64,000 nucleotides of DNA, taken from assembly GCA_029210695.1 (NCBI GenBank), contig JARGFH010000008.1:1-64000 (forward strand), read 5' to 3'. Below the pieces are notes generated by a model. That model worked only from the letters and a program-made list of their open reading frames with translations. It was not told the origin of the DNA and did not search any database. Shown piece after piece: positions 1 through 64,000 of this stretch. The translations under genes were made by a program, and so were the position numbers. The DNA is from Acidimicrobiia bacterium. Lineage in GTDB: Bacteria > Actinomycetota > Acidimicrobiia > Spongiisociales > JAHEDJ01. Each line of letters starts with the position of its first letter. Position 1 is the first letter of the stretch.

Positions 1-72
1 CCCTCCTCTACGCCGGAAAACCCAACTGGAATCTACTCGCCACCATCACACCCCGCTGAAATCCGATGAGCC
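1..72 (+). mobile_element. Right end of an ISL3-family insertion sequence (transposase C-terminus plus terminal inverted repeat)
   Basis: Frame 3 (3..59) reads LLYAGKPNWNLLATITPR*, resembling actinobacterial ISL3 transposase C-termini (recognised from memory). It is followed by AAATCCGATGAGCC, whose reverse complement GGCTCATCGGATTT matches the GGCTC- start of ISL3 IRs. Confidence 0.8.
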
Positions 73-714
73 GGTTTCGTTGTCTTCAAGCGTGGCGTCA
101 TGGACAAGGCTCGTCGAGGTTCCACCGGCCGGATACACGATCGCCAGGCCGCCTGAGTCGACGACCGTCACCGAAAACGCATCGAGGACGGGAGCGAAAC
201 CGGCGTACTGCACGTCGACCCAGTTACTCGAAGACGCATCGATAGCACCCAGGTCGGATGTCACCTGTTGGAGATCCTCACCCGAGTAGGTAACGATCGG
301 CACCAGGATCTCGACCTTCTTCTCCTGTGTGGCGCCATCCGTTTCGTACGTAACCAGGAGCTGGAGGTTGAGGTGCCTGCGTCCGTCGTAGGGAACGGTC
401 AGCTTGATGGCGGTGAAATCGATCTCGTTCTCGCTGAGAAGGTCATCTGCCCAGAGGGACGTATAGCTGCCGGTGTTGGTCGGGTAGGAGTAGTCGACGC
501 CGTCGTCGATCTTCGCCACCGTGACCTGGAAGTTTTGCGCGTCGCCATCGCGAGCCAACCAGTCGATTGTCACCCATGCTGAGTCTCCGGCGATCACCGC
601 GGCAGTCTGTTTGGTCTGCGCCTCGATCTTCGCCGGCTTGCCGGCAGCAAGCGCGGGGGCCGCGGTTGCGAAGACCATCACTATGCCGACTGCCAAAACA
701 AGACGAGGTTTCAT
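46..714 (-). pseudogene. Secreted beta-rich protein with two internal repeats, 3'-truncated by the ISL3 insertion
   Basis: Signal peptide ending ALA-A. Two similar units (WVTIDW..FQVTV..YP..TSL..LSENE and WVDVQY..FSVTV..YP..TSL..LEDNE). The last 8 codons (GSSDFSGV*) lie in the IS end (bases 46-72). Confidence 0.7.
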
Positions 715-720
715 ACAGGT

Positions 721-750
721 GTATCGGCAACTAGTGGGATGGAACTTGAA
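721..750 (-). promoter_or_regulatory. Possible sigma28/WhiG-like promoter (TCAAG-N16-GCCGATAC), apparently leaderless
   Basis: Motif lies 6 nt upstream of the ATG at 714; the spacer is slightly longer than canonical. Confidence 0.35.
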
Positions 751-756
751 CGCGAT

Positions 757-1044
757 TCAACCATTGCAGTAGGCCTCATACTCGGCGAGGACTCTGGTTC
801 TGAGTTCGACATCATCGGTCAATGCGTCTTTGAACTCACGGTAGATCTCGGCGGTCAGCCCATTCCCGGCCAGCCGCTCGTCGAACGTCCCGCTGAGGTT
901 GTCGAGGTCTTCATACACCGAACGTTGCACGTCGCACTGCCAGCGTGCCTCGAAAGGCACCATCAGCTCGACATCGAATGAGGCACCGCAGGCTGCAGTA
1001 GTCACGGCGACGAGAACGGTCGAGATAGTGATTCGGAATCGCAT
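757..1044 (-). CDS. Small hypothetical lipoprotein (95 aa)
   Basis: MRFRITISTVLVAVTTAAC lipobox-like N-terminus; purine-rich upstream sequence; start chosen within ORF 757..1239. Confidence 0.7.
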   Translation of the reverse strand: MRFRITISTVLVAVTTAACGASFDVELMVPFEARWQCDVQRSVYEDLDNLSGTFDERLAGNGLTAEIYREFKDALTDDVELRTRVLAEYEAYCNG

Positions 1045-1091
1045 CCCTCTTCGTATCGGCGCCCTACCCGCCGCAGGCAAGGAATTCCTCG

Positions 1092-2342
1092 TCAGCCTGC
1101 AATGCGTTCGAGTGCCTCGATCACCCGGTCCACTTCCTCGGGCAGGTTGTAGTGGACGAAGCCGATTCGAACGAGGCCGCCCGTGTCGGCCACCCCGAGC
1201 GCGGCAATCGGTTCGACGGCGTAGTAATCGCCACTCCACACGAAGATGCCCTCAGCTCCGAAGGCTGCCGCGACTCGATCCGGATGCACACCGTCGACTG
1301 AGATGCCGAACGTGGGAGTGCGTTCGAGAGGGTCTCCCTTGGTGATGCCGTACACACGGACGGACGGAATCCGCGCCACGCCGTCGAGAAACCGTCGCGA
1401 CAGCATCTGCTCGTATTGCCGGGTGGCGGCCATCGCCGTCATGAGGTCCCCCCGACGGGACCCGATTGATCGGCCACCGTCGGTGAGCGAGGCGCCGATC
1501 GAGGCCAGGTAGTCGATTGCGGCGATGACTCCGGCCAGAGACTCGAAACTCTGCGTTCCGGTTTCCCATTTGCCGGGGCTTTCGGAGGGAGCCGGCCGGA
1601 GGCGGTAGGCGTCGAAGCGTTCGAGCAGCTCGTGCTTGCCAAACAACATTCCCGTGTGGGGCCCGAAGAACTTGTAGGCGGACGCGACCAGGAAGTCGCA
1701 ATCGAAAGCCCGAACATCAACTGGACCGTGGGGGGCGTAGTGGACGGCGTCGACGAAGATGAGGGCACCTGCGGAGTGGCCGATCGCCGCGCCGCGCCCG
1801 ACATCAACCAAACTGCCCACCGCGTTCGAAGCCGCAGGGAGCGCGACGAGTTTCGTTTTATGGCCGACCGCCGACTCGAGCGATTCCATGTCGAGGGTTG
1901 CGGTTTCCACGTCGATGTCAACGAACCGGATCGTCGCGCCTGCATCGCGGGCCGCCAGCACCCAGGGGGTGACGTTGGCATCGTGGTCCAATCGGGTGAC
2001 CACCACTTCGTCGCCCTCCGACCAGGTCTTGCCGATTGCTCTGCTCAGGGCGAAGGTGATGCTGGTCATGTTCTGGCCGAAGGCGATCTCGGTTGGAGAG
2101 GAGCCGAGCAAGTCGGCGACTGCGGCTCGGGCGTTCTCGTGGAGCGAGTCGGACTCTGCACTGGCCGAGAAGAACCCGCCGTGGTTGCTGGCGCCCCTGT
2201 GCAGAACTCCGCTCATCGCGTCGATGACGGATTCAGGAACTTGAGTCCCGCCGGGCCCATCGGCCCAGACAACCGGGCGACCGCCCTGTTGCCGATCGAG
2301 GGCCGGAAACCTGGAGCGAAGCGCTACGGGATCGAGTCGCAC
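1092..2342 (-). CDS. Cysteine desulfurase-like PLP-dependent class V aminotransferase (VC1184-type)
   Basis: DGPGGTQVP, LDHDAN, DAVHYAPH, SAYKFFGPH (PLP Lys) and ETGTQ motifs; SGDYYA at the position of the SufS catalytic Cys loop. Confidence 0.9.
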   Translation of the reverse strand: MRLDPVALRSRFPALDRQQGGRPVVWADGPGGTQVPESVIDAMSGVLHRGASNHGGFFSASAESDSLHENARAAVADLLGSSPTEIAFGQNMTSITFALSRAIGKTWSEGDEVVVTRLDHDANVTPWVLAARDAGATIRFVDIDVETATLDMESLESAVGHKTKLVALPAASNAVGSLVDVGRGAAIGHSAGALIFVDAVHYAPHGPVDVRAFDCDFLVASAYKFFGPHTGMLFGKHELLERFDAYRLRPAPSESPGKWETGTQSFESLAGVIAAIDYLASIGASLTDGGRSIGSRRGDLMTAMAATRQYEQMLSRRFLDGVARIPSVRVYGITKGDPLERTPTFGISVDGVHPDRVAAAFGAEGIFVWSGDYYAVEPIAALGVADTGGLVRIGFVHYNLPEEVDRVIEALERIAG

Positions 2343-2396
2343 GGTGAAGCCTCCCGGGAAGTAGTACGGACCAACGATACAGCGCCTTCAGGATCT

Positions 2397-4310
2397 TCAG
2401 CCTGCTTCCGCCGGGGGCACCGGATGCTCAGGAAGAGCATCAAAGGCGAGCGAGAAGACGCTCCATGATTCCTCGCGCCTGAATGTGAGATCGCCACCCA
2501 TGAGTCGGGCAAGGTGTCGCGAGATGGTGAGGCCGAGCCCGACCGAACCCGGTTGGGTGCCGGGCTCATGGGCGGATTGGTAAGGAGCGAAGATCCGTTC
2601 AGGATCGGCGTCTCCGATGCCGGAGCCGTTGTCGCGAACTTCAACTCCTGCAACCCCGTTAGTCCTGGTGGTTCGAACAATGATGCGATCGCCGCCGTAG
2701 CGCCCTGCGTTCGTGATGAGGTTTCTGAGGATCTGGCGCACCCGCGGTCCGTCGACGGTAGCCATGGCCGGGAGGAGCTCAGCCTCGATCGCGGTGTCGA
2801 TGCGGGAGGCAGTTGCCTCAATGACCCGTTCGGCGATCACCGCCAGATCGTTCGGGGTTTTGTGAGCCGTGAGTGCCCCGAGCTCGTACCGGGCCGCGGT
2901 GAGGAGGTCGTCGACGATGTTGGCCAGATCGGTCGACTCGTTGGCGATCGACGCGATTGCTTCTGCCGTGATCTCGGCGTCGAGTGTGTCCCCGTGGTCC
3001 CGGAGAGTCTCAGCGAAGCCGAGAATCCCGGTGAGCGGTGTACGCAGTTCGTGACTGACGGCGGCGATGAGCTGGTCTTTCGAACGGATGATCTGATGCT
3101 TTTCCTCGACTTCGCGCCGGAGTTGTTCTTCCGTGAGCGCCTGGTCGATTTTGGCGGCCACGTGACCGCTGAACGTGCTGAGCAAGCTGAGATCGTCCTC
3201 GGAGAACTGGCTGAGTGGTCCGGGCCGATCGCCCACCATGAGTGCCCCCACAGTTGTCCCCCCCGACACCAATGGTGAGATGACCCCGTTGCTGATGCCA
3301 CCGAGTTGCTGCCAGGCGGCGATCGGCTCGGGGATGTCGCCGTCGAGGGCCAGAACATGATGCCCGAGCGCTGCCACGACCTGACGAGCCGGCTGCTCGG
3401 GAACCGCGCTCACTTCGATGGAACCGTCCGGCTTGAGCACCGCTCGCATCCATTGCATCGAACTGTCGTGATGCAGGAACTCGGCGGAGTCGACCCGGAG
3501 CAGTCGACCGGATTCCAGCAAGACCCGCTCAACGATCTCCTGAGTGCTGAGCGGCCCCTCGATCGCCTGAGTGAGACCGAAGACGGCAGTCAACTCCTCA
3601 TGACGGCTGTGAAGCCGGCCGTAGATCTTGGCCGCGAAGACCAGGCCGGCAACGACCAGGACTCCGAGGATGATGGCCCATATGCTCTGCGCAAGTGCGA
3701 TGAAGACGAGGATGCTGACGGCGGCAGTCGCCAGGCTCATCAACCAGGAGACCGTGAGCCCGCCGATGATGTCCGCGAAGCGCCGGTCGGCGTCGTTGGT
3801 GGCGATGATGATCGCCACCAGCAACCCGGACACGACCCCTTCGACCGTCACTCCGGTCGCCAGCGCCAGCCATCCGCGGGGTTCGGTGATGGCCGCCTCC
3901 CCAACTACGGCCAGCATGGTCGTAACGGCCAGCGCGGTGCCGAACAAAGCATTGGCGGTATTGAAGGCCAGCTTGAGTGAGTTCTGCCAGCGAACCCACG
4001 ACAGAGTGCCCAGCAGCCCGATCACCCGTGCGAGGGCGATCGCCAATGGTGCTGAAGCCGCCAGACCGAGTACCAGAGGCAACTCCGCCAGGGTCAGCGT
4101 ATGTGCTCCCCTGCGCGTTGAGATATGGATGCCGCCGAGTTCGACGATGGCGAAGAGTATTGCCAGGACCCACCAACTGACCTCGAACGGCGCGCCGAGG
4201 GGAATCGACGAACCGGCGAGCGGAATCAACATGATTCCGCTCGCAGTGGCCATCAGGCCTGTGATCGCCCAGGTGTTCCTGGTTGGGTGTTGGCGTAGCC
4301 TCGAGAGCAT
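2397..4310 (-). CDS. Membrane sensor histidine kinase (multi-TM N-terminus, GAF-like, HisKA, HATPase)
   Basis: About 230 aa hydrophobic N-terminus; VSHELRTPLT H-box; RNLITNA N-box; DNGSG and GLGL G-boxes. Confidence 0.92.
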   Translation of the reverse strand: MLSRLRQHPTRNTWAITGLMATASGIMLIPLAGSSIPLGAPFEVSWWVLAILFAIVELGGIHISTRRGAHTLTLAELPLVLGLAASAPLAIALARVIGLLGTLSWVRWQNSLKLAFNTANALFGTALAVTTMLAVVGEAAITEPRGWLALATGVTVEGVVSGLLVAIIIATNDADRRFADIIGGLTVSWLMSLATAAVSILVFIALAQSIWAIILGVLVVAGLVFAAKIYGRLHSRHEELTAVFGLTQAIEGPLSTQEIVERVLLESGRLLRVDSAEFLHHDSSMQWMRAVLKPDGSIEVSAVPEQPARQVVAALGHHVLALDGDIPEPIAAWQQLGGISNGVISPLVSGGTTVGALMVGDRPGPLSQFSEDDLSLLSTFSGHVAAKIDQALTEEQLRREVEEKHQIIRSKDQLIAAVSHELRTPLTGILGFAETLRDHGDTLDAEITAEAIASIANESTDLANIVDDLLTAARYELGALTAHKTPNDLAVIAERVIEATASRIDTAIEAELLPAMATVDGPRVRQILRNLITNAGRYGGDRIIVRTTRTNGVAGVEVRDNGSGIGDADPERIFAPYQSAHEPGTQPGSVGLGLTISRHLARLMGGDLTFRREESWSVFSLAFDALPEHPVPPAEAG

Positions 4311-4375
4311 GGGTTAGGCCGGGGCTCCTTTTCTGCCCCTGTCGGCCCCTTCAGGTGGCTCTCAAGCGTACTCCG

Positions 4376-6200
4376 CTACGACCAGGTGTTCCCACTCCAC
4401 GTGTTCCCGGACCACGTGTTCCCGGACCACGTGTTGCCCGACCACGTGTTCCCGGACCAGGTGTTGCCCGACCAGGTGTTCCCGGACCAGGTGTTGCCCG
4501 ACCAGGTATTCCCATCCCAGCTAACGCCGGACCACGTATTCCCATCCCAGCTAACGCCGGACCAGGTATTCCCATCCCAGCTGACCCCGTCCCAGCTAAC
4601 GCCGGACCAGGTGTTGCCGTCCCAGCTGACACCGGACCAGGTGTTCCCGCTCCAGGTGTTCCCGCTCCAGGTGTTCCCGTCCCAGCTAACGCCGGACCAG
4701 GTGTTGCCGGACCAGGTGTTGCCGGACCAGGTGTTGCCGGACCAGNNNNNNNNNNNNNNNNNNNNNNNNNNNNNNNNNNNNNNNNNNNNNNNNNNNNNNN
4801 NNNNNNNNNNNNNNNNNNNNNNNNNNNNNNNNNNNNNNNNNNCAGGTGTTCCCGGACCAGGTGTTCCCGGACCAGGTGTTCCCGGACCAGGTGTTCCCGG
4901 ACCAGGTGTTCCCGGACCAGGTGTTCCCGGACCAGGCGTCGACCGACCAGGCGTCGACCGACCAGGTATTCCCGGACCATGTGTTTCCGAAGATGTCTAC
5001 CTCGCCTTCGAGCATGACCCCGCCGATCCACAACCGCGAGAGGCCGCGCGCCGCGTCCAATGATCCACTGCCGTCGGACCGCTGGATCGACTGTGAGTAG
5101 CTCGGGACGGAGGCGGAGATAGCCTCCGCAACGTTGAGCAGCCGGGAGATCCCGAAGGTCTCGGACTTTGTCTTGTCGGCGGTTTTCTTCAGGAGCCACT
5201 TGACCTGGTCGGGGCTCAGATCGGGTCGTGCCTCGAGGAGGAGGGCCACGGCGCCGGACACAACTGCGGCCGCCTGGGAGGTGCCGGTGGCGCGCACGAG
5301 ATCGTCGCCGATGCGGCCGTCGAAGTTGAAATAGTCCGAGAACGAACCCGGGTTGCGAAGGCCGATGATCGACTTACCGGGGGCGCTCACATCGATCTTA
5401 CGATTGGGAACGCCCTCAGAGGTGAAGTCGGCTTCGGTCTCGGTTCCGGCGAGCATCGAGGCACCAACCGCGATGACCAGCGGGTCGTAGGCCGGAGAAC
5501 TCAGGCTGGCTCCGGCGTTGCCATCGTTTCCTGCTGAAACCACCACGACGATGCCTGCCAGCCAGGCGCGCTCAACCGCATAGGCCAGCGGGTCTGACGA
5601 GTAGGGGTTGGTCGACGCAGTGCCGAATGACAAGTTGAGGATATCGATGTCGGATGCACCGCTCGTCTTCTGATTGATGACCCAGTTGATGGCCGCAATC
5701 ACTTGACTCACGTCCACCGTTCCATCCGCAGTCCCCGCCTTGATGCTGATCAGGTCGGCGTCTGGAGCGATACCGAGCACCCGGTCGGGTGACCGTGTGT
5801 GGTCACCGTCGAACCATGCTTGATCAGATGCCACCATGATGCTGGCGAGATGAGTCCCGTGTCCGTTGGCGTCTTTGCCGCGCAGATCCGGGATCATGTC
5901 ATCGAACGAGAAATCGGGACCGATCGTCACGTTCGAGTACCGCAGGCCGGGGACGTCGACGACCCCGGTGTCGATCAGGGCGATCGTGACGCCTGCTCCG
6001 GTTGCCCCGGTCGCGGCGACGCCGTTCCCATCTATCAGGCCGATACGCTCGGCCACCGCATACGGTGACCCTTGATACCCGGATAGATCCCCCCCGGTCA
6101 GCGCTCCTGCCGGTGCGCTCGCAACGACGATGATCAGGGACAAGACCACCATCAGCACGCGCCCGTGTGCCTTTCTCGTCCGCCACTCGATACCGTACAT
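4376..6200 (-). CDS. Secreted S8 (subtilisin-like) serine peptidase with C-terminal Trp-pentapeptide repeat tail; spans the assembly gap
   Basis: Signal peptide; catalytic IDTG, HGTH and GTSQA motifs. WSGNT repeats occur on both sides of the N-gap and end ...TWSGNTWS-TAG at 4376-4378. The ORF-track end at 4686 is an artefact of the gap length. Confidence 0.88.
4379..4990 (-). repeat. 15-bp tandem repeat array encoding WSGNT/WSGVS/WDGNT/WDGVS/WSVDA pentapeptides
   Basis: CCGGACCAGGTGTTC-type units; about 24 copies left of the gap and 9 right of it. Confidence 0.95.
4746..4842. other. Scaffold gap (97 N) inside the 15-bp repeat array
   Basis: Run of N; the true repeat number is unknown. Confidence 1.
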
Positions 6201-6472
6201 TCGCCCTCCCGGTGCTTTCCGACCTCACGGCCGGGCTCCGTGCCCGGGGCCCCTTCGTGCCCCGACTGCGCATGCGAAGCACTATCACCATAACACACAA
6301 AAGAACTAGTCCCCCGGTCAGATTTGAAGAATTCTGCGTCGCGGCAATCCATTGCTCAGGGCTGGAAGCGGCCAAGCACCTTCGCCGGGTGGTCGTGGCA
6401 GGAGGCCCGCCGTGATAGTCAACCGCTAGTTGTGAATTGCGGGGCCGGGAGTCCCGGCAAATGCCACGCTTC

Positions 6473-6688
6473 CTATGCCTCGATCTCGAGCTCCGCCTGT
6501 GCATCGGCGAGGTCGGCGGCTCGGACGAATACCTTGGCTCTGGCCATTTCGAGACCTGCGTACGTGCCGCCTGCATCGTCGGCCTGGACGAAGGCCTTGA
6601 TGCCGATGGATTCCAGGTGAGCCCGCGCGATATCCGCCTCGATTCGGCTGAAGAATGCTCCTACTTCTACGGGCTCGTTCGGATCCAT
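6473..6688 (-). CDS. DUF2007-like small putative signal-transducing protein (71 aa)
   Basis: EADIARAHLESIGIKAFVQADDAGG...KVFVRAADL pattern. Confidence 0.8.
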   Translation of the reverse strand: MDPNEPVEVGAFFSRIEADIARAHLESIGIKAFVQADDAGGTYAGLEMARAKVFVRAADLADAQAELEIEA

Positions 6689-6816
6689 GCCCCGACCGTA
6701 CTCTGAGAGTCCGGCTATCGGCGACGCAAATCTCTTGACATCTCCGTCGAACTCCCTTAGAACAAGGCGACTCGCACTTTGGAGGTTCGGACCGAATAAC
6801 CACGACACGCACAAAA

Positions 6817-6917
6817 CATCATCCAGAAAGGTGGAGGGAACAGGCCCTGTGAAACCTTGGCAACCATCTCAATGAGAACGGTGCCAATTCCTGCCCGTGG
6901 GAACGGGACAGATGAGG
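6817..6917 (+). ncRNA. SAM-I (S-box) riboswitch aptamer
   Basis: TCATCCAGAAAGGTGGAGGGAACAGGCCCTGTGAAACCTTGGCAACC...GGTGCCAATTCCTGC...CAGATGAG matches the S-box consensus and lies upstream of metY. Confidence 0.93.
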
Positions 6918-6938
6918 ACCGAGCGACGACCGTCGTGA

Positions 6939-8324
<1,386 letters not shown>

Positions 8325-8400
8325 GGGCCTCCCCGTCAGCGCTCGGGGGCCACGTCCCCGGCATTACGAGTTTTGACCCGCGTCGACCGGGAGCGTGGTG

Positions 8401-9549
8401 ATGAGCGGCACGGTGGGTCGCGTCGAAACTCGTTTTGTGACCTTGCCGGATGGCCAGGTGCTCGACGACGGCGAGCGACTTGCGCCCGTGACGGTGTCGT
8501 ACGAGATCTACGGGGACTTGAACCCGGATCGCTCGAACGCCGTCCTCGTGTTCCACGCCCTGACCGGAAGTCAGCATGCGGCCGGCCTCAATGAGGAGGT
8601 CCCCGGACTCGACGGCCGGTGGACCGATGACGTCCGGGTTGGCTGGTGGGACGAGTTCATCGGGCCGGGCAAGGCACTCGACACTGACGAGTTCGCGGTG
8701 ATCTGCGCCAACTACATCGGGAGTTGCTACGGGTCGACGGGGCCTTCCTCGGTGAACCCGGCGAGCGGGCGGCGCTACGGTTCGACCTTCCCGCGGATCA
8801 CCCTCGGCGACATTGTCGACAGCCAGGTGGCTGTTCTCGACCACCTCGGCATCGGTCGTCTCCACGCGGTCATCGGAGGGTCGGTCGGCGGGCTCATGGC
8901 ACTGAGCCTCGCTTCCCGCTACCCGGATCGGGTCGACGTCGTGATCCCGATCGCCGCCGGCCTGGGCGTGACGGCCCTGCAGAGGATCCACAACTTCGAG
9001 CAAGCGCTAGCCATCGAGAACGACCCCATGTTCAACCGTGGGGACTACTACGACGGTCCGCGTCCGGAACGCGGTCTGGCGCTGGCCAGGATGATCGGCC
9101 ACAAGACGTTCGTTTCGCTCAAGGCGATGGAGGAGCGGGCCCGGACGGAGGTAGTCGATCGCGACGAGACCGGCGGGTACGTCCGGATCGCGAATCCCCT
9201 CGAGTCGTACATGTGGCATCAGGGAACGAAGTTCGTCCAGCGGTTCGACGCCAACAGCTATCTGCGCATAATCGAGGCGTGGCAGACGTTCGATCTGCTT
9301 GATCAGGCCGGCGCGGCGGATCTCGACGAGTTGCTGCGACGCTGTCGCCACCAGCGGTTCATGGTGTTCTCGATCGATTCGGACGTGTGCTTCTATCCAG
9401 ACGAGCAGGAGGAACTGGCCGCCGCCCTGAAGCGCGCCGGCGTTCCCGTCCGGCGAATCACAGTTCACTCCGATCGTGGTCACGACGCCTTCCTCCTGGA
9501 GCCCGATTTGTTCGCACCCCACCTTCGCGACTCACTAGCCCGGCACTAG
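8401..9549 (+). CDS. metX: Homoserine O-acetyltransferase
   Basis: HALTG, GGSVGG nucleophile elbow, RFDANSY and GHDAFL motifs. Confidence 0.93.
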   Translation: MSGTVGRVETRFVTLPDGQVLDDGERLAPVTVSYEIYGDLNPDRSNAVLVFHALTGSQHAAGLNEEVPGLDGRWTDDVRVGWWDEFIGPGKALDTDEFAVICANYIGSCYGSTGPSSVNPASGRRYGSTFPRITLGDIVDSQVAVLDHLGIGRLHAVIGGSVGGLMALSLASRYPDRVDVVIPIAAGLGVTALQRIHNFEQALAIENDPMFNRGDYYDGPRPERGLALARMIGHKTFVSLKAMEERARTEVVDRDETGGYVRIANPLESYMWHQGTKFVQRFDANSYLRIIEAWQTFDLLDQAGAADLDELLRRCRHQRFMVFSIDSDVCFYPDEQEELAAALKRAGVPVRRITVHSDRGHDAFLLEPDLFAPHLRDSLARH

Positions 9550-9552
9550 ATA

Positions 9553-9606
9553 CCCGTTTTCGCGCGGGGTTCTTCCCCTATACGGTGGGATTCCCGCGCG
9601 AAAACG
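9553..9606. repeat. ~54-bp imperfect palindrome (REP-like); inverted copy at 32896-32949
   Basis: CGTTTTCGCGCGGG...CCCGCGCGAAAACG; its reverse complement shares 23 identical nt with the second copy. Confidence 0.85.
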
Positions 9607-9667
9607 CCTCGACGGCGGGCGGCTCTCTGCAACTACGCTTTGTTGCGGTGTCTTTGAAGGAGTCTTT

Positions 9668-11413
9668 GTGACGGTATCGGTCGGCAGCATCATTCACCCT
9701 GAAGGCGTTCACACGATCGAGGTTTCGACGCCCGAGGAGATGGATCGCTTTCTCGGCGAGTTGGACGCCAACAAGGAACGTTGGGTGCAGACGTCGATCG
9801 AGCGGCGCATCGAGTACCTCGAGTTGATCATGGCCCGCACCCGGGCTCTAGCCGAGCGATGGACCCGTTTGGCCTGCGACGCCAAGGGAATCGCTTTCGA
9901 CGAGCCGGTGTCGTCTGAGGAGTGGAACTCGGGACCCCACCTCACCATTCGCAACGCCCGGCTCCTGCGGAACTCTTTGCGCGACATCCTCGAGCACGGC
10001 ACCCCCCAGTTCCCGGGTCCGGTGACGACACGCAAGGGCCAGACCGTCGTGGGAGTCTTTCCGACCGACATCTACGACCGGCTCCTCTGGACAGGGATCA
10101 AGGCCGAGATCTGGATGGAGCCGGGGGTGACACCTGCCGACCTCGCCGCCACTCAGGCTCTCGCTTATGGAGATGACGCTGATCAGGTCGGTCGGGTCTC
10201 GCTCGTGCTCGGTGCAGGCAACATCGCCTCGATCCCCCCAATGGACGTCATGTACAAGCTCTTCGCCGAAAACGAGGTCGTGCTACTCAAGATGAACCCG
10301 GTCAACGAGTACCTCGGGCCACTCTTCGCCGACGTATTCGCCGACATGATCGACGACGGGTTCATGCGGATTGTCTACGGGGGAGCCGCCGAAGGCGACT
10401 ACCTCAGTCACCACGAGCTGGTCGGGTCCATTCACATGACCGGTTCGGACAAGACCCACGATGCGATCGTGTTTGGACCGGGCGAGGAGGGCGCTGCCCG
10501 CAAGGCGGCAGACGATCCGGTCCTCGACAAGCCGTTCAGTTCCGAACTCGGCAGCGTGACGCCCGTGATCATCGTTCCCGGGCCCTGGTCCGAGAAAGAC
10601 CTCCAGCACCAGGGAAAGAACATCTCGGCCATGCTGACCCACAATGCCGGCTTCAATTGCATCGCGGCGCGGGTCGTCGTGACTCCCGAGAGTTGGACGC
10701 TGCGCGACCGGTTGATCGACGCGATCAAGAACGGCCTGTCGATCACCCCCGAGCGTCCTGCCTACTACCCGGGAGCCGAGGATCGATGGAAGGCGTTCTT
10801 GAAGGAACACCCGGAGGCTGCCGGATTCGGTGAAACGACTCCGGGAACCGTGCCCTGGACACTGATCGAAGGCCTGCGGGCGGAGTCGACGGGGGACGTG
10901 TGCTTCACGACGGAATCGTTCACCGGCCTGTTTGCCGAGGCATCGATCCCTTCGCCGGGGTCGACGGCTGAGTACCTCCGGCGGGCAGTGCAGTTCTGCA
11001 ACGAAGATCTCTGGGGAACGCTCGGCGCCACCATCATCGTTCACCCGAAGTCGCTGAAGGACCCGGAGGTGCGGAGCGCCGTCAACGAGGCGATCGCCGA
11101 CCTCCGGTACGGAACGGTCTGCGTGAATCTGTGGACCGGGGTCGGCTTCTTCTCGACAAGCGCGACCTGGGGCGCATTCCCCGGCTCCCCGAGGAACGAC
11201 ATCCAATCGGGTCACGGTGTTGTTCACAACACGTACCTGTTCGATCGGCCGCAGAAGAGCGTGATGTGGGGCCCGTTCCGAACGCCGGTGAAGCCGCTTT
11301 GGTTCGCCGACCACAAGACGAAGCATCACGTTACGAAGAAGATGGTCGACCTCGATGCGGATCCGTCGCCCGGGAAGCTGCCGGGCATCTTCTGGCTGGC
11401 GTCGAGGGGGTAG
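9668..11413 (+). CDS. Aldehyde dehydrogenase family protein
   Basis: GAGN, HMTGS, ELGSV and AGFNC (catalytic Cys) motifs. Confidence 0.88.
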   Translation: MTVSVGSIIHPEGVHTIEVSTPEEMDRFLGELDANKERWVQTSIERRIEYLELIMARTRALAERWTRLACDAKGIAFDEPVSSEEWNSGPHLTIRNARLLRNSLRDILEHGTPQFPGPVTTRKGQTVVGVFPTDIYDRLLWTGIKAEIWMEPGVTPADLAATQALAYGDDADQVGRVSLVLGAGNIASIPPMDVMYKLFAENEVVLLKMNPVNEYLGPLFADVFADMIDDGFMRIVYGGAAEGDYLSHHELVGSIHMTGSDKTHDAIVFGPGEEGAARKAADDPVLDKPFSSELGSVTPVIIVPGPWSEKDLQHQGKNISAMLTHNAGFNCIAARVVVTPESWTLRDRLIDAIKNGLSITPERPAYYPGAEDRWKAFLKEHPEAAGFGETTPGTVPWTLIEGLRAESTGDVCFTTESFTGLFAEASIPSPGSTAEYLRRAVQFCNEDLWGTLGATIIVHPKSLKDPEVRSAVNEAIADLRYGTVCVNLWTGVGFFSTSATWGAFPGSPRNDIQSGHGVVHNTYLFDRPQKSVMWGPFRTPVKPLWFADHKTKHHVTKKMVDLDADPSPGKLPGIFWLASRG

Positions 11414-11502
11414 CGCGGCGCGCGGTCGGCACCGGGAGGGCCCTTCGGCCCCTCCGGGTGGGTCTTCACTCAGGTGGTCATCGCCGGGCCATCGTCTAAA
11501 CT

Positions 11503-11532
11503 TGAACCGACTCTAAACATAGAGAAGGTTCA
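11503..11532. promoter_or_regulatory. Inverted repeat, probable TetR autoregulatory operator
   Basis: TGAACC-GA-CTCTA-AACA-TAGAG-AA-GGTTCA immediately upstream of the TetR start. Confidence 0.65.
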
Positions 11533-11534
11533 GA

Positions 11535-12134
11535 TTGTCGCTCCGGCAGGCCAAAAAAGAGAAGACCTCGAAGGCGATCCTCGAAGCCGCCTCTGCCAGG
11601 TTTGCGACTGACGGAATCGAGGCCGCCCGCATGGACGACATTGCCGCGGACGCAGAGGTCGCCGTCGGGACGCTCTACAACTACTTCGGTTCGAAGCAGT
11701 CGCTCCTCATTGCTCTCTTCGAGGCCGAGGTCAGAGAGATGCTGGCCGCCGGTAGGGCGGCGGTGTCCCACGACGTCGACCCGGTCGAGGCCGTCCGGCA
11801 CCTCTTCGCCGCCTATCTCGACATCATGCTGGCCACCGATCGAAACCTCCTCCGGGAGGTGCTCCGGTTCAGCCTCTGGGGCGGCGAAGCCATTCAAGAA
11901 CTCGCTCGCCTCGACGAGGAGTTGATGACCCAGCTGGCCGGCGTTCTCTCCGTCCACCAAGAGTCCGGACGCCTCGACTCCTCGCTGGCTGTTGAGGACG
12001 CCGTATTCGTTCTCTACTCGGTTTTGATTGCAGAGCTCATCATCTACTTGAGTCTGGAGGGTGTCGCCCCGGGGGCGGTTCATGCCAACGTCGGCCGGCG
12101 CGTCCGACTCGTTTTCGACGGCCTCAACCCCTAG
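11535..12134 (+). CDS. TetR/AcrR family transcriptional regulator
   Basis: N-terminal HTH MDDIAADAEVAVGTLYNYFGSK. Confidence 0.93.
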   Translation: MSLRQAKKEKTSKAILEAASARFATDGIEAARMDDIAADAEVAVGTLYNYFGSKQSLLIALFEAEVREMLAAGRAAVSHDVDPVEAVRHLFAAYLDIMLATDRNLLREVLRFSLWGGEAIQELARLDEELMTQLAGVLSVHQESGRLDSSLAVEDAVFVLYSVLIAELIIYLSLEGVAPGAVHANVGRRVRLVFDGLNP

Positions 12135-12142
12135 GAGCTTCG

Positions 12143-12847
12143 ATGTCCATCGTCATGAAACAGGTCGACAAGACGTACGGGGAAGGCGCCACCACGGTTC
12201 ATGCCTTGCGCGGCGTCGACCTCGAGATTCCGTCCGGCGAATTCGCCGTCTTGCTTGGACCGAGCGGCTCCGGGAAGACGACCGCGCTCAACCTGACGGG
12301 GGCCATCGACGATGTGACGGCCGGTTCGCTCGTTGTGAACGGCATCGATGTCACGACCTTGACGGCCGACGAGCAGATTTCCTATCGCCGCTCGGAGGTC
12401 GGATTCATCTTCCAGTTCTTCAATTTGATCCCCACCCTGACGGCAGCCGAGAACGTCGAACTAGTCGCCGAACTGACCGGCCACGACGGTGGTGATCGGG
12501 CCCGTGAGGTTTTGAAGCTGGTGGGCCTGGCCGACCGGGCCGACCACTTCCCGGCGCAGTTGTCGGGCGGTGAGCAGCAGCGGGTCGCCATCGCCAGAGC
12601 CCTCGCCAAGGAACCGCCGATTCTCCTGTGCGATGAGCCGACCGGCGAGCTCGACTTCGAGACCGGTCGGATGATCCTCGGGCTGTTGCGGGACTTGAAC
12701 CGCCGGAACAACCAGACGGTGCTCATTGTCACCCACAACGCGGCGGTCGGGGATATGGCCGATCGCGTCCTGCGATTGCGGTCGGGGATGGTGGTTGATG
12801 ATCTTCGGATCGACTCTCCGGTGGAGGCGGAGGCACTGACATGGTGA
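12143..12847 (+). CDS. ABC transporter ATP-binding protein (LolD/MacB type)
   Basis: GPSGSGKT, LSGGEQQR and DEPTG motifs. Confidence 0.95.
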   Translation: MSIVMKQVDKTYGEGATTVHALRGVDLEIPSGEFAVLLGPSGSGKTTALNLTGAIDDVTAGSLVVNGIDVTTLTADEQISYRRSEVGFIFQFFNLIPTLTAAENVELVAELTGHDGGDRAREVLKLVGLADRADHFPAQLSGGEQQRVAIARALAKEPPILLCDEPTGELDFETGRMILGLLRDLNRRNNQTVLIVTHNAAVGDMADRVLRLRSGMVVDDLRIDSPVEAEALTW

Positions 12848-15195
12848 GCACGCTCAATCGGAAACTCCGGCGCGACATCCGCCGACACCGTGCCCAGTTC
12901 ATCGCAGTTGCAGTAACCGTCTTCCTCGGCGTCACGATGTTCGTAGCCTCCTACGACTCGTACCTCAATTTGGACGCCTCCTATCAGGCCACCTTCACCG
13001 AGTACCGATTCGCCAACGTGACCTACGTCGGGGGCGATGTCGAGACGCTGGCGGGCTCGGTGGCCGTGGTTGAGGGTGTCGAGTCGGTGGCGGTGCGGAC
13101 CGTGGCCGACCACCCTCTTCAGATAGGCGGGGTCAAGATGCTCGGCCGGGTCGTCGGCGTGCCCGCCGACCGGCAGGCGGACGTCAATCAGTTGAAAGTG
13201 CTCGAGGGCTCGTATCTCGGCGTGGGCGACTCCGTGCTCGTCGAAGAGCACATGGCGAATCACTTCGACTTGAGCCCCGGTGAATCCATTGACGTTCTCG
13301 CCGGCGACAACTGGGTTTCAGCTGAAGTGGCAGGCATCGTTTCTTCGCCCGAGTACATCTGGCCTTCGCGCAGCCGCCAGGAACTCATCACCACCCCCGA
13401 CAACTTTGGTGTGATCTTTACCACTGAGGAAACCGCGCAGAAGTTCACAGAGTCCGGCCCGAATGAACTGGCCGTCTATTTCGATGGCGGCGCGGAAAAC
13501 GACGGTCTGCTCGAGCAGTTGGCGCCTACGGCGACGGCGGCGGGGGTCGCAGCGGATTACACGCGAGCGGAGCAGCCGTCGAATGCTGCGCTGTCTGAGG
13601 ATATCAAGGGATTCGAGGAGATGGCAGGGTTCTTCCCCTTGTTGTTCCTTACGGCCGCCGGTCTGGCGTCGTATGTGATGATCAGCCGCCTCGTCCACGC
13701 GCAGCGCCCGCACATCGGAGCGATGCTCGCCAACGGGATGACGAAAGGGAAGGTACTCAGGCATTATCTCGGGTACGGGGTGGTTCCGGGGGTGGTGGCC
13801 GCCGTTCCCGGAGCGATTGCCGGAGCGTTGCTCGCCCGCGTCATCACTACCTTCTACACGGGACTGTTGTCGGTTCCGGTGACCCTCATCGAGTTCTACC
13901 CGATCAACGCCGTCGGCGGGATCCTCTTCGGCGTTGGAGCTGCCTTCCTGGCCGCCCTGGCGCCCGCCCTCGTCGCATCGCGTATTCGCCCTGCAGAAGC
14001 AATGCGTGGCGAGACTCCCACGGGAGGAGGGCAGATCAGCCTGCTCGAACGAATCATCCCGCCGCTTCGACGTTTGCCGATCCGCTGGCGCATGCCGCTT
14101 CGTGGTATCGGACGCAATCCGCGCCGCACGATCTACACGGTGGTAGGGGTAGTGCTGTCGCTGATGCTGGTGCTCGTGTCGTGGGGGATGATCGACACGG
14201 TCAACTACCTGATGAACACTCAGTTCGTCGACATCCAGCAGGAGGACGCGACGGTCTATTTCATCGGTCCGGTCGCGCCCGCCGAAGTCGCAGCACTGAC
14301 CGGACTCGACGGCATCGACTCCGTTGAAACGAGCCTCCAGGTTCCGGTCACGCTGGTCGCCGGGGTCGAGGATTACGACACGGCGCTGGTCGCTCTTGCG
14401 TCCAATACGCAGATGCACAGGTTCCTGTCCGTGAACGGTGATTGGCTCGATCTGGGGTCCGAGGGCGTGCTGGTTGGTAAGGCCGTTGCGGATCTCCTGG
14501 GAGTTGAGGTCGGTGACCCTCTCGAGGTGCAGGTGGGGGCTATCGGGGCATCGTTCACAGACGAGATCGCGGGATTTCTCGATGAGCCCCTCGGGACACT
14601 CGCCTACATCTCGACCGAGCGTGTCGAGGGACTGGTGGGGTCCCGTCTGCCTGCCACCTCAGCCTTGATTAGATACGAGGAAGGTTTCGAGGGAAGCGAC
14701 CTCCGACCGGCCATCACCGCACTGCCGGGTGTCGCAGCGTTCAACGACTCCAAGGCGATGTTCGACATGATGCAGCAGTTCATGCTGCTCTTCTATGCGT
14801 TTGTCGGGGTGATGCTGGTATTCGGCGGAGCGATGGCGTTCGCCCTGATCTTCAACGCAATGAGCGTGAATATCGCCGAGCGGCGTAGGGAAGTCGCGAC
14901 CTTGCTGGCCGTCGGGACCGATCGTCGAACGATCAGTCGGTTGATCACAACCGAGAACTTGATCGTGGCGATCATGGGTATCCCGATCGGGCTCTTGGCC
15001 GGGTATTACCTCTCCAAGGCAGCGATGGGAACCTTCAGCAGTGACATGTTCTCGTTCGATCTCTATGTGAAGCCGATGACCTTCGTCTGGGCTTCGCTGG
15101 CCATAGTGGTGGTGGCGCTCGTCAGCCAGATCCCCGGCTTGCGAGCAATTCGCAGGATCAGCATCCCGGAGGTCATCAAGGAGCGAGCGGCCTGA
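12841..15195 (+). CDS. ABC transporter permease (FtsX-like, duplicated)
   Basis: Two FtsX-type TM blocks; ERRREVATLLAVG motif; overlaps the ATPase gene. Confidence 0.92.
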   Translation: MVSTLNRKLRRDIRRHRAQFIAVAVTVFLGVTMFVASYDSYLNLDASYQATFTEYRFANVTYVGGDVETLAGSVAVVEGVESVAVRTVADHPLQIGGVKMLGRVVGVPADRQADVNQLKVLEGSYLGVGDSVLVEEHMANHFDLSPGESIDVLAGDNWVSAEVAGIVSSPEYIWPSRSRQELITTPDNFGVIFTTEETAQKFTESGPNELAVYFDGGAENDGLLEQLAPTATAAGVAADYTRAEQPSNAALSEDIKGFEEMAGFFPLLFLTAAGLASYVMISRLVHAQRPHIGAMLANGMTKGKVLRHYLGYGVVPGVVAAVPGAIAGALLARVITTFYTGLLSVPVTLIEFYPINAVGGILFGVGAAFLAALAPALVASRIRPAEAMRGETPTGGGQISLLERIIPPLRRLPIRWRMPLRGIGRNPRRTIYTVVGVVLSLMLVLVSWGMIDTVNYLMNTQFVDIQQEDATVYFIGPVAPAEVAALTGLDGIDSVETSLQVPVTLVAGVEDYDTALVALASNTQMHRFLSVNGDWLDLGSEGVLVGKAVADLLGVEVGDPLEVQVGAIGASFTDEIAGFLDEPLGTLAYISTERVEGLVGSRLPATSALIRYEEGFEGSDLRPAITALPGVAAFNDSKAMFDMMQQFMLLFYAFVGVMLVFGGAMAFALIFNAMSVNIAERRREVATLLAVGTDRRTISRLITTENLIVAIMGIPIGLLAGYYLSKAAMGTFSSDMFSFDLYVKPMTFVWASLAIVVVALVSQIPGLRAIRRISIPEVIKERAA

Positions 15196-15278
15196 GAGGT
15201 TCAGCTTGGTGAGTTCCAGTTCGGATGGCGTCGGCGATAGTGTTCAACGAGCGATCAAGCACTAGGGAGGACCCGGGC

Positions 15279-15920
15279 ATGCGGACGCTCGTCATGTGGG
15301 CAGTAGGGGCGATGATCGCTCTCGCTGCCTGCGGAGGGAGTTCGTCAACAAGCAACGCCAGCCAAACCGAGCCGGTGCCCACCGTAGATGTAGTCGCCGC
15401 TGCAACCACCGGCGACGTTGTATCGGCCTCCCCGTCGTTGCGCGAGCAGATGGACGCCATCCACGAGGCCGTCGCCGCCTGGCGAAGTGCCACATCGGTC
15501 GAGGCTGCCCGGGTGGCCGCTGAAACGGCTGCGAACCTCGTCGTCGGACCGAACGGGCCCGGCTACGGCGATCGCAACGGCGACGGCGTCGTGAGCGGTG
15601 AGACAACCGCAGGAGTGCTACCCGGACTGGACGGCACGCCGCCAGGCCTGGCCGACCCGCTGATGGCGAACGATTGTGTCTTGCGCGACGTGCTCGGCGG
15701 CACCTGGACCGACCCCGGCGCAGAGTGGGGAGCGATGCTGACTGCCATCGACGATTGGCGATCCGACAACAACACCATGCCGTCGCTCGCCAGCCACCCC
15801 ATGCGCATCGTCGGCTGGGCAACGTTCACCCTCCAGTCCGACTCACTTGACGAAGCCCACGAGTATGGGGGTCACGCCAAGCTGCACGTCGATGTTGCCC
15901 TCCGTGCGCTGGACTGCTGA
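15279..15920 (+). CDS. Hypothetical lipoprotein
   Basis: GGAGG RBS; MRTLVMWAVGAMIALAAC lipobox; DRNGDGVVSGE EF-hand-like loop. Confidence 0.75.
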   Translation: MRTLVMWAVGAMIALAACGGSSSTSNASQTEPVPTVDVVAAATTGDVVSASPSLREQMDAIHEAVAAWRSATSVEAARVAAETAANLVVGPNGPGYGDRNGDGVVSGETTAGVLPGLDGTPPGLADPLMANDCVLRDVLGGTWTDPGAEWGAMLTAIDDWRSDNNTMPSLASHPMRIVGWATFTLQSDSLDEAHEYGGHAKLHVDVALRALDC

Positions 15921-16134
15921 TCATCCCCGCGCTGATTCGGTCCTTTCGGCCGACCGGCCCTGATCGCCGGACCGGGCGCCATGGTGGCGGCAGGTCGGGT
16001 GCGGCGGGGGAAACGAACTTGCGCGTTCTAGTGGTCTGTCTGCTATTTGATGACCGGGGTAGGCAGTGCCACGAACCCTGCCACAGCGGGGATCGTCCGG
16101 CAGGAGACCAAGTCACCAAATCCGCGACGGACCA

Positions 16135-16674
16135 CTAGGTGGGTACGAAATAGACGTCGGTCGGCTTCAGCTTGCTGTTTCTCAGGAACCGGGGCTGTAC
16201 TTCTCTGCCGATCCACTCGAGCGATGCCTGCGTGTGATCCAGGCCGATCAATCTGGTGAGGAACAGGGTGTTCACACCTTCGTACTCGATCAGGGCCAGT
16301 ACGAACGGTGTATCCGGCAAGAACTCCTCCGATCCGAAGTAGCAGACGGTGAACGCGTGCACGGTCGCCGTTCGATCGGTGACATCGATCCATTCGGTCT
16401 CCCGACCTGAGTACATGTCATGGCCGCGCGGGGTGGCGTAGGAGTACCCGGATTCGGCATCCTGCGAGGCCAGCAGCCGTTTGTTGGAAGCGCCGGCGAA
16501 CCAGGGGCTGTCCTGTCCATACGAATGGAGGTAGGTGATCGAGTACTCCTGCTCGATCTGGATGGGTGTCATCCGCTTGAGGAACGCCAGGGCGTCCGTG
16601 TCGGTCTCGATGGGAAATGGAACTCCGTGGACGACGAAGCCGCCCAACGTCTCGTCCCGGCGTGCGTCGCTCAT
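16135..16674 (-). CDS. DUF35/ChsH2-like OB-fold protein (thiolase partner), lacking the Zn-ribbon cysteines
   Basis: Starts MSDARRDE, overlapping the thiolase stop (TGATG). Has ATVHAFTV..PFVLALIE..GREV OB-fold pattern. Confidence 0.85.
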   Translation of the reverse strand: MSDARRDETLGGFVVHGVPFPIETDTDALAFLKRMTPIQIEQEYSITYLHSYGQDSPWFAGASNKRLLASQDAESGYSYATPRGHDMYSGRETEWIDVTDRTATVHAFTVCYFGSEEFLPDTPFVLALIEYEGVNTLFLTRLIGLDHTQASLEWIGREVQPRFLRNSKLKPTDVYFVPT

Positions 16675-18041
16675 CAGTTCCCCTCCTTTTCGAGAATGCT
16701 GACCGAAACGTAGGTGCCGGTCCCGGCGTGAGAGTGGATGGCTCCCCGGCGGGCGTCGGCGACTTGCAGCGTCTCGTCCCCGAAGTGCTTGCTGATCGTG
16801 TTCTGGAGTTGCCAAATTGCGAAGACTCCCTGCATCAGCCCCGTTGCCCCCACTGGATGGCCACAGGCGATCAGCCCGCCGGACGGGTTCACAGCGCAGG
16901 CCGGATCCTCGGTCAAATCGAGCCCGTAGTCGATGCCTGGCATGAACGCCTTTCCGGAGGCTGCGAATGGTCCACCCTCGCCATACCGGCACAGTCCCAG
17001 ATCCTCGTAGGTCTGGACTTCGCTGGAGGTGTAGGCGTCGTGAAGCTCGACAAAATCGAGCTCGGCCAGCGGATCGGAGATGCCGGCATGTGCGTAGGCC
17101 ATGTTGCCGGCGGTGCGCCCGGCCCTGAACGAGTGGACCCCCGGATACCGTGTACCTCGCTCCCACAAATCCCGGTAGTAGGAACGAGTGTCATCGGAGT
17201 CCCGCTCCTGATCGGTTGCGTAGTCCGAAATGAATGTCTCGTAGTCGACGTGTGGACGATCACCCATCCGCATGGCATCGGTGCCACGGCCGATGCCGGT
17301 GACCCGGACGAGCGGCCGCGTGATTTCTGCACCGGCTGCCTCCAGCCGCTCGATACCCTCCTCTGAAGCAAAGATCACCGCCGCCGCGCCGTCCGACATG
17401 ACGCAGATGTCCAGGCGGGTCAGCGGCCAGGCAACCATCGGTGAGTTGCGGACGTCGTCGATTGTGTAGCGGTTGCGCTTCTGGGCGTAGGGGTTGTGGT
17501 AGGCGTTGAGGTGGTTCTTGACCGAGACCGCCGCCATCTGCTCGACGGTCGTGCCGTACTCCTTCATGTGGCGGGTCACCATCATTGCGTAGTAGCCCGA
17601 ATAGAACCCTCCCACCGGATAGTCCCACGACACGTCCGATGCAAGCGCAATGAACTCGTTGCCCTTCCAGGTTTCGACGTGGCTCATAGTCTCGAATCCG
17701 TAGGCGACGCACACATCCATGTGGCCGGACGCAATCGACTTCCACGCCTCTTGAAAACAGAGACCGCCGGTAGCGCCCCCACCTTCGACGCGGTGCGATG
17801 GTTTGGGTACCAGTCCCAGATAGTCCTGGGCCATGATCCCGGCCATCAGCTGGCGAGAGAAGTGATCCGAGAAATACGACGCTACCGAACCGTCGACGGC
17901 CTTCGTGAAGGCCGGGAATTCGAGGCCGAGGTCGGCGACGGCGTAGTCATAGGCCTCCTTGACGATGGCCTGGAAGGTCTTATCCGGTCTGGCCTTGGCG
18001 AATTTGGACACACCGCCGGACAGGGCGTAGACAGGTCGCAT
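16674..18041 (-). CDS. SCP2/archaeal-type thiolase-fold protein with Gly at the nucleophilic Cys position
   Basis: RVEGGGATGG, SDGAAA, VELHDAY and NPSGGLIACGHPVGATG motifs; GGAGG RBS before ATG 18041. Confidence 0.9.
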   Translation of the reverse strand: MRPVYALSGGVSKFAKARPDKTFQAIVKEAYDYAVADLGLEFPAFTKAVDGSVASYFSDHFSRQLMAGIMAQDYLGLVPKPSHRVEGGGATGGLCFQEAWKSIASGHMDVCVAYGFETMSHVETWKGNEFIALASDVSWDYPVGGFYSGYYAMMVTRHMKEYGTTVEQMAAVSVKNHLNAYHNPYAQKRNRYTIDDVRNSPMVAWPLTRLDICVMSDGAAAVIFASEEGIERLEAAGAEITRPLVRVTGIGRGTDAMRMGDRPHVDYETFISDYATDQERDSDDTRSYYRDLWERGTRYPGVHSFRAGRTAGNMAYAHAGISDPLAELDFVELHDAYTSSEVQTYEDLGLCRYGEGGPFAASGKAFMPGIDYGLDLTEDPACAVNPSGGLIACGHPVGATGLMQGVFAIWQLQNTISKHFGDETLQVADARRGAIHSHAGTGTYVSVSILEKEGN

Positions 18042-18155
18042 GCAGAGAACCTCCATCGTGTACGGCCTGCGCTGAGACTACCCAGTGCATGGCGCCCCCG
18101 ACGGACGACATGATCACCCTGATTCCGGTTACACAACTTCACTAGCCTCGAATCC

Positions 18156-20135
18156 ATGTACCGGGACATCACCGAAGGAACCGTCCTGTGGGAGCCCTCA
18201 CCGGAGGAGCGCAGAGACGCCAAACTCACGGAGTTCTCGAACTGGCTGGCGCGGTCCCATGGCAAGACGTTCGGCGACTACTCCGCCCTCTGGGAATGGT
18301 CGGTTTCTGATCTCGAGGGATTCTGGGGAGCGGTCTGGGAGTACTTCGGGATCGAGTCGTCCTACGAGCGCGTGCTCAGTGGTCGAGACATGCCGGGCGT
18401 TCGCTGGTTCGAGGGCGCCCGCCTCAACTACGCCGAGCGGGCCTTATCCCGCAGAGACGACCATCTCGCCGTCATCGCCACAGACGAACTCGGCGTCCGC
18501 CGGGAAGTGACCTATGCGGCCCTGGCCGACCAGGTAGCGGCCGCTGCCGCCGGCCTCCGTCGCCTTGGGGTTGGAATGGGAGATCGGGTGGCCGCCCTGA
18601 TGCCCAACATTCCGGAGACGCTGGTGGCGTTCCTGGCCACGGCCAGCCTCGGAGCCGTGTGGTCGAGTTGCTCACCGGAGTTCGGAATCGGAGCGGTGGC
18701 GCATCGCTTCGAGCAGATCGAACCCAAGGTTCTGTTGGCGGTGGACGGTTATCGGTTCGGGGGAAAAATGTTCGATCGTCTCGAGATCGTGGAGGAGCTG
18801 GCAGCTCGGCTTCCTTCCCTCGAGGCGACGGTCATTCTCAACCGAATCGGCACCCGCCGCCCGTCGTCCACACTGGGCTGGGAGGAATTCACTTCTCATC
18901 CGGAACCCCTGCGCTTCGAGCCCGTCCCCTTCGACCATCCCCTGTGGGTCCTGTACTCATCGGGAACCACCGGGCTGCCCAAGCCCATCGTGCACTCACA
19001 GGGAGGCATTCTCCTCCAGCACCTCAAAGATCTGGTCTTTCACATGAACCTCGGTGAAGACGATCGGTTCTTCTGGTACACATCGACGGGGTGGATGATG
19101 TGGAACCTCCTCGTGTCCGGACTGCAGGTCGGCGCAACGATCATCCTGTACGACGGCAGTCCGGGCTATCCCGACCTGAGCGCCCTCTGGCAGATGGCCG
19201 AACGGCTCGAGCTCACCTACTTTGGAACGTCTGCCCCGTTCATCCATGCGTGCCTCAAAGCCGATCTTCACCCGGGTAGCCAGTACGACCTTTCGCATTT
19301 GCGAAGCGTCGGCTCAACGGGCGCACCGCTCACTCCGGACGGGTTTGCCTGGGTCTACGACCGGGTCCACGATGACCTCCTGCTCGGCTCGATCAGCGGT
19401 GGCACCGATCTCTGCGCAGCATTCATCGGCTCGTGTCCTGTGCTTCCGGTGAAGGCAGGCGAGATCCAGTGTCGTTATCTCGGCGCCCGTGTCGAGTCCT
19501 ACGACGTGCTGGGCAAGCCGATCATCGACGAGGTCGGAGAACTGGTCATCACTGCACCGATGCCATCGATGCCCATCTACTTCTGGAACGATCCGGACGG
19601 CTCCAAGTACCGGGCCAGCTACTTCGAGATGTATCCCGGCGTGTGGCGCCACGGCGACTGGATCAAGGTGACCTCCGACGGAGGGTGCGTCGTCTCGGGC
19701 CGATCCGACTCGACGCTCAATCGAGGCGGGGTACGGACGGGAACCAGCGAGTTCTACCGTGTCGTCGACAGCTTCACCGAGATCGAGGACAGCCTTGTCA
19801 TCGATACCGGTGCACTTGGTCGCGAGGATCGGCTATTGCTGTTCGTCGCTTTGAAGGCCGGCTTCACGATGAACGCCGACCTGCAAGATCGGTTGCGCTC
19901 CAAAATTCGGTCAGAGATTTCGCCTCGCCACGTCCCCGACGAGATCCACCGGATCCCCGACATTCCGCGCACATTGAATGGAAAGAAGATGGAGGTGCCG
20001 GTCAAGCGAATCATCGGGGGGGTAGCGATCGAACAGGCGGCCCGCTTGGACGCCATGGCCAATCCGGCAAGTCTGGAGGCCTTCGTCCAGTGGGCGGCGG
20101 AGCGCAGGGATCAGCAGGGCGAGAGGGAGTACTAG
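18156..20135 (+). CDS. Acetoacetate--CoA ligase
   Basis: YSSGTTGLPK, TGWMMWN, ISGGTD, WRHGDW and GRSDSTLN motifs. Confidence 0.93.
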   Translation: MYRDITEGTVLWEPSPEERRDAKLTEFSNWLARSHGKTFGDYSALWEWSVSDLEGFWGAVWEYFGIESSYERVLSGRDMPGVRWFEGARLNYAERALSRRDDHLAVIATDELGVRREVTYAALADQVAAAAAGLRRLGVGMGDRVAALMPNIPETLVAFLATASLGAVWSSCSPEFGIGAVAHRFEQIEPKVLLAVDGYRFGGKMFDRLEIVEELAARLPSLEATVILNRIGTRRPSSTLGWEEFTSHPEPLRFEPVPFDHPLWVLYSSGTTGLPKPIVHSQGGILLQHLKDLVFHMNLGEDDRFFWYTSTGWMMWNLLVSGLQVGATIILYDGSPGYPDLSALWQMAERLELTYFGTSAPFIHACLKADLHPGSQYDLSHLRSVGSTGAPLTPDGFAWVYDRVHDDLLLGSISGGTDLCAAFIGSCPVLPVKAGEIQCRYLGARVESYDVLGKPIIDEVGELVITAPMPSMPIYFWNDPDGSKYRASYFEMYPGVWRHGDWIKVTSDGGCVVSGRSDSTLNRGGVRTGTSEFYRVVDSFTEIEDSLVIDTGALGREDRLLLFVALKAGFTMNADLQDRLRSKIRSEISPRHVPDEIHRIPDIPRTLNGKKMEVPVKRIIGGVAIEQAARLDAMANPASLEAFVQWAAERRDQQGEREY

Positions 20136-20284
20136 CCAATGGATCCCACCTCTGTGTTCTGCTGATTTCGGATTGCGTAACCGGATCGCTCCCATGACAG
20201 AGCGCTCGAATCGATTCGGTTCGTCGATTCTGGTGGCCGGACCCCCCGACCCGGGGTCTACCCTTCTTTGACAGGAGGCAAACC

Positions 20285-21439
20285 GTGGACTTTGTGGAGA
20301 CGCAGGAGCAGTTGATGTTGCGACAGGCGATCGCAGAGATCGCGGCGGGCTTCGGCCACGAGTACTACGCCGAGCGGGGTCGGCGCGGTGAGAAGGTAGA
20401 GGAACTCTGGGAGGCGCTGGCGGGTGGCGGGTTCGTCGGCGTCAACATCCCTGAGCAGTTCGGCGGTGGCGGGATGGGCATCTATGAGCTTGCCATCGTG
20501 TGCGAGGAACTGGCCGCCCAGGGCCTCCCATTGCTGATCCTCATCGTCTCGCCGGCCATCGCCGGATCGATCATCGCCAGATTCGGCACGGACGGACAGC
20601 AGCAGGCGTGGTTACCCGGCCTGGCAACGGGGGAGCGACGGATTGCCTTCGCCATCACGGAACCGGATGCCGGATCGAATTCGCATCGCATCTCGACGAC
20701 GGCCAAACGCGATGGCGATGTGTATCGCCTCAACGGCCAGAAGTACTACATCTCCGCGGTCGACGAGGCGGATCAGATCCTGGTGGTGACTCGCACCGGA
20801 GTCGATGAAACCACCGGGAACGCGCAGCTGTCGCTGTTCGTGGTTGATGTGGACACGCAAGGACTGACGAAGCAAAAGATCAACATGGAAATGGTCTCCC
20901 CGGAGAACCAGTACACGCTGTTCTTTGACAATGCGGCCGTACCGGCCGATCGCCTGGTCGGGACCGAGGGGGACGGCCTCCGTCAGGTCTTCCAGGGCCT
21001 CAATCCCGAGCGCATCACCGGTGCCGCTATCGGAGCGGGTATCGGCCGCTATGCGCTCGACAAAGCAGCCGATTACGCCCGTCAACGCAAAGTATGGGAT
21101 GTGCCGATCGGTGCACACCAGGGAATCGCTCACCCACTCGCCAAGGCCAAGGTCGAGGTGGAACTTGCCAAGCTCATGACCTACAAAGCCGCCTGGCAAT
21201 ACGATCACGGACATGATGCGGCAGAAGCCGCCAACATGGCCAAATACGCCGCCGGCGAGGCGGCACTCGAGGCGCTCGACCACTCGATCCAAACGCACGG
21301 AGGAAACGGCCTGGCCTCCGAATACGGCCTCGCCGACATGTGGGGGAACGCGCGCCTGCTTCGAACAGCTCCGATCAGCCGTGAGATGATCCTCAACTTC
21401 GTTGCTCAGCACTCCCTCGGACTCCCTAAGTCGTACTGA
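20285..21439 (+). CDS. Acyl-CoA dehydrogenase
   Basis: FAITEPDAGS, NGQK, LNPERI and QTHGGNG motifs. Confidence 0.93.
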   Translation: MDFVETQEQLMLRQAIAEIAAGFGHEYYAERGRRGEKVEELWEALAGGGFVGVNIPEQFGGGGMGIYELAIVCEELAAQGLPLLILIVSPAIAGSIIARFGTDGQQQAWLPGLATGERRIAFAITEPDAGSNSHRISTTAKRDGDVYRLNGQKYYISAVDEADQILVVTRTGVDETTGNAQLSLFVVDVDTQGLTKQKINMEMVSPENQYTLFFDNAAVPADRLVGTEGDGLRQVFQGLNPERITGAAIGAGIGRYALDKAADYARQRKVWDVPIGAHQGIAHPLAKAKVEVELAKLMTYKAAWQYDHGHDAAEAANMAKYAAGEAALEALDHSIQTHGGNGLASEYGLADMWGNARLLRTAPISREMILNFVAQHSLGLPKSY

Positions 21440-22470
21440 TGAAAGAAGAAGCCGCGCCCGCCTCGCCCGACTCAAAAGAGGTCGCGTCGGGGGTCATCAG
21501 GGTGCAGCTGCCGATCAACTTCACCGGCCTCGGGCATACGAACATGTATGTTCTCGAGGATGACCGCGGCGCCGCCGTTATCGACACGGGCTTGCCCGGC
21601 AGAGCGGCCTGGGCGGCCATCCGTCGTGGATTGGATGCTGCCGGTGTCCCGATCGCCAGGGTCCACACGATCATGGTCACACACTCGCATCCCGATCACT
21701 TCGGTAATGCTGCCAGGCTGGCTGCCGAATCGGGCGCCGAACTCCTGACGCACAAGTCGTTCCAGATCTGGTGGACACTCGACAACCACTCGGAAATCGA
21801 CGAGGACGAGCTGGCCCGGCATGCGGAAGCCCGGGCGGGCCGGATGCCCTGGCATGGCGCGTCGCAGCGCCGTTCGGCCGGTGCCCGTGCCCGCGGGTGG
21901 TGGATGCGCAACGTCGGCCATCGCATGTATCGGATCCCCACCCCGACCAGGCGTCTCATCGACGGCGAGGAGCTTCAGCTCGGCCGCCGCACTTTGCAGG
22001 CGGTCCATACGCCGGGGCACACGGCGGATCATTTGTGTTGGTTCGATCCGGAATCGGGGGTGCTGTTCAGCGGTGATCACGTGTTGCCGACCATCACGCC
22101 GCACATCGCCGGAATCGGGGCCGGCGCCGACCCGCTGGCCGACTATGTGGCCAGCCTCGACAAGGCGGTCGCTTTGCCCGGTGTTGGTTTGGTGCTTCCG
22201 GCTCACGGCGACCCGATCGTCGACCTGGCCCGTCGGGCGGCTTCGATCAAGCATCACCACGAGGAACGCCTCGATCAACTCCGCCAAATCGTCGCGACCT
22301 CCGGCCCGATGTCGGTCGAAATTCTGGCGGAGGAACTGTTTCCGAAACGTTCGTGGGGGTTCATGGCGGAGAGCGAGACGTTTGCCCATATCGAACATCT
22401 TCGCTTCCTCGGTGAAGTCGACCGGGCAACCGTCGACGGCAGGGTGGTGTTTGGAGCCACTCACCATTAG
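21439..22470 (+). CDS. MBL-fold metallo-hydrolase
   Basis: THSHPDH, TPGHT, SGDH and PAHG motifs. Confidence 0.9.
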   Translation: MKEEAAPASPDSKEVASGVIRVQLPINFTGLGHTNMYVLEDDRGAAVIDTGLPGRAAWAAIRRGLDAAGVPIARVHTIMVTHSHPDHFGNAARLAAESGAELLTHKSFQIWWTLDNHSEIDEDELARHAEARAGRMPWHGASQRRSAGARARGWWMRNVGHRMYRIPTPTRRLIDGEELQLGRRTLQAVHTPGHTADHLCWFDPESGVLFSGDHVLPTITPHIAGIGAGADPLADYVASLDKAVALPGVGLVLPAHGDPIVDLARRAASIKHHHEERLDQLRQIVATSGPMSVEILAEELFPKRSWGFMAESETFAHIEHLRFLGEVDRATVDGRVVFGATHH

Positions 22471-22531
22471 CCCTGGGCGTGAGCCTGGAGTAAGAACCTA
22501 GAACTCATAACCTAGAACTGCTTGCCATCTG

Positions 22532-22577
22532 TGAAGAGCCGATCATGCCCCAGCCCGGTGGCACGATCGGCTCTTCA
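22532..22577. terminator. Strong intergenic hairpin, possible terminator
   Basis: TGAAGAGCCGATC...GATCGGCTCTTCA 13-bp perfect stem, extendable; no long T-tract. Confidence 0.5.
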
Positions 22578-22756
22578 GTTCGCCCGTCCCCGGCGAGAAT
22601 CTGTTCTTGTGCAGCAAGAGTCCGGTCGGCAGCCACTCTTCCTTTCGCGATGAGCATTCAATTCTCGCGCTGAATAACTAGTCACTTAGTCTCGACCTCC
22701 GTGGCGGGTGAGCCGTGGCCGTGCGAATATGATCACCCAACTTCGCGGAGCGCCAG

Positions 22757-24304
22757 ATGATCCACACCAGCCCGTACCCCGGTGTCTCGATACCCGATGT
22801 GTCCATCACGACCTATGTGTTGAAGGAGGCGAGTGCTAACCCGGACAAGCCGGCGTTGATCGACGGCCCTACCGGTCGCCAACTCACATTCGGGCAGCTC
22901 GAGGCCGGCATTCGTGCCCTGGCGGGGGGCCTGCGCTCCCGCGGATTCGGCCGAGGTGACGTCCTCGCCATCCTGGCTCCCAACCTACCGGAGTACGCGA
23001 TCGTGTTCCACGGAGCCGCGATGGCAGGCGGAACGATCACCACTCTCAACCCCACCTACACGGCAGAAGAGGTGAGGTTCCAGTTGGAGGACTCGGGAGC
23101 CTCATACCTCGTGACGGTCGGCATCATCGTCGATGTCGCCAGGGAAGCGGCGGCTCGGGCCGGTCTGGAGAACGTCTACACGATCGACCCGACCGAAGGC
23201 GCGGCGCCCCTGAGTGAGCTGTTCGGCGCTCCGCTCGGCGAGCACACGCCGGTCAACCCCTCAGAAGACGTCGTGGTGCTGCCCTATTCGAGCGGGACGA
23301 CGGGTCTCCCCAAAGGCGTCATGCTCACTCACCGAAACCTCGTAGCCAATCTGGAGCAGAGTCAGGTCGTCCTCGAGATTTCCCCTGACGACATCGGGAT
23401 CGGGATTCTTCCCTTCTTCCACATATACGGCATGCAGGTTCTGATGAACGGCGCGCTGGCGCAGGGGACAACCCTCGTCACGATGCCCCGGTTCGACCTC
23501 GCTCAGTTCTTGCAGATCTGCCAGGACCATGCGGTGACCCGCTATTACCTCGTACCTCCGATCGTGCTGGCTCTGGCCAAGCATCCGCTGGTCGACGAGT
23601 ACGACCTCTCTGCGGCCAGGCAGGTTTTCTCCGGTGCGGCGCCGCTCGGCGCAGAACTCGCCGCCCAAGCTGCGGCAAGGGTGGGATGCGAGGTCGTCCA
23701 GGGCTACGGCCTCACCGAGACGAGCCCGGTCACCCATGCGACTCCGGTCGGCGGCTTCAAAGCGGGTTCCATCGGGGTGTTGCTTCCGAACACCGAGTGC
23801 AGGATCGTTGATCCGGTCTCAGGTGCGGATCTCGGCCTCGATGACGATGGAGAGATCTGGATTCGTGGCGATCAGGTGATGAAGGGATACCTCAACAACC
23901 CGGAAGCGACCGCGGTCACAATCGATGAGCATGGCTGGCTCCACACCGGCGACATCGGCCATGTCGATGAAGATGGGCACTACTTCATCGTCGACCGCCT
24001 CAAAGAGCTGATCAAGTACAAGGGATTCCAGGTGGCGCCTGCCGAACTCGAGGCATTGCTGCTCACCCACCCCGCCGTCGCCGACGTGGCGGTCGTGCCA
24101 ATTCCCGACGTCGAGGCGGGTGAACTCCCCAAAGCGTTCGTGGTGACAAAACCCGACGCGGCGGTTGCCGCGGCGGATCTCCAGGAGTACGTGGCCGGTC
24201 ACGTCGCACACTACAAACAGATCAGGGCTCTCGAGTTCGTCGACGAGATCCCCAAGTCGGCGTCCGGGAAGATCCTCCGGAGGGTTCTCCGCGACCGGGG
24301 GTAG
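22757..24304 (+). CDS. 4-coumarate--CoA ligase-like acyl-CoA synthetase
   Basis: PYSSGTTGLPKGV, QGYGLTE, GEIWIRG, GWLHTGD and ELIKYKGFQV motifs. Confidence 0.92.
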   Translation: MIHTSPYPGVSIPDVSITTYVLKEASANPDKPALIDGPTGRQLTFGQLEAGIRALAGGLRSRGFGRGDVLAILAPNLPEYAIVFHGAAMAGGTITTLNPTYTAEEVRFQLEDSGASYLVTVGIIVDVAREAAARAGLENVYTIDPTEGAAPLSELFGAPLGEHTPVNPSEDVVVLPYSSGTTGLPKGVMLTHRNLVANLEQSQVVLEISPDDIGIGILPFFHIYGMQVLMNGALAQGTTLVTMPRFDLAQFLQICQDHAVTRYYLVPPIVLALAKHPLVDEYDLSAARQVFSGAAPLGAELAAQAAARVGCEVVQGYGLTETSPVTHATPVGGFKAGSIGVLLPNTECRIVDPVSGADLGLDDDGEIWIRGDQVMKGYLNNPEATAVTIDEHGWLHTGDIGHVDEDGHYFIVDRLKELIKYKGFQVAPAELEALLLTHPAVADVAVVPIPDVEAGELPKAFVVTKPDAAVAAADLQEYVAGHVAHYKQIRALEFVDEIPKSASGKILRRVLRDRG

Positions 24305-24344
24305 ACAGCGGTTGGATCCACCGCCACCACTAGGTTGGGTCAGA

Positions 24345-26351
24345 GTGAAGCAACGCCTCCGTACCCTCGTTCGCCGCCAGACGACGGCCGTGTTCATCGG
24401 TTTGTCGCTCGTCGTCGGGCTGCTGGCCGGTCTGGGCGGGGCCGCAATGATCGGGAGCATCGAACTCGTTCGCGACGGCGTCGGGTGGATGGACGGTGCT
24501 CTGTCGTGGGGGCGCTTCATGCCGCTGCTCACCGTCCCGGTCGGGCTGTTCGCAGCCTGGGCTTTGGCGCAGCGCTTTCCTGAACTGCGCGGAAGCGGCG
24601 TTCCGGAGACGACCGCCGGTCTGGCGGTTCGTTCCGGCTATGTGCCGACCCGGTCCAGCTACCTCAAGATTCTCGCCACCGCATTGACACTAGGCAGTGG
24701 AGGTTCGGCCGGGCGAGAGGGACCAACGGTGATGGTCGGTGGGGCGATCGGTTCATCGATCGGACGCTACTCGGGTCTCGGGGAAGACCAGGTGCGCAGC
24801 CTCGTTGCCGCAGGGGCGGGGGCCGGGATTGGAGCATCCTTCAACGCTCCCATTGCCGGGATGTTGTTCGCGATGGAGGTGATCCTCGGCAATTTTGCCA
24901 TTCGCCATCTCAACGCGGTGGTCATTGCCTCCGTCACTGCCGCAGTGACTGCCAGATCGATTGTCGGTGAGGACCGGATTCTGTCTGTCCAGCCCCACAG
25001 TGTCGGCGATCCAACGGAACTCGTCCTCTATGTGGTTCTGGGATTGCTGGCCGCGGTGGTGGGGTTTCTCTTCCTGAAGACGTTCGACTCAGTCCATACC
25101 CCGTTCGCCCGGTTCGAGAGGCGGACCTGGTTGCGTCCGCTGGCGTTCGGGATTCCGGTGGCCGCCATCGTGACGATCGAGCCGAGGGTCCTCGGAACCG
25201 GCCAGGACTTCATTCAGCAACTCGTGGGCGGCGGAATCATGGATATCGCCTGGTGGGTTCTGCTGGTGCTGGTCGGCCTGAAGATCCTGGCAACGGCGGG
25301 GACCCTCGGATCTCAGGCCTCGGGTGGCCATTTCATGCCGGCGCTCTTCATCGGGTCGTCGCTCGGCGCTGCGTTTGCCGTGCTCGTCGAGCCGGTCTGG
25401 GGGTTTTCTCAACTCGACACGGGAGCGTTTGCCGTAGTGGGGATGGCGGCGATGTTCGCGGCGGTCGCCCGGGCGCCGCTCACGTCGATCCTCATCGTGT
25501 TCGAATTGACCGGCGATTACGGTCTCGTCCTCCCACTCATGCTGGCTACCTCCTTGTCGACCGCCATCGCTGATCGAATACACAAAGAGAGCGTCTACAC
25601 CATCCCCCTTGTGCGCAGGGGCATCCGATTACTGCGCACCAGCGATGTCGACTTGCTCGACACGGTGGCGGTTGGCGAGGTGATGAGCCTTTGGAGCGAG
25701 GTACTCCGACCAGGGATGACGACCGGAGAGGTGCAAGCAATGCTCGACCTGCATCGTCACCACGGGCTGCCGGTCGCCGACGACTCAGGTCGCCTCGTCG
25801 GCATTCTCACGGTCACCGACATTCTGCGGACGGGTGGGCCGTCTGATCAGGTAACCGCGGCCGAAGCAATGACCCCGCGTCCCGTCACCGTGACACCGGA
25901 AACGCCGGTGTCGCTGGCCCTCGAGCGCATGGCCAGCCTCGGTGTCGGGAGACTGCCGGTCGTCTCCGAAGACGATCCGACCCACCTGGTGGGGATGTTC
26001 CGGCGAGAGACCGCGGTCAAGGCCTACCACCACGCACTGACCGAGGTCACCGAGACGGAGCTGTTGCGCAAGCGCCAGCGCCTATGGACGCGGCCGGACG
26101 CCGAGTTCTTCGAGTTTCACATTCCGGCCGGGTCGATGGCCGACGGTAGGCAGGTGAAAGAGGTTCACTGGCCGGCGGGGTGCACGTTGGTGGCCATCCG
26201 GCGCGGCCGGGCCGTGTTGGTCCCTGAGGGCAACACGGCTCTCCAGGACGGCGACATCGTCACCGGTTTCGGAGCGCCTGGAGCCCGGTCGCAGGTCCTG
26301 GAGCGGTTGCGTGCAACGGCACACGATGAGGATGTGGCGCCGGGTGATTGA
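24345..26351 (+). CDS. ClC-family chloride channel/antiporter with CBS pair and TrkA-C domain
   Basis: GSGVP, GREGP and GGHFMP motifs; C-terminal CBS repeats and IRRG..VPEGNT TrkA-C; GTG start inferred. Confidence 0.92.
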   Translation: MKQRLRTLVRRQTTAVFIGLSLVVGLLAGLGGAAMIGSIELVRDGVGWMDGALSWGRFMPLLTVPVGLFAAWALAQRFPELRGSGVPETTAGLAVRSGYVPTRSSYLKILATALTLGSGGSAGREGPTVMVGGAIGSSIGRYSGLGEDQVRSLVAAGAGAGIGASFNAPIAGMLFAMEVILGNFAIRHLNAVVIASVTAAVTARSIVGEDRILSVQPHSVGDPTELVLYVVLGLLAAVVGFLFLKTFDSVHTPFARFERRTWLRPLAFGIPVAAIVTIEPRVLGTGQDFIQQLVGGGIMDIAWWVLLVLVGLKILATAGTLGSQASGGHFMPALFIGSSLGAAFAVLVEPVWGFSQLDTGAFAVVGMAAMFAAVARAPLTSILIVFELTGDYGLVLPLMLATSLSTAIADRIHKESVYTIPLVRRGIRLLRTSDVDLLDTVAVGEVMSLWSEVLRPGMTTGEVQAMLDLHRHHGLPVADDSGRLVGILTVTDILRTGGPSDQVTAAEAMTPRPVTVTPETPVSLALERMASLGVGRLPVVSEDDPTHLVGMFRRETAVKAYHHALTEVTETELLRKRQRLWTRPDAEFFEFHIPAGSMADGRQVKEVHWPAGCTLVAIRRGRAVLVPEGNTALQDGDIVTGFGAPGARSQVLERLRATAHDEDVAPGD

Positions 26352-26387
26352 CGGGGAGACGTGACAGCCTCTGCCGGTGGGCCGGGG

Positions 26388-26795
26388 TCAAACCACGGAG
26401 TCCGTCGCGGGAAGCGGAGCAAACAAGTCAACCGGATTGCCGTCTGGATCGAGGACTGTGGCGTAGCGCTGGCCCCACGGGGCGTCGAACGGTGCGACGT
26501 GGCTCCGATTCCCGGCGGCGACTATGAGGCGGTGCCGGTCGTCCACTTCCTCCGGCGAACCGCACAGGAAGGCCAGCGCAATGCGATGACCACCTGTCGG
26601 CGGTTCCCACCGCGAGAACGATCTGACGATGTCGACCGTGTCGAGCATCAGTCGTAGCCCGCGGGCGAGGTTCAGCTCGACGTGCCCCTCGCTATGTGTT
26701 CCCGGCGGAATTTCGAGCCCGAGCAACGCGTAGAACGCCAGGCTCTTCTCCATGTCCTCGACGATGATTCCCATCGCATCAAATCGAACGGCCAT
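26388..26795 (-). CDS. VOC/glyoxalase family protein
   Basis: DMEKSLAFY and PFDAPWGQRYATVLDPDGNPVDL motifs. Confidence 0.9.
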   Translation of the reverse strand: MAVRFDAMGIIVEDMEKSLAFYALLGLEIPPGTHSEGHVELNLARGLRLMLDTVDIVRSFSRWEPPTGGHRIALAFLCGSPEEVDDRHRLIVAAGNRSHVAPFDAPWGQRYATVLDPDGNPVDLFAPLPATDSVV

Positions 26796-26866
26796 CTGCA
26801 CCTCCATGAGGCAGTGTATGGGGGTCTGCACCAAAAACACGGCGGGAATCTGCCACGATGGTCGCT

Positions 26867-27988
26867 ATGAACACCGCAGATTTCCTGGTAGTCGGCGGCG
26901 GTATCGCCGGAGCGTCGGCTGCCTACGAACTTGCCGCCCACGGCCGCGTCGTCCTGCTCGAACGCGAGCCTCAGTGTGGCTACCACACCACCGGTCGATC
27001 GGCCGCTTTGTTCACCGAAGCCTGGGAGACCCCGACAATCAGGTCGATCGTTGCGGCCGGCCGGTCGTTCTTCGAAGAACCCCCCGACGGTTTCACCGCC
27101 GTCCCCCTGGTTGCGCCTCGCCGCATCCTGCTCATCGGTCGACCAGATCAGCGGGGAGCCGTCGAAGCTGCCGCCGCCGATGCCCGGACTGAGATCCCCT
27201 CCGTCCGGATGATCGACGGACAGGAGGCGCTCGAGTTGTGTCCGGCTCTGCGGCCGGACTACCTGGATGTCGCTGTTCTCGAGTCGGGCGGGTACACGAT
27301 CGACGTCGACGCGCTCCTGCAGGGCTTTCTTCGCGGTGTGCGTCGTCGTCACGGTGAGGTGGTCACAGGCGCTCCCGTCATCGGAATCGAACGCTTGGAT
27401 TCCGGTTGGAACGTCACCGCCGGTGAACAGCGTTTCGCCGCCCGGGTGCTCATAAATGCGGCAGGCGCCTGGTCGGATCAGATCGCCGGCCTGGCCGGCG
27501 TTCAACCGGTCGGGTTGACGCCGTTGCGACGAACGGCCTTTACGTTTTCCGGCCCGTCGAATCATGATGTTCGGCAGTGGCCGGCGGTGATCGATATCGA
27601 CGAGCAGTTCTACTTCGAGCCTGAAGGCCCGCAACTACTTGGCTCGCCGGCCGATGAGACGCCAACTCATCCGCACGATGTGCGCGCTGAAGAGATCGAC
27701 GTGGCTATCGCAATCGAGCGGATCCAGGCGGCCACAACGATCGAGATTCGCCACGTTCGCAGGGCGTGGGCGGGGTTACGGACCTTCGCTCCGGATCGCT
27801 TGCCGGTGGTAGGGCCCGACCCGGATGTGCCCGACTTCATCTGGCTGGCCGGGCAGGGCGGATTCGGGATAATGACGTCGCCGGCGATGGCGAGAATCGC
27901 AATGTCGATGGCGATCGGGGCCGGCTTCCCCCTGGGCCTGCCTGCGCACCTCGAGGCTGCTATCCGGCCGGAACGGCTCCGGACGTGA
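26867..27988 (+). CDS. FAD-dependent oxidoreductase, DAO family (D-amino acid dehydrogenase-like)
   Basis: GGGIAG, GYHTTGRSAA, WAGLRTF and GQGGFG motifs. Confidence 0.9.
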   Translation: MNTADFLVVGGGIAGASAAYELAAHGRVVLLEREPQCGYHTTGRSAALFTEAWETPTIRSIVAAGRSFFEEPPDGFTAVPLVAPRRILLIGRPDQRGAVEAAAADARTEIPSVRMIDGQEALELCPALRPDYLDVAVLESGGYTIDVDALLQGFLRGVRRRHGEVVTGAPVIGIERLDSGWNVTAGEQRFAARVLINAAGAWSDQIAGLAGVQPVGLTPLRRTAFTFSGPSNHDVRQWPAVIDIDEQFYFEPEGPQLLGSPADETPTHPHDVRAEEIDVAIAIERIQAATTIEIRHVRRAWAGLRTFAPDRLPVVGPDPDVPDFIWLAGQGGFGIMTSPAMARIAMSMAIGAGFPLGLPAHLEAAIRPERLRT

Positions 27989-28034
27989 CCCGGCGTTTCC
28001 CTCGGGCAGGCTCGGCGATCGGGCCCGCCACGTC

Positions 28035-28844
28035 GTGAAGGTCTCAATCGTCGACCCGGCCGACCCGCGGATTCTCGACTACATAGGGCTACGCGATCAT
28101 CAACTGCGGCGGCAGCGGGAGGCGTCCGGAGGCGACCTGGCCGGCGTGTTCATCGCCGAAGGGGCCCTCGTCGTCGAGCGAGCCCTCCTCGCCGGCTACC
28201 GGCTCAAGTCGCTGCTTATCGACGCTACCCGGGGTGAGCCGATCCCGGCGATGGTCCCTGCCGACGTTCCCCACTACTTCGCGGGTCCGGACGTCGTACT
28301 CGAGGTCACGGGCATCCACCTGCATCGAGGCCTCATCTCCGTGTTCTACCGCAAACAGCTTCCATACCCGGAGGAGGTGCTGGCGGCGGCGCGCCGCGTC
28401 GTTGTACTCGAGAACGTGACGAACCCGACCAACCTCGGAGTCATTGTTCGGGCGGCCGCCGGCCTCGGGTTGGATGGACTGCTCCTGGACCCGAGGAGCT
28501 GTGATCCCCTTTATCGGAGGGCACTCCGGGTGGCGATGGGAGAAGCTTTCGCCCTCCCGCATGCGCGGATCAACAGGTTGCCGATGGGGCTCGATCCGGT
28601 CCGTAGAGCAGGGTTCCGGATCGCGGCGCTGACACCGGATGCGTCGGCCATCCCGATTGACCAGCTCGTGATCGAGGCGGATGAGAAGCTCGCCGTCGTG
28701 CTCGGCGCAGAGGGGCCGGGACTCACGGAAGAGACACTGGCGGCGGTCGACGATCGGGTGAGGATTCCGATGCAGAACGGGGTTGATTCGCTCAACGTGG
28801 GGTCGGCAGCCGCGGTGGCTTTTTACGCTCTGACGCGGCGCTGA
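28035..28844 (+). CDS. TrmH/SpoU family RNA methyltransferase
   Basis: NLGVIVR, LGAEGPGL and DSLNV motifs. Confidence 0.92.
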   Translation: MKVSIVDPADPRILDYIGLRDHQLRRQREASGGDLAGVFIAEGALVVERALLAGYRLKSLLIDATRGEPIPAMVPADVPHYFAGPDVVLEVTGIHLHRGLISVFYRKQLPYPEEVLAAARRVVVLENVTNPTNLGVIVRAAAGLGLDGLLLDPRSCDPLYRRALRVAMGEAFALPHARINRLPMGLDPVRRAGFRIAALTPDASAIPIDQLVIEADEKLAVVLGAEGPGLTEETLAAVDDRVRIPMQNGVDSLNVGSAAAVAFYALTRR

Positions 28845-28878
28845 AAGCTCTGCCCTTCCCGTTTTCGGAGGGCGGACT

Positions 28879-29103
28879 TCAGCGGATCTGGTCGGCGATC
28901 TCCTCGTACTCCGCGTGGCGTCCCGTCGCCTTCTTCGAGTAGATGAGCTTCCCATCAACGACAACTTCGAACACGCCTCCGCGCGAGGGGATCAGCGTGG
29001 CGGCCTGTATCCCTTCCTCGAACTCGGTCAGTATTTGCTCGACCATGCGAACCGCACGGTCAAGATACTTTCATTGCGCGCAGTACTCGATGCTGATGAT
29101 CAT
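28879..29103 (-). CDS. SelW/SelT/SelH (Rdx family) selenoprotein, 74 aa, CxxU with in-frame TGA (not in the ORF track)
   Basis: GGAGG RBS. Reads MIISIEYCAQ(U)KYLDRAVRMVEQILTEFEEGIQAATLIPSRGGVFEVVVDGKLIYSKKATGRHAEYEEIADQIR*, with Rdx hallmarks IEYCxxU and GGVFEV..DG..IYSK. TGA at 29073-29071. Confidence 0.9.
29038..29064 (-). promoter_or_regulatory. Putative bacterial SECIS hairpin
   Basis: Starts 6 nt after the UGA: CUUGACC-GUGCG-GUU-CGCAU-GGUCGAG, a 12-bp stem with a G-containing apical loop. Confidence 0.7.
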
Positions 29104-29123
29104 GCGACCTCCTGGCGGCGAGC

Positions 29124-30899
29124 CTAGCTGCAGGAAACCTCACGCATCCCTGGTTGCCCGGATGGGAGGGTGAGACGGAAGACCGCTTCCCCGTGTTCTT
29201 CGTCGAAGTCGTAGACCAGATCTCCTGCCATTAGTTTGGCCAGCCGTCGAGACACGGCAAGTCCCAGACCCACCGAAGCGGTAACGCCGGGCTGGTTGTG
29301 CGCCCGTGCGTACGGTTCGAAGATCCGCTCGCGGTCTTCGTCCGGGATTCCCGGGCCATCATCGCGCACTTCGATGGTGACCACGTCCCCGTCGTGCCTG
29401 CCGACGATGCGCCGGCTCTTCCCCCCGTAGCGGTGTGCATTGGCGATGAGGTTTCGAACGATCTGGCGGAACCGGACCGGATCGGCGAGCACCTCGCAGT
29501 CGCCGGACGGCCGTGTGATCGAGTTGTCCCATCCGAACTCTGTGACGATTCGATCGACGTTTTCTGCGACGTTGATTCGCTCGGGGGCGATGCTGATCTG
29601 GTTGATGTCGGCACGGGCCGCAACGAGCAGGTCTTCAACGATGAACGCCATCTCGCGCGATTGGCCGGCAATGAGTTCGAGCAATTCGGCCCGTTCCGAA
29701 TCAGAGAACACCATATGTCCATGGGCGAGCTCGCCGGCCAGGCCGACCACGGCCGTAAGGGGGGTGCGCAATTCGTGGCTCACAGAGGCGATGAACTCGT
29801 CCTTCGAGCGGATCAGTTCGGCCATCCCGCCGCGGACGCGCATCTCTTCCGTGATGTCGTGGATGGCAATCACCAGCCGGTCGGGATTCGGCCGGAGGCG
29901 GAGTGGTCGAATCCATCGCACTTCGATCCAGATCTGGTCACCGTTGAACGTCACCGTTTCGTAGGTGCACTCGAAGGTCAGCCTGCCTTCGACCATCGCC
30001 ACTACCTCGGAGACCAGGGCCTCGATGGATGTCTCGTTCACCCTGGTGGTTGACATGGGGCCAACCAACGCGGCCGGATCGTCGAGCCCGAGTAGCTCGG
30101 CGGCCGCAGCATTCACGCGCACGTAGACGATTCCGGCCGCGAGATCGGTCACCACGGCCGGGTGGGCGAGGAGGTACTTCCCCAGTTCCTGCGGGTCATT
30201 GATGCCCAGGTTCTCCACCGCTCGCAATGTCGCGCCCCAGTCCTGTTCCAGCAGCGCAACAGGGCTGTCTTCAAAGAGCCGGACGTACCGGCTGGCCGAT
30301 ACCAATGTCGCCATCCTGACGGACAGCATGATGAGAGCCACCAAGCCAAATCCGGTGACGATGGTGGCGGCGGTGGCCACCCTCGCAGCCCCGTCCTCCA
30401 CCCATAGGAAACCGGCCAGCACGAGCACGGCACCTACCCCGATCACATACGCGAGACGCCCTGTGTCGACGAACAGCAGACCAATGCCGCCGATGATGAC
30501 CAACGCCAAAGATGCCGGCAGCAGCGTGGCGTCGGTGCCGACGAGGGGGTAAGTGATCACGACCGAGACGAGCGACAGGATCAAACTCAGGACAACCTTC
30601 CGGCCGCCGGACCAGGCCTGCCAGCCGAAGAGCGCCGCCACGATTGCCGGCGTTATCGATTCCAAGAGCTGATCGGTACTTCCCGTGAAGAGGCCGGATG
30701 CGAAGATTACCAAAGCGGTCAAGGCCGATGCGATGGCCCCCATCCGCATCATCGTCAATCGAACGGTGACGATTGCCTCGTGGAAGACGTCGGTCTCCTC
30801 GGGGTCGTTCGTGACGAGTGCCCGGAGGGTCTGACGGGTGGCGCTCAGAGGGCTGTCGGGCCTGGAGAACCGGCCTGAATCCGGTCGACGGTTGCTCAC
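29124..30899 (-). CDS. Membrane PAS-domain sensor histidine kinase
   Basis: TM N-terminus; LFEDSPV..VNAAA..IHDITE PAS; VSHELRTPLT, NLIANA, DDGPG and GLGL motifs. Confidence 0.92.
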   Translation of the reverse strand: MSNRRPDSGRFSRPDSPLSATRQTLRALVTNDPEETDVFHEAIVTVRLTMMRMGAIASALTALVIFASGLFTGSTDQLLESITPAIVAALFGWQAWSGGRKVVLSLILSLVSVVITYPLVGTDATLLPASLALVIIGGIGLLFVDTGRLAYVIGVGAVLVLAGFLWVEDGAARVATAATIVTGFGLVALIMLSVRMATLVSASRYVRLFEDSPVALLEQDWGATLRAVENLGINDPQELGKYLLAHPAVVTDLAAGIVYVRVNAAAAELLGLDDPAALVGPMSTTRVNETSIEALVSEVVAMVEGRLTFECTYETVTFNGDQIWIEVRWIRPLRLRPNPDRLVIAIHDITEEMRVRGGMAELIRSKDEFIASVSHELRTPLTAVVGLAGELAHGHMVFSDSERAELLELIAGQSREMAFIVEDLLVAARADINQISIAPERINVAENVDRIVTEFGWDNSITRPSGDCEVLADPVRFRQIVRNLIANAHRYGGKSRRIVGRHDGDVVTIEVRDDGPGIPDEDRERIFEPYARAHNQPGVTASVGLGLAVSRRLAKLMAGDLVYDFDEEHGEAVFRLTLPSGQPGMREVSCS

Positions 30900-32884
30900 G
30901 GCTCGATCCCAACGTTGGTCACGACGATGAGGATCTGGTCGGCGAGGACCTGGTCGTCGGGTTCGATCCGGACCGACGTGATTACCCCTCCGGTCGGAGC
31001 ACGGACAGAATGCTCCATCTTCATTGCCTCAATGACCACCAGAACGTCGCCCTGGGCGACGCGGTCGCCTTCTCTTGCTGTTACGGCGACCACCCGCCCC
31101 GGCATGGGGGACAGCAGCGAGCCCGGCTCTTCATGCGCGGTCGCCTCTGGAAATCGAGGGAGTTCCAGGAGGGCTGAATGCCCCAGGACGCTGTCGACAT
31201 ACCACGTGTCTTCCTGGCGATGGGTCGTGAAAGCCCGCAGCACCCCATCGATTTCGATCTCAACGGACGCGTCCGAGCATGACCGGAGCACGGCCGGTAC
31301 GGGTTCGCCGCCTAGGCAAACGCTCAAGCCCCGGCGATCGAACCGATAACCCATCTCGATGTCTCCGCTTTGTCCCCGGAAGCCGAAGTTCTGGAGCTGC
31401 GATGGGCTGTTTCTCCATCCGGAGGGAATCGTCCTGAGAAGCGCGGCTTCCGACCGGGCGACGTACTGGCCGGCCAGAGCGGCAGCCAAGGCGTGCATCC
31501 GCTCTGAAGCCGGATCTGCGAGAGGTGCTCCCAGTTCGGCCGGGTCGTGCCGGTCGAGGAAGTGGGTGTCGGTCCGGCCGGCCAGGAATTCCGGATGGCG
31601 CAGAATTCTGACCAGGAGTTCCCGGTTGGTGTACAGCCCGTGGATTTGCGCACGGGCCAAAGCTGCCGCCAGGCGCCCGGCTGCCTCATCCCGGGTCGGT
31701 GCATACACGACCACCTTGGCCAGTAGCGGGTCGTAGTGAATTGAGACCTCGGAGCCGTTTTCTACCCCGGTGTCGAGGCGGACGGACGAATCGGGTTCGG
31801 TGAGCTCGAATCGGTGGAGCGTACCGGTGGTCGGCAAGAACTCGTGGCGTGGGTCTTCCGCATATAGGCGTGCTTCGATGGCGTGGCCGCTGGTCGTTGC
31901 TCCGATCACCTCCGGGTCGAGCGGGTGGCCCTCGGCGACTCGGATCTGGGCTCTAACGAGATCGAGGCCCGTCACCATTTCCGTGACCGGATGTTCCACC
32001 TGGAGCCGGGTGTTCATCTCGAGGAAGTAGAACTCGCCTTCGGGATCCAGAAGAAACTCGACCGTCCCGACCCCCAGGTATCCGACGGCTTCAGCGGCCC
32101 TGACGGCCGTCTCTCCAAGGGCGGCCCGCCGGACCTGGTCCACGGCGGGGGAGGGAGACTCCTCGATGATCTTCTGATGGCGGCGCTGTATCGAACATTC
32201 ACGTTCAAAGAGGCTCACCACTGTGCCAAACGAATCGCCGAGGATCTGGACCTCGATGTGGCGCGGTTCCTCGATGTAGCGCTCGAGGAAGAGCGTGTCG
32301 TCCCCGAATGCCGACTGCGCTTCACGACGGGCAGCCGCCATGGACTCCTCGAGTTCGGCGGCGTCCCTGACGATGCGCATGCCTTTCCCGCCGCCACCCG
32401 CTGAAGCCTTCACGAGGATCGGATATCCGACCCGCGCCGCAGTAGCTGCCACCGCCGTCGTGTCGAGCCCGGCAACTTCCTCTCCTGGCGCCACCGGGAT
32501 GCCGGCGGCCAGCATGAGGCGACGGGCCTCGACCTTCGAGCCCATGGAGGCGATCGCCGCAGGCGAGGGTCCGATGAAGATGATGCCCGCTTCCGCGCAT
32601 GCAGTCGCGAAGGCCGCGTTTTCGGCCAGGAACCCGTATCCGGGGTGGATGGCCTGTGCGCCCGTTTTGAGTGCGGCTTCGATGACCAGATCGCCGCGCA
32701 GGTAGGTGTCGGCAGGAGCGGCGCCCGGGAGTTCGATTGCTTCGTCTGCTTCTGAGACGAAGGGTGCGTGGCGGTCGGCGTCTGAATACACCGCTACCGT
32801 CGCGACGCCCATCAAGCGACAGGTCCTGAACACCCGCCGGGCGATCTCGCCCCGGTTCGCAACCAGAATCTTGCTGAACCGCAT
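30896..32884 (-). CDS. Acyl-CoA carboxylase alpha subunit (biotin carboxylase plus BCCP)
   Basis: KILVANRGE, HPGYGFLAEN, GGGGKGMR, RLQVEHPVTE and EAMKM motifs. Confidence 0.95.
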   Translation of the reverse strand: MRFSKILVANRGEIARRVFRTCRLMGVATVAVYSDADRHAPFVSEADEAIELPGAAPADTYLRGDLVIEAALKTGAQAIHPGYGFLAENAAFATACAEAGIIFIGPSPAAIASMGSKVEARRLMLAAGIPVAPGEEVAGLDTTAVAATAARVGYPILVKASAGGGGKGMRIVRDAAELEESMAAARREAQSAFGDDTLFLERYIEEPRHIEVQILGDSFGTVVSLFERECSIQRRHQKIIEESPSPAVDQVRRAALGETAVRAAEAVGYLGVGTVEFLLDPEGEFYFLEMNTRLQVEHPVTEMVTGLDLVRAQIRVAEGHPLDPEVIGATTSGHAIEARLYAEDPRHEFLPTTGTLHRFELTEPDSSVRLDTGVENGSEVSIHYDPLLAKVVVYAPTRDEAAGRLAAALARAQIHGLYTNRELLVRILRHPEFLAGRTDTHFLDRHDPAELGAPLADPASERMHALAAALAGQYVARSEAALLRTIPSGWRNSPSQLQNFGFRGQSGDIEMGYRFDRRGLSVCLGGEPVPAVLRSCSDASVEIEIDGVLRAFTTHRQEDTWYVDSVLGHSALLELPRFPEATAHEEPGSLLSPMPGRVVAVTAREGDRVAQGDVLVVIEAMKMEHSVRAPTGGVITSVRIEPDDQVLADQILIVVTNVGIEP

Positions 32885-32895
32885 CACGCCCAACT

Positions 32896-32949
32896 CCCGT
32901 TTTCGCGCGGGAATCCCACCTCATAGGGTGTGAATCCCGCGCGAGAAGC
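32896..32949. repeat. ~54-bp imperfect palindrome, inverted copy of 9553-9606
   Basis: CCCGTTTTCGCGCGGGAATCCCACC...ATCCCGCGCGAGAAGC between the carboxylase subunit genes. Confidence 0.85.
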
Positions 32950-32963
32950 TGATTTGAACCGTT

Positions 32964-34562
32964 TCACATTCGGAAGACCCCGAACTCACCGGTGCCCTGG
33001 ACAGGAGCGGAGTGAACCGCGGAGAGGGCGATCCCGAGGACCGTGCGCGTGTCGCGCGGATCAATGATGCCATCGTCGCGGACGCGGCCGGTCGAGTAGT
33101 AGCCGAGTGCTTCTCGCTCGATCTGTTCCTCGATAGCGCGGCGGCGCTGCTCTTCCTCAGCCTCATCGACCTCCTGCCCGCGGGCGGCCGCCCCGGCCCG
33201 GGTGATGATCGACATCACGCCGGCCAGCTGCTCGCCGCCCATGACTGCGACCTTGTGACCGGGCCATCCGAACACAAACCGGGGATCGAACGACCGGCCG
33301 GACATGCCGTAGTTGCCGGCCCCGTACGACGAACCTGCCATCAAGGAAATGTGCGGGACCTCGCTGTTGGAGACCGCATTCACCATTTTGGCCCCGTCTT
33401 TGATCATCCCGCCCTGCTCGTACTCTTTGCCAACCATGTAGCCGGTGGTGTTGTGGATGAAAAGGATCGGAGTGTCGTAGCGATTACACAACTGGATGAA
33501 CTCGGTTGCCTTCTTCGCTTCTTCGCTGAACAGGACTCCGTGCTGGTTGGCGACGATCCCAACCGGGAAGCCATGGATCGATCCCCAACCGGTAACCAGC
33601 GATGTGCCGTAGGTGAACTTGTATTCATCGAAACGTGAGCCGTCGAGTACGCGGGCCAGCACCTCGCGCATGTCGAACGGAACCTTGAGATCAGCCGAGA
33701 TGATTCCCAACAGGTCTTCAGGGTCGTGCCGCGGCTCATCCGCCGGCAGCTTCGGTCCGTAGCCCAGCTTGCTCCAGTTGAGATGGTTGACGATTTCTCT
33801 CCCGATGCGGATTGCGTCGTGCTCGTCGGCCGCCAGGTAGTCGGACAGTCCAGAGATCCGCGAGTGCATCTCGGCCCCGCCGAGTTCCTCGTCGGTTGAA
33901 TCCTCTCCCGTCGCCATCTTGACCAATGGGGGCCCGCCGAGAAACACCTTTGCTCGCTCCTTGACCATGACGGCGTAGTCGGCCATGCCGGGGACGTAGG
34001 CCCCGCCTGCGGTTGAGTTCCCGAACACGAGAGCGATCGTCGGGATACCGAGTTTGGACAGCTGAGTCAGGTTTCGGAACCACTTGCCACCGACCAGGAA
34101 TACGTCAGCCTGCGTCGGGAGATCTGCTCCGCCCGACTCAACCAGATTGATGAGCGGGAGCCGGTTCTGGCGGGCGATGTCTTGAATGCGAAGGCTCTTG
34201 GGGAGCGATATCGGGTTGGATGAACCCGCCCGGCTCGTGGGGTCGTTGGCGCTGATGGCGACCTCCACGCCTGAGACGACTCCGATGCCGGTGACGAGGT
34301 TGGCTCCAATCGGGAAGTCCGTCCCCCATCCGGCCAGCGAAGAGAATTCGAGGAACGGCGTGTCCCGATCGAGCAGCAACTCGATTCGCTCCCGTGCCAG
34401 GAGCTTGCCACGGCTGTGATGCCGCTCGACGTATTTTGGGCCACCACCGAGCCGCGACGTGTCCATGAGTTGCTCGAACTCGGTCAGCCGTTCGACCATG
34501 GCTGAACGGTTTGACAGATACTCAGTGGAACGTGTGTCGATCTTCGATGTCAGCACCGGCAT
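32964..34562 (-). CDS. Acyl-CoA carboxylase carboxyltransferase (beta) subunit, MCC/geranyl-CoA carboxylase type
   Basis: GKLLARERI, ESGGADL, TAGGAY, GGPPLVK and SYGAGNYGM motifs; start MPVLTSKID at 34562. Confidence 0.93.
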   Translation of the reverse strand: MPVLTSKIDTRSTEYLSNRSAMVERLTEFEQLMDTSRLGGGPKYVERHHSRGKLLARERIELLLDRDTPFLEFSSLAGWGTDFPIGANLVTGIGVVSGVEVAISANDPTSRAGSSNPISLPKSLRIQDIARQNRLPLINLVESGGADLPTQADVFLVGGKWFRNLTQLSKLGIPTIALVFGNSTAGGAYVPGMADYAVMVKERAKVFLGGPPLVKMATGEDSTDEELGGAEMHSRISGLSDYLAADEHDAIRIGREIVNHLNWSKLGYGPKLPADEPRHDPEDLLGIISADLKVPFDMREVLARVLDGSRFDEYKFTYGTSLVTGWGSIHGFPVGIVANQHGVLFSEEAKKATEFIQLCNRYDTPILFIHNTTGYMVGKEYEQGGMIKDGAKMVNAVSNSEVPHISLMAGSSYGAGNYGMSGRSFDPRFVFGWPGHKVAVMGGEQLAGVMSIITRAGAAARGQEVDEAEEEQRRRAIEEQIEREALGYYSTGRVRDDGIIDPRDTRTVLGIALSAVHSAPVQGTGEFGVFRM

Positions 34563-34623
34563 TACCGGCAGGTTAGTTGCGGAGAAACGGGGTAGCCGAT
34601 CCCTGCTGGGTACCATCGCCTTC

Positions 34624-35445
34624 ATGCGATGGACGCGATTCGTGGGTGCGCTCGGGATGCTGGTTGCCGTCGGCGGCGTTTCGGCGGCGATGGTTGCCTC
34701 AGGGCAGCTGCGGGCTGCCGCCGTCGACCGGTCCGCCTCGCTCGACCGGGCGCTCGCCGCCAGTGGCGAAGCGCTCCGCACGGCCGACGACACGGTCGCC
34801 ATCGTTGCCTCGATCGTGGACCAGTTGGCCGGCAGCCTGGTGGCCGTCGAGGATGCCGCGTTCGATTCGATCTCCACCATCGATGGCGCCGAGAGCGGAC
34901 TACGGAAACTGGCGGAGATCAGCGGAGAGGACCTTCCGCGCATCGTCGAGTCGCTGCAAGAGGCAATGCCGGCTCTTATCCAGGTAGCCGACGTCATCGA
35001 TGGAGCCCTCGGAGCCTTGAGCTTCGTCGGCGTGCCCTACGATCCGGACGTGCCGTTCGATGAGTCGCTCACCGGTGTGGCAAGTTCTATCGAGACCCTC
35101 CCGGAACAGGTTCGAGCCCAGGCCGTGCTCATCGAAGAGGTTGCGGACGGACTCGGTGGGCTGGCCGATCAGGCCGGTGATCTGGTCGTCGAAGTCGGCG
35201 CGGCACGTGCGCAACTCGCCGACGGACTGGAATTGCTCAATCAGTATCGAGCGACCACCGCCACCGCGATCGATGCCGTCGAATCCCAGCGGCAACTGCT
35301 CAACACACGCATCGAGTCCGAACGTTCGGCAATCTGGTGGATGAGTGCGGCGGTCGTAGTCGCCCAGTTCGGCTTGTTCGGCGGCGGAGCCTGGCTGGCG
35401 TTTCGCAAGGATGGCCAATCAACACCGGTGGACACCGGCAGCTAG
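34624..35445 (+). CDS. Hypothetical membrane-anchored helical/coiled-coil protein
   Basis: N- and C-terminal TM segments flank an Ala/Leu/Glu-rich heptad region. Confidence 0.7.
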   Translation: MRWTRFVGALGMLVAVGGVSAAMVASGQLRAAAVDRSASLDRALAASGEALRTADDTVAIVASIVDQLAGSLVAVEDAAFDSISTIDGAESGLRKLAEISGEDLPRIVESLQEAMPALIQVADVIDGALGALSFVGVPYDPDVPFDESLTGVASSIETLPEQVRAQAVLIEEVADGLGGLADQAGDLVVEVGAARAQLADGLELLNQYRATTATAIDAVESQRQLLNTRIESERSAIWWMSAAVVVAQFGLFGGGAWLAFRKDGQSTPVDTGS

Positions 35446-35555
35446 CGATTCGCCGTGGTTTCCGACACGGGTTCGGAACCTCGGGCCGAACGCCCCCGGC
35501 GTCGGACCTTCCGACCCTATGGTCACCCGACCGAGTCGGCGACCATGGGGCCGTC

Positions 35556-37532
35556 ATGGGAGGTCATTGCCACACTCCGATGGCAGGGGAGACACCTCGA
35601 AAGGCAGGAGTCGTAGCCCTTGTTGGTCATCCCAACGTCGGCAAATCGACGCTGTTCGAGGCGCTCACCGGTCATCGAGTAATCGCCGCCAACTATCCCG
35701 GCACGACGGTTGAGATCGTCCGTGCTGCCGGGCGTCGTCTCGATGCCACCTTCATCGACTCGCCCGGAATCCTCTCGTTCCCTTCACGGACCGAGGATGA
35801 GCAGGCGACGGTGCGCGTGCTCCTCGACTCCTCTCCCGTCGGGGTGCTACAGGTAGGCGACGCCAAGAACCTTCGCCGGACCCTTCTCGTGACCGTGCAA
35901 CTCGCCGAGATGGGCCTGCCGCTCACATTGGCGCTCAACATGGCCGACGAGGCCGGAGAGCGCGGCATGCCCGATCGGGCCGAGGAACTCTCCCGCCTCC
36001 TCAGTATCCCGGTTGTCGCAACAACTGCAGTGCGTGGTGAGGGAATCAGGACCCTCGAAGAGGCCTTGCGCGCTCCCGGGACTCCTTCCATCCGGGTCGG
36101 GTATCCCGCGCCGATCGAAGCAGCTGTTCGTCAGCTTGCCGAGATCCTTCCCGATGATTCTCTCAGCGAGCGGTCGGTCGGGCTGCTGTTCCTGGCCGGG
36201 GACCCCGTCGCGGAAGAGTGGGTTCGGGACCATCTGGACGATCGTCGGGTCGGTGAGATGGTTCGCCTCCGAACGAAGGCAGCTGAAGAACTTGGGTCAC
36301 CGCTCTCGTCGGCGATCCTGGCAGCTCGGATCGCGGTCGTTGACACGTTGTTGGGGGATGGCATCGGTACTGCGCCGATTGGGGGGCAGGTTCGCAAACG
36401 CAGGATCAGTCGCCTGACGACCCACCCGGTCTGGGGCATTCCGCTGCTGGCTGCGGTGCTTTCCGGGCTCTACTGGTTCGTCGGGGTCTTCGGGGCAGGA
36501 ACACTCGTCGGCTGGCTCGAAGGGACGCTCTTCGGTGAATACATCAATCCCTGGCTCAGCGCGCGTCTCGACCGGCTCGTAGCCTGGGACTGGCTCCGGG
36601 ATCTCCTGGTAGGGGAATACGGCCTCTGGACCATGGGGATGACCTATGCACTGGCTCTGATCCTACCGATCGTGGCCACCTTCTTCTTCGCCTTCGGGCT
36701 GCTGGAGGACTCGGGATACCTTCCACGGCTGGCGGTTCTCACGAACCGGATCTTCAAGGCGATGGGCCTCAACGGCACAGCGGTGGTACCGATGGTGCTG
36801 GGGCTCGGTTGCGTAACGATGGCAACCATGACGACCCGGATCTTGTCCTCGAAACGAGACCGATTGTTGGTCATCCTGTTGCTCTCACTCGGCGTGCCGT
36901 GCAGTGCCCAGTTGGGGGTGGTGATGGGCATGTTGGGCGGCATCTCTATGACGGCGTTGATGATTTGGGGATTCGTCGTAGCGGGCGTGTTGGTGACGGT
37001 TGGCTGGCTGGCGGCCCGGTTGGTGCCGGGCGACCGCTCGGTGTTCGTCGCCGAACTGCCACCGATGCGTCGCCCGCCGGTCCGCCCCGTCGTACTGAAA
37101 ACGGTGGCCAGGGTCGAGTGGTACCTCCGGGAGGTCGTGCCTCTCTTTCTGCTCGGCTCGGTGCTGTTGTTCGTGCTCGATCGGCTAGATGTTCTCCAAT
37201 GGCTGGTCGGTGTGGCCGAACCGCTCGTGGTCGATTGGCTCGAGTTGCCCGCCGAGGCGGCCACCGCCTTCATGATGGGGTTCTTCCGGAGGGACTTCGG
37301 CGCCACCGGCCTGTTCCTCATCGCCGGCGCCGGGCTACTCACCCCGCTCCAGATCGTGGTGAGCATGACCACCATCACGCTGTTCGTCCCATGTGTGGCC
37401 AGCGTGCTGATGATCGCCAAAGAACGCGGAGCGAAGACGGCGGCGGCGGTAACGGCGCTTGTCTTCCCGCTGGCCATCCTGATCGGCGGTCTGCTGAGCC
37501 GCACACTCGAGTTCGTGGGATGGGGAGCATGA
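35556..37532 (+). CDS. feoB: Ferrous iron transporter B
   Basis: GHPNVGKS, NYPGTT, DSPG and NMAD G-motifs; LEDSGYLPR, GLGC and PCSAQ membrane motifs. Confidence 0.95.
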   Translation: MGGHCHTPMAGETPRKAGVVALVGHPNVGKSTLFEALTGHRVIAANYPGTTVEIVRAAGRRLDATFIDSPGILSFPSRTEDEQATVRVLLDSSPVGVLQVGDAKNLRRTLLVTVQLAEMGLPLTLALNMADEAGERGMPDRAEELSRLLSIPVVATTAVRGEGIRTLEEALRAPGTPSIRVGYPAPIEAAVRQLAEILPDDSLSERSVGLLFLAGDPVAEEWVRDHLDDRRVGEMVRLRTKAAEELGSPLSSAILAARIAVVDTLLGDGIGTAPIGGQVRKRRISRLTTHPVWGIPLLAAVLSGLYWFVGVFGAGTLVGWLEGTLFGEYINPWLSARLDRLVAWDWLRDLLVGEYGLWTMGMTYALALILPIVATFFFAFGLLEDSGYLPRLAVLTNRIFKAMGLNGTAVVPMVLGLGCVTMATMTTRILSSKRDRLLVILLLSLGVPCSAQLGVVMGMLGGISMTALMIWGFVVAGVLVTVGWLAARLVPGDRSVFVAELPPMRRPPVRPVVLKTVARVEWYLREVVPLFLLGSVLLFVLDRLDVLQWLVGVAEPLVVDWLELPAEAATAFMMGFFRRDFGATGLFLIAGAGLLTPLQIVVSMTTITLFVPCVASVLMIAKERGAKTAAAVTALVFPLAILIGGLLSRTLEFVGWGA

Positions 37533-37960
37533 GTCGCTCGATGTCCTGTCCGCTCTGCGGCGCTCGCTTCGATCCGGAGATCGAAATCGCTTGTGGAAGT
37601 TGTCCCATGCACGGAGCTTGCACCCTGGCCTGCTGCCCGGAATGCGGGTATACGACCGTCGACATTGGAAGGTCCCGCTCGGCCGGTCTGCTCGCCAGGT
37701 TATTTCCCGCGCGCAAAGAGGAAACGATCGTGGCGGCGACACTCGACGTTGCGACGCTCGGCGAGGATGTAGCGATTGCCGGTTTCGCGGAGAATATGAC
37801 CACCGGACACCGGGAACTCCTGCGCGCTTACGGAATCGAACCCGGGCGAATGGTGCGCGTCGGTCAGCACTCGCCGGTCACCGTTGTGCGGGTCGATGAG
37901 ACCGAGATCGCGTTGGAAGCCGACCTGGCGAGGTTGATCTTCATCGGCGCCCCCCGCTGA
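37529..37960 (+). CDS. feoA: FeoA-domain protein with an N-terminal 8-Cys domain
   Basis: ATGA overlap with feoB; CPLC..CGSCP..C..CCPEC followed by an LRAYGIEPG..V.V..EIAL FeoA SH3-like fold. Confidence 0.82.
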   Translation: MSRSMSCPLCGARFDPEIEIACGSCPMHGACTLACCPECGYTTVDIGRSRSAGLLARLFPARKEETIVAATLDVATLGEDVAIAGFAENMTTGHRELLRAYGIEPGRMVRVGQHSPVTVVRVDETEIALEADLARLIFIGAPR

Positions 37961-38066
37961 TCGATTCCGTTCTCGGCCGTCCTGCTCGTTCCCGGGCCGG
38001 GCTTTGCCGCGCCGCCAAGCTGGTTCGGGGAGGTACCGTCTTGTGGATAGCAGGAATGGAGGGGTT

Positions 38067-38957
38067 GTGAACGAAAAGATCGGATTCATCGGACTCGGGA
38101 TCATGGGATCGGGGATGGCCCGCAACCTCGTGGAGAAAGGTCACGACGTAACCGTGTGGAACCGCACCACATCCCGGGCGGATGAGCTGGCCGCGGTGGG
38201 TGCAGTGGCGGTGGATTCGCCGAAGGCGGTGGCGGAGTCATGTGATATCACGATGATCTGCGTCTCCGACACACCCGATGTCGAGGCGGTGCTGCACGGC
38301 GATCAGGGCGTGTTGTCCGGTCTGAGCGAAGGGCAGCTCGTTATCGATCATTCCACGATCAGCCCATCGGCCACGCTTCGCTTCGCCGAGGAGGTTGGCA
38401 ACGTGGGCGCCTTCTGGCTCGATGCCCCGGTCAGCGGCGGCAGCGAGGGAGCGGCGCGCGGCACCCTCTCGATCATGATCGGGGGTGACGCCGACCAGTT
38501 CGAACGTGCCGTGCCCTTCCTGGAGGCGTTCGGGACCACTATTACCCATGTTGGCCCGACGGGAGCCGGGCAGCTAGTGAAGCTGGTCAATCAGATTCTG
38601 GTGGTCGGCACCCAGCTGGCGGTATCGGAGGCTCTCCTGTTCGCCGAGGCAGGAGGACTGGACCTCGAGAAGACGCTGAGTGCCGTCGCCGGGGGAGCGG
38701 CCGGGTCGTGGATGCTCTCCAATCGGGGTCCGCAGATGATTGTTCGCGATTGGCGGCCGGGCTTCACGATCGACCTCCAGCAGAAAGACCTCCGTCTCGT
38801 GCTCGAAGCCGCAGACGAGTTGGGAACACCCGTTGTCGGTACCGGTCTGGTGTTCCAGATGTACCGGGCATTGCAGCGCCGGGGATTGGGCGGCGACGGC
38901 AACCACGCACTCGTGAAAGCGCTCGAGGAGATGTCGGGAATCACCCTCGGAACGTGA
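38067..38957 (+). CDS. Beta-hydroxyacid dehydrogenase (3-hydroxyisobutyrate/tartronate semialdehyde reductase family)
   Basis: IGFIGLGIMG, DAPVSGG, GQLVKLVNQ and QKDL motifs. Confidence 0.92.
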   Translation: MNEKIGFIGLGIMGSGMARNLVEKGHDVTVWNRTTSRADELAAVGAVAVDSPKAVAESCDITMICVSDTPDVEAVLHGDQGVLSGLSEGQLVIDHSTISPSATLRFAEEVGNVGAFWLDAPVSGGSEGAARGTLSIMIGGDADQFERAVPFLEAFGTTITHVGPTGAGQLVKLVNQILVVGTQLAVSEALLFAEAGGLDLEKTLSAVAGGAAGSWMLSNRGPQMIVRDWRPGFTIDLQQKDLRLVLEAADELGTPVVGTGLVFQMYRALQRRGLGGDGNHALVKALEEMSGITLGT

Positions 38958-39009
38958 CGATACGGTCACCATTCGACTACGTTGATTCGAAACTACGACC
39001 GGGAGCGAC

Positions 39010-39576
39010 ATGGCGGCCGTTGATGCCCTCCATTGGACCGAAAACGAAGACGCCAACCGGCTGCTGGCGGCCGATCCTCTGGCACTGCTGATCGGGATGT
39101 TGCTCGACCAGCAGTTCCCGATGGAGCGAGCGTTCTTTGGGCCATTCCTTCTCTCGCAACGGCTCGGGCGGGATCTCGATGCAGCCGACCTCGCCTCGAT
39201 AGACGAAGAAGAACTGATCACGCTCTTCAAGGGGCCACCGGCGATTCACCGGTTCCCCGGTTCGATGGCCAAGCGCACCCAATCGTTGTGCCAGGCCATT
39301 GTCGACGACTATCGGGGCGATGCCGCGCAGATCTGGGTGACCGCCTCCAACGCGGCCGAGCTCCTGAAGCGGCTCAAAGCCCTCCCGGGCTACGGCGTGG
39401 CGAAGTCTCGGATCTTCATCGGAATACTTGGAAAGCGACTTCGGGTGACCCCTGACGGTTGGGAGAAGGCGGCCGCGGACTGGCCCTCCATTGCCGATGT
39501 CGCTGTCTTCGATGACGTGCTCGAGCTGCGTGAGAAGAAGCGGGCAATGAAGGAAGTCGGGAAGACCAACACCTGA
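39010..39576 (+). CDS. HhH-GPD-type base excision repair family protein
   Basis: LLIGMLLDQQ, PAIHRFPGSMA and LPGYG..K HhH motifs. Confidence 0.88.
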   Translation: MAAVDALHWTENEDANRLLAADPLALLIGMLLDQQFPMERAFFGPFLLSQRLGRDLDAADLASIDEEELITLFKGPPAIHRFPGSMAKRTQSLCQAIVDDYRGDAAQIWVTASNAAELLKRLKALPGYGVAKSRIFIGILGKRLRVTPDGWEKAAADWPSIADVAVFDDVLELREKKRAMKEVGKTNT

Positions 39577-39597
39577 GCCGGCCCTTCTCGACCACCG

Positions 39598-40512
39598 TTA
39601 GCCAGAAACGGCTGCCTGATACCGAGCCAGGGTTTGCTCCGCGAAGTCGATCAGCGTCCGGCGGAGTGCCTCGGGCGCCGTTACCTTGACTGCGCCGCCC
39701 CACGGCAGAAGCGCAGATCGCGCCTGAATGATGTCGTCGAATCGGAATACGAGCCGGGTGCCGGAGACGGTGAGTTCGTTGCCGAATCGACGTCGGAGCA
39801 GCGGTATGACGGATTCGGAAGCCGACGCCTTGGCAACGAAGTTTCGCCGGCTGACGGCGGCGGTCGTTGCATAGCTCTGCCAGAAGGCGGTGAGTTCGAA
39901 GTCGGCCGGTCTTTCGAATCGGGTCGTGGTGAGTTTCGCCGACGCGATTGCATTGACCTGGTCGACACGGACCCGTCGATCGGCCAGCGTCCAAACGAGG
40001 TGCCACCGCTCTGCCTGGGAGACGAGGCCGAGCGGCTGCACGCGGCGCTCTACCCGGGAATCGAACATCCTTGTTACCGCAAGATCGACGCATAAATCCC
40101 CATGGACCGCCCGGTTGAGGACTTCGAGCAATGTGTCGCCGGCGGCAGGGTCGATATAGACCCGGCCCTCGGGACGGCGCTGTTCCGCCGGGATGGCGGC
40201 GCTGAGTTTGGCGAGCGCCGAAATGAGGGGTCCGCTCACCAACGACGCCGATTCCGTCGTGGTCAAGAGGGCGAGTGCTTCGTACTCGCCTGCAGTGAGG
40301 CCGGTTAGCTCCGTTCGCCAGTCCCCATAGAGGCGCGCTCCGCCTCCAGGTCCTGCGTCGGTGATGAGCGGTACACCGGCGACACGCAATCCGTACCAGT
40401 CCCGATAGATCGTTCGAACCGAGACCTCGAGGTCCCGGGCCAATTCGTCTGCAGTCACTCTTCCCTTTCGCTGGATGATCAGCAACTCAGCGAGCAGACG
40501 ATCGGCTCTCAC
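39598..40512 (-). CDS. YafY-like HTH-WYL transcriptional regulator
   Basis: MRADRL..LEVSVRTIYRD HTH; PLGLV..WHL WYL domain. Confidence 0.9.
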   Translation of the reverse strand: MRADRLLAELLIIQRKGRVTADELARDLEVSVRTIYRDWYGLRVAGVPLITDAGPGGGARLYGDWRTELTGLTAGEYEALALLTTTESASLVSGPLISALAKLSAAIPAEQRRPEGRVYIDPAAGDTLLEVLNRAVHGDLCVDLAVTRMFDSRVERRVQPLGLVSQAERWHLVWTLADRRVRVDQVNAIASAKLTTTRFERPADFELTAFWQSYATTAAVSRRNFVAKASASESVIPLLRRRFGNELTVSGTRLVFRFDDIIQARSALLPWGGAVKVTAPEALRRTLIDFAEQTLARYQAAVSG

Positions 40513-40599
40513 GGGCGAGCTCCGAAAGACGGTTCCACCCGAGAACCACGGTCGGCATGTCGGGGTCGTTCGTGTTCCGTTTTACCCCGATCCATATTG

Positions 40600-40616
40600 C
40601 TGACACTAGATGACAG
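40600..40616. promoter_or_regulatory. Probable operator of the WYL regulator (CTGACA-N5-TGACAG)
   Basis: Near-palindrome (1 mismatch to CTGACA-N5-TGTCAG) in the divergent intergenic region. Confidence 0.55.
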
Positions 40617-40651
40617 GTATCGGGCGGTACGGTTTCGGCGAAGGAGGTCAA

Positions 40652-41128
40652 GTGTCGGATATCACGGTGGAAATCCGAGATCTAGACGCAATGACCGTGG
40701 CCAGTGCCCTCGGCTTCGGCACCGAGCCCGAATACGAAGCATGGGAGTTGATTCGCGGGTTTGCCGAAAGGCATGGACTCGATCTCACCTCGGGCGAGCA
40801 TCGCTTTTTCGGGTTCAACAATCCGAACCCGTCACCGGGTAGCCCTAATTACGGGTACGAGCAGTGGATGACCATTGATCCAGACATCGAGGTCGAGGAG
40901 CCGCTGACGCGTAAACAGATACCGGGGGGACAGTACGCGGTGACCCGCCTCAAAGGGATCGAGAACATCACGGAAACCTGGCGGGAATTTGTCGCCTGGT
41001 TCGAAGAAAGCGGCCGGCACCCCGGGCGTGGATGGGACCAGTGCCTGGAGGAACTGCTGACGCCGATCACGTCGCCGCCGGAACAATGGGAGTTCGAATT
41101 GTATCTGCCGGTGGCCGTCGGCCCATAG
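40652..41128 (+). CDS. GyrI-like small-molecule-binding protein
   Basis: AAGGAGG RBS; FGFNNP..YGYE, GGQYAV and ELYLPV motifs. Confidence 0.85.
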   Translation: MSDITVEIRDLDAMTVASALGFGTEPEYEAWELIRGFAERHGLDLTSGEHRFFGFNNPNPSPGSPNYGYEQWMTIDPDIEVEEPLTRKQIPGGQYAVTRLKGIENITETWREFVAWFEESGRHPGRGWDQCLEELLTPITSPPEQWEFELYLPVAVGP

Positions 41129-41214
41129 CCGCTTGGTCGGTGTCCCCGTCCTGAGCGTGGTCGACGGAGCGCAGCCTGTCCGCATAAGAGCTCCGTCTCG
41201 GCTATCAATGGTCC

Positions 41215-41823
41215 ATGCAGGTTTCGTTCTTCTTCGATCCGATCTGTCCATGGTGCTGGGAAACGGCCCGATGGCTCATCGAGGCGCGCAGTCACCGTCC
41301 GATCGAGATCGACTGGAGGCCGTTCAGTCTCGACATCAAGAACGAAGGCGCCTCTCCGTCGGAACGTGGGAAGCGGATGCAGCTCGAGGGCAGGAGAGCA
41401 CTCCGGGTGGCGGAGTACGTGCGGGCGAAGTCAGGGCCTTCAGCAGTAGAGAACCTGTATGTAGAGATGGCGCGGCGCTGGCACCTGGAGGGCGAGCGGA
41501 CCTTTGACCTGGCGTCGATCGTGGAAGCGGTTGGGCTCGAGTCGCTCGCACCCGGTGTGGCCGACGATTCCGACTGGGACGTACCCGTTGAGGTCGCAAT
41601 GGCAGAGGCGATGACCGTTGTCGGGGAGGACGTTGGTGTGCCGATTGTCGTGTTCGAAGGAACCGACCCGGTCGGCTTCTACGGCCCCATAATGGCTCCC
41701 GCACCGCGAGGGGAGGAAGCCGCCCACCTCTTCGATCATTTGATGGTGCTGGCTCGCACTCCCGGGTTCTTTGAACTCAAACGCCAACGGGACGCTCCGC
41801 CGCGGCTGAGGGGAGCACCGTGA
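41215..41823 (+). CDS. DsbA-family thiol oxidoreductase (Rv2466c-like)
   Basis: FDPICPWCW, DVGVP, FYGP and FFELKR motifs. Confidence 0.88.
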   Translation: MQVSFFFDPICPWCWETARWLIEARSHRPIEIDWRPFSLDIKNEGASPSERGKRMQLEGRRALRVAEYVRAKSGPSAVENLYVEMARRWHLEGERTFDLASIVEAVGLESLAPGVADDSDWDVPVEVAMAEAMTVVGEDVGVPIVVFEGTDPVGFYGPIMAPAPRGEEAAHLFDHLMVLARTPGFFELKRQRDAPPRLRGAP

Positions 41824-42782
41824 ACCGTGAGGTGCTGGCCCGGAGAATCCGGAGCGTGGGATCCATCGGCATCATGCTGGTCGTGCTGACCCCGCTCATG
41901 CCGCTCTTCCTGGTGCTGGCCGGCCTGCTCGGCCTACTGCGACGCACCAACTTCGTAGTGGTCCGACTTCTCGTGTTCGGGTGGTTGTATCTCGTTGGTG
42001 AGTTGCTCGGTGTATGCCGGGCAGGGGCGATCATGCTGATCGCCAGACCTGGAAGCCGTCGTTTTCTCGACCTCAACTACCGGCTCCAGACCTGGTGGGC
42101 GCTGTTTCTCTTCCGCTGGGTTTCACGTTTGCTCCGCCTCTCCTTCGAGGTGCAGGGTGACGACGAGCTCGAGCCGGGCCCCATCCTGATCTTCATGCGC
42201 CATGCGTCGATCATCGACAATCTGCTCCCGCTGGTGTTTGTGTCTGAACCGCACAACCTGCGTATCCGCTACGTGCTGAAGAAGGAACTCCTATCGGATC
42301 CGGCGCTCGATATCGTCGGCAACCGCCTTCCGAACTTCTTCATCGATCGCGCGAGTAGCGACGAGGCTCAATTGCAGGCGCTGCGTGACCTGGTGACCGA
42401 CCTCGAACCTCATGAGGGCGCCATCATCTACCCGGAAGGGACGCGGTTCACCCGCCGCAAGCGCCATGCGATCCTCGCCAAGTTGGAAGGGTCGGAGTTC
42501 TTCGAGCGGGCGTCCGCCCTGGAACGGGTTTTGCCCCCGCGCATCAACGGGCCGCTGGCCATGCTCGAGGGAGCCCCAGGAGCAGACGTGATCATCTGCG
42601 CGCATCACGGTCTCGAAGGATTCGCCACGGTGGGTGACATTCTCTCAGGTCGGTTGGTTGGGTCGACGATCACCGTCATGTTCAGAAGGATCGCCCGCCG
42701 CGATGTCCCGACCGATCGTCAGCTTCGTATCGACTGGCTCTATGCGGAATGGGCCAGGGTCGACGCAGACGTCGCTGATTGA
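41820..42782 (+). CDS. PlsC-family acyltransferase
   Basis: RHASIID HX4D motif; YPEGTR motif. Confidence 0.88.
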   Translation: MNREVLARRIRSVGSIGIMLVVLTPLMPLFLVLAGLLGLLRRTNFVVVRLLVFGWLYLVGELLGVCRAGAIMLIARPGSRRFLDLNYRLQTWWALFLFRWVSRLLRLSFEVQGDDELEPGPILIFMRHASIIDNLLPLVFVSEPHNLRIRYVLKKELLSDPALDIVGNRLPNFFIDRASSDEAQLQALRDLVTDLEPHEGAIIYPEGTRFTRRKRHAILAKLEGSEFFERASALERVLPPRINGPLAMLEGAPGADVIICAHHGLEGFATVGDILSGRLVGSTITVMFRRIARRDVPTDRQLRIDWLYAEWARVDADVAD

Positions 42783-42824
42783 CCGCTATTTGCCCGCACC
42801 GGGCCTACAGGCCACACTGCGGAT

Positions 42825-43484
42825 GTGGCTGCTGACACCTCTCAGGGATGGCCTGACAAGGGCAAGGGAAGACCGATGGTGATCGGCATTGCCGGTGGCT
42901 CCGGTTCCGGAAAGTCGACGATCGCCGACCGCGTGCTCAACGCCATCGGGGTGGACCGGGTCCTACTCATCGAGCACGACGCCTACTACCGCGATCGCCC
43001 GGAGTTGTCGGCCGAGCAGCGGGCCGGAATCAACTACGACCACCCCAACTCGCTCGAAACGGAGCTACTGGTCCTGCATATCGAAGCCCTGTTGGCGGGG
43101 CGGAAGATCGATCAACCGCTGTACGACTTCAGCGTCCACGCCCGCCGGCCTGAGACGGTCGTGGTCGAACCGCGCCGGGTGATCATTCTCGAGGGGATTC
43201 TCGTGCTCGCCGAGGAGCCGTTGCGAGAGCTGATGGATCTGAAGATCTATGTCGACACCGACGCCGACCTCCGCCTCGCCCGGCGAATGGATCGGGATAT
43301 TCGGGATCGGCACCGGACGCCGGAATCCGTGTTGGATCAATACCTGGTGTCTGTGCGGCCGATGCATCTCCAGTTCGTTGAACCTTCCAAGCGGTATGCC
43401 GACATCATCATTCCGGAGGGCTACAACAGCAGCGCCGTCGGTACCGTGATCGGGATGATCCGGGAGTATCTCGCCCGGGAGTAG
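42825..43484 (+). CDS. udk: Uridine kinase
   Basis: GIAGGSGSGKST, NYDHP, EGIL and VRPMH..FVEPSKRYAD motifs. Confidence 0.95.
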   Translation: MAADTSQGWPDKGKGRPMVIGIAGGSGSGKSTIADRVLNAIGVDRVLLIEHDAYYRDRPELSAEQRAGINYDHPNSLETELLVLHIEALLAGRKIDQPLYDFSVHARRPETVVVEPRRVIILEGILVLAEEPLRELMDLKIYVDTDADLRLARRMDRDIRDRHRTPESVLDQYLVSVRPMHLQFVEPSKRYADIIIPEGYNSSAVGTVIGMIREYLARE

Positions 43485-43489
43485 GGAGC

Positions 43490-43615
43490 CGACCCCTTTT
43501 CTCGGCAATGCTGTGGTGTGTCACGCGCCATTGCATTGCGCAGAAAACCCCGACCCGTTTCTCGGCAATGCTGTGGTGTGTCACGCGCCATTGCATTGCG
43601 CAGAAAACGGGTTTT
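43490..43615. repeat. Two tandem 60-bp copies of an imperfect palindrome
   Basis: TTTCTCGGCAATGCTGTGGTGTGTCACGCGCCATTGCATTGCGCAGAAAAC x2, between the convergent udk and ybaK genes. Confidence 0.9.
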
Positions 43616-43616
43616 G

Positions 43617-44087
43617 TCAGTCGGCGATTGCTGCGCGTGTGCCGTCGTTCAACTCGATGAGCAACCGGGGCCGCACCTCTAGTTGCACCCCGCGCTGGCC
43701 GCCGCTCACGAAGACCGTGTCGTGCTGGAATGCGGATTCGTCAACATAGACCGGGATCCGCCGGGTCCTGCCGAACGGGCTGATGCCGCCGACCACGTAT
43801 CCGGTCAGCCTCTCGGCGTCCTTGGCATCTGCCATGTGGGCGCGTTTGCCGAGGGCAACCCGGGCGAGAGCCTTCATCGAGAGTTGGCGATCGACCGGAA
43901 CAATGCCGACGGCCGGCCGGCCGTCGACCGAGGCAACCAGCGTCTTGAACATTCGGCCGCCGTCTACGCCCACTGCCGCCGCCACCGACTCACCGTAGGA
44001 GCCCTCGTCGGAAGCGACGTGGTAGTAGTGGACGTGGAATTCGGCTCCTGCTCTTTCGAGCGCCTGGATTGCCCGTATCTTGGTCAC
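43617..44087 (-). CDS. ybaK: Cys-tRNA(Pro) deacylase
   Basis: FKTLV, TGYVVGGISPFG and SGGQRG motifs. Confidence 0.92.
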   Translation of the reverse strand: MTKIRAIQALERAGAEFHVHYYHVASDEGSYGESVAAAVGVDGGRMFKTLVASVDGRPAVGIVPVDRQLSMKALARVALGKRAHMADAKDAERLTGYVVGGISPFGRTRRIPVYVDESAFQHDTVFVSGGQRGVQLEVRPRLLIELNDGTRAAIAD

Positions 44088-44142
44088 GACGCATTGTTCC
44101 ACGCTCGGCCCCCCGCGCGTCGAGCTCATATACTGTTCCTTC

Positions 44143-44979
44143 GTGACTCACCAACATCCTTCCGTTGCGATCCTTGGAGCCGGAGCCATGGGCGAAGCCC
44201 TGGCCATGGGCTTGATCGACGCTGGGTGGGAGCACACAGCCATCGAACTCGCCGCCAGGCGAACCGAGCGGGCCAAACGCGTCGCGGCAAGCACGTCGTG
44301 CCGGTGTGTGCTCGATCCTGCTGAGATCCTGCCCGGCAAGGACGTCGTGGTTGTGGCGGTGAAACCACGAGACGTGCATCACCTCCTGGGACAGATCCAC
44401 TCTGCGCTCGGCGCAGGACAGGTCGTTGTCTCGCTGGCTGCCGGGGTACCGACCACCGTCTTTGAGAAGGTTCTCGGTGCAATCCCCGTGGTGCGGGTGA
44501 TGCCGAACACCCCCGCGATCGTGCGCCAGGGCATCACCGGTATGGCCGCCGGTGCCCACGCCGGCCCCGCCGACCTCGATCTGGCCGAGCGAGTCCTGAC
44601 CGCGGTCGGGCCGGTGACCAGGCTCGACGAGCACCTCCTCGACGCAGTGACCGCGGTGTCCGGCACCGGGCCTGCGTATGCATTCCTGCTTGCCGAGGCT
44701 CTCACAGAGGCAGCCATCCGTGAGGGACTTCCCCGAGACGTAGCCGAACTGCTTGTTCACCAGACGATCAAAGGTGCCGGGCACCTCCTTGTCGACACCG
44801 GACGCAGCCCCTTCGAACTCCGATCCGAAGTGACCTCTCCCGGGGGTACAACCGCGGCGGCCATGCACGTCCTCGAGGAGCGCGGTTTTCGGGCGCTCGT
44901 TGAAGATGCGGTCCGGGCCGCCGCCCAGCGATCGAGAGAAATGGGTGGATTCGCCGTGGCGGCCGAGGAGGAAGAATGA
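44143..44979 (+). CDS. proC: Pyrroline-5-carboxylate reductase
   Basis: GAGAMG, AVKP, RVMPNTP, SGTGPAY and VTSPGGTT motifs. Confidence 0.95.
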   Translation: MTHQHPSVAILGAGAMGEALAMGLIDAGWEHTAIELAARRTERAKRVAASTSCRCVLDPAEILPGKDVVVVAVKPRDVHHLLGQIHSALGAGQVVVSLAAGVPTTVFEKVLGAIPVVRVMPNTPAIVRQGITGMAAGAHAGPADLDLAERVLTAVGPVTRLDEHLLDAVTAVSGTGPAYAFLLAEALTEAAIREGLPRDVAELLVHQTIKGAGHLLVDTGRSPFELRSEVTSPGGTTAAAMHVLEERGFRALVEDAVRAAAQRSREMGGFAVAAEEEE

Positions 44980-45890
44980 TCAACGCCTTCAGCAAGGTCA
45001 TGCTGAAGGCAACCGATCTGCGGCTGTCGAAATGGCTCTTCACTGATCTGAATGCAGGTCGCAAACTGGCGCTGCGTTTTGTGGCCGGCGAGACCCTCGC
45101 AGAGGCGGTGGCGGTCGCAACGACGCTCAATGCCAGGGGAATGAGCGTATCCATGGATCACCTCGGTGAGGCGGTCACGGATGTGGGCTCTGCCCGGGCT
45201 GCGCGGGACGACTACCTGGCCTGTCTCGACGAGATAGCCTCCACCGGTCTCGATGCCAACGTGTCGGTGAAGCTCACCCAGCTCGGTCTCGCGCTCGATC
45301 GGGGCATTGCAATCGAGGCGATGCGACAGATTGCCGGTCGAGCGGCAGAGCTCGAGACGACGGTCACTATCGACATGGAAGACAGCCCCTATACCGATGC
45401 CACCTTGGACATCTACGAATTGATACAGAAGGAATTCGGGAACGTTGGGGTGGCCGTTCAGTCATATCTCTATCGGTCCGGTGCGGATATCTCCCGGATC
45501 GCGCCACTCGGCGGGCATATCCGGCTCTGCAAGGGGGCATACGCCGAGCCGGAGTCCATTGCGATGAGCCGCAAGGAGCACGTCGACGCCAACTTCGCGA
45601 CCCTGACCCGTCAGCTGATGGACCAGCACGATGCAAAGCCTGCGATTGCCTCACACGATGATCGGCTGATCGACCTGGCGAGAGCCCTGGTGGCCGGCCG
45701 CTCGTCGCCTTTCGAGTTCCAGATGCTGTTTGGAATCCGGACGCAACTGCAGGAAGAGCTGGTGCGTCAGGGCCACCCATTGCGCATCTACGTACCGTAC
45801 GGCTCTGAGTGGTACCCCTACCTGACTCGGCGGCTGGCCGAGCGCCCGGCCAACACGTTGTTTTTCATGCGAGCGTTGTTCGGCAAGTAG
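44976..45890 (+). CDS. Monofunctional proline dehydrogenase
   Basis: FVAGET, SVKLTQLG, IDME, RLCKGAY and RRLAERP motifs. Confidence 0.95.
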   Translation: MINAFSKVMLKATDLRLSKWLFTDLNAGRKLALRFVAGETLAEAVAVATTLNARGMSVSMDHLGEAVTDVGSARAARDDYLACLDEIASTGLDANVSVKLTQLGLALDRGIAIEAMRQIAGRAAELETTVTIDMEDSPYTDATLDIYELIQKEFGNVGVAVQSYLYRSGADISRIAPLGGHIRLCKGAYAEPESIAMSRKEHVDANFATLTRQLMDQHDAKPAIASHDDRLIDLARALVAGRSSPFEFQMLFGIRTQLQEELVRQGHPLRIYVPYGSEWYPYLTRRLAERPANTLFFMRALFGK

Positions 45891-45932
45891 CGTGGTGGAG
45901 AGCTACCGACGACGATCGTGCGAGGTGACCGA

Positions 45933-46394
45933 GTGCTCGAAATAGGTCAACAGGCCCCCATGTTCAAGCTTTCCGACGAGACGGGAACGCCGGTGTCGTT
46001 GTCCGACTACACAGGCCGCAATCTGGTCATCTTCTTCTATCCGAAGGCAATGACTCCCGGGTGCACTGCGGAGGCGTGCGACTTCCGCGACCGTGCTGAT
46101 GCGCTGCTGACCGGTGGATTTTCTGTATTGGGAGTTAGTCCGGATCCGATCAACCGGCTGGCCGCCTTCAAGGACAAGGAGTCGCTGAACTACCCGCTCC
46201 TTTCCGACGAAGAGCACACCGCCGCCTCCGCCTACGGAGCGTGGGGAATCAAGAAGAACTACGGGCGCGAGTATGAAGGTCTGATCAGGTCGACCTTTGT
46301 GGTCGACGCGACGGGAAGACTGAGTCATATCTACCGGAACGTGCGCGCCAAGGGGCATGTCGGTCGCGTGACGAGCGACCTCCTGGGCCTGTGA
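45933..46394 (+). CDS. bcp: Thioredoxin-dependent peroxiredoxin BCP
   Basis: FYPKAMTPGCTAEACDF and RSTFV motifs. Confidence 0.93.
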   Translation: MLEIGQQAPMFKLSDETGTPVSLSDYTGRNLVIFFYPKAMTPGCTAEACDFRDRADALLTGGFSVLGVSPDPINRLAAFKDKESLNYPLLSDEEHTAASAYGAWGIKKNYGREYEGLIRSTFVVDATGRLSHIYRNVRAKGHVGRVTSDLLGL

Positions 46395-46447
46395 ATAGAT
46401 CCGGGCTTGCGCCCCACCCGGCAGGCCTGCCGGCCTGGCCCATCGCT

Positions 46448-47836
46448 ATGCTGCCGAGAGTGATACGCCGATCCTCGCTTCTCGTGCTGGTTGTCTTGGC
46501 CGTCCTCGCTGCTGTACCTGCCCTCGCAGCCGAACCCGAAGACATCGCCGTCGAACTGGAGTTCCGCAACTACGCAGCGGAGCCGGGCACTTCGGTGGAT
46601 ATCAATGCACTCGAGGAGCTCATTGTCGATGTCGATGCCGTCGGACAGGGCGTCTACTTCGTCGTCCTCGCCTCCGACCCGACCGGAGGCAACGACCTGT
46701 TCGCAGCCCGACTACTCGACCTGCAACTCGAGGGCACTGTGATCGTGATCTCTCCGAATGAGATCGGAGCGGCCTCAACCGTCTTCGAAGACGCGGCCGT
46801 GAACGATGCCGTCGACTCGGCCTACGACAAGTTCCTCGATCGCGATGACGTCGGAGCGTTCAGAGAGTTCGCCCGGGATCTTCCGAATAGCGCCCAGCCG
46901 GCGACCGGGTCGACGGCGGCGGTAGACGAGCCGGTCCCGGCTTCGCAATCATCCGGGGGAGGAGGGGGATGGTTCTTCCTCATGTTCATCCTGCTCATCG
47001 TCGGGGGCATCGGGTTCATGCTGTGGCGCAACTCGCGGCGGGACGAAGCGGTTGCCGAAGGCCGGGTGGATGAAGCCCAGGATGAACTCAAAGGGCAGCT
47101 AGACGTCATCGCCAACGAGATCCTCGATCTCTCCGATCGGGTGACCGTTGCCGAGAACGAGGTGGCGCTGGCACACTTCCGCGCCGCCAGCGACACGTTC
47201 TCTGAAGTGACCGACGCGGCAGAAACCGCGACGGCTCTTGCCGATCTCGAAGCGCTTTCCGATCGGCTCGACCGCGCCCGCTGGCAACTCGAAGCCGCGG
47301 AGGCCCTTATTGAAGGCAGGGAGGTTCCGCCTGAGCCGGAGGACCGACCGGCTCACTGCTTCTTTGATCCTGCCCACCGGGCAGGTGTGGAAGAAGCGGA
47401 GATCCGCACCCCCGCCGGTTCGAAGATGGTGAGCGTGTGCCGTGAGTGTGCTGCGAAGCTTCGCAAAGGCGAGACGCCGACACCGCGTTCGATCAACGTT
47501 GGAGGGCGACCGGTTCCCGCACCACGAGCACCGAGATCCTACGGTGGCGGAGGGCTCGATTGGCTCGGGGCCTTCTCGATCATTCTCGGCGGACGGGACA
47601 GGGGCACCTCCTACGACTTCGGAAGCACGCGTAGCGCCAACCGGAGCCGCGGGGGCGTCGGGTCCGTGTTGGGCCGCCTCGGCACTCGGGGCAGCGGAAC
47701 ATCTCCAATAGGTGGGACTCGGAGCGCCAGCCGATCGACGCCCCGTCGAACTACGACCAAGCGAACCTCCACGCGGTCGACCTCCACGAGCACCCCGGCG
47801 CCGAAGGTCAAGGGTCGAGCTCGCCGCCGCCGCTAG
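46448..47836 (+). CDS. TPM-like domain membrane protein with coiled coil, CFFDPxH/CxxC motif and Arg/Ser/Thr-rich tail
   Basis: Signal peptide, acidic ectodomain, single TM, heptad region, CFFDPAH...CREC. Confidence 0.72.
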   Translation: MLPRVIRRSSLLVLVVLAVLAAVPALAAEPEDIAVELEFRNYAAEPGTSVDINALEELIVDVDAVGQGVYFVVLASDPTGGNDLFAARLLDLQLEGTVIVISPNEIGAASTVFEDAAVNDAVDSAYDKFLDRDDVGAFREFARDLPNSAQPATGSTAAVDEPVPASQSSGGGGGWFFLMFILLIVGGIGFMLWRNSRRDEAVAEGRVDEAQDELKGQLDVIANEILDLSDRVTVAENEVALAHFRAASDTFSEVTDAAETATALADLEALSDRLDRARWQLEAAEALIEGREVPPEPEDRPAHCFFDPAHRAGVEEAEIRTPAGSKMVSVCRECAAKLRKGETPTPRSINVGGRPVPAPRAPRSYGGGGLDWLGAFSIILGGRDRGTSYDFGSTRSANRSRGGVGSVLGRLGTRGSGTSPIGGTRSASRSTPRRTTTKRTSTRSTSTSTPAPKVKGRARRRR

Positions 47837-47960
47837 CAACCGTTCCTGCCGCCTGCTCGCCCGGATCAACAACGAGCAACATACGACCCGGTGTTCGCCT
47901 CCACCGCGCCTTTCCCGGTCTTAGTATGGATCGCAGTCATCGACAGAGATCGGAGAAACG

Positions 47961-48677
47961 ATGTTCAAACGCGTGTGGGGGTACATCAAGGCGCTGTTCA
48001 GGCGCACCGTCGAAGGTGCGATGGATCCTGAAGTAGAGATCGAGCAAGCCATCCAGGAGGCACGCAAACAGGATCAGGTGCTGCGTAACCAGGCTGCCAA
48101 GGTCATCGCCCACCGAACTCAGCTGGAAGCCAAGATCGAGCAGGCCGCCGACACCGTCGGCGAGGCCCGCGAGATGGCCAAGAAGGCCCTTCTGCGCGGC
48201 GAAGAGGCCAAGACGCAGGGTGATCTCGACGGGTTGAACAAATGGAATCAAGCTGCTCAAAGCCTGGCTCTCAAGCTCCAGGCAGGTGAGAACAACCTCA
48301 ACGGACTGAAGGACCAGTACGAGGTCTCGGTGAATCAGGCTGAGGACGCCAAGCGAGCTGTTCAGCAGAACGCGATGCGGCTGCAAGAACTGGCCGCCAA
48401 GCGGATGGAACTGGTCGGTCAACTACAACAGGCCAAGATGCAGGAAGCGGTCAACTCGGCCGTCGAGACGATCTCGGCATCGATGGAAATCGAACAACCC
48501 AGCCTCGACAAGGTCCAGGACAAGATCCAGGCGCGACTGTCGGAAGCGAAGGCTCGCGCCGAGTTGCGCGAAGCGACTCCCGAAGGGTCGGAAGCCGAGC
48601 TGCGTGAGGCGATCTCGCTGGCCCAGGCCGACACCAGGCTCGAAGAGCTGAAAGCGGAACTAGGGCTCACGGAGTAG
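47961..48677 (+). CDS. pspA: PspA/IM30 family protein
   Basis: DPEVEIEQAI..AAKVIA, QAKMQE and RLEELKAELG coiled coil. Confidence 0.88.
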   Translation: MFKRVWGYIKALFRRTVEGAMDPEVEIEQAIQEARKQDQVLRNQAAKVIAHRTQLEAKIEQAADTVGEAREMAKKALLRGEEAKTQGDLDGLNKWNQAAQSLALKLQAGENNLNGLKDQYEVSVNQAEDAKRAVQQNAMRLQELAAKRMELVGQLQQAKMQEAVNSAVETISASMEIEQPSLDKVQDKIQARLSEAKARAELREATPEGSEAELREAISLAQADTRLEELKAELGLTE

Positions 48678-48701
48678 CAAAAGCCGGATCGTTCGTGATT
48701 G

Positions 48702-48996
48702 GTGCCGCAGCGGCAGGCCGCTGCGGCACTTTCCCCCCTACCCCAGCGGCAGCAGCCGCTGCGGTACTTTCCCCCCTGCGGGGGGAAAGTACCGGCGACC
48801 AGCGACTCTGTTGCGGATGCCCCCTTACCCCAGCGGCAGCAGCCGCTGCGGTACTTTCCCCCCTGCGGGGGGACCGAACCGGCGACCAGCGACTCTGTTG
48901 CGGATGCCCCCCTACCCCAGCGGCAGCAGCCGCTGCGGTACTTTCCCCCCTCCGGGGGGACCGAAGCCGCGACCAGCGACTCGCGACCAGCGACTC
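48702..48996. repeat. Three tandem 87-bp hairpin-rich repeats plus a partial copy and a GCGACCA/GCGACTC heptamer tail
   Basis: CCCCAGCGGCAGCAGCCGCTGCGGTACTTTCCCCCCTGCGGGGGG units begin at 48741, 48828 and 48915. Confidence 0.92.
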
Positions 48997-49082
48997 TGTG
49001 ACCTTCGACCCTGACGGGGAGCCGTCTGTCGGGTCGGGAGGTTCGTAGACTCTTTCGCATCGCCCAGACGAAAGGACGAATC

Positions 49083-51233
49083 ATGGAGCCCCGCCGACGG
49101 CCGACTGCGACTCTCGTGCTTCTCGTCATGGCCTTTGCGGCATTTCCCGCCACGCTGCTCTTGTGGTGGATGGGCACTCTTCCCGGTCACAACGTGCCGG
49201 AGATCGGGAGGGAGATCTTCGGCAACGTTCCGGGCGCGTTGCAGGCAGCGTTCTATGTGGGAGTGGGAGCGTTCCTGTCGCTGACCCTGTATCTGTTCTC
49301 CGAGCGCTCGCGGAGCTGGGAGCGTGGGGGCGCCGAATCTCGCGCCGGCCGCTGGGGTGAGCGCTTCCGAACCATGATGGCGGGACTGGAGATGCGGACG
49401 CTGCTGAGGGATCGAGCCGCCGGAATCATGCATGCGCTCATCTACTACGGGTTCGTGTTGTTGTTTCTCGGCACCGTCACGCTCGAGATCGATCATCTCC
49501 TTCCGGATGGTTTGAAGTTCTTGAGTGGCACGTTCTACAAGGTGTACTCGGCGATTCTCGACGCGGCGGCAATCGCGCTGGTGGTCGGCGTTGTGTGGGC
49601 CGTCATCCGGAGATATGGCCAAGCACCCTGGCGGCTCCGATCAAAGACGAAAGCGGAAGATGCGTGGATTCTCACGGTGCTCGGTCTGATCGGGGTGACC
49701 GGGATCTTCACGGAGGCGGCCCGGATCGCAGTTGACGGCCGGCCTGACTTCGAAGTGTGGTCGTTCGTCGGGTACCCGTTGAGTTCGCTGTTCCCTGCCT
49801 CCGCCGCTGCGGGATGGCATCAGTTCTTCTGGATCTTCCACGTAATCACGTTTGTCTGGTTCCTCGTGATCCTGCCCACGACCAAGCTCCGGCACATGGT
49901 GACCTCACCGGCCAACATGTTCCTGGCGCCGAAGGACCGACCCAAAGGGGCGATGAAGGCGCTTCCGAACTTGATGGAAGCAACCGACATCGAATCGCTC
50001 GGTGCTTCTGTGATCACGGACCTCACCTGGAAGCAGATCTTCGATACAGACGCCTGCACCGTGTGCGGCCGTTGCACGAGCGTGTGTCCTGCCAACATGA
50101 CCGGGAAGCCGCTCGATCCCCGCGAGATGGTGTTGAAGGTCGGGGAGGTGGCGGCGTCGACTGCACCGGCGCGGATCTCTACGCCCGTCTCCATGGATGC
50201 GGAGATCACGATCGACGCCGGCAGCTTGTTCGATCGGGTGACTCCTGAGGAACTGTGGTCGTGCACTACGTGTAGAGCGTGTGATGCCATTTGCCCCGTC
50301 AACATCGAAATCCTCGACAAGATCCTCGATATGCGGCGCTACAAGGCACTGATGGAAGCCGACTTCCCGACCGAACTCGGAAAGGCGTTCGTTGCTCTCG
50401 AGAACCAGGGGAATCCCTGGGGCCTCAGTCAGCAGAATCGTATGGACTGGGCCAAAGACCTGGACTTTAAGGTCAAGGTGCTCGGTGACGATGGGGTCGA
50501 ATCGGCCGACTACCTCTACTGGGTTGGATGTGCCGGGTCCTTCGACGACCGCAACGTCGAGGTCACGAAGGCGACAGCCCGTTTGCTGCACGAGGCCGGG
50601 ATCGATTTCGCCATACTGGGCCCGAAGGAGTCGTGCACGGGCGATCCGGCCCGCCGTTCCGGCAACGAGTACCTCTATCAGCAGCTCGCCTTGTCGAATA
50701 TCGAGACACTCAATGATCTTGGGGTTGAGAGGGTGATCACGCAGTGCCCACATTGCTTCAACTCGCTTGCCAACGATTATCCCCAGCTCGGCGGTGACTA
50801 CGAGGTCGTTCACCACAGCCAGCTGCTCATGGAGTTGGTCGGGAAGGGCTCACTCGACACGGCGGCGGCGACCGGGACCACCCCACAGATAACCTTCCAC
50901 GATCCCTGCTATCTGGGCCGTCACAACGACGTCTATTTGGCGCCACGGGAGGTCGTGTCCGCATCGGGTGCGTCTCTAGTGGAGATGGAGCGGAACGGCA
51001 CCAACGCGATGTGCTGCGGGGCCGGCGGAGCTCGTTTCTGGATGGAAGAGCAGACCGGCAAGAAGGTGAATGTTGAGCGCGCCGAGCAAGCCATCGCTAC
51101 CGGCGCCGACGAGGTGGCAGTCGGATGCCCCTACTGCTACGTCATGATCGACGACGGTGTCAAAGAACTGGGGTCAGAGATGCGGGTCCGTGATATCTCG
51201 ATGATCCTGGCCGACTCGGTATTCAAGAAATGA
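49083..51233 (+). CDS. Membrane-bound heterodisulfide-reductase-related Fe-S oxidoreductase (FadF/Rv0338c-like)
   Basis: NarI-like TM domain; CxxCxxCxxxCP x2; two CCG domains (CTGDPARR..CPHC; HDPCY..CCG..CPYC). Confidence 0.92.
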   Translation: MEPRRRPTATLVLLVMAFAAFPATLLLWWMGTLPGHNVPEIGREIFGNVPGALQAAFYVGVGAFLSLTLYLFSERSRSWERGGAESRAGRWGERFRTMMAGLEMRTLLRDRAAGIMHALIYYGFVLLFLGTVTLEIDHLLPDGLKFLSGTFYKVYSAILDAAAIALVVGVVWAVIRRYGQAPWRLRSKTKAEDAWILTVLGLIGVTGIFTEAARIAVDGRPDFEVWSFVGYPLSSLFPASAAAGWHQFFWIFHVITFVWFLVILPTTKLRHMVTSPANMFLAPKDRPKGAMKALPNLMEATDIESLGASVITDLTWKQIFDTDACTVCGRCTSVCPANMTGKPLDPREMVLKVGEVAASTAPARISTPVSMDAEITIDAGSLFDRVTPEELWSCTTCRACDAICPVNIEILDKILDMRRYKALMEADFPTELGKAFVALENQGNPWGLSQQNRMDWAKDLDFKVKVLGDDGVESADYLYWVGCAGSFDDRNVEVTKATARLLHEAGIDFAILGPKESCTGDPARRSGNEYLYQQLALSNIETLNDLGVERVITQCPHCFNSLANDYPQLGGDYEVVHHSQLLMELVGKGSLDTAAATGTTPQITFHDPCYLGRHNDVYLAPREVVSASGASLVEMERNGTNAMCCGAGGARFWMEEQTGKKVNVERAEQAIATGADEVAVGCPYCYVMIDDGVKELGSEMRVRDISMILADSVFKK

Positions 51234-51461
51234 ACTCGAACCTCGAGCGCTGAGTCGCTCGCCGGGGCTGATCTCCGTCGACATCTGGTTCTGCTGAGGC
51301 CTTGTGGCCTCTCACAAGACGACCGCGCTAAGCATTGCGATCCCTACTAAGAGTGGCTATGATTGATGCTGCGGATCGCGGCCGGGCGGGCGGCGAATCC
51401 ACGGAAGCGTGAACTGCCACTGGTAGGTTGACGTGGTCCTTGGGGAGCAAGGGAGGCTCGA

Positions 51462-51737
51462 GTGCGGCACAAATCGAACTGCAAAAAGGGTATGCACGCG
51501 TTCGGACGTCAGTCCGACGTGGGTGGCGGACTTCAACGCCAGGTCTGCAGATCGTGCGGGCTGGTCGAGATCGATTTGCGCTCCGATGCAGAAGTCGAAG
51601 ATTCCAAGCTGTTTGCCCCTGTGCGGACTGACAGCATCTTCGCTATTCAGTCTGTGCTGGAAGCCGAGTTCGAGCCGCCTGAGCGGCGGTTCGGGGTTCG
51701 TCCCTCTCACAGGTCGATATCCAGCGACGTGTCCTGA
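51462..51737 (+). CDS. Small hypothetical protein with C..H..CxxC putative Zn motif (91 aa)
   Basis: AGGGAGG RBS 5 nt before GTG; CKKGMH...CRSC; followed by a hairpin at about 51789-51815. Confidence 0.6.
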   Translation: MRHKSNCKKGMHAFGRQSDVGGGLQRQVCRSCGLVEIDLRSDAEVEDSKLFAPVRTDSIFAIQSVLEAEFEPPERRFGVRPSHRSISSDVS

Positions 51738-51841
51738 CAGGTCTTAGACCTACGGATGGCGGTCCGCTGCGAACGTGACAGAGGGGGGGCTACGACCGGC
51801 AACCGCCCGTAGCCCGAGTACCGAGTACGCGTCGATTCCTT

Positions 51842-51880
51842 TCTCACTGAACTCTCAGGTTGTTTCCAGATCTGCCTTAG
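51842..51880 (+). promoter_or_regulatory. Four 11-bp-phased direct repeats (TCTCAC/TCTCAG/TTCCAG/CCTTAG), OmpR/MprA-type binding site
   Basis: Hexamers start at 51842, 51853, 51864 and 51875, upstream of the ABC operon. Confidence 0.55.
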
Positions 51881-52019
51881 ATCTACCGGGCATCCTCCGG
51901 GGGGCAGTGAGAATTCGCCGTTAGACGAAACGGTGTGGAGATAGACGATCCCGGTCTCCGCAGCGTGAGCTCTGGCCCCGGCCGACTCTGATTGCGATCA
52001 GAACGCGAGAGGATGCAAG

Positions 52020-53600
52020 ATGAGCGATACCAAAGTCATATCGGAGTCACACATGCCACCAGATGAAGACTCCTCGCCCGAGGGTGAGGGAGAAACCACA
52101 GACACAGTGCGGCGACGTGGACGCTGGATGTGGTGGGGGGTCGGCCTCCTGGTCGTCGCCGGCGCGGCCAGTGCTGCGGTACTCATGGCCAACGAGGCTC
52201 CTTCCGATTCGACTGCGGTCACGGCCATCCAACTGAATTACGGTGAGGCGGTCATCACCGATCTCGTGCAAACGGAGAGCTTCGACGGCACGCTCGGCAC
52301 CGTGGACGGCGATCCTGTGACGACCCAGTTCGCAGGCACCGTCACGAGCGCGGCGACCGCCGGCGAGAGGGTCGAGCAGGGTGACGTGTTGTTCAGCATT
52401 GACGGAGAACCCGTCGTGCTCCTCTACGGCGAGGCGCCCGCCTATCGCGATCTGGCTATTGGTGTCGACAGCATGAGCGTGCCGGGCCGGCTGGTGGGAA
52501 CCATCACTGGCATCGTCGAACCGGGGACCGCGATCGAGCAGGGTGATGTCCTGTACCGGGTCAACGGCGAGCCGGTGGTCGTGCTCTACGGTGATGTTCC
52601 GGCCTACCGGACCTTGCGCGATGCCTCGACCAGCCTCGAAGGAGATGACGTCCAGCAGCTCGAGGCGGCACTGATCGCGCTCGGCTATGACTCCGGCGAG
52701 ACCGTGACCGTCGATCAAGAATTCACCTACAACACTGCGCAGATCGTGGAAGCCTGGCAAGAAGACATCGGCGCTGAAGTCGACGGGGTCGTCGACCTGG
52801 GCGAGGTGGTCTTCATCCCGGGCCCTGCCCAGGTTCGGAGCGGTGCGGCGATCGGGGATTCCACCGGCACGGGGAGTCCGGCCGTCACTCTCATCACCGG
52901 TGAGGCAATGGCGGGTGCCGACGTCGAGCAACTTGAAGCCGCACTCAACGCTCTCGGGTTCAATCCCGGCATCGTGGACGGCACATTCACCGATGAGACC
53001 CGGATTGCCGTGCTCGACTGGCAGGCTGCAACAGGACTCCCTGAGGATGGCGTCGTCGACCTAGGTGAGATTGTGTTCCTGGAGGGTGCTGTGCGTGTGA
53101 GCGACCGGCTGGCTTCGGTCGGCAGCCGCGTCGGTGCCGGCAGCCCCGTCCTGGCAGTTTCATCGTCCGAGAAGGTGGTCCGCCTCGACCTGCCTGCCCG
53201 CAATCAGGGCATTGTCTCGGTCGGCGATGAAGTCATCATCGTGATGCCGGACTTCTCAGAGACGCCCGGTGTCGTGGCCTCCGTCGCTACTACCGCTTCT
53301 GTCGACCAGGGCAACCAGGCTGTGTTCGAAGTGATCGTGGAACTCATCGATCCCTCCGTGGCCGATGGCCTCGATGAAGCACCGGTCGATGTCGACGTGA
53401 TCTCCGAGTCGGTTGAGAACGTGCTGGCAGTCCCCGTATCTTCGCTCGTGGCGCTGACCGAAGGTGGCTACGCCGTGAGAGTCGACACGGGCGGGGCAAG
53501 CCCGCAACTGGTGGCCGTCGACCCCGGGTTCTTTGCCGACGGCCTCGTCGAGATCACCAGCAGCGAGGTGCAAGCGGGCGATCGGGTGGTGGTGCCGTGA
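52020..53600 (+). CDS. Efflux adaptor (MFP-like) protein with duplicated peptidoglycan-binding domains
   Basis: N-terminal TM; two QGDVL..GEPVV.LYG..PAYR units and two DVxQLEAAL.ALG...WQ...DGVVDLGE.VF PG-binding units. Confidence 0.85.
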   Translation: MSDTKVISESHMPPDEDSSPEGEGETTDTVRRRGRWMWWGVGLLVVAGAASAAVLMANEAPSDSTAVTAIQLNYGEAVITDLVQTESFDGTLGTVDGDPVTTQFAGTVTSAATAGERVEQGDVLFSIDGEPVVLLYGEAPAYRDLAIGVDSMSVPGRLVGTITGIVEPGTAIEQGDVLYRVNGEPVVVLYGDVPAYRTLRDASTSLEGDDVQQLEAALIALGYDSGETVTVDQEFTYNTAQIVEAWQEDIGAEVDGVVDLGEVVFIPGPAQVRSGAAIGDSTGTGSPAVTLITGEAMAGADVEQLEAALNALGFNPGIVDGTFTDETRIAVLDWQAATGLPEDGVVDLGEIVFLEGAVRVSDRLASVGSRVGAGSPVLAVSSSEKVVRLDLPARNQGIVSVGDEVIIVMPDFSETPGVVASVATTASVDQGNQAVFEVIVELIDPSVADGLDEAPVDVDVISESVENVLAVPVSSLVALTEGGYAVRVDTGGASPQLVAVDPGFFADGLVEITSSEVQAGDRVVVP

Positions 53601-54298
53601 TGCCGTCTGAGCCGGTTCTTTCCCTGAACAATGTGTTCAAGGAGTACCCGACGACGCCGGTGGTTCGTGCTCTCCGTGGTGTGAGCTTCGCAGTCAACTC
53701 AGGCGAACTCGTCGCGGTGGTCGGCCCGTCTGGATCCGGCAAATCGACTCTGCTGCACATCATGGGAACCCTGGATCGACCGACCTCCGGCGAGGTCACG
53801 GTGGCGGGCTACCAGGTCTCCCGACTGTCGGACAGAGACATGTCGTCGCTGCGCGCTCACCATATCGGCTTCGTGTTCCAGCAGTTCCACCTGCTGAGCG
53901 GGTTCACGGCACTCGACAATGTGGCAGATGGTTTGTTGTATACCGGCCTGCCACTTCGCACTCGTCGCGACATGGCCGAAGTCGCGCTGCGCAGGGCCGG
54001 CATGGGTCACCGCCTCGACCACGTTGCCACCAAGTTGTCCGGCGGCGAGCGTCAACGAGTGGCGACCGCCAGGGCCTTGATCGGCAATCCCTCGATCGTG
54101 CTGGCGGATGAACCAACCGGCAACCTCGACTCGAAGACATCTGATGCAATTGTCGAACTCATCGAGGAACTGAATGAGAGTGGCACGACCATCGTGGTGA
54201 TCACCCACAACCCCGAGATTGCCGAGCATTTCCCTCGCTCCGTTGGTCTTCGCGACGGACAGATCGAATACGACACCTCCTGGAAGGACGTTGCCTGA
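53600..54298 (+). CDS. ABC transporter ATP-binding protein (MacB/LolD type)
   Basis: GPSGSGKS, LSGGERQR and DEPTGNLD motifs. Confidence 0.95.
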   Translation: MPSEPVLSLNNVFKEYPTTPVVRALRGVSFAVNSGELVAVVGPSGSGKSTLLHIMGTLDRPTSGEVTVAGYQVSRLSDRDMSSLRAHHIGFVFQQFHLLSGFTALDNVADGLLYTGLPLRTRRDMAEVALRRAGMGHRLDHVATKLSGGERQRVATARALIGNPSIVLADEPTGNLDSKTSDAIVELIEELNESGTTIVVITHNPEIAEHFPRSVGLRDGQIEYDTSWKDVA

Positions 54299-55503
54299 TG
54301 GCAACCACCCTCAAGCCGAGCAGCCTCCATCCGCGGGACCTGGGGAGGACTGCGACGGTCGGACTCCGGACCCGCAAGCTGCGAACGGCGCTTTCTGCCC
54401 TCGGCATATTGATCGGCATTGCGGCGATGGTCGGCGTACTCGGGCTGTCTGAGTCGTCGAAGTCGGAGTTGCTGTCGCAACTCGACCGGCTCGGGACGAA
54501 CCTGCTGACCGTGGAGGCCGGAACCGGAATCGGGATCGGCTCGGGAGAACTCCCCGAAGAAGCGGCCGGGATGATCGCTCAGATCGGACCGGTCGAGACC
54601 ACCACTGTGGTGAGTGCGGTCGATGACGCCAACGTATATCGAACCGACTACATCCCGGAGGGACAGACCGGTGGTGTCTCCGTTCAGGCCGTGGACCTGA
54701 CGTTGCTCGACACTCTGGCCGGCGACGTCGCCGATGGCCAGTGGCTAGATGCCGCGACGGGCGCCTATCCGACGACGGTGCTCGGTTCTGTTGCCGCCGA
54801 GCGATTGGGGGTCACCGAGGTGACCGGTACCGAGCAGGTGTGGCTCGGTGATCAGTGGTTCACGGTGATCGGCATCCTCGAGGAGTTCGAGCTGGCTCCG
54901 GATCTCGACCGTGCTGCCATGGTTGGTCTCGACGCGGCCGCCGACTACCTCGACGCTGACGGAGTGCCGACTCGCATCCTCGTTCGCGTCGACCCCGACC
55001 AGGTCGATGCGGTGATGGGCGTGATGGCTGCTACTGCCAATCCGGAGAACCCGGAGGAAATCGAAGTCGCCCGCCCCACCGATGCATTGGAGGCCAAGGA
55101 GGCTGCCGATGATGCGTTGACGGCGCTGTTTCTCGGGCTGGGCGCGGTTGCGCTTCTCGTTGGAGGGGTCGGAATCGCCAACGTGATGGTCATCTCGGTG
55201 TTGGAACGAAGGGCTGAAATCGGGCTTCGTCGTGCTCTGGGCGCGACCAAGCGGCACATCGCTTCGCAGTTCCTCGGTGAGGCCCTGCTGCTGTCCGGCA
55301 TCGGAGGAATCGGTGGGGTCTTGGCGGGCGTGGCGGTGACTACCACTTACGCCAGCATTCGCGGCTGGTCTGCGCTCGTGCCACCTATTGCCATCGGCGG
55401 TGGGATCGCAGCCGCGCTGGTCATTGGCGCGATCGCCGGCCTGTATCCGGCCATCCGGGCCGCCCGCATGTCGCCAACGGAGGCGCTCCGCACCGCCGGG
55501 TGA
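54298..55503 (+). CDS. ABC transporter permease (MacB type)
   Basis: LGTNLL and GGVGIANVM..ERRAEIGLRRALGA motifs. Confidence 0.93.
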   Translation: MATTLKPSSLHPRDLGRTATVGLRTRKLRTALSALGILIGIAAMVGVLGLSESSKSELLSQLDRLGTNLLTVEAGTGIGIGSGELPEEAAGMIAQIGPVETTTVVSAVDDANVYRTDYIPEGQTGGVSVQAVDLTLLDTLAGDVADGQWLDAATGAYPTTVLGSVAAERLGVTEVTGTEQVWLGDQWFTVIGILEEFELAPDLDRAAMVGLDAAADYLDADGVPTRILVRVDPDQVDAVMGVMAATANPENPEEIEVARPTDALEAKEAADDALTALFLGLGAVALLVGGVGIANVMVISVLERRAEIGLRRALGATKRHIASQFLGEALLLSGIGGIGGVLAGVAVTTTYASIRGWSALVPPIAIGGGIAAALVIGAIAGLYPAIRAARMSPTEALRTAG

Positions 55504-55545
55504 GTGCGCACTTCCGCTGGCTCTCTGGGCTGCAAGAGGTGTTTT

Positions 55546-56082
55546 GCCCCCTCCGCCTCGCCGACTCGGCACCTCCCCCGCTTTCAGCGGGGGAGGAACG
55601 CGCTGGTGGTTGGGGGCTGTGGCGGCGGTGATGTCCCCCTGCTGGTCGGCGTTCTCCCCTCACGGAGTGGGGGGAGTCCCGGAGCGGAGCGGAGGGGAGG
55701 GGGGCTGGTGAGGTCTTTGTTTGGGGTTTGTTGCCCCCTCCGCTGGTCGACATGAATCGGCCCGCGTTGGTTTGGCTGGTCGAATCCATTCACATCGATC
55801 GTCGACTCGGCACCTCCCCCGCTTTCAGCGGGGGAGGAACGCGCTGGTGGTTGGGGGCTGTGGCGGCGGTGATGTCCTCCTGCTGGTCGGCGTTCTCCCC
55901 TCACGGAGTGGGGGGAGTCCCGGAGCGGAGCGGAGGGGAGGGGGGCTGGCCGGTTTGGTCTGGGGTTTGTTGCCCCCTCCGCTGGTCGATATGAATCGGC
56001 CCGCGTTGGTTTGGCTGGTCGAATCCATTCACATCGATCGTCGACTCGGCACCTCCCCCGCTTTGAGCGGGGAGGAACGCGT
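55546..56082. repeat. About 2.2 tandem copies of a ~240-bp composite palindromic repeat
   Basis: GACTCGGCACCTCCCCCGCTTT..CGGGG starts at 55563, 55804 and 56043; each unit carries several GC hairpins. Confidence 0.92.
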
Positions 56083-56083
56083 G

Positions 56084-56118
56084 TTGCCTATTGCCTATTA
56101 CCTATTACCTATTACCTG
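56084..56118. repeat. Heptamer tandem repeat (TTRCCTA x5) overlapping the GH13 stop codon
   Basis: TTGCCTA TTGCCTA TTACCTA TTACCTA TTACCTG. Confidence 0.85.
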
Positions 56119-57571
56119 TGATTTCCCATACCGCGCCTGTCCGGGGGGCCAACGCAATATGGATCTCTCCGTCGGTCGATTTGATGCCGCCAGTTCCCCA
56201 CAGCGTCCTGAACCCGGTTCCGAGGAGCTCATCGACGATCGTGGCCGAGGATCCGAGGTCGGATGTATTCACTGCGATGAGAAGCTGTTCTTGGCCATCT
56301 TCCATCACGAAGGTATACAACGAGGAGCCGTCCTCGGCCGGCAACCTGCGGTACTCGCCGTGGCGCAGCACGCGGTGTTTTCGTCGCAGGGCGACCAGCG
56401 ATCGGTGGGCGCGCAGCAAACGGTCGTTCCACAGGTCGGTGCGCTTCCATGGGAATGCGCCGCGTGATCCCGGATCATTGCCACCGCTGAGCCCGATCTC
56501 GTCGCCGTAGTAGATCGAGGGGGCGCCGGGGAAGGTGAAGTTCAGGAGAGTCGACAGAATCACCGAGTCGATGTCGCCGCCCGCCACGCTGAGCACCCGC
56601 GCCGTGTCGTGAGAACCGAGCAGGTTGAGGTTGGCCAGGTGGGCGTGACGCGGATACCTCCCCAGGAGTTCCTCAACAGCGTCCCCGTAGGCCGGCGCGT
56701 CGAGCGCCGGCGCCACCGGGAAGGGGAGTCCGGCGGCCAGTTGAGCGTTGACCCGGTCTCCGGCCGTGAAGGCAATCGTCCTGCCCCCGAAGTGGTAGTT
56801 CATCGTTCCATCGAACCGATCGCCGCGCACGATCCAGTCGGTGGCGTCCTCCCAGATCTCTCCGACGATATAGAGATCCGGGTTGATTGCCCGCACTCGC
56901 TCCCGGAACTGCTCCCAGAATCCCTCGGTTGTGATCTCGTTCGGCACGTCGAGCCGCCAGCCGTCGATACCCCGCCGAGCCCAGTACTCCCCGATATTGA
57001 GGAGATACTCGGCGACCTGCGGGTTGTCGGTGTTGAACTTGGGGAGGGCCGCGTTGCCCCACCAGGCCTGGTAGCCGGGGTGCTTGCCGTCGTAGGCGTG
57101 GAGGGGCCAGCTTTCGATGATGAACCAGTCCAACCAAGCCGAGCTCTCTCCATTCTCGAGCAGATCGTTGAATCGCAGGAACCCCCGGCCGCAATGGTTG
57201 AACACCCCATCGAGCACAACGCGAATGCCGCTTCCGTGGCAGGCATCGAGGAGCTCGTCAAAGGCAGCTTCACCTCCCAGCATTGGGTCGATCTGGTAGT
57301 AGTCCCAGGTGTGATATCTGTGGTTTGAAGCCGACGAGAAGATCGGATTGAGATAGAGGGCGTTGATGCCCAGGTCGACCAGGTAGTCGAGCTTCTCAGC
57401 GATGCCGAGCAGATCCCCGCCCTTGTAGCCGAAGATGGTCGGCGGGCTGTCCCAGTCTTCCAGATTGGGTGGCTTGTCAACGCGATCGGACGATGCGAAC
57501 CGATCGGGAAAGATCTGATAGAAGATGGCGTCGGCGACCCAGGCCGGGGGACGGTCTATTTGTCTGGTCAT
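56105..57571 (-). CDS. GH13 glycosidase (neopullulanase/cyclomaltodextrinase type)
   Basis: YQIFPDRF, DGVFNH, GWRLDV, GEIW and GSHD motifs. Confidence 0.95.
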   Translation of the reverse strand: MTRQIDRPPAWVADAIFYQIFPDRFASSDRVDKPPNLEDWDSPPTIFGYKGGDLLGIAEKLDYLVDLGINALYLNPIFSSASNHRYHTWDYYQIDPMLGGEAAFDELLDACHGSGIRVVLDGVFNHCGRGFLRFNDLLENGESSAWLDWFIIESWPLHAYDGKHPGYQAWWGNAALPKFNTDNPQVAEYLLNIGEYWARRGIDGWRLDVPNEITTEGFWEQFRERVRAINPDLYIVGEIWEDATDWIVRGDRFDGTMNYHFGGRTIAFTAGDRVNAQLAAGLPFPVAPALDAPAYGDAVEELLGRYPRHAHLANLNLLGSHDTARVLSVAGGDIDSVILSTLLNFTFPGAPSIYYGDEIGLSGGNDPGSRGAFPWKRTDLWNDRLLRAHRSLVALRRKHRVLRHGEYRRLPAEDGSSLYTFVMEDGQEQLLIAVNTSDLGSSATIVDELLGTGFRTLWGTGGIKSTDGEIHIALAPRTGAVWEITGNR

Positions 57572-57825
57572 CGGTCCTCCCGTTGCCTTGCTTCACATTC
57601 GCGGCAGTCGGCCATGCGTAGCTCGTCGCTATCACTGCTGCCGTCCCCGCCACGACGCGTGCCGTCAACGACGATCGCGGGATGAACAGCGGACACCGGA
57701 CTCCGGGGCCTGGTCAACTGAGGCGATCATGGCCTCTCCTGCCGGCTCGGCACACACAAGGAGTGAATCTAGCGGTCGGAGGCCCGCTATCCCACCCGTG
57801 CTCGGTAGGCTGCCGCCGAGCCACG

Positions 57826-59187
57826 ATGATTGGATGGCAATTGAGTTCGGGTCTTGTCTGGTTTCGCAAAGATCTCCGCCTGTCCGACAACCCGGCCTGG
57901 TCGGCCGCGACGTCTGATCACGAGATCGTGCAGGCGCTCTTCGTGGTCGATCCCCGGCTGTGGGACCGCGCCCCGGCTCACCGCCGGATCCAACTGGAGG
58001 CCAATCTTTCCGCGCTCGACGGACAACTCACCGCGATGGGCGGGCGACTGAAAGTACTGACCGGTGATCCGGCCGCGCTGGTGCCGGCGGCGGCGCGGAA
58101 CCATCAAACCATCTACTGGAACGAGGACGTTTCCTCCTTCAGCCGGCGCAGGGACGCACAGGTCCGGGAACGGATCGCCGGGGAGATTGCCACGTACCAC
58201 GGGTCCCTCGTTCACCCGCCCGGGGCAGTCGTCACCGCCGGTGGGGAGACCTACCGGGTGTTCACGCCCTTCTGGCGCAAATGGTCGGCAACGGAGTGGC
58301 AGCCGTGGCCGGAGGCAGGTAATGCGGCGGTGCTCGCCGATCCGGGAGACGGCCTAGCGCCGTCCGGGATCGCTCCGGTTCTGACCCCGGGCGAAGAGGG
58401 GGCGCTCGGTCGCCTGCGTGCCTTCGACGTTGACATGTACGAGGCAGAGAGGAATCGGCCGGACACGAACGGCACGTCGATGCTGTCGGTCGACTTGAAG
58501 TTCGGAACCATCAGCCCGCGGACGATCATCCGTCATCTGTCCGGCCGGCGGGCAGAGCCATTCATCCGACAGCTCGCCTGGCGAGACTTCTATGCCCATC
58601 TGCTGGTGGTCTTCCCGGCGATGGCGACTACCAACCTGCGGTCCGACTACGACGGGATCGCCTGGCGCAACGACCTCGGCGAGTTCGAAGCATGGCAGAC
58701 GGGCAACACCGGATATCCCATCGTTGACGCCGGTATGCGGCAGCTGATCGAGACCGGATGGATGCACAACCGGGTGCGGATGGTGACGGCTTCGTTCCTG
58801 GTCAAGGACCTTCTCATCGATTGGCGTTGGGGAGAGCGGCATTTCCGCCGGTTGTTGCTCGATGCCGATCCGGCCCAGAACGCCGGCAACTGGCAGTGGG
58901 TGGCGGGAACCGGAGCAGACGCGGCCCCCTATTTCCGGGTGTTCAACCCCGTCACCCAGAGCCGTAGATTCGATCCGGATGGCGCGTACATCCGACGCTA
59001 TGTTCCGGAACTCGCCTCTGTTCCGAAGCACCTGATCCACGCCCCGTGGGAGGCCGGTGGCCTGGAGTTGGCAGAGTACGGAGTCACCATCGGCCGGGAC
59101 TACCCGCCGCCACTCGTCGACCACGCCATCGCCAGAGAAACGACAATCCTCGCCTACCAGGCGGCCAGAGCTCGGAATGTGACTTGA
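57826..59187 (+). CDS. phrB: Deoxyribodipyrimidine photolyase
   Basis: [34 protein letters not shown] and FRVFNP motifs; start may be the TTG at 57841. Confidence 0.93.
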
Positions 59188-59227
59188 TCTGACCTCCGTT
59201 GCACTCCGGCGCAACGTCGTGGGACGC

Positions 59228-59968
59228 CTACCGAACGAACCCGACTTCCCGGTCAGGTATTGGAACTGCAAAGACGACGACGTTGCTGTCGTAGCTACCC
59301 GCCGATTCACTGAACCCTCCACCACAGGTGATCAGCGTCAGGACCGGTGAACCCTCCCTGGCGAAGATCGTGTCGAGTGGCAGTTCGTCCTTTTGGTAGA
59401 TAGTCCTTGCTTCGACCCGAAACCGACGTACCGAACCGTCGCTGAACCCGACGGCAACGATGTCACCCGGATCGACGTCTCGTAGACGAAAGAACACACC
59501 GGGTCCTTGATTCGCCAGATCGACGTGGGCGGCAAGCACCGCGGAGCCACTCTCGGCAGGGCGAGGTCCAAACTCGTACCAGGCGACCTCGGTGACGTTG
59601 CGGGGTACTGCCATCTGGCCCGTGCGGGCATCTACGCCCGTTGGGATGATCGGAGCCTCGACATCGATCGAGCCGACGGTCAGCACCACGGGGAGGATGG
59701 CTTCCTCGACTTGTGTGTCAGAGAGCCTGCCCGGCCAGATGGGTACGGTGGAAGAAGGTCGAACTGCATCGGATGGGGGAGGGAGGCCGGCGGTCGTGCT
59801 GGTAGCGGTGGAGGGGGTGGTGCTCGCCACCGGATGACCAAGAGACGCCTCAACTGCAGCGACATCACCGGCTTCACCGGATCGGCCGGTGCCGACAAAC
59901 ATGGCGGCCACGGCCATCAAGGTGATGAGGCTGATCGTGAACGCGTACGTGAGGGTGCGGCGGGACAT
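59228..59968 (-). CDS. Class F sortase
   Basis: WY..GPRP..GSAVLAAHVD and LITCGG motifs; YDSN with Asn replacing the sortase Arg. Confidence 0.92.
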   Translation of the reverse strand: MSRRTLTYAFTISLITLMAVAAMFVGTGRSGEAGDVAAVEASLGHPVASTTPSTATSTTAGLPPPSDAVRPSSTVPIWPGRLSDTQVEEAILPVVLTVGSIDVEAPIIPTGVDARTGQMAVPRNVTEVAWYEFGPRPAESGSAVLAAHVDLANQGPGVFFRLRDVDPGDIVAVGFSDGSVRRFRVEARTIYQKDELPLDTIFAREGSPVLTLITCGGGFSESAGSYDSNVVVFAVPIPDREVGFVR

Positions 59969-59981
59969 GAAAGAAGTGTAG

Positions 59982-60019
59982 AAAACCCCGGGGGGGCCGC
60001 TGGGGCCTCCCCGGGGTTT
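59982..60019 (-). terminator. Intrinsic terminator between the DUF4397 gene and the sortase gene
   Basis: Minus strand AAACCCCGGGGAGGCC-CCAGC-GGCCCCCCCGGGGTTTT. Confidence 0.7.
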
Positions 60020-60033
60020 GCCCGGTATGTTCG

Positions 60034-60861
60034 CTACTTGCCGGAACGGCGGGTGAGAGCAACCCCGGAGCCGGCCAGGCCGATCAGCGCCATGCCGCCA
60101 GCGAGCGCCAGGGCGAGCGGGAAGCCGTCTGAAGCCAGTCCAGCGTCGCCGGTGGGAACACCGGTGGGAGCAGCTCCAAGACCCGAGATGGTCTGAACCG
60201 CCACCGTGAAGCTTCCGCCTTCGAGCGAGCCGATGGCGTAGACGATGGTTGAGGTTCCCTCAGCCAAGTCGAGGTCTGCCTCGAATACGACCGGATCGGT
60301 TGCGCCGGTGGGTACGACCTTGGCGTTGTACGTTGCGGCAGGAACGTCGCCGGCAGCTTCGTTCGGATTGCTCAAGCCGGCGAAGAGGACGCCGTCATTG
60401 GCGAGCACGTCGACGGTCGGGGCGGCTGCAGTGTGACGCACCGTCAGGCGGGTATCGCCGGCGGCGATTTCTGAGATGTCATTGACGAACACGGAGGCGG
60501 TGGCGGCACCGGCCTCGTCGAGGTGGGCCTCGATAGTGGCGTTCGCTCCGGCCGGGAGGGTCACGACCAATGGTCCGAGCGCCGGGTCGGTGCTCGCAGG
60601 GTCGGCTCCGGCGCCGTAGATCTCAATCGAATAGTCGGCAGCCGGCAGGGTGACAGGCCCGGCGAAGTTGCCGAAGGTCAAACCCGGGATGAATGGGGCG
60701 CTGTAGTCGCCGTTGACGTAGATGTCGACCGGGAATCCACCGTCGCCGGGGATTCCGTGTAGGACGGAAACGGTACCGTCGGTGGTCTGGGCGAGGGCCG
60801 CACCGGCCGGCAGGGCCAGCAGCAACACTGCCACTATGAATATGCGTCCGAGATTGCGCAT
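60034..60861 (-). CDS. DUF4397-domain secreted protein with sortase sorting signal
   Basis: Signal peptide; VLHGIP..VDIYVNG and VRHTAAAPTVDV repeats; C-terminal VPTG, TM segment and RRSGK. Confidence 0.88.
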   Translation of the reverse strand: MRNLGRIFIVAVLLLALPAGAALAQTTDGTVSVLHGIPGDGGFPVDIYVNGDYSAPFIPGLTFGNFAGPVTLPAADYSIEIYGAGADPASTDPALGPLVVTLPAGANATIEAHLDEAGAATASVFVNDISEIAAGDTRLTVRHTAAAPTVDVLANDGVLFAGLSNPNEAAGDVPAATYNAKVVPTGATDPVVFEADLDLAEGTSTIVYAIGSLEGGSFTVAVQTISGLGAAPTGVPTGDAGLASDGFPLALALAGGMALIGLAGSGVALTRRSGK

Positions 60862-60911
60862 GGCTTCTCCTTGTAGTTGGCGCCCGTATTTCGGGCTTCA
60901 TACAGGTGATC

Positions 60912-60938
60912 TACGGAGGCGCCGGTGGACATGGATGA
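60912..60938 (-). promoter_or_regulatory. SigK-like ECF promoter (TCATCC-N16-CCGTA) upstream of DUF4397-sortase
   Basis: Resembles the mycobacterial SigK consensus (CCATCC...CCGAA); divergent from the SigK-like gene. Confidence 0.6.
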
Positions 60939-60995
60939 CACTTAGTGATAGAAACACGGGGCGGCCGAGGGTTTTCTTCGGAAGGGGCCGCTGCA

Positions 60996-61571
60996 ATGCG
61001 TCCAACAGAACTGTCAGCGCTCGCCGACGCTCCCTTGGTCACGGCTATCGGCCGCTTCTCCCAGGAGGCGCTCGGCGAGGCATACCGTCGGCACTCCGGA
61101 GCCGTTCACGGCCTGGCGCGTCGCCTCCTGCGGGATGACACCCTGGCGGAGGAGATCACACAAGAGGTCTTCCTGCGCCTCTGGAATGATCCCGAGAAAT
61201 TCGATGCCGGTCGCGGATCGTTGCGTTCGTTTCTCCTCGCCCATACTCACGGGCGCAGCATCGATCTCATCCGCTCAGAGTCGGCGCGCCGTACAAGGGA
61301 GGACAAAGACGCCCGGCTGGATCCCGGTTTGGGCCAGGACGTTGAGGAAGAAGTTTGGGATATGGCCCTTGCCGAAAGCATTCAAGGGGCCCTTTCCACC
61401 CTGGGAGAAGGCGAGCGTCGACCGATCGAACTTGCCTACTTCGGCGGACACTCCTATCGGGAGGTCGCCGAGATCCTCGGCGAGCCCGAAGGAACGGTGA
61501 AGAGCCGGATCAGGTCCGGATTGAAACGGCTTCGCGTATCGCTCGATGCTGCAGGTGTGAGCAACGCATGA
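60996..61571 (+). CDS. ECF sigma factor, SigK-like
   Basis: AEEITQEVFLRLW..FD..RGS and LAYFGGHSYREVA..GTVKSRIR motifs. Confidence 0.92.
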   Translation: MRPTELSALADAPLVTAIGRFSQEALGEAYRRHSGAVHGLARRLLRDDTLAEEITQEVFLRLWNDPEKFDAGRGSLRSFLLAHTHGRSIDLIRSESARRTREDKDARLDPGLGQDVEEEVWDMALAESIQGALSTLGEGERRPIELAYFGGHSYREVAEILGEPEGTVKSRIRSGLKRLRVSLDAAGVSNA

Positions 61572-62353
61572 CACAACACGACGAGTACACGGATATCGAA
61601 GATCTGCTCGGGGTGTATGCCCTGGACGCCATCGACGCGCCCGAACGTGACCTCGTCGAGCAGCATCTTCAGGTGTGTGAGGTCTGCCGGGCCGAGGTAG
61701 ACGAGCACCACACGGTGCTGGCCACGCTGAGCGCAGACATGGAGCCTGCCCCCGATCGGATCTGGGCTCGGATTGCCGGCACGCTGGACGCCCAACAGCC
61801 CAGGTTCGCCAACGTCATCCCTTTGACAGGCTCGCCTCGCAACACGGGCCAAAAACCCTTCCGCTGGGTGGCCGGGGTGGCCGCGGCCATGGTTGTGCTG
61901 CTGGGCGGCGCAGTGTTCTCTCAAGCGAACCAGATCGACGACCTCAACACCCGGGTGGCGGCTCAGGAGCAAGAGATCACCACGCTGGCCTCGGCACAAG
62001 CCGGTAATCCCCTCGAGCAGGCAGTCACGGTGGCGCTCGACGACCCGGGCGCGCAGGTTGCCACATTGACCGCTGAAGGGACGGCTGGAGCGATGTTGAT
62101 CGTGGTCCTGCCGGATGGAACCGGCTACGTATATCAGAGCACTCTCGAGCAGCTCCCAGATGACCTGACCTACCAGCTCTGGGCCGTGATCGATGACAGA
62201 GTGATCTCGGCAGGTGTTCTCGGGAACCGTCCCACCATCGTTCCGTTCCACATCGATCCAGAAGGCCTCAAGGGATTGGTCATCACTCGAGAAGTGTCCG
62301 GTGGGGTGGCTCAATCTGAGGCGGACCCGGTTGTCTCATGGTTCGGCGCGTAG
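61568..62353 (+). CDS. Anti-sigma factor, RskA-like with ZAS motif
   Basis: YALDA..HLQVCEVC (HxxxCxxC); TM; C-terminal YQLW..SAG..ITRE..GG. Confidence 0.9.
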   Translation: MTQHDEYTDIEDLLGVYALDAIDAPERDLVEQHLQVCEVCRAEVDEHHTVLATLSADMEPAPDRIWARIAGTLDAQQPRFANVIPLTGSPRNTGQKPFRWVAGVAAAMVVLLGGAVFSQANQIDDLNTRVAAQEQEITTLASAQAGNPLEQAVTVALDDPGAQVATLTAEGTAGAMLIVVLPDGTGYVYQSTLEQLPDDLTYQLWAVIDDRVISAGVLGNRPTIVPFHIDPEGLKGLVITREVSGGVAQSEADPVVSWFGA

Positions 62354-62355
62354 CC

Positions 62356-63318
62356 GTGGGCGTCTCCAGCTCCCTCGATTTGGATGATGTGCTCGATCGG
62401 ACGGTGATCGGGAGCTTCACCAATATCGGTTTTGCCCTTCGGAGCCGCAGGTGGCCTCGTGAGCTTCCCACGCTCGAAGGGAAAACGATTGTCGTCACCG
62501 GTTCGACGTCAGGGCTGGGCCGGGCGGCGGCGGAACGACTGGCCGGTCTCGGCGCTCGCCTATGTCTGGTCGGGCGTTCCGAGGCAAAGCTCGAGACGGC
62601 CCGCCGGGAGATCCGCGCGGCCACCGCTAACGACGACCTGGCGGTGTACGTTGCCGATCATTCCGATGTCGGATCGGTGCGCGAACTCGCCGATGCTCTC
62701 CTGGCAGGTGAACCCAGGATCGATGTGTTGATCAACAACGCCGGCGCCCTGTTCACCAAGCGATCCGAGACCGCAGCCGGTATCGAACTAACGCTCGCCA
62801 CGAACCTCCTGAGTCACTTCGTGCTCACCAATCTGTTGATTCCCCGTCTCGAAACCTCCGCACCCTCCGGCATCATCAATGTGTCATCGGGTGGCATGTA
62901 CACGCAGCGGATCAGAGTGCGCGATCTTCAGTCCAGGCGCGGTGAGTACAAGGGTTCGATCGCGTATGCCCGGGCGAAACGTGGTCAGGTGATTCTCACC
63001 GAGCTGTGGGCTGAGCAACTGGCGGATCGTGGTGTCGTGGTCCACGCGATGCACCCCGGCTGGGCCGACACTCCGGGGGTTGAGGATTCGCTTCCGACCT
63101 TCCGCCGGGTCACCAAGCCGTTTCTGCGGACTTCCGAACAGGGAGCAGACACCATCGTCTGGTTGGCCGCCTCGGATGAAGCTTCCCGATCCACCGGCTT
63201 GTTCTGGCTCGACCGCCGTCCCAGGCCAACGCACCGGTTGAAGAGCACCGTCGAGGCGCCTGCCGATCGACACGGGTTACGAGTGGCCCTCAACGCACTG
63301 GCCGGTACCGCCTTCTGA
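62356..63318 (+). CDS. Short-chain dehydrogenase/reductase (DHRS12-like)
   Basis: TGSTSGLG, NNAG, SSGGMY, YARAK and MHPGWADTPG motifs. Confidence 0.9.
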   Translation: MGVSSSLDLDDVLDRTVIGSFTNIGFALRSRRWPRELPTLEGKTIVVTGSTSGLGRAAAERLAGLGARLCLVGRSEAKLETARREIRAATANDDLAVYVADHSDVGSVRELADALLAGEPRIDVLINNAGALFTKRSETAAGIELTLATNLLSHFVLTNLLIPRLETSAPSGIINVSSGGMYTQRIRVRDLQSRRGEYKGSIAYARAKRGQVILTELWAEQLADRGVVVHAMHPGWADTPGVEDSLPTFRRVTKPFLRTSEQGADTIVWLAASDEASRSTGLFWLDRRPRPTHRLKSTVEAPADRHGLRVALNALAGTAF

Positions 63319-63441
63319 CGTCGAGGTGCGCCCGGCTCCGAACCGCCCGGCGGGCTGCCCTGTCAACGTCCTAACCATCCTGGCACCGCCAACCCGCCTT
63401 GCGGCTTCTAGGCTTCAGTGGCTTTCGGAGACAGGAGAACG

Positions 63442-64000
63442 ATGCATCTCGGCGTAGCGATATTCCCAACGGACACGACGCTGCAGCCTGTCGATCTGGC
63501 CCGGGCAGTTGAAGAGCGGGGGTTCGAATCGTTGTGGTTCCCGGAACACAGTCATATCCCGGTCAGCAGGCGAACCCCCAGGGGTGGCGTGGCCGGGGCC
63601 GCCCCCCTCCCCGACTACTACTGGAGAACCCACGACCAGTTCGTGGCACTGGCCGCGGCAGCCGCGGTCACTTCGACTCTCAAGTTGGCCACCGGAATCA
63701 CACTCGTAGCTCAGCGAGACCCACTCTGGCTGGCCAAGGAGGTCGCCTCCCTCGATCTGATCTCCGGCGGACGTGTGTTGTTCGGCATCGGCTATGGGTG
63801 GAACAAGGAGGAGATGGCCGATCACGACCTCCAGTACACCGAGCGGCGTGCGGTGCTCCGCGAGAACATCCTGGCCATGCAGGAGTTGTGGACCAAGGAC
63901 GAGGCGGAGTTTCATGGCGACCACGTCGATTTCGAGCCGAGTTGGTCGTGGCCAAAACCCGTCCAGAAGCCGCATCCTCCGGTCATCCTCGGTGGGGCGG
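63442..64000 (+). CDS. LLM-class F420-dependent oxidoreductase (Rv2161c-like), 3'-partial; not in the ORF track
   Basis: AGGAG RBS; reads MHLGVAIFPTD..ARAVEERGFESLWFPEHSHIP..LAKEVASLDLISGGR..GIGYGWN..WPKPVQ and runs off the window end. Confidence 0.92.
   Translation, partial: MHLGVAIFPTDTTLQPVDLARAVEERGFESLWFPEHSHIPVSRRTPRGGVAGAAPLPDYYWRTHDQFVALAAAAAVTSTLKLATGITLVAQRDPLWLAKEVASLDLISGGRVLFGIGYGWNKEEMADHDLQYTERRAVLRENILAMQELWTKDEAEFHGDHVDFEPSWSWPKPVQKPHPPVILGGA

Follow-up and report, generated by a model that had tools for sequence, protein, structure and literature searches.

In eukaryotes the SECIS element lies in the 3' UTR and uses SBP2 and eEFSec, whereas the corresponding bacterial hairpin is found inside the coding region. 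The reference SelB-binding SECIS of bacteria, that of Escherichia coli fdhF, follows directly on the UGA within the reading frame and carries an essential G-U in its apical loop at about +23/+24. Small selenoproteins resembling SelW have been catalogued among the bacterial selenoprotein families (PMC1088965, PMC1794560, PMC2398784). In PMC1794560, SelW-like is listed among 25 families, with very few Cys homologues, and its Sec form is regarded as the original one. According to PMC2398784, no selenoprotein was more widespread in the marine GOS metagenomes than SelW-like (motif CxxU) and SelD, and 427 Sec forms of SelW-like were counted there against 56 Cys homologues.

Gene, family and predicted fold

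Analysis of the window, that is the whole stretch of 64,000 nucleotides under study, revealed a minus-strand reading frame which is interrupted by a single TGA and lies between a SpoU/TrmH-family methylase gene and a histidine kinase gene. The coordinates of all features are collected in Table 1. The first-pass annotation had described a 74-codon minus-strand frame with TGA as codon 11 in the context IEY-C-A-Q-TGA, with the sequences GGVFEV and DGKLIYSK after the TGA and with a GGAGG ribosome-binding site; each of these elements is present in the nucleotide sequence, the last as part of AGGAGG. Read from 29103 to 28879, the frame consists of an ATG (29103..29101), nine codons, the internal TGA, 63 codons and a terminal TGA. 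The read-through product opens with MIISIEYCAQ-U-KYLDRAV and reads in full MIISIEYCAQ-U-KYLDRAVRMVEQILTEFEEGIQAATLIPSRGGVFEVVVDGKLIYSKKATGRHAEYEEIADQIR. We are highly confident that the locus is functional and encodes a SelW-like selenoprotein of the Rdx family, with 74 residues and a predicted thioredoxin-like fold, and we infer that its UGA is read as Sec; the internal TGA almost certainly encodes selenocysteine.

Table 1. Coordinates and properties of the features at the SelW-like locus and of the Sec machinery genes in the same genome (positions refer to the window unless a contig is named)
Feature	Position	Strand	Remarks
SelW-like (Rdx family) gene, very probably a selenoprotein gene	28879..29103	-	74 sense codons + stop TGA 28881..28879
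UGA codon 11, almost certainly selenocysteine	29071..29073	-	second position of C-A-Q-U redox motif; context I-E-Y-C-A-Q-TGA
Shine-Dalgarno AGGAGG	29108..29113	-	4 nt before ATG; present in 6/24 orthologues
SECIS-type hairpin, as folded in this genome	29038..29064	-	12-bp stem, GUU loop, starts 6 nt after UGA
Conserved SECIS core	29042..29060	-	6-7 bp stem CCGUGC/GCAUGG, 5-nt loop N-G-U-N-N; RNAalifold consensus
-10-like hexamer TAGGCT, possible promoter	29121..29126	-	17 nt before ATG, overlaps kinase stop TAG
Hairpin spanning and following the real stop codon, probable terminator	28836..28884	-	-22.8 kcal/mol, z -2.61; loop without GU
SpoU/TrmH-family methylase	28035..28844	+	convergent with SelW-like gene
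HisKA+HATPase_c histidine kinase	29124..30899	-	same strand, upstream; stop TAG 29126..29124
tRNA-Sec	C66		73.3 bits (gathering 47); ARAGORN: SeC, anticodon tca
selA	C160		433.8 bits
selB	C160, adjoining selA		298.2 bits + C-terminal part, one 626-aa frame
selD (locus L018)	G000:C94:13659-14588	-	398.6 bits

Profile searches with the read-through product, in which Cys stood in for Sec, gave matches well above the cut-offs both to Pfam PF10262 (Rdx; E 1.3e-22, 80.2 bits, cut-off 22.6) and to NCBIfam TIGR02174 (CXXU_selWTH; 64.0 bits against 34.2), in agreement with the family proposed earlier. The PF10262 alignment spans residues 3-74 on profile positions 2-73 of 74 and thus runs across the TGA. 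The cut-off of 88 of the equivalog NF041051 (SelTWH_Campy) was not reached (84.3 bits), and the protein is therefore filed under the broader subfamily only. A profile constructed from the orthologues found the solved bacterial SelW-related proteins 2fa8 (3.5e-18), 3dex, 2p0g, 2oka, 2obk and 2ojl, with E values from 3.5e-18 to 4.9e-11, and also matched MIEN1 (2ljk) and mouse SelW (2npb).

The structure predicted by AlphaFold2 from 26 aligned sequences (pLDDT 96.6) has the order E2-8, H14-31, E34-40, E45-49, E52-56, H66-73. In this model the motif C8-A-Q-U11, the CxxU of residues 8-11, is part of the loop that joins strand 2-8 to helix 14-31, and the 26 aligned sequences show no variation at C8 or at position 11. 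Foldseek comparison of the predicted model gave a TM of 0.94 and an rmsd of 0.9 to 2fa8, while thioredoxins ranked lower, with a TM of about 0.57. The HMM scores, the CxxC/CxxU motif and the thioredoxin-like fold, the last as predicted only, place the protein in the Rdx / SelT-SelW-SelH family. By analogy with thioredoxin-fold oxidoreductases, a protein with the motif C-A-Q-U would most likely be a small thiol/selenol oxidoreductase, which may cycle between a selenolate/thiol and a selenenylsulfide state.

Conservation and annotation of the in-frame TGA

Orthologues were searched for in 41 genomes, namely the window's own and 40 relatives of its genus and order. They were found in 24 of these genomes with 45-89% identity, each with exactly one in-frame TGA, and in all 24 the motif C-x-x-TGA falls at the same aligned column with a start codon 10-11 codons upstream of the TGA. 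In the public genome collection, the best 80 of 127 confirmed relatives likewise all carry C-x-x-TGA (80/80). These 80 are labelled as Actinomycetota/Acidimicrobiia, Anaerolineae, Verrucomicrobiota, Planctomycetota, Gemmatimonadota, Desulfuromonadales and others. The closest relatives of the window that bear a name are MAGs of Acidimicrobiia/Actinomycetota. The position of the TGA was checked residue by residue for the 24 and the 80 fetched loci.

Conservation at the protein level is found on both sides of the codon. Residues 1-19 are conserved in 24/24 orthologues, and between the TGA and the internal Met residue Y13 is invariant while R16, A17 and V18 are kept in at least 90% of the sequences. 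Alignment with CxxC homologues showed that the TGA column coincides with the second Cys of P0060 and P0105 (both CAPC), of 2fa8 (CTQC) and of L043. As expected of a selenoprotein gene, the in-frame UGA is thus aligned with the redox Cys of homologues and conserved among orthologues (24/24 and 80/80). Genome G033 has a second, Cys-form Rdx paralogue (L043, CVPC) beside its Sec form.

Under translation table 11 the ORF list holds only a 55-aa ORF from the internal ATG 29046. The large protein collection returned 295 matches, and among the 120 listed, 113 are 53-67 aa long, cover 68-82% of the query and begin at or near the internal Met; some of these stubs are named 'selenoprotein W-related protein' or 'SelT/SelW/SelH family protein'. 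The seven longer entries among the 120 listed either have G, R, S or W in place of Sec or are genuine Cys forms with CAPC. One of these four residues replaces Sec in the full-length database proteins P0003, P0005, P0010, P0048 and P0074, which may reflect translation with a different code or a genuine substitution. The first-pass annotation had held that ORF callers miss the gene; the gene is cut to a stub of 53-67 aa and not missed. The main value of the analysis lies in annotation: in place of an intergenic gap or a stub of 55 residues, the locus should be recorded as a 74-residue selenoprotein with a transl_except at codon 11. It also adds one more client to the selenoproteome of the organism, which includes a Sec-form SelD.

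It could be argued that the UGA is a true stop, that the product is a 55-residue protein starting at ATG 29046 and that the ten codons upstream are a leader ORF or noise, since table 11 yields exactly this ORF and most database entries of the family (113 of 120 listed) are stubs of this kind. The stubs, however, derive from the same gene-calling rule and are not independent evidence, and a 55-residue protein would be without strand 1 and without the family-defining CxxU/CxxC motif. The alignment of the Rdx HMM across the TGA, the conservation of residues 1-19 and the upstream start at a fixed distance of 10-11 codons in 24/24 orthologues also speak against a true stop. Moreover, the internal Met is replaced by Ala in three of the 24 orthologues (L025, L040 and L042), so that the 55-aa ORF is not a conserved unit. 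Termination at codon 11 is thus very unlikely.

Even less probable is that a Cys codon, TGC or TGT, was mutated or misread to TGA in a pseudogene or through an assembly or sequencing error. A single base separates these codons, and the genome of the window (G000; 3.9 Mb, 97.85% complete) is a draft assembly of 181 contigs; yet the TGA stands at the same place in all 24 orthologues and in all of the best 80 of the 127 wider relatives, and both before and after it the frame is unbroken and conserved. Short contigs (151-191 nt) of three other public runs (X1, X3, X4) cover 29071-29073 without difference, despite the fact that two of these three runs differ at 29069/29070, which changes the next codon to CGG as in the genus relative L020. 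The conserved TGA and frame, together with the contigs of the other runs, exclude sequencing error and pseudogene for practical purposes. Just as improbable is that suppression or a variant code, in place of SelB-mediated Sec insertion, leads to a reading of the UGA as Cys, Trp or Gly. It would find support in the full-length database entries named above with W, G, R or S at this place, but TGA also serves as the ordinary stop of both the SelW-like gene and the neighbouring methylase gene, the Sec machinery is complete with a tRNA of anticodon tca, and a conserved SelB-type hairpin follows the codon. Selenocysteine accordingly remains the preferred reading of codon 11.

Downstream hairpin and selenocysteine machinery

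The Sec machinery that the first-pass annotation had supposed was found in the genome: the genes for tRNA-Sec (selC), selA, selB and selD, as a selenoprotein gene requires, are all present together with the SelW-like gene. The selD gene itself is Sec-containing, an in-frame TGA near its N-terminus giving HGSGUACK.

The stem-loop of 12 bp reported earlier 6 nt downstream of the TGA is real; nucleotides 29064..29053 pair with 29049..29038 and enclose the loop GUU (29052..29050). Folding of 76 nt gave an MFE of -24.6 kcal/mol (z -2.05), and 5/200 shuffles folded as well, so that by itself the fold exceeds chance only modestly. It is conservation, and not the fold of the single sequence, that speaks strongly for a SECIS. 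A gap-free alignment of 48 nt around the TGA in the 24 orthologues yielded an RNAalifold consensus of a 7-bp stem and a 5-nt loop. All 24 sequences form standard pairs at the six core (inner) positions, and all have G at 29052 and U at 29051 of the loop, at +22/+23 from the U of UGA. Bacterial selenoprotein genes carry, shortly after the UGA, a hairpin whose apical loop contains GU, and such a hairpin is found here.

Two of the core pairs have changed in a compensatory way, one by UA>CG (3 sequences) and the other by AU>GC (6 sequences), and one further pair shows a single CG>UA. In the case of UA>CG, a synonymous change in the third position of an Arg codon goes together with Met>Ala on the other arm, a combination that protein-level selection alone is unlikely to have produced. 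The covariation score of the hairpin was reached by 2/500 shuffles. The number of pairs with changes on both sides, six, was reached by 170/500 shuffles and is not above the controls, and a slide by -1 gave a higher covariation score (0.200 against 0.161), though with only 38% of cells paired. The full 12-bp stem is paired in 71% of cells overall, its lower 4-5 pairs being kept only in the genus of the window, and conservation of the stem is confounded with that of the strongly conserved R-A-V-x-M codons. A scan of 28600..29400 against Rfam at E<=10 returned four chance-level matches, none at gathering score and none to a SECIS family.

Two SECIS registers were distinguished among the relatives. 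In the Acidimicrobiia-type clade the GU lies at +22/+23, on the Val codon of R-A-V, while most other phyla examined and some Actinomycetota MAGs have a GCCGYC/GRCGGC stem and an RGUYU loop with the GU at +26/+27. This survey was made with a crude hairpin finder (loop <=9 nt) that reports sub-optimal stems and was used for the position of the GU loop and for the energy contrast, not as a SECIS predictor; with it, GU was found in the reported loop of 64/80 relatives, and the energy was -8.5 kcal/mol compared with -1.9 kcal/mol for mononucleotide shuffles.

From what is established for bacterial Sec decoding, the course of translation can be proposed as follows. The ribosome would start at ATG 29103. 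As UGA codon 11 moves into the A site, SelB-GTP-Sec-tRNASec would bind the apical loop N-G-U-N-N of the hairpin that lies 15-31 nt further downstream. SelB would then deliver selenocysteine in place of termination. The second UGA, at 28881, is without such an element at the right distance and would terminate translation.

Genomic context, spread and comparison with described systems

The SelW-like gene starts 21 nt after the stop of the kinase gene. The flanking genes had been labelled trmH and PAS kinase; analysis of their products upheld a SpoU/TrmH-family methylase and a histidine kinase, and a scan of 492 residues at E<=1e-5 gave no PAS domain. The synteny with trmH and the kinase is kept only in the genus, both genes occurring in L020 and L022 and trmH only in L021 and L023. 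A Pfam scan of the longest flanking frames of the 24 loci (48 frames) revealed Amidohydro_3 as the sole recurrence, in L027, L032, L033 and L038, and 17/48 frames were without a Pfam family. Conserved neighbours were rejected as a functional lead on the grounds that synteny is confined to the genus and that only Amidohydro_3 recurs (4/24 loci).

Upstream of the gene, the hexamer TAGGCT is a possible promoter of its own, judged by its sequence. When 45 nt upstream were examined, 18 of the 24 orthologues (L024-L031, L033-L042) showed a TANNNT box 6-10 nt before the start and no Shine-Dalgarno sequence, and these 18 look leaderless. The six orthologues with a Shine-Dalgarno sequence are the five rows of genus g1, the window's own included, and L032; they have a similar box about 17 nt upstream. 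A consensus scan of 28600..29400 found no promoter-like site and one terminator-like site, inside the kinase gene on the other strand. The hairpin at the end of the gene is probably a terminator that separates the SelW-like gene from the methylase gene convergent with it. That the terminal TGA is also read through was considered and rejected: the extension is not conserved, other orthologues stop elsewhere or have different tails, and the hairpin downstream has no GU in its loop. Among the public runs, none of RNA was found to contain the stretch, and the best DNA run shared 0.22 of words.

Hairpin register and start region may be read jointly. We suggest, tentatively and as a reading that is rather more apt to fail than to hold, that the Acidimicrobiia branch has its own minimal SECIS together with a leaderless mRNA in most families of the order. 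The minimal SECIS would consist of a 6-7 bp stem and an N-G-U-N-N loop set in the invariant R-A-V-x-M codons, and compared with other phyla its distance from the UGA would be shorter by 4 nt. On the putative leaderless messages, a 70S ribosome would start at the extreme 5' end, with the UGA only 30 nt and the SECIS about 45 nt away. If both parts are true, these genes would be a compact natural model for SelB recruitment on a leaderless message and would suggest a lineage-specific co-evolution of SelB and SECIS.

The distribution of the gene in the phylum was surveyed in an even sample of 301 genomes, 77 of which match the orthologue profile. By hand tally, the 83 match rows include 64 genomes with a one-TGA row, 18 rows without a stop and one row with TAG; in this survey the placement of the TGA was inspected only for the genomes also among the 24. 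The selA gene was found in 207/301 genomes, and again by hand tally in 60 of the 64 TGA-form genomes compared with 3/13 genomes with only non-TGA matches. The four TGA-form genomes in which selA was not found (G144, G266, G093 and G209) are draft assemblies with a completeness of 69-98%; a tRNA-Sec scoring 80.7 bits is present in G144, and G266, G093 and G209 gave no tRNA-Sec above the cut-off. Unpublished genomes enter the tallies as G041 and G086 (TGA-form match and selA) and as G126 and G157 (selA only), and no other claim rests on them. The locus had first been thought notable on the supposition that Sec is patchily distributed in actinobacteria. With selA in 207/301 genomes and a TGA-bearing SelW-like match in 64/301, this supposition did not hold; within the phylum as sampled here, Sec use is common rather than rare.

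Comparison with the described systems places the locus among them. Relative to the fdhF SECIS of E. coli, the hairpin of the window is conserved over a stem of only 6-7 bp, has no evident bulged U and presents its GU at +22/+23. The solved Cys-form bacterial homologues Atu0228 (2fa8), SAV_2001 (3dex), 2p0g, 2oka, 2obk and 2ojl resemble the predicted model in fold (TM 0.85-0.94) and have their CxxC where the window protein has CxxU; they differ in carrying Cys and not Sec, are about 100 aa long as deposited, and bear the words 'hypothetical' or 'putative' in their entry titles. Mouse SelW (2npb) and MIEN1 (2ljk) also belong to the Rdx family and have a thioredoxin-like fold with the CxxU motif in the same loop, but their relationship to the window protein is distant (E 2e-07, TM 0.74, 22% identity). 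With the bacterial CxxU SelW-like selenoproteins the window protein shares the HMM family, the CxxU motif, the size and the arrangement of a UGA followed by a downstream hairpin. Bacterial SelW-like selenoproteins are already known and very common, and the present locus is an ordinary one among them, in which nothing essential differs.
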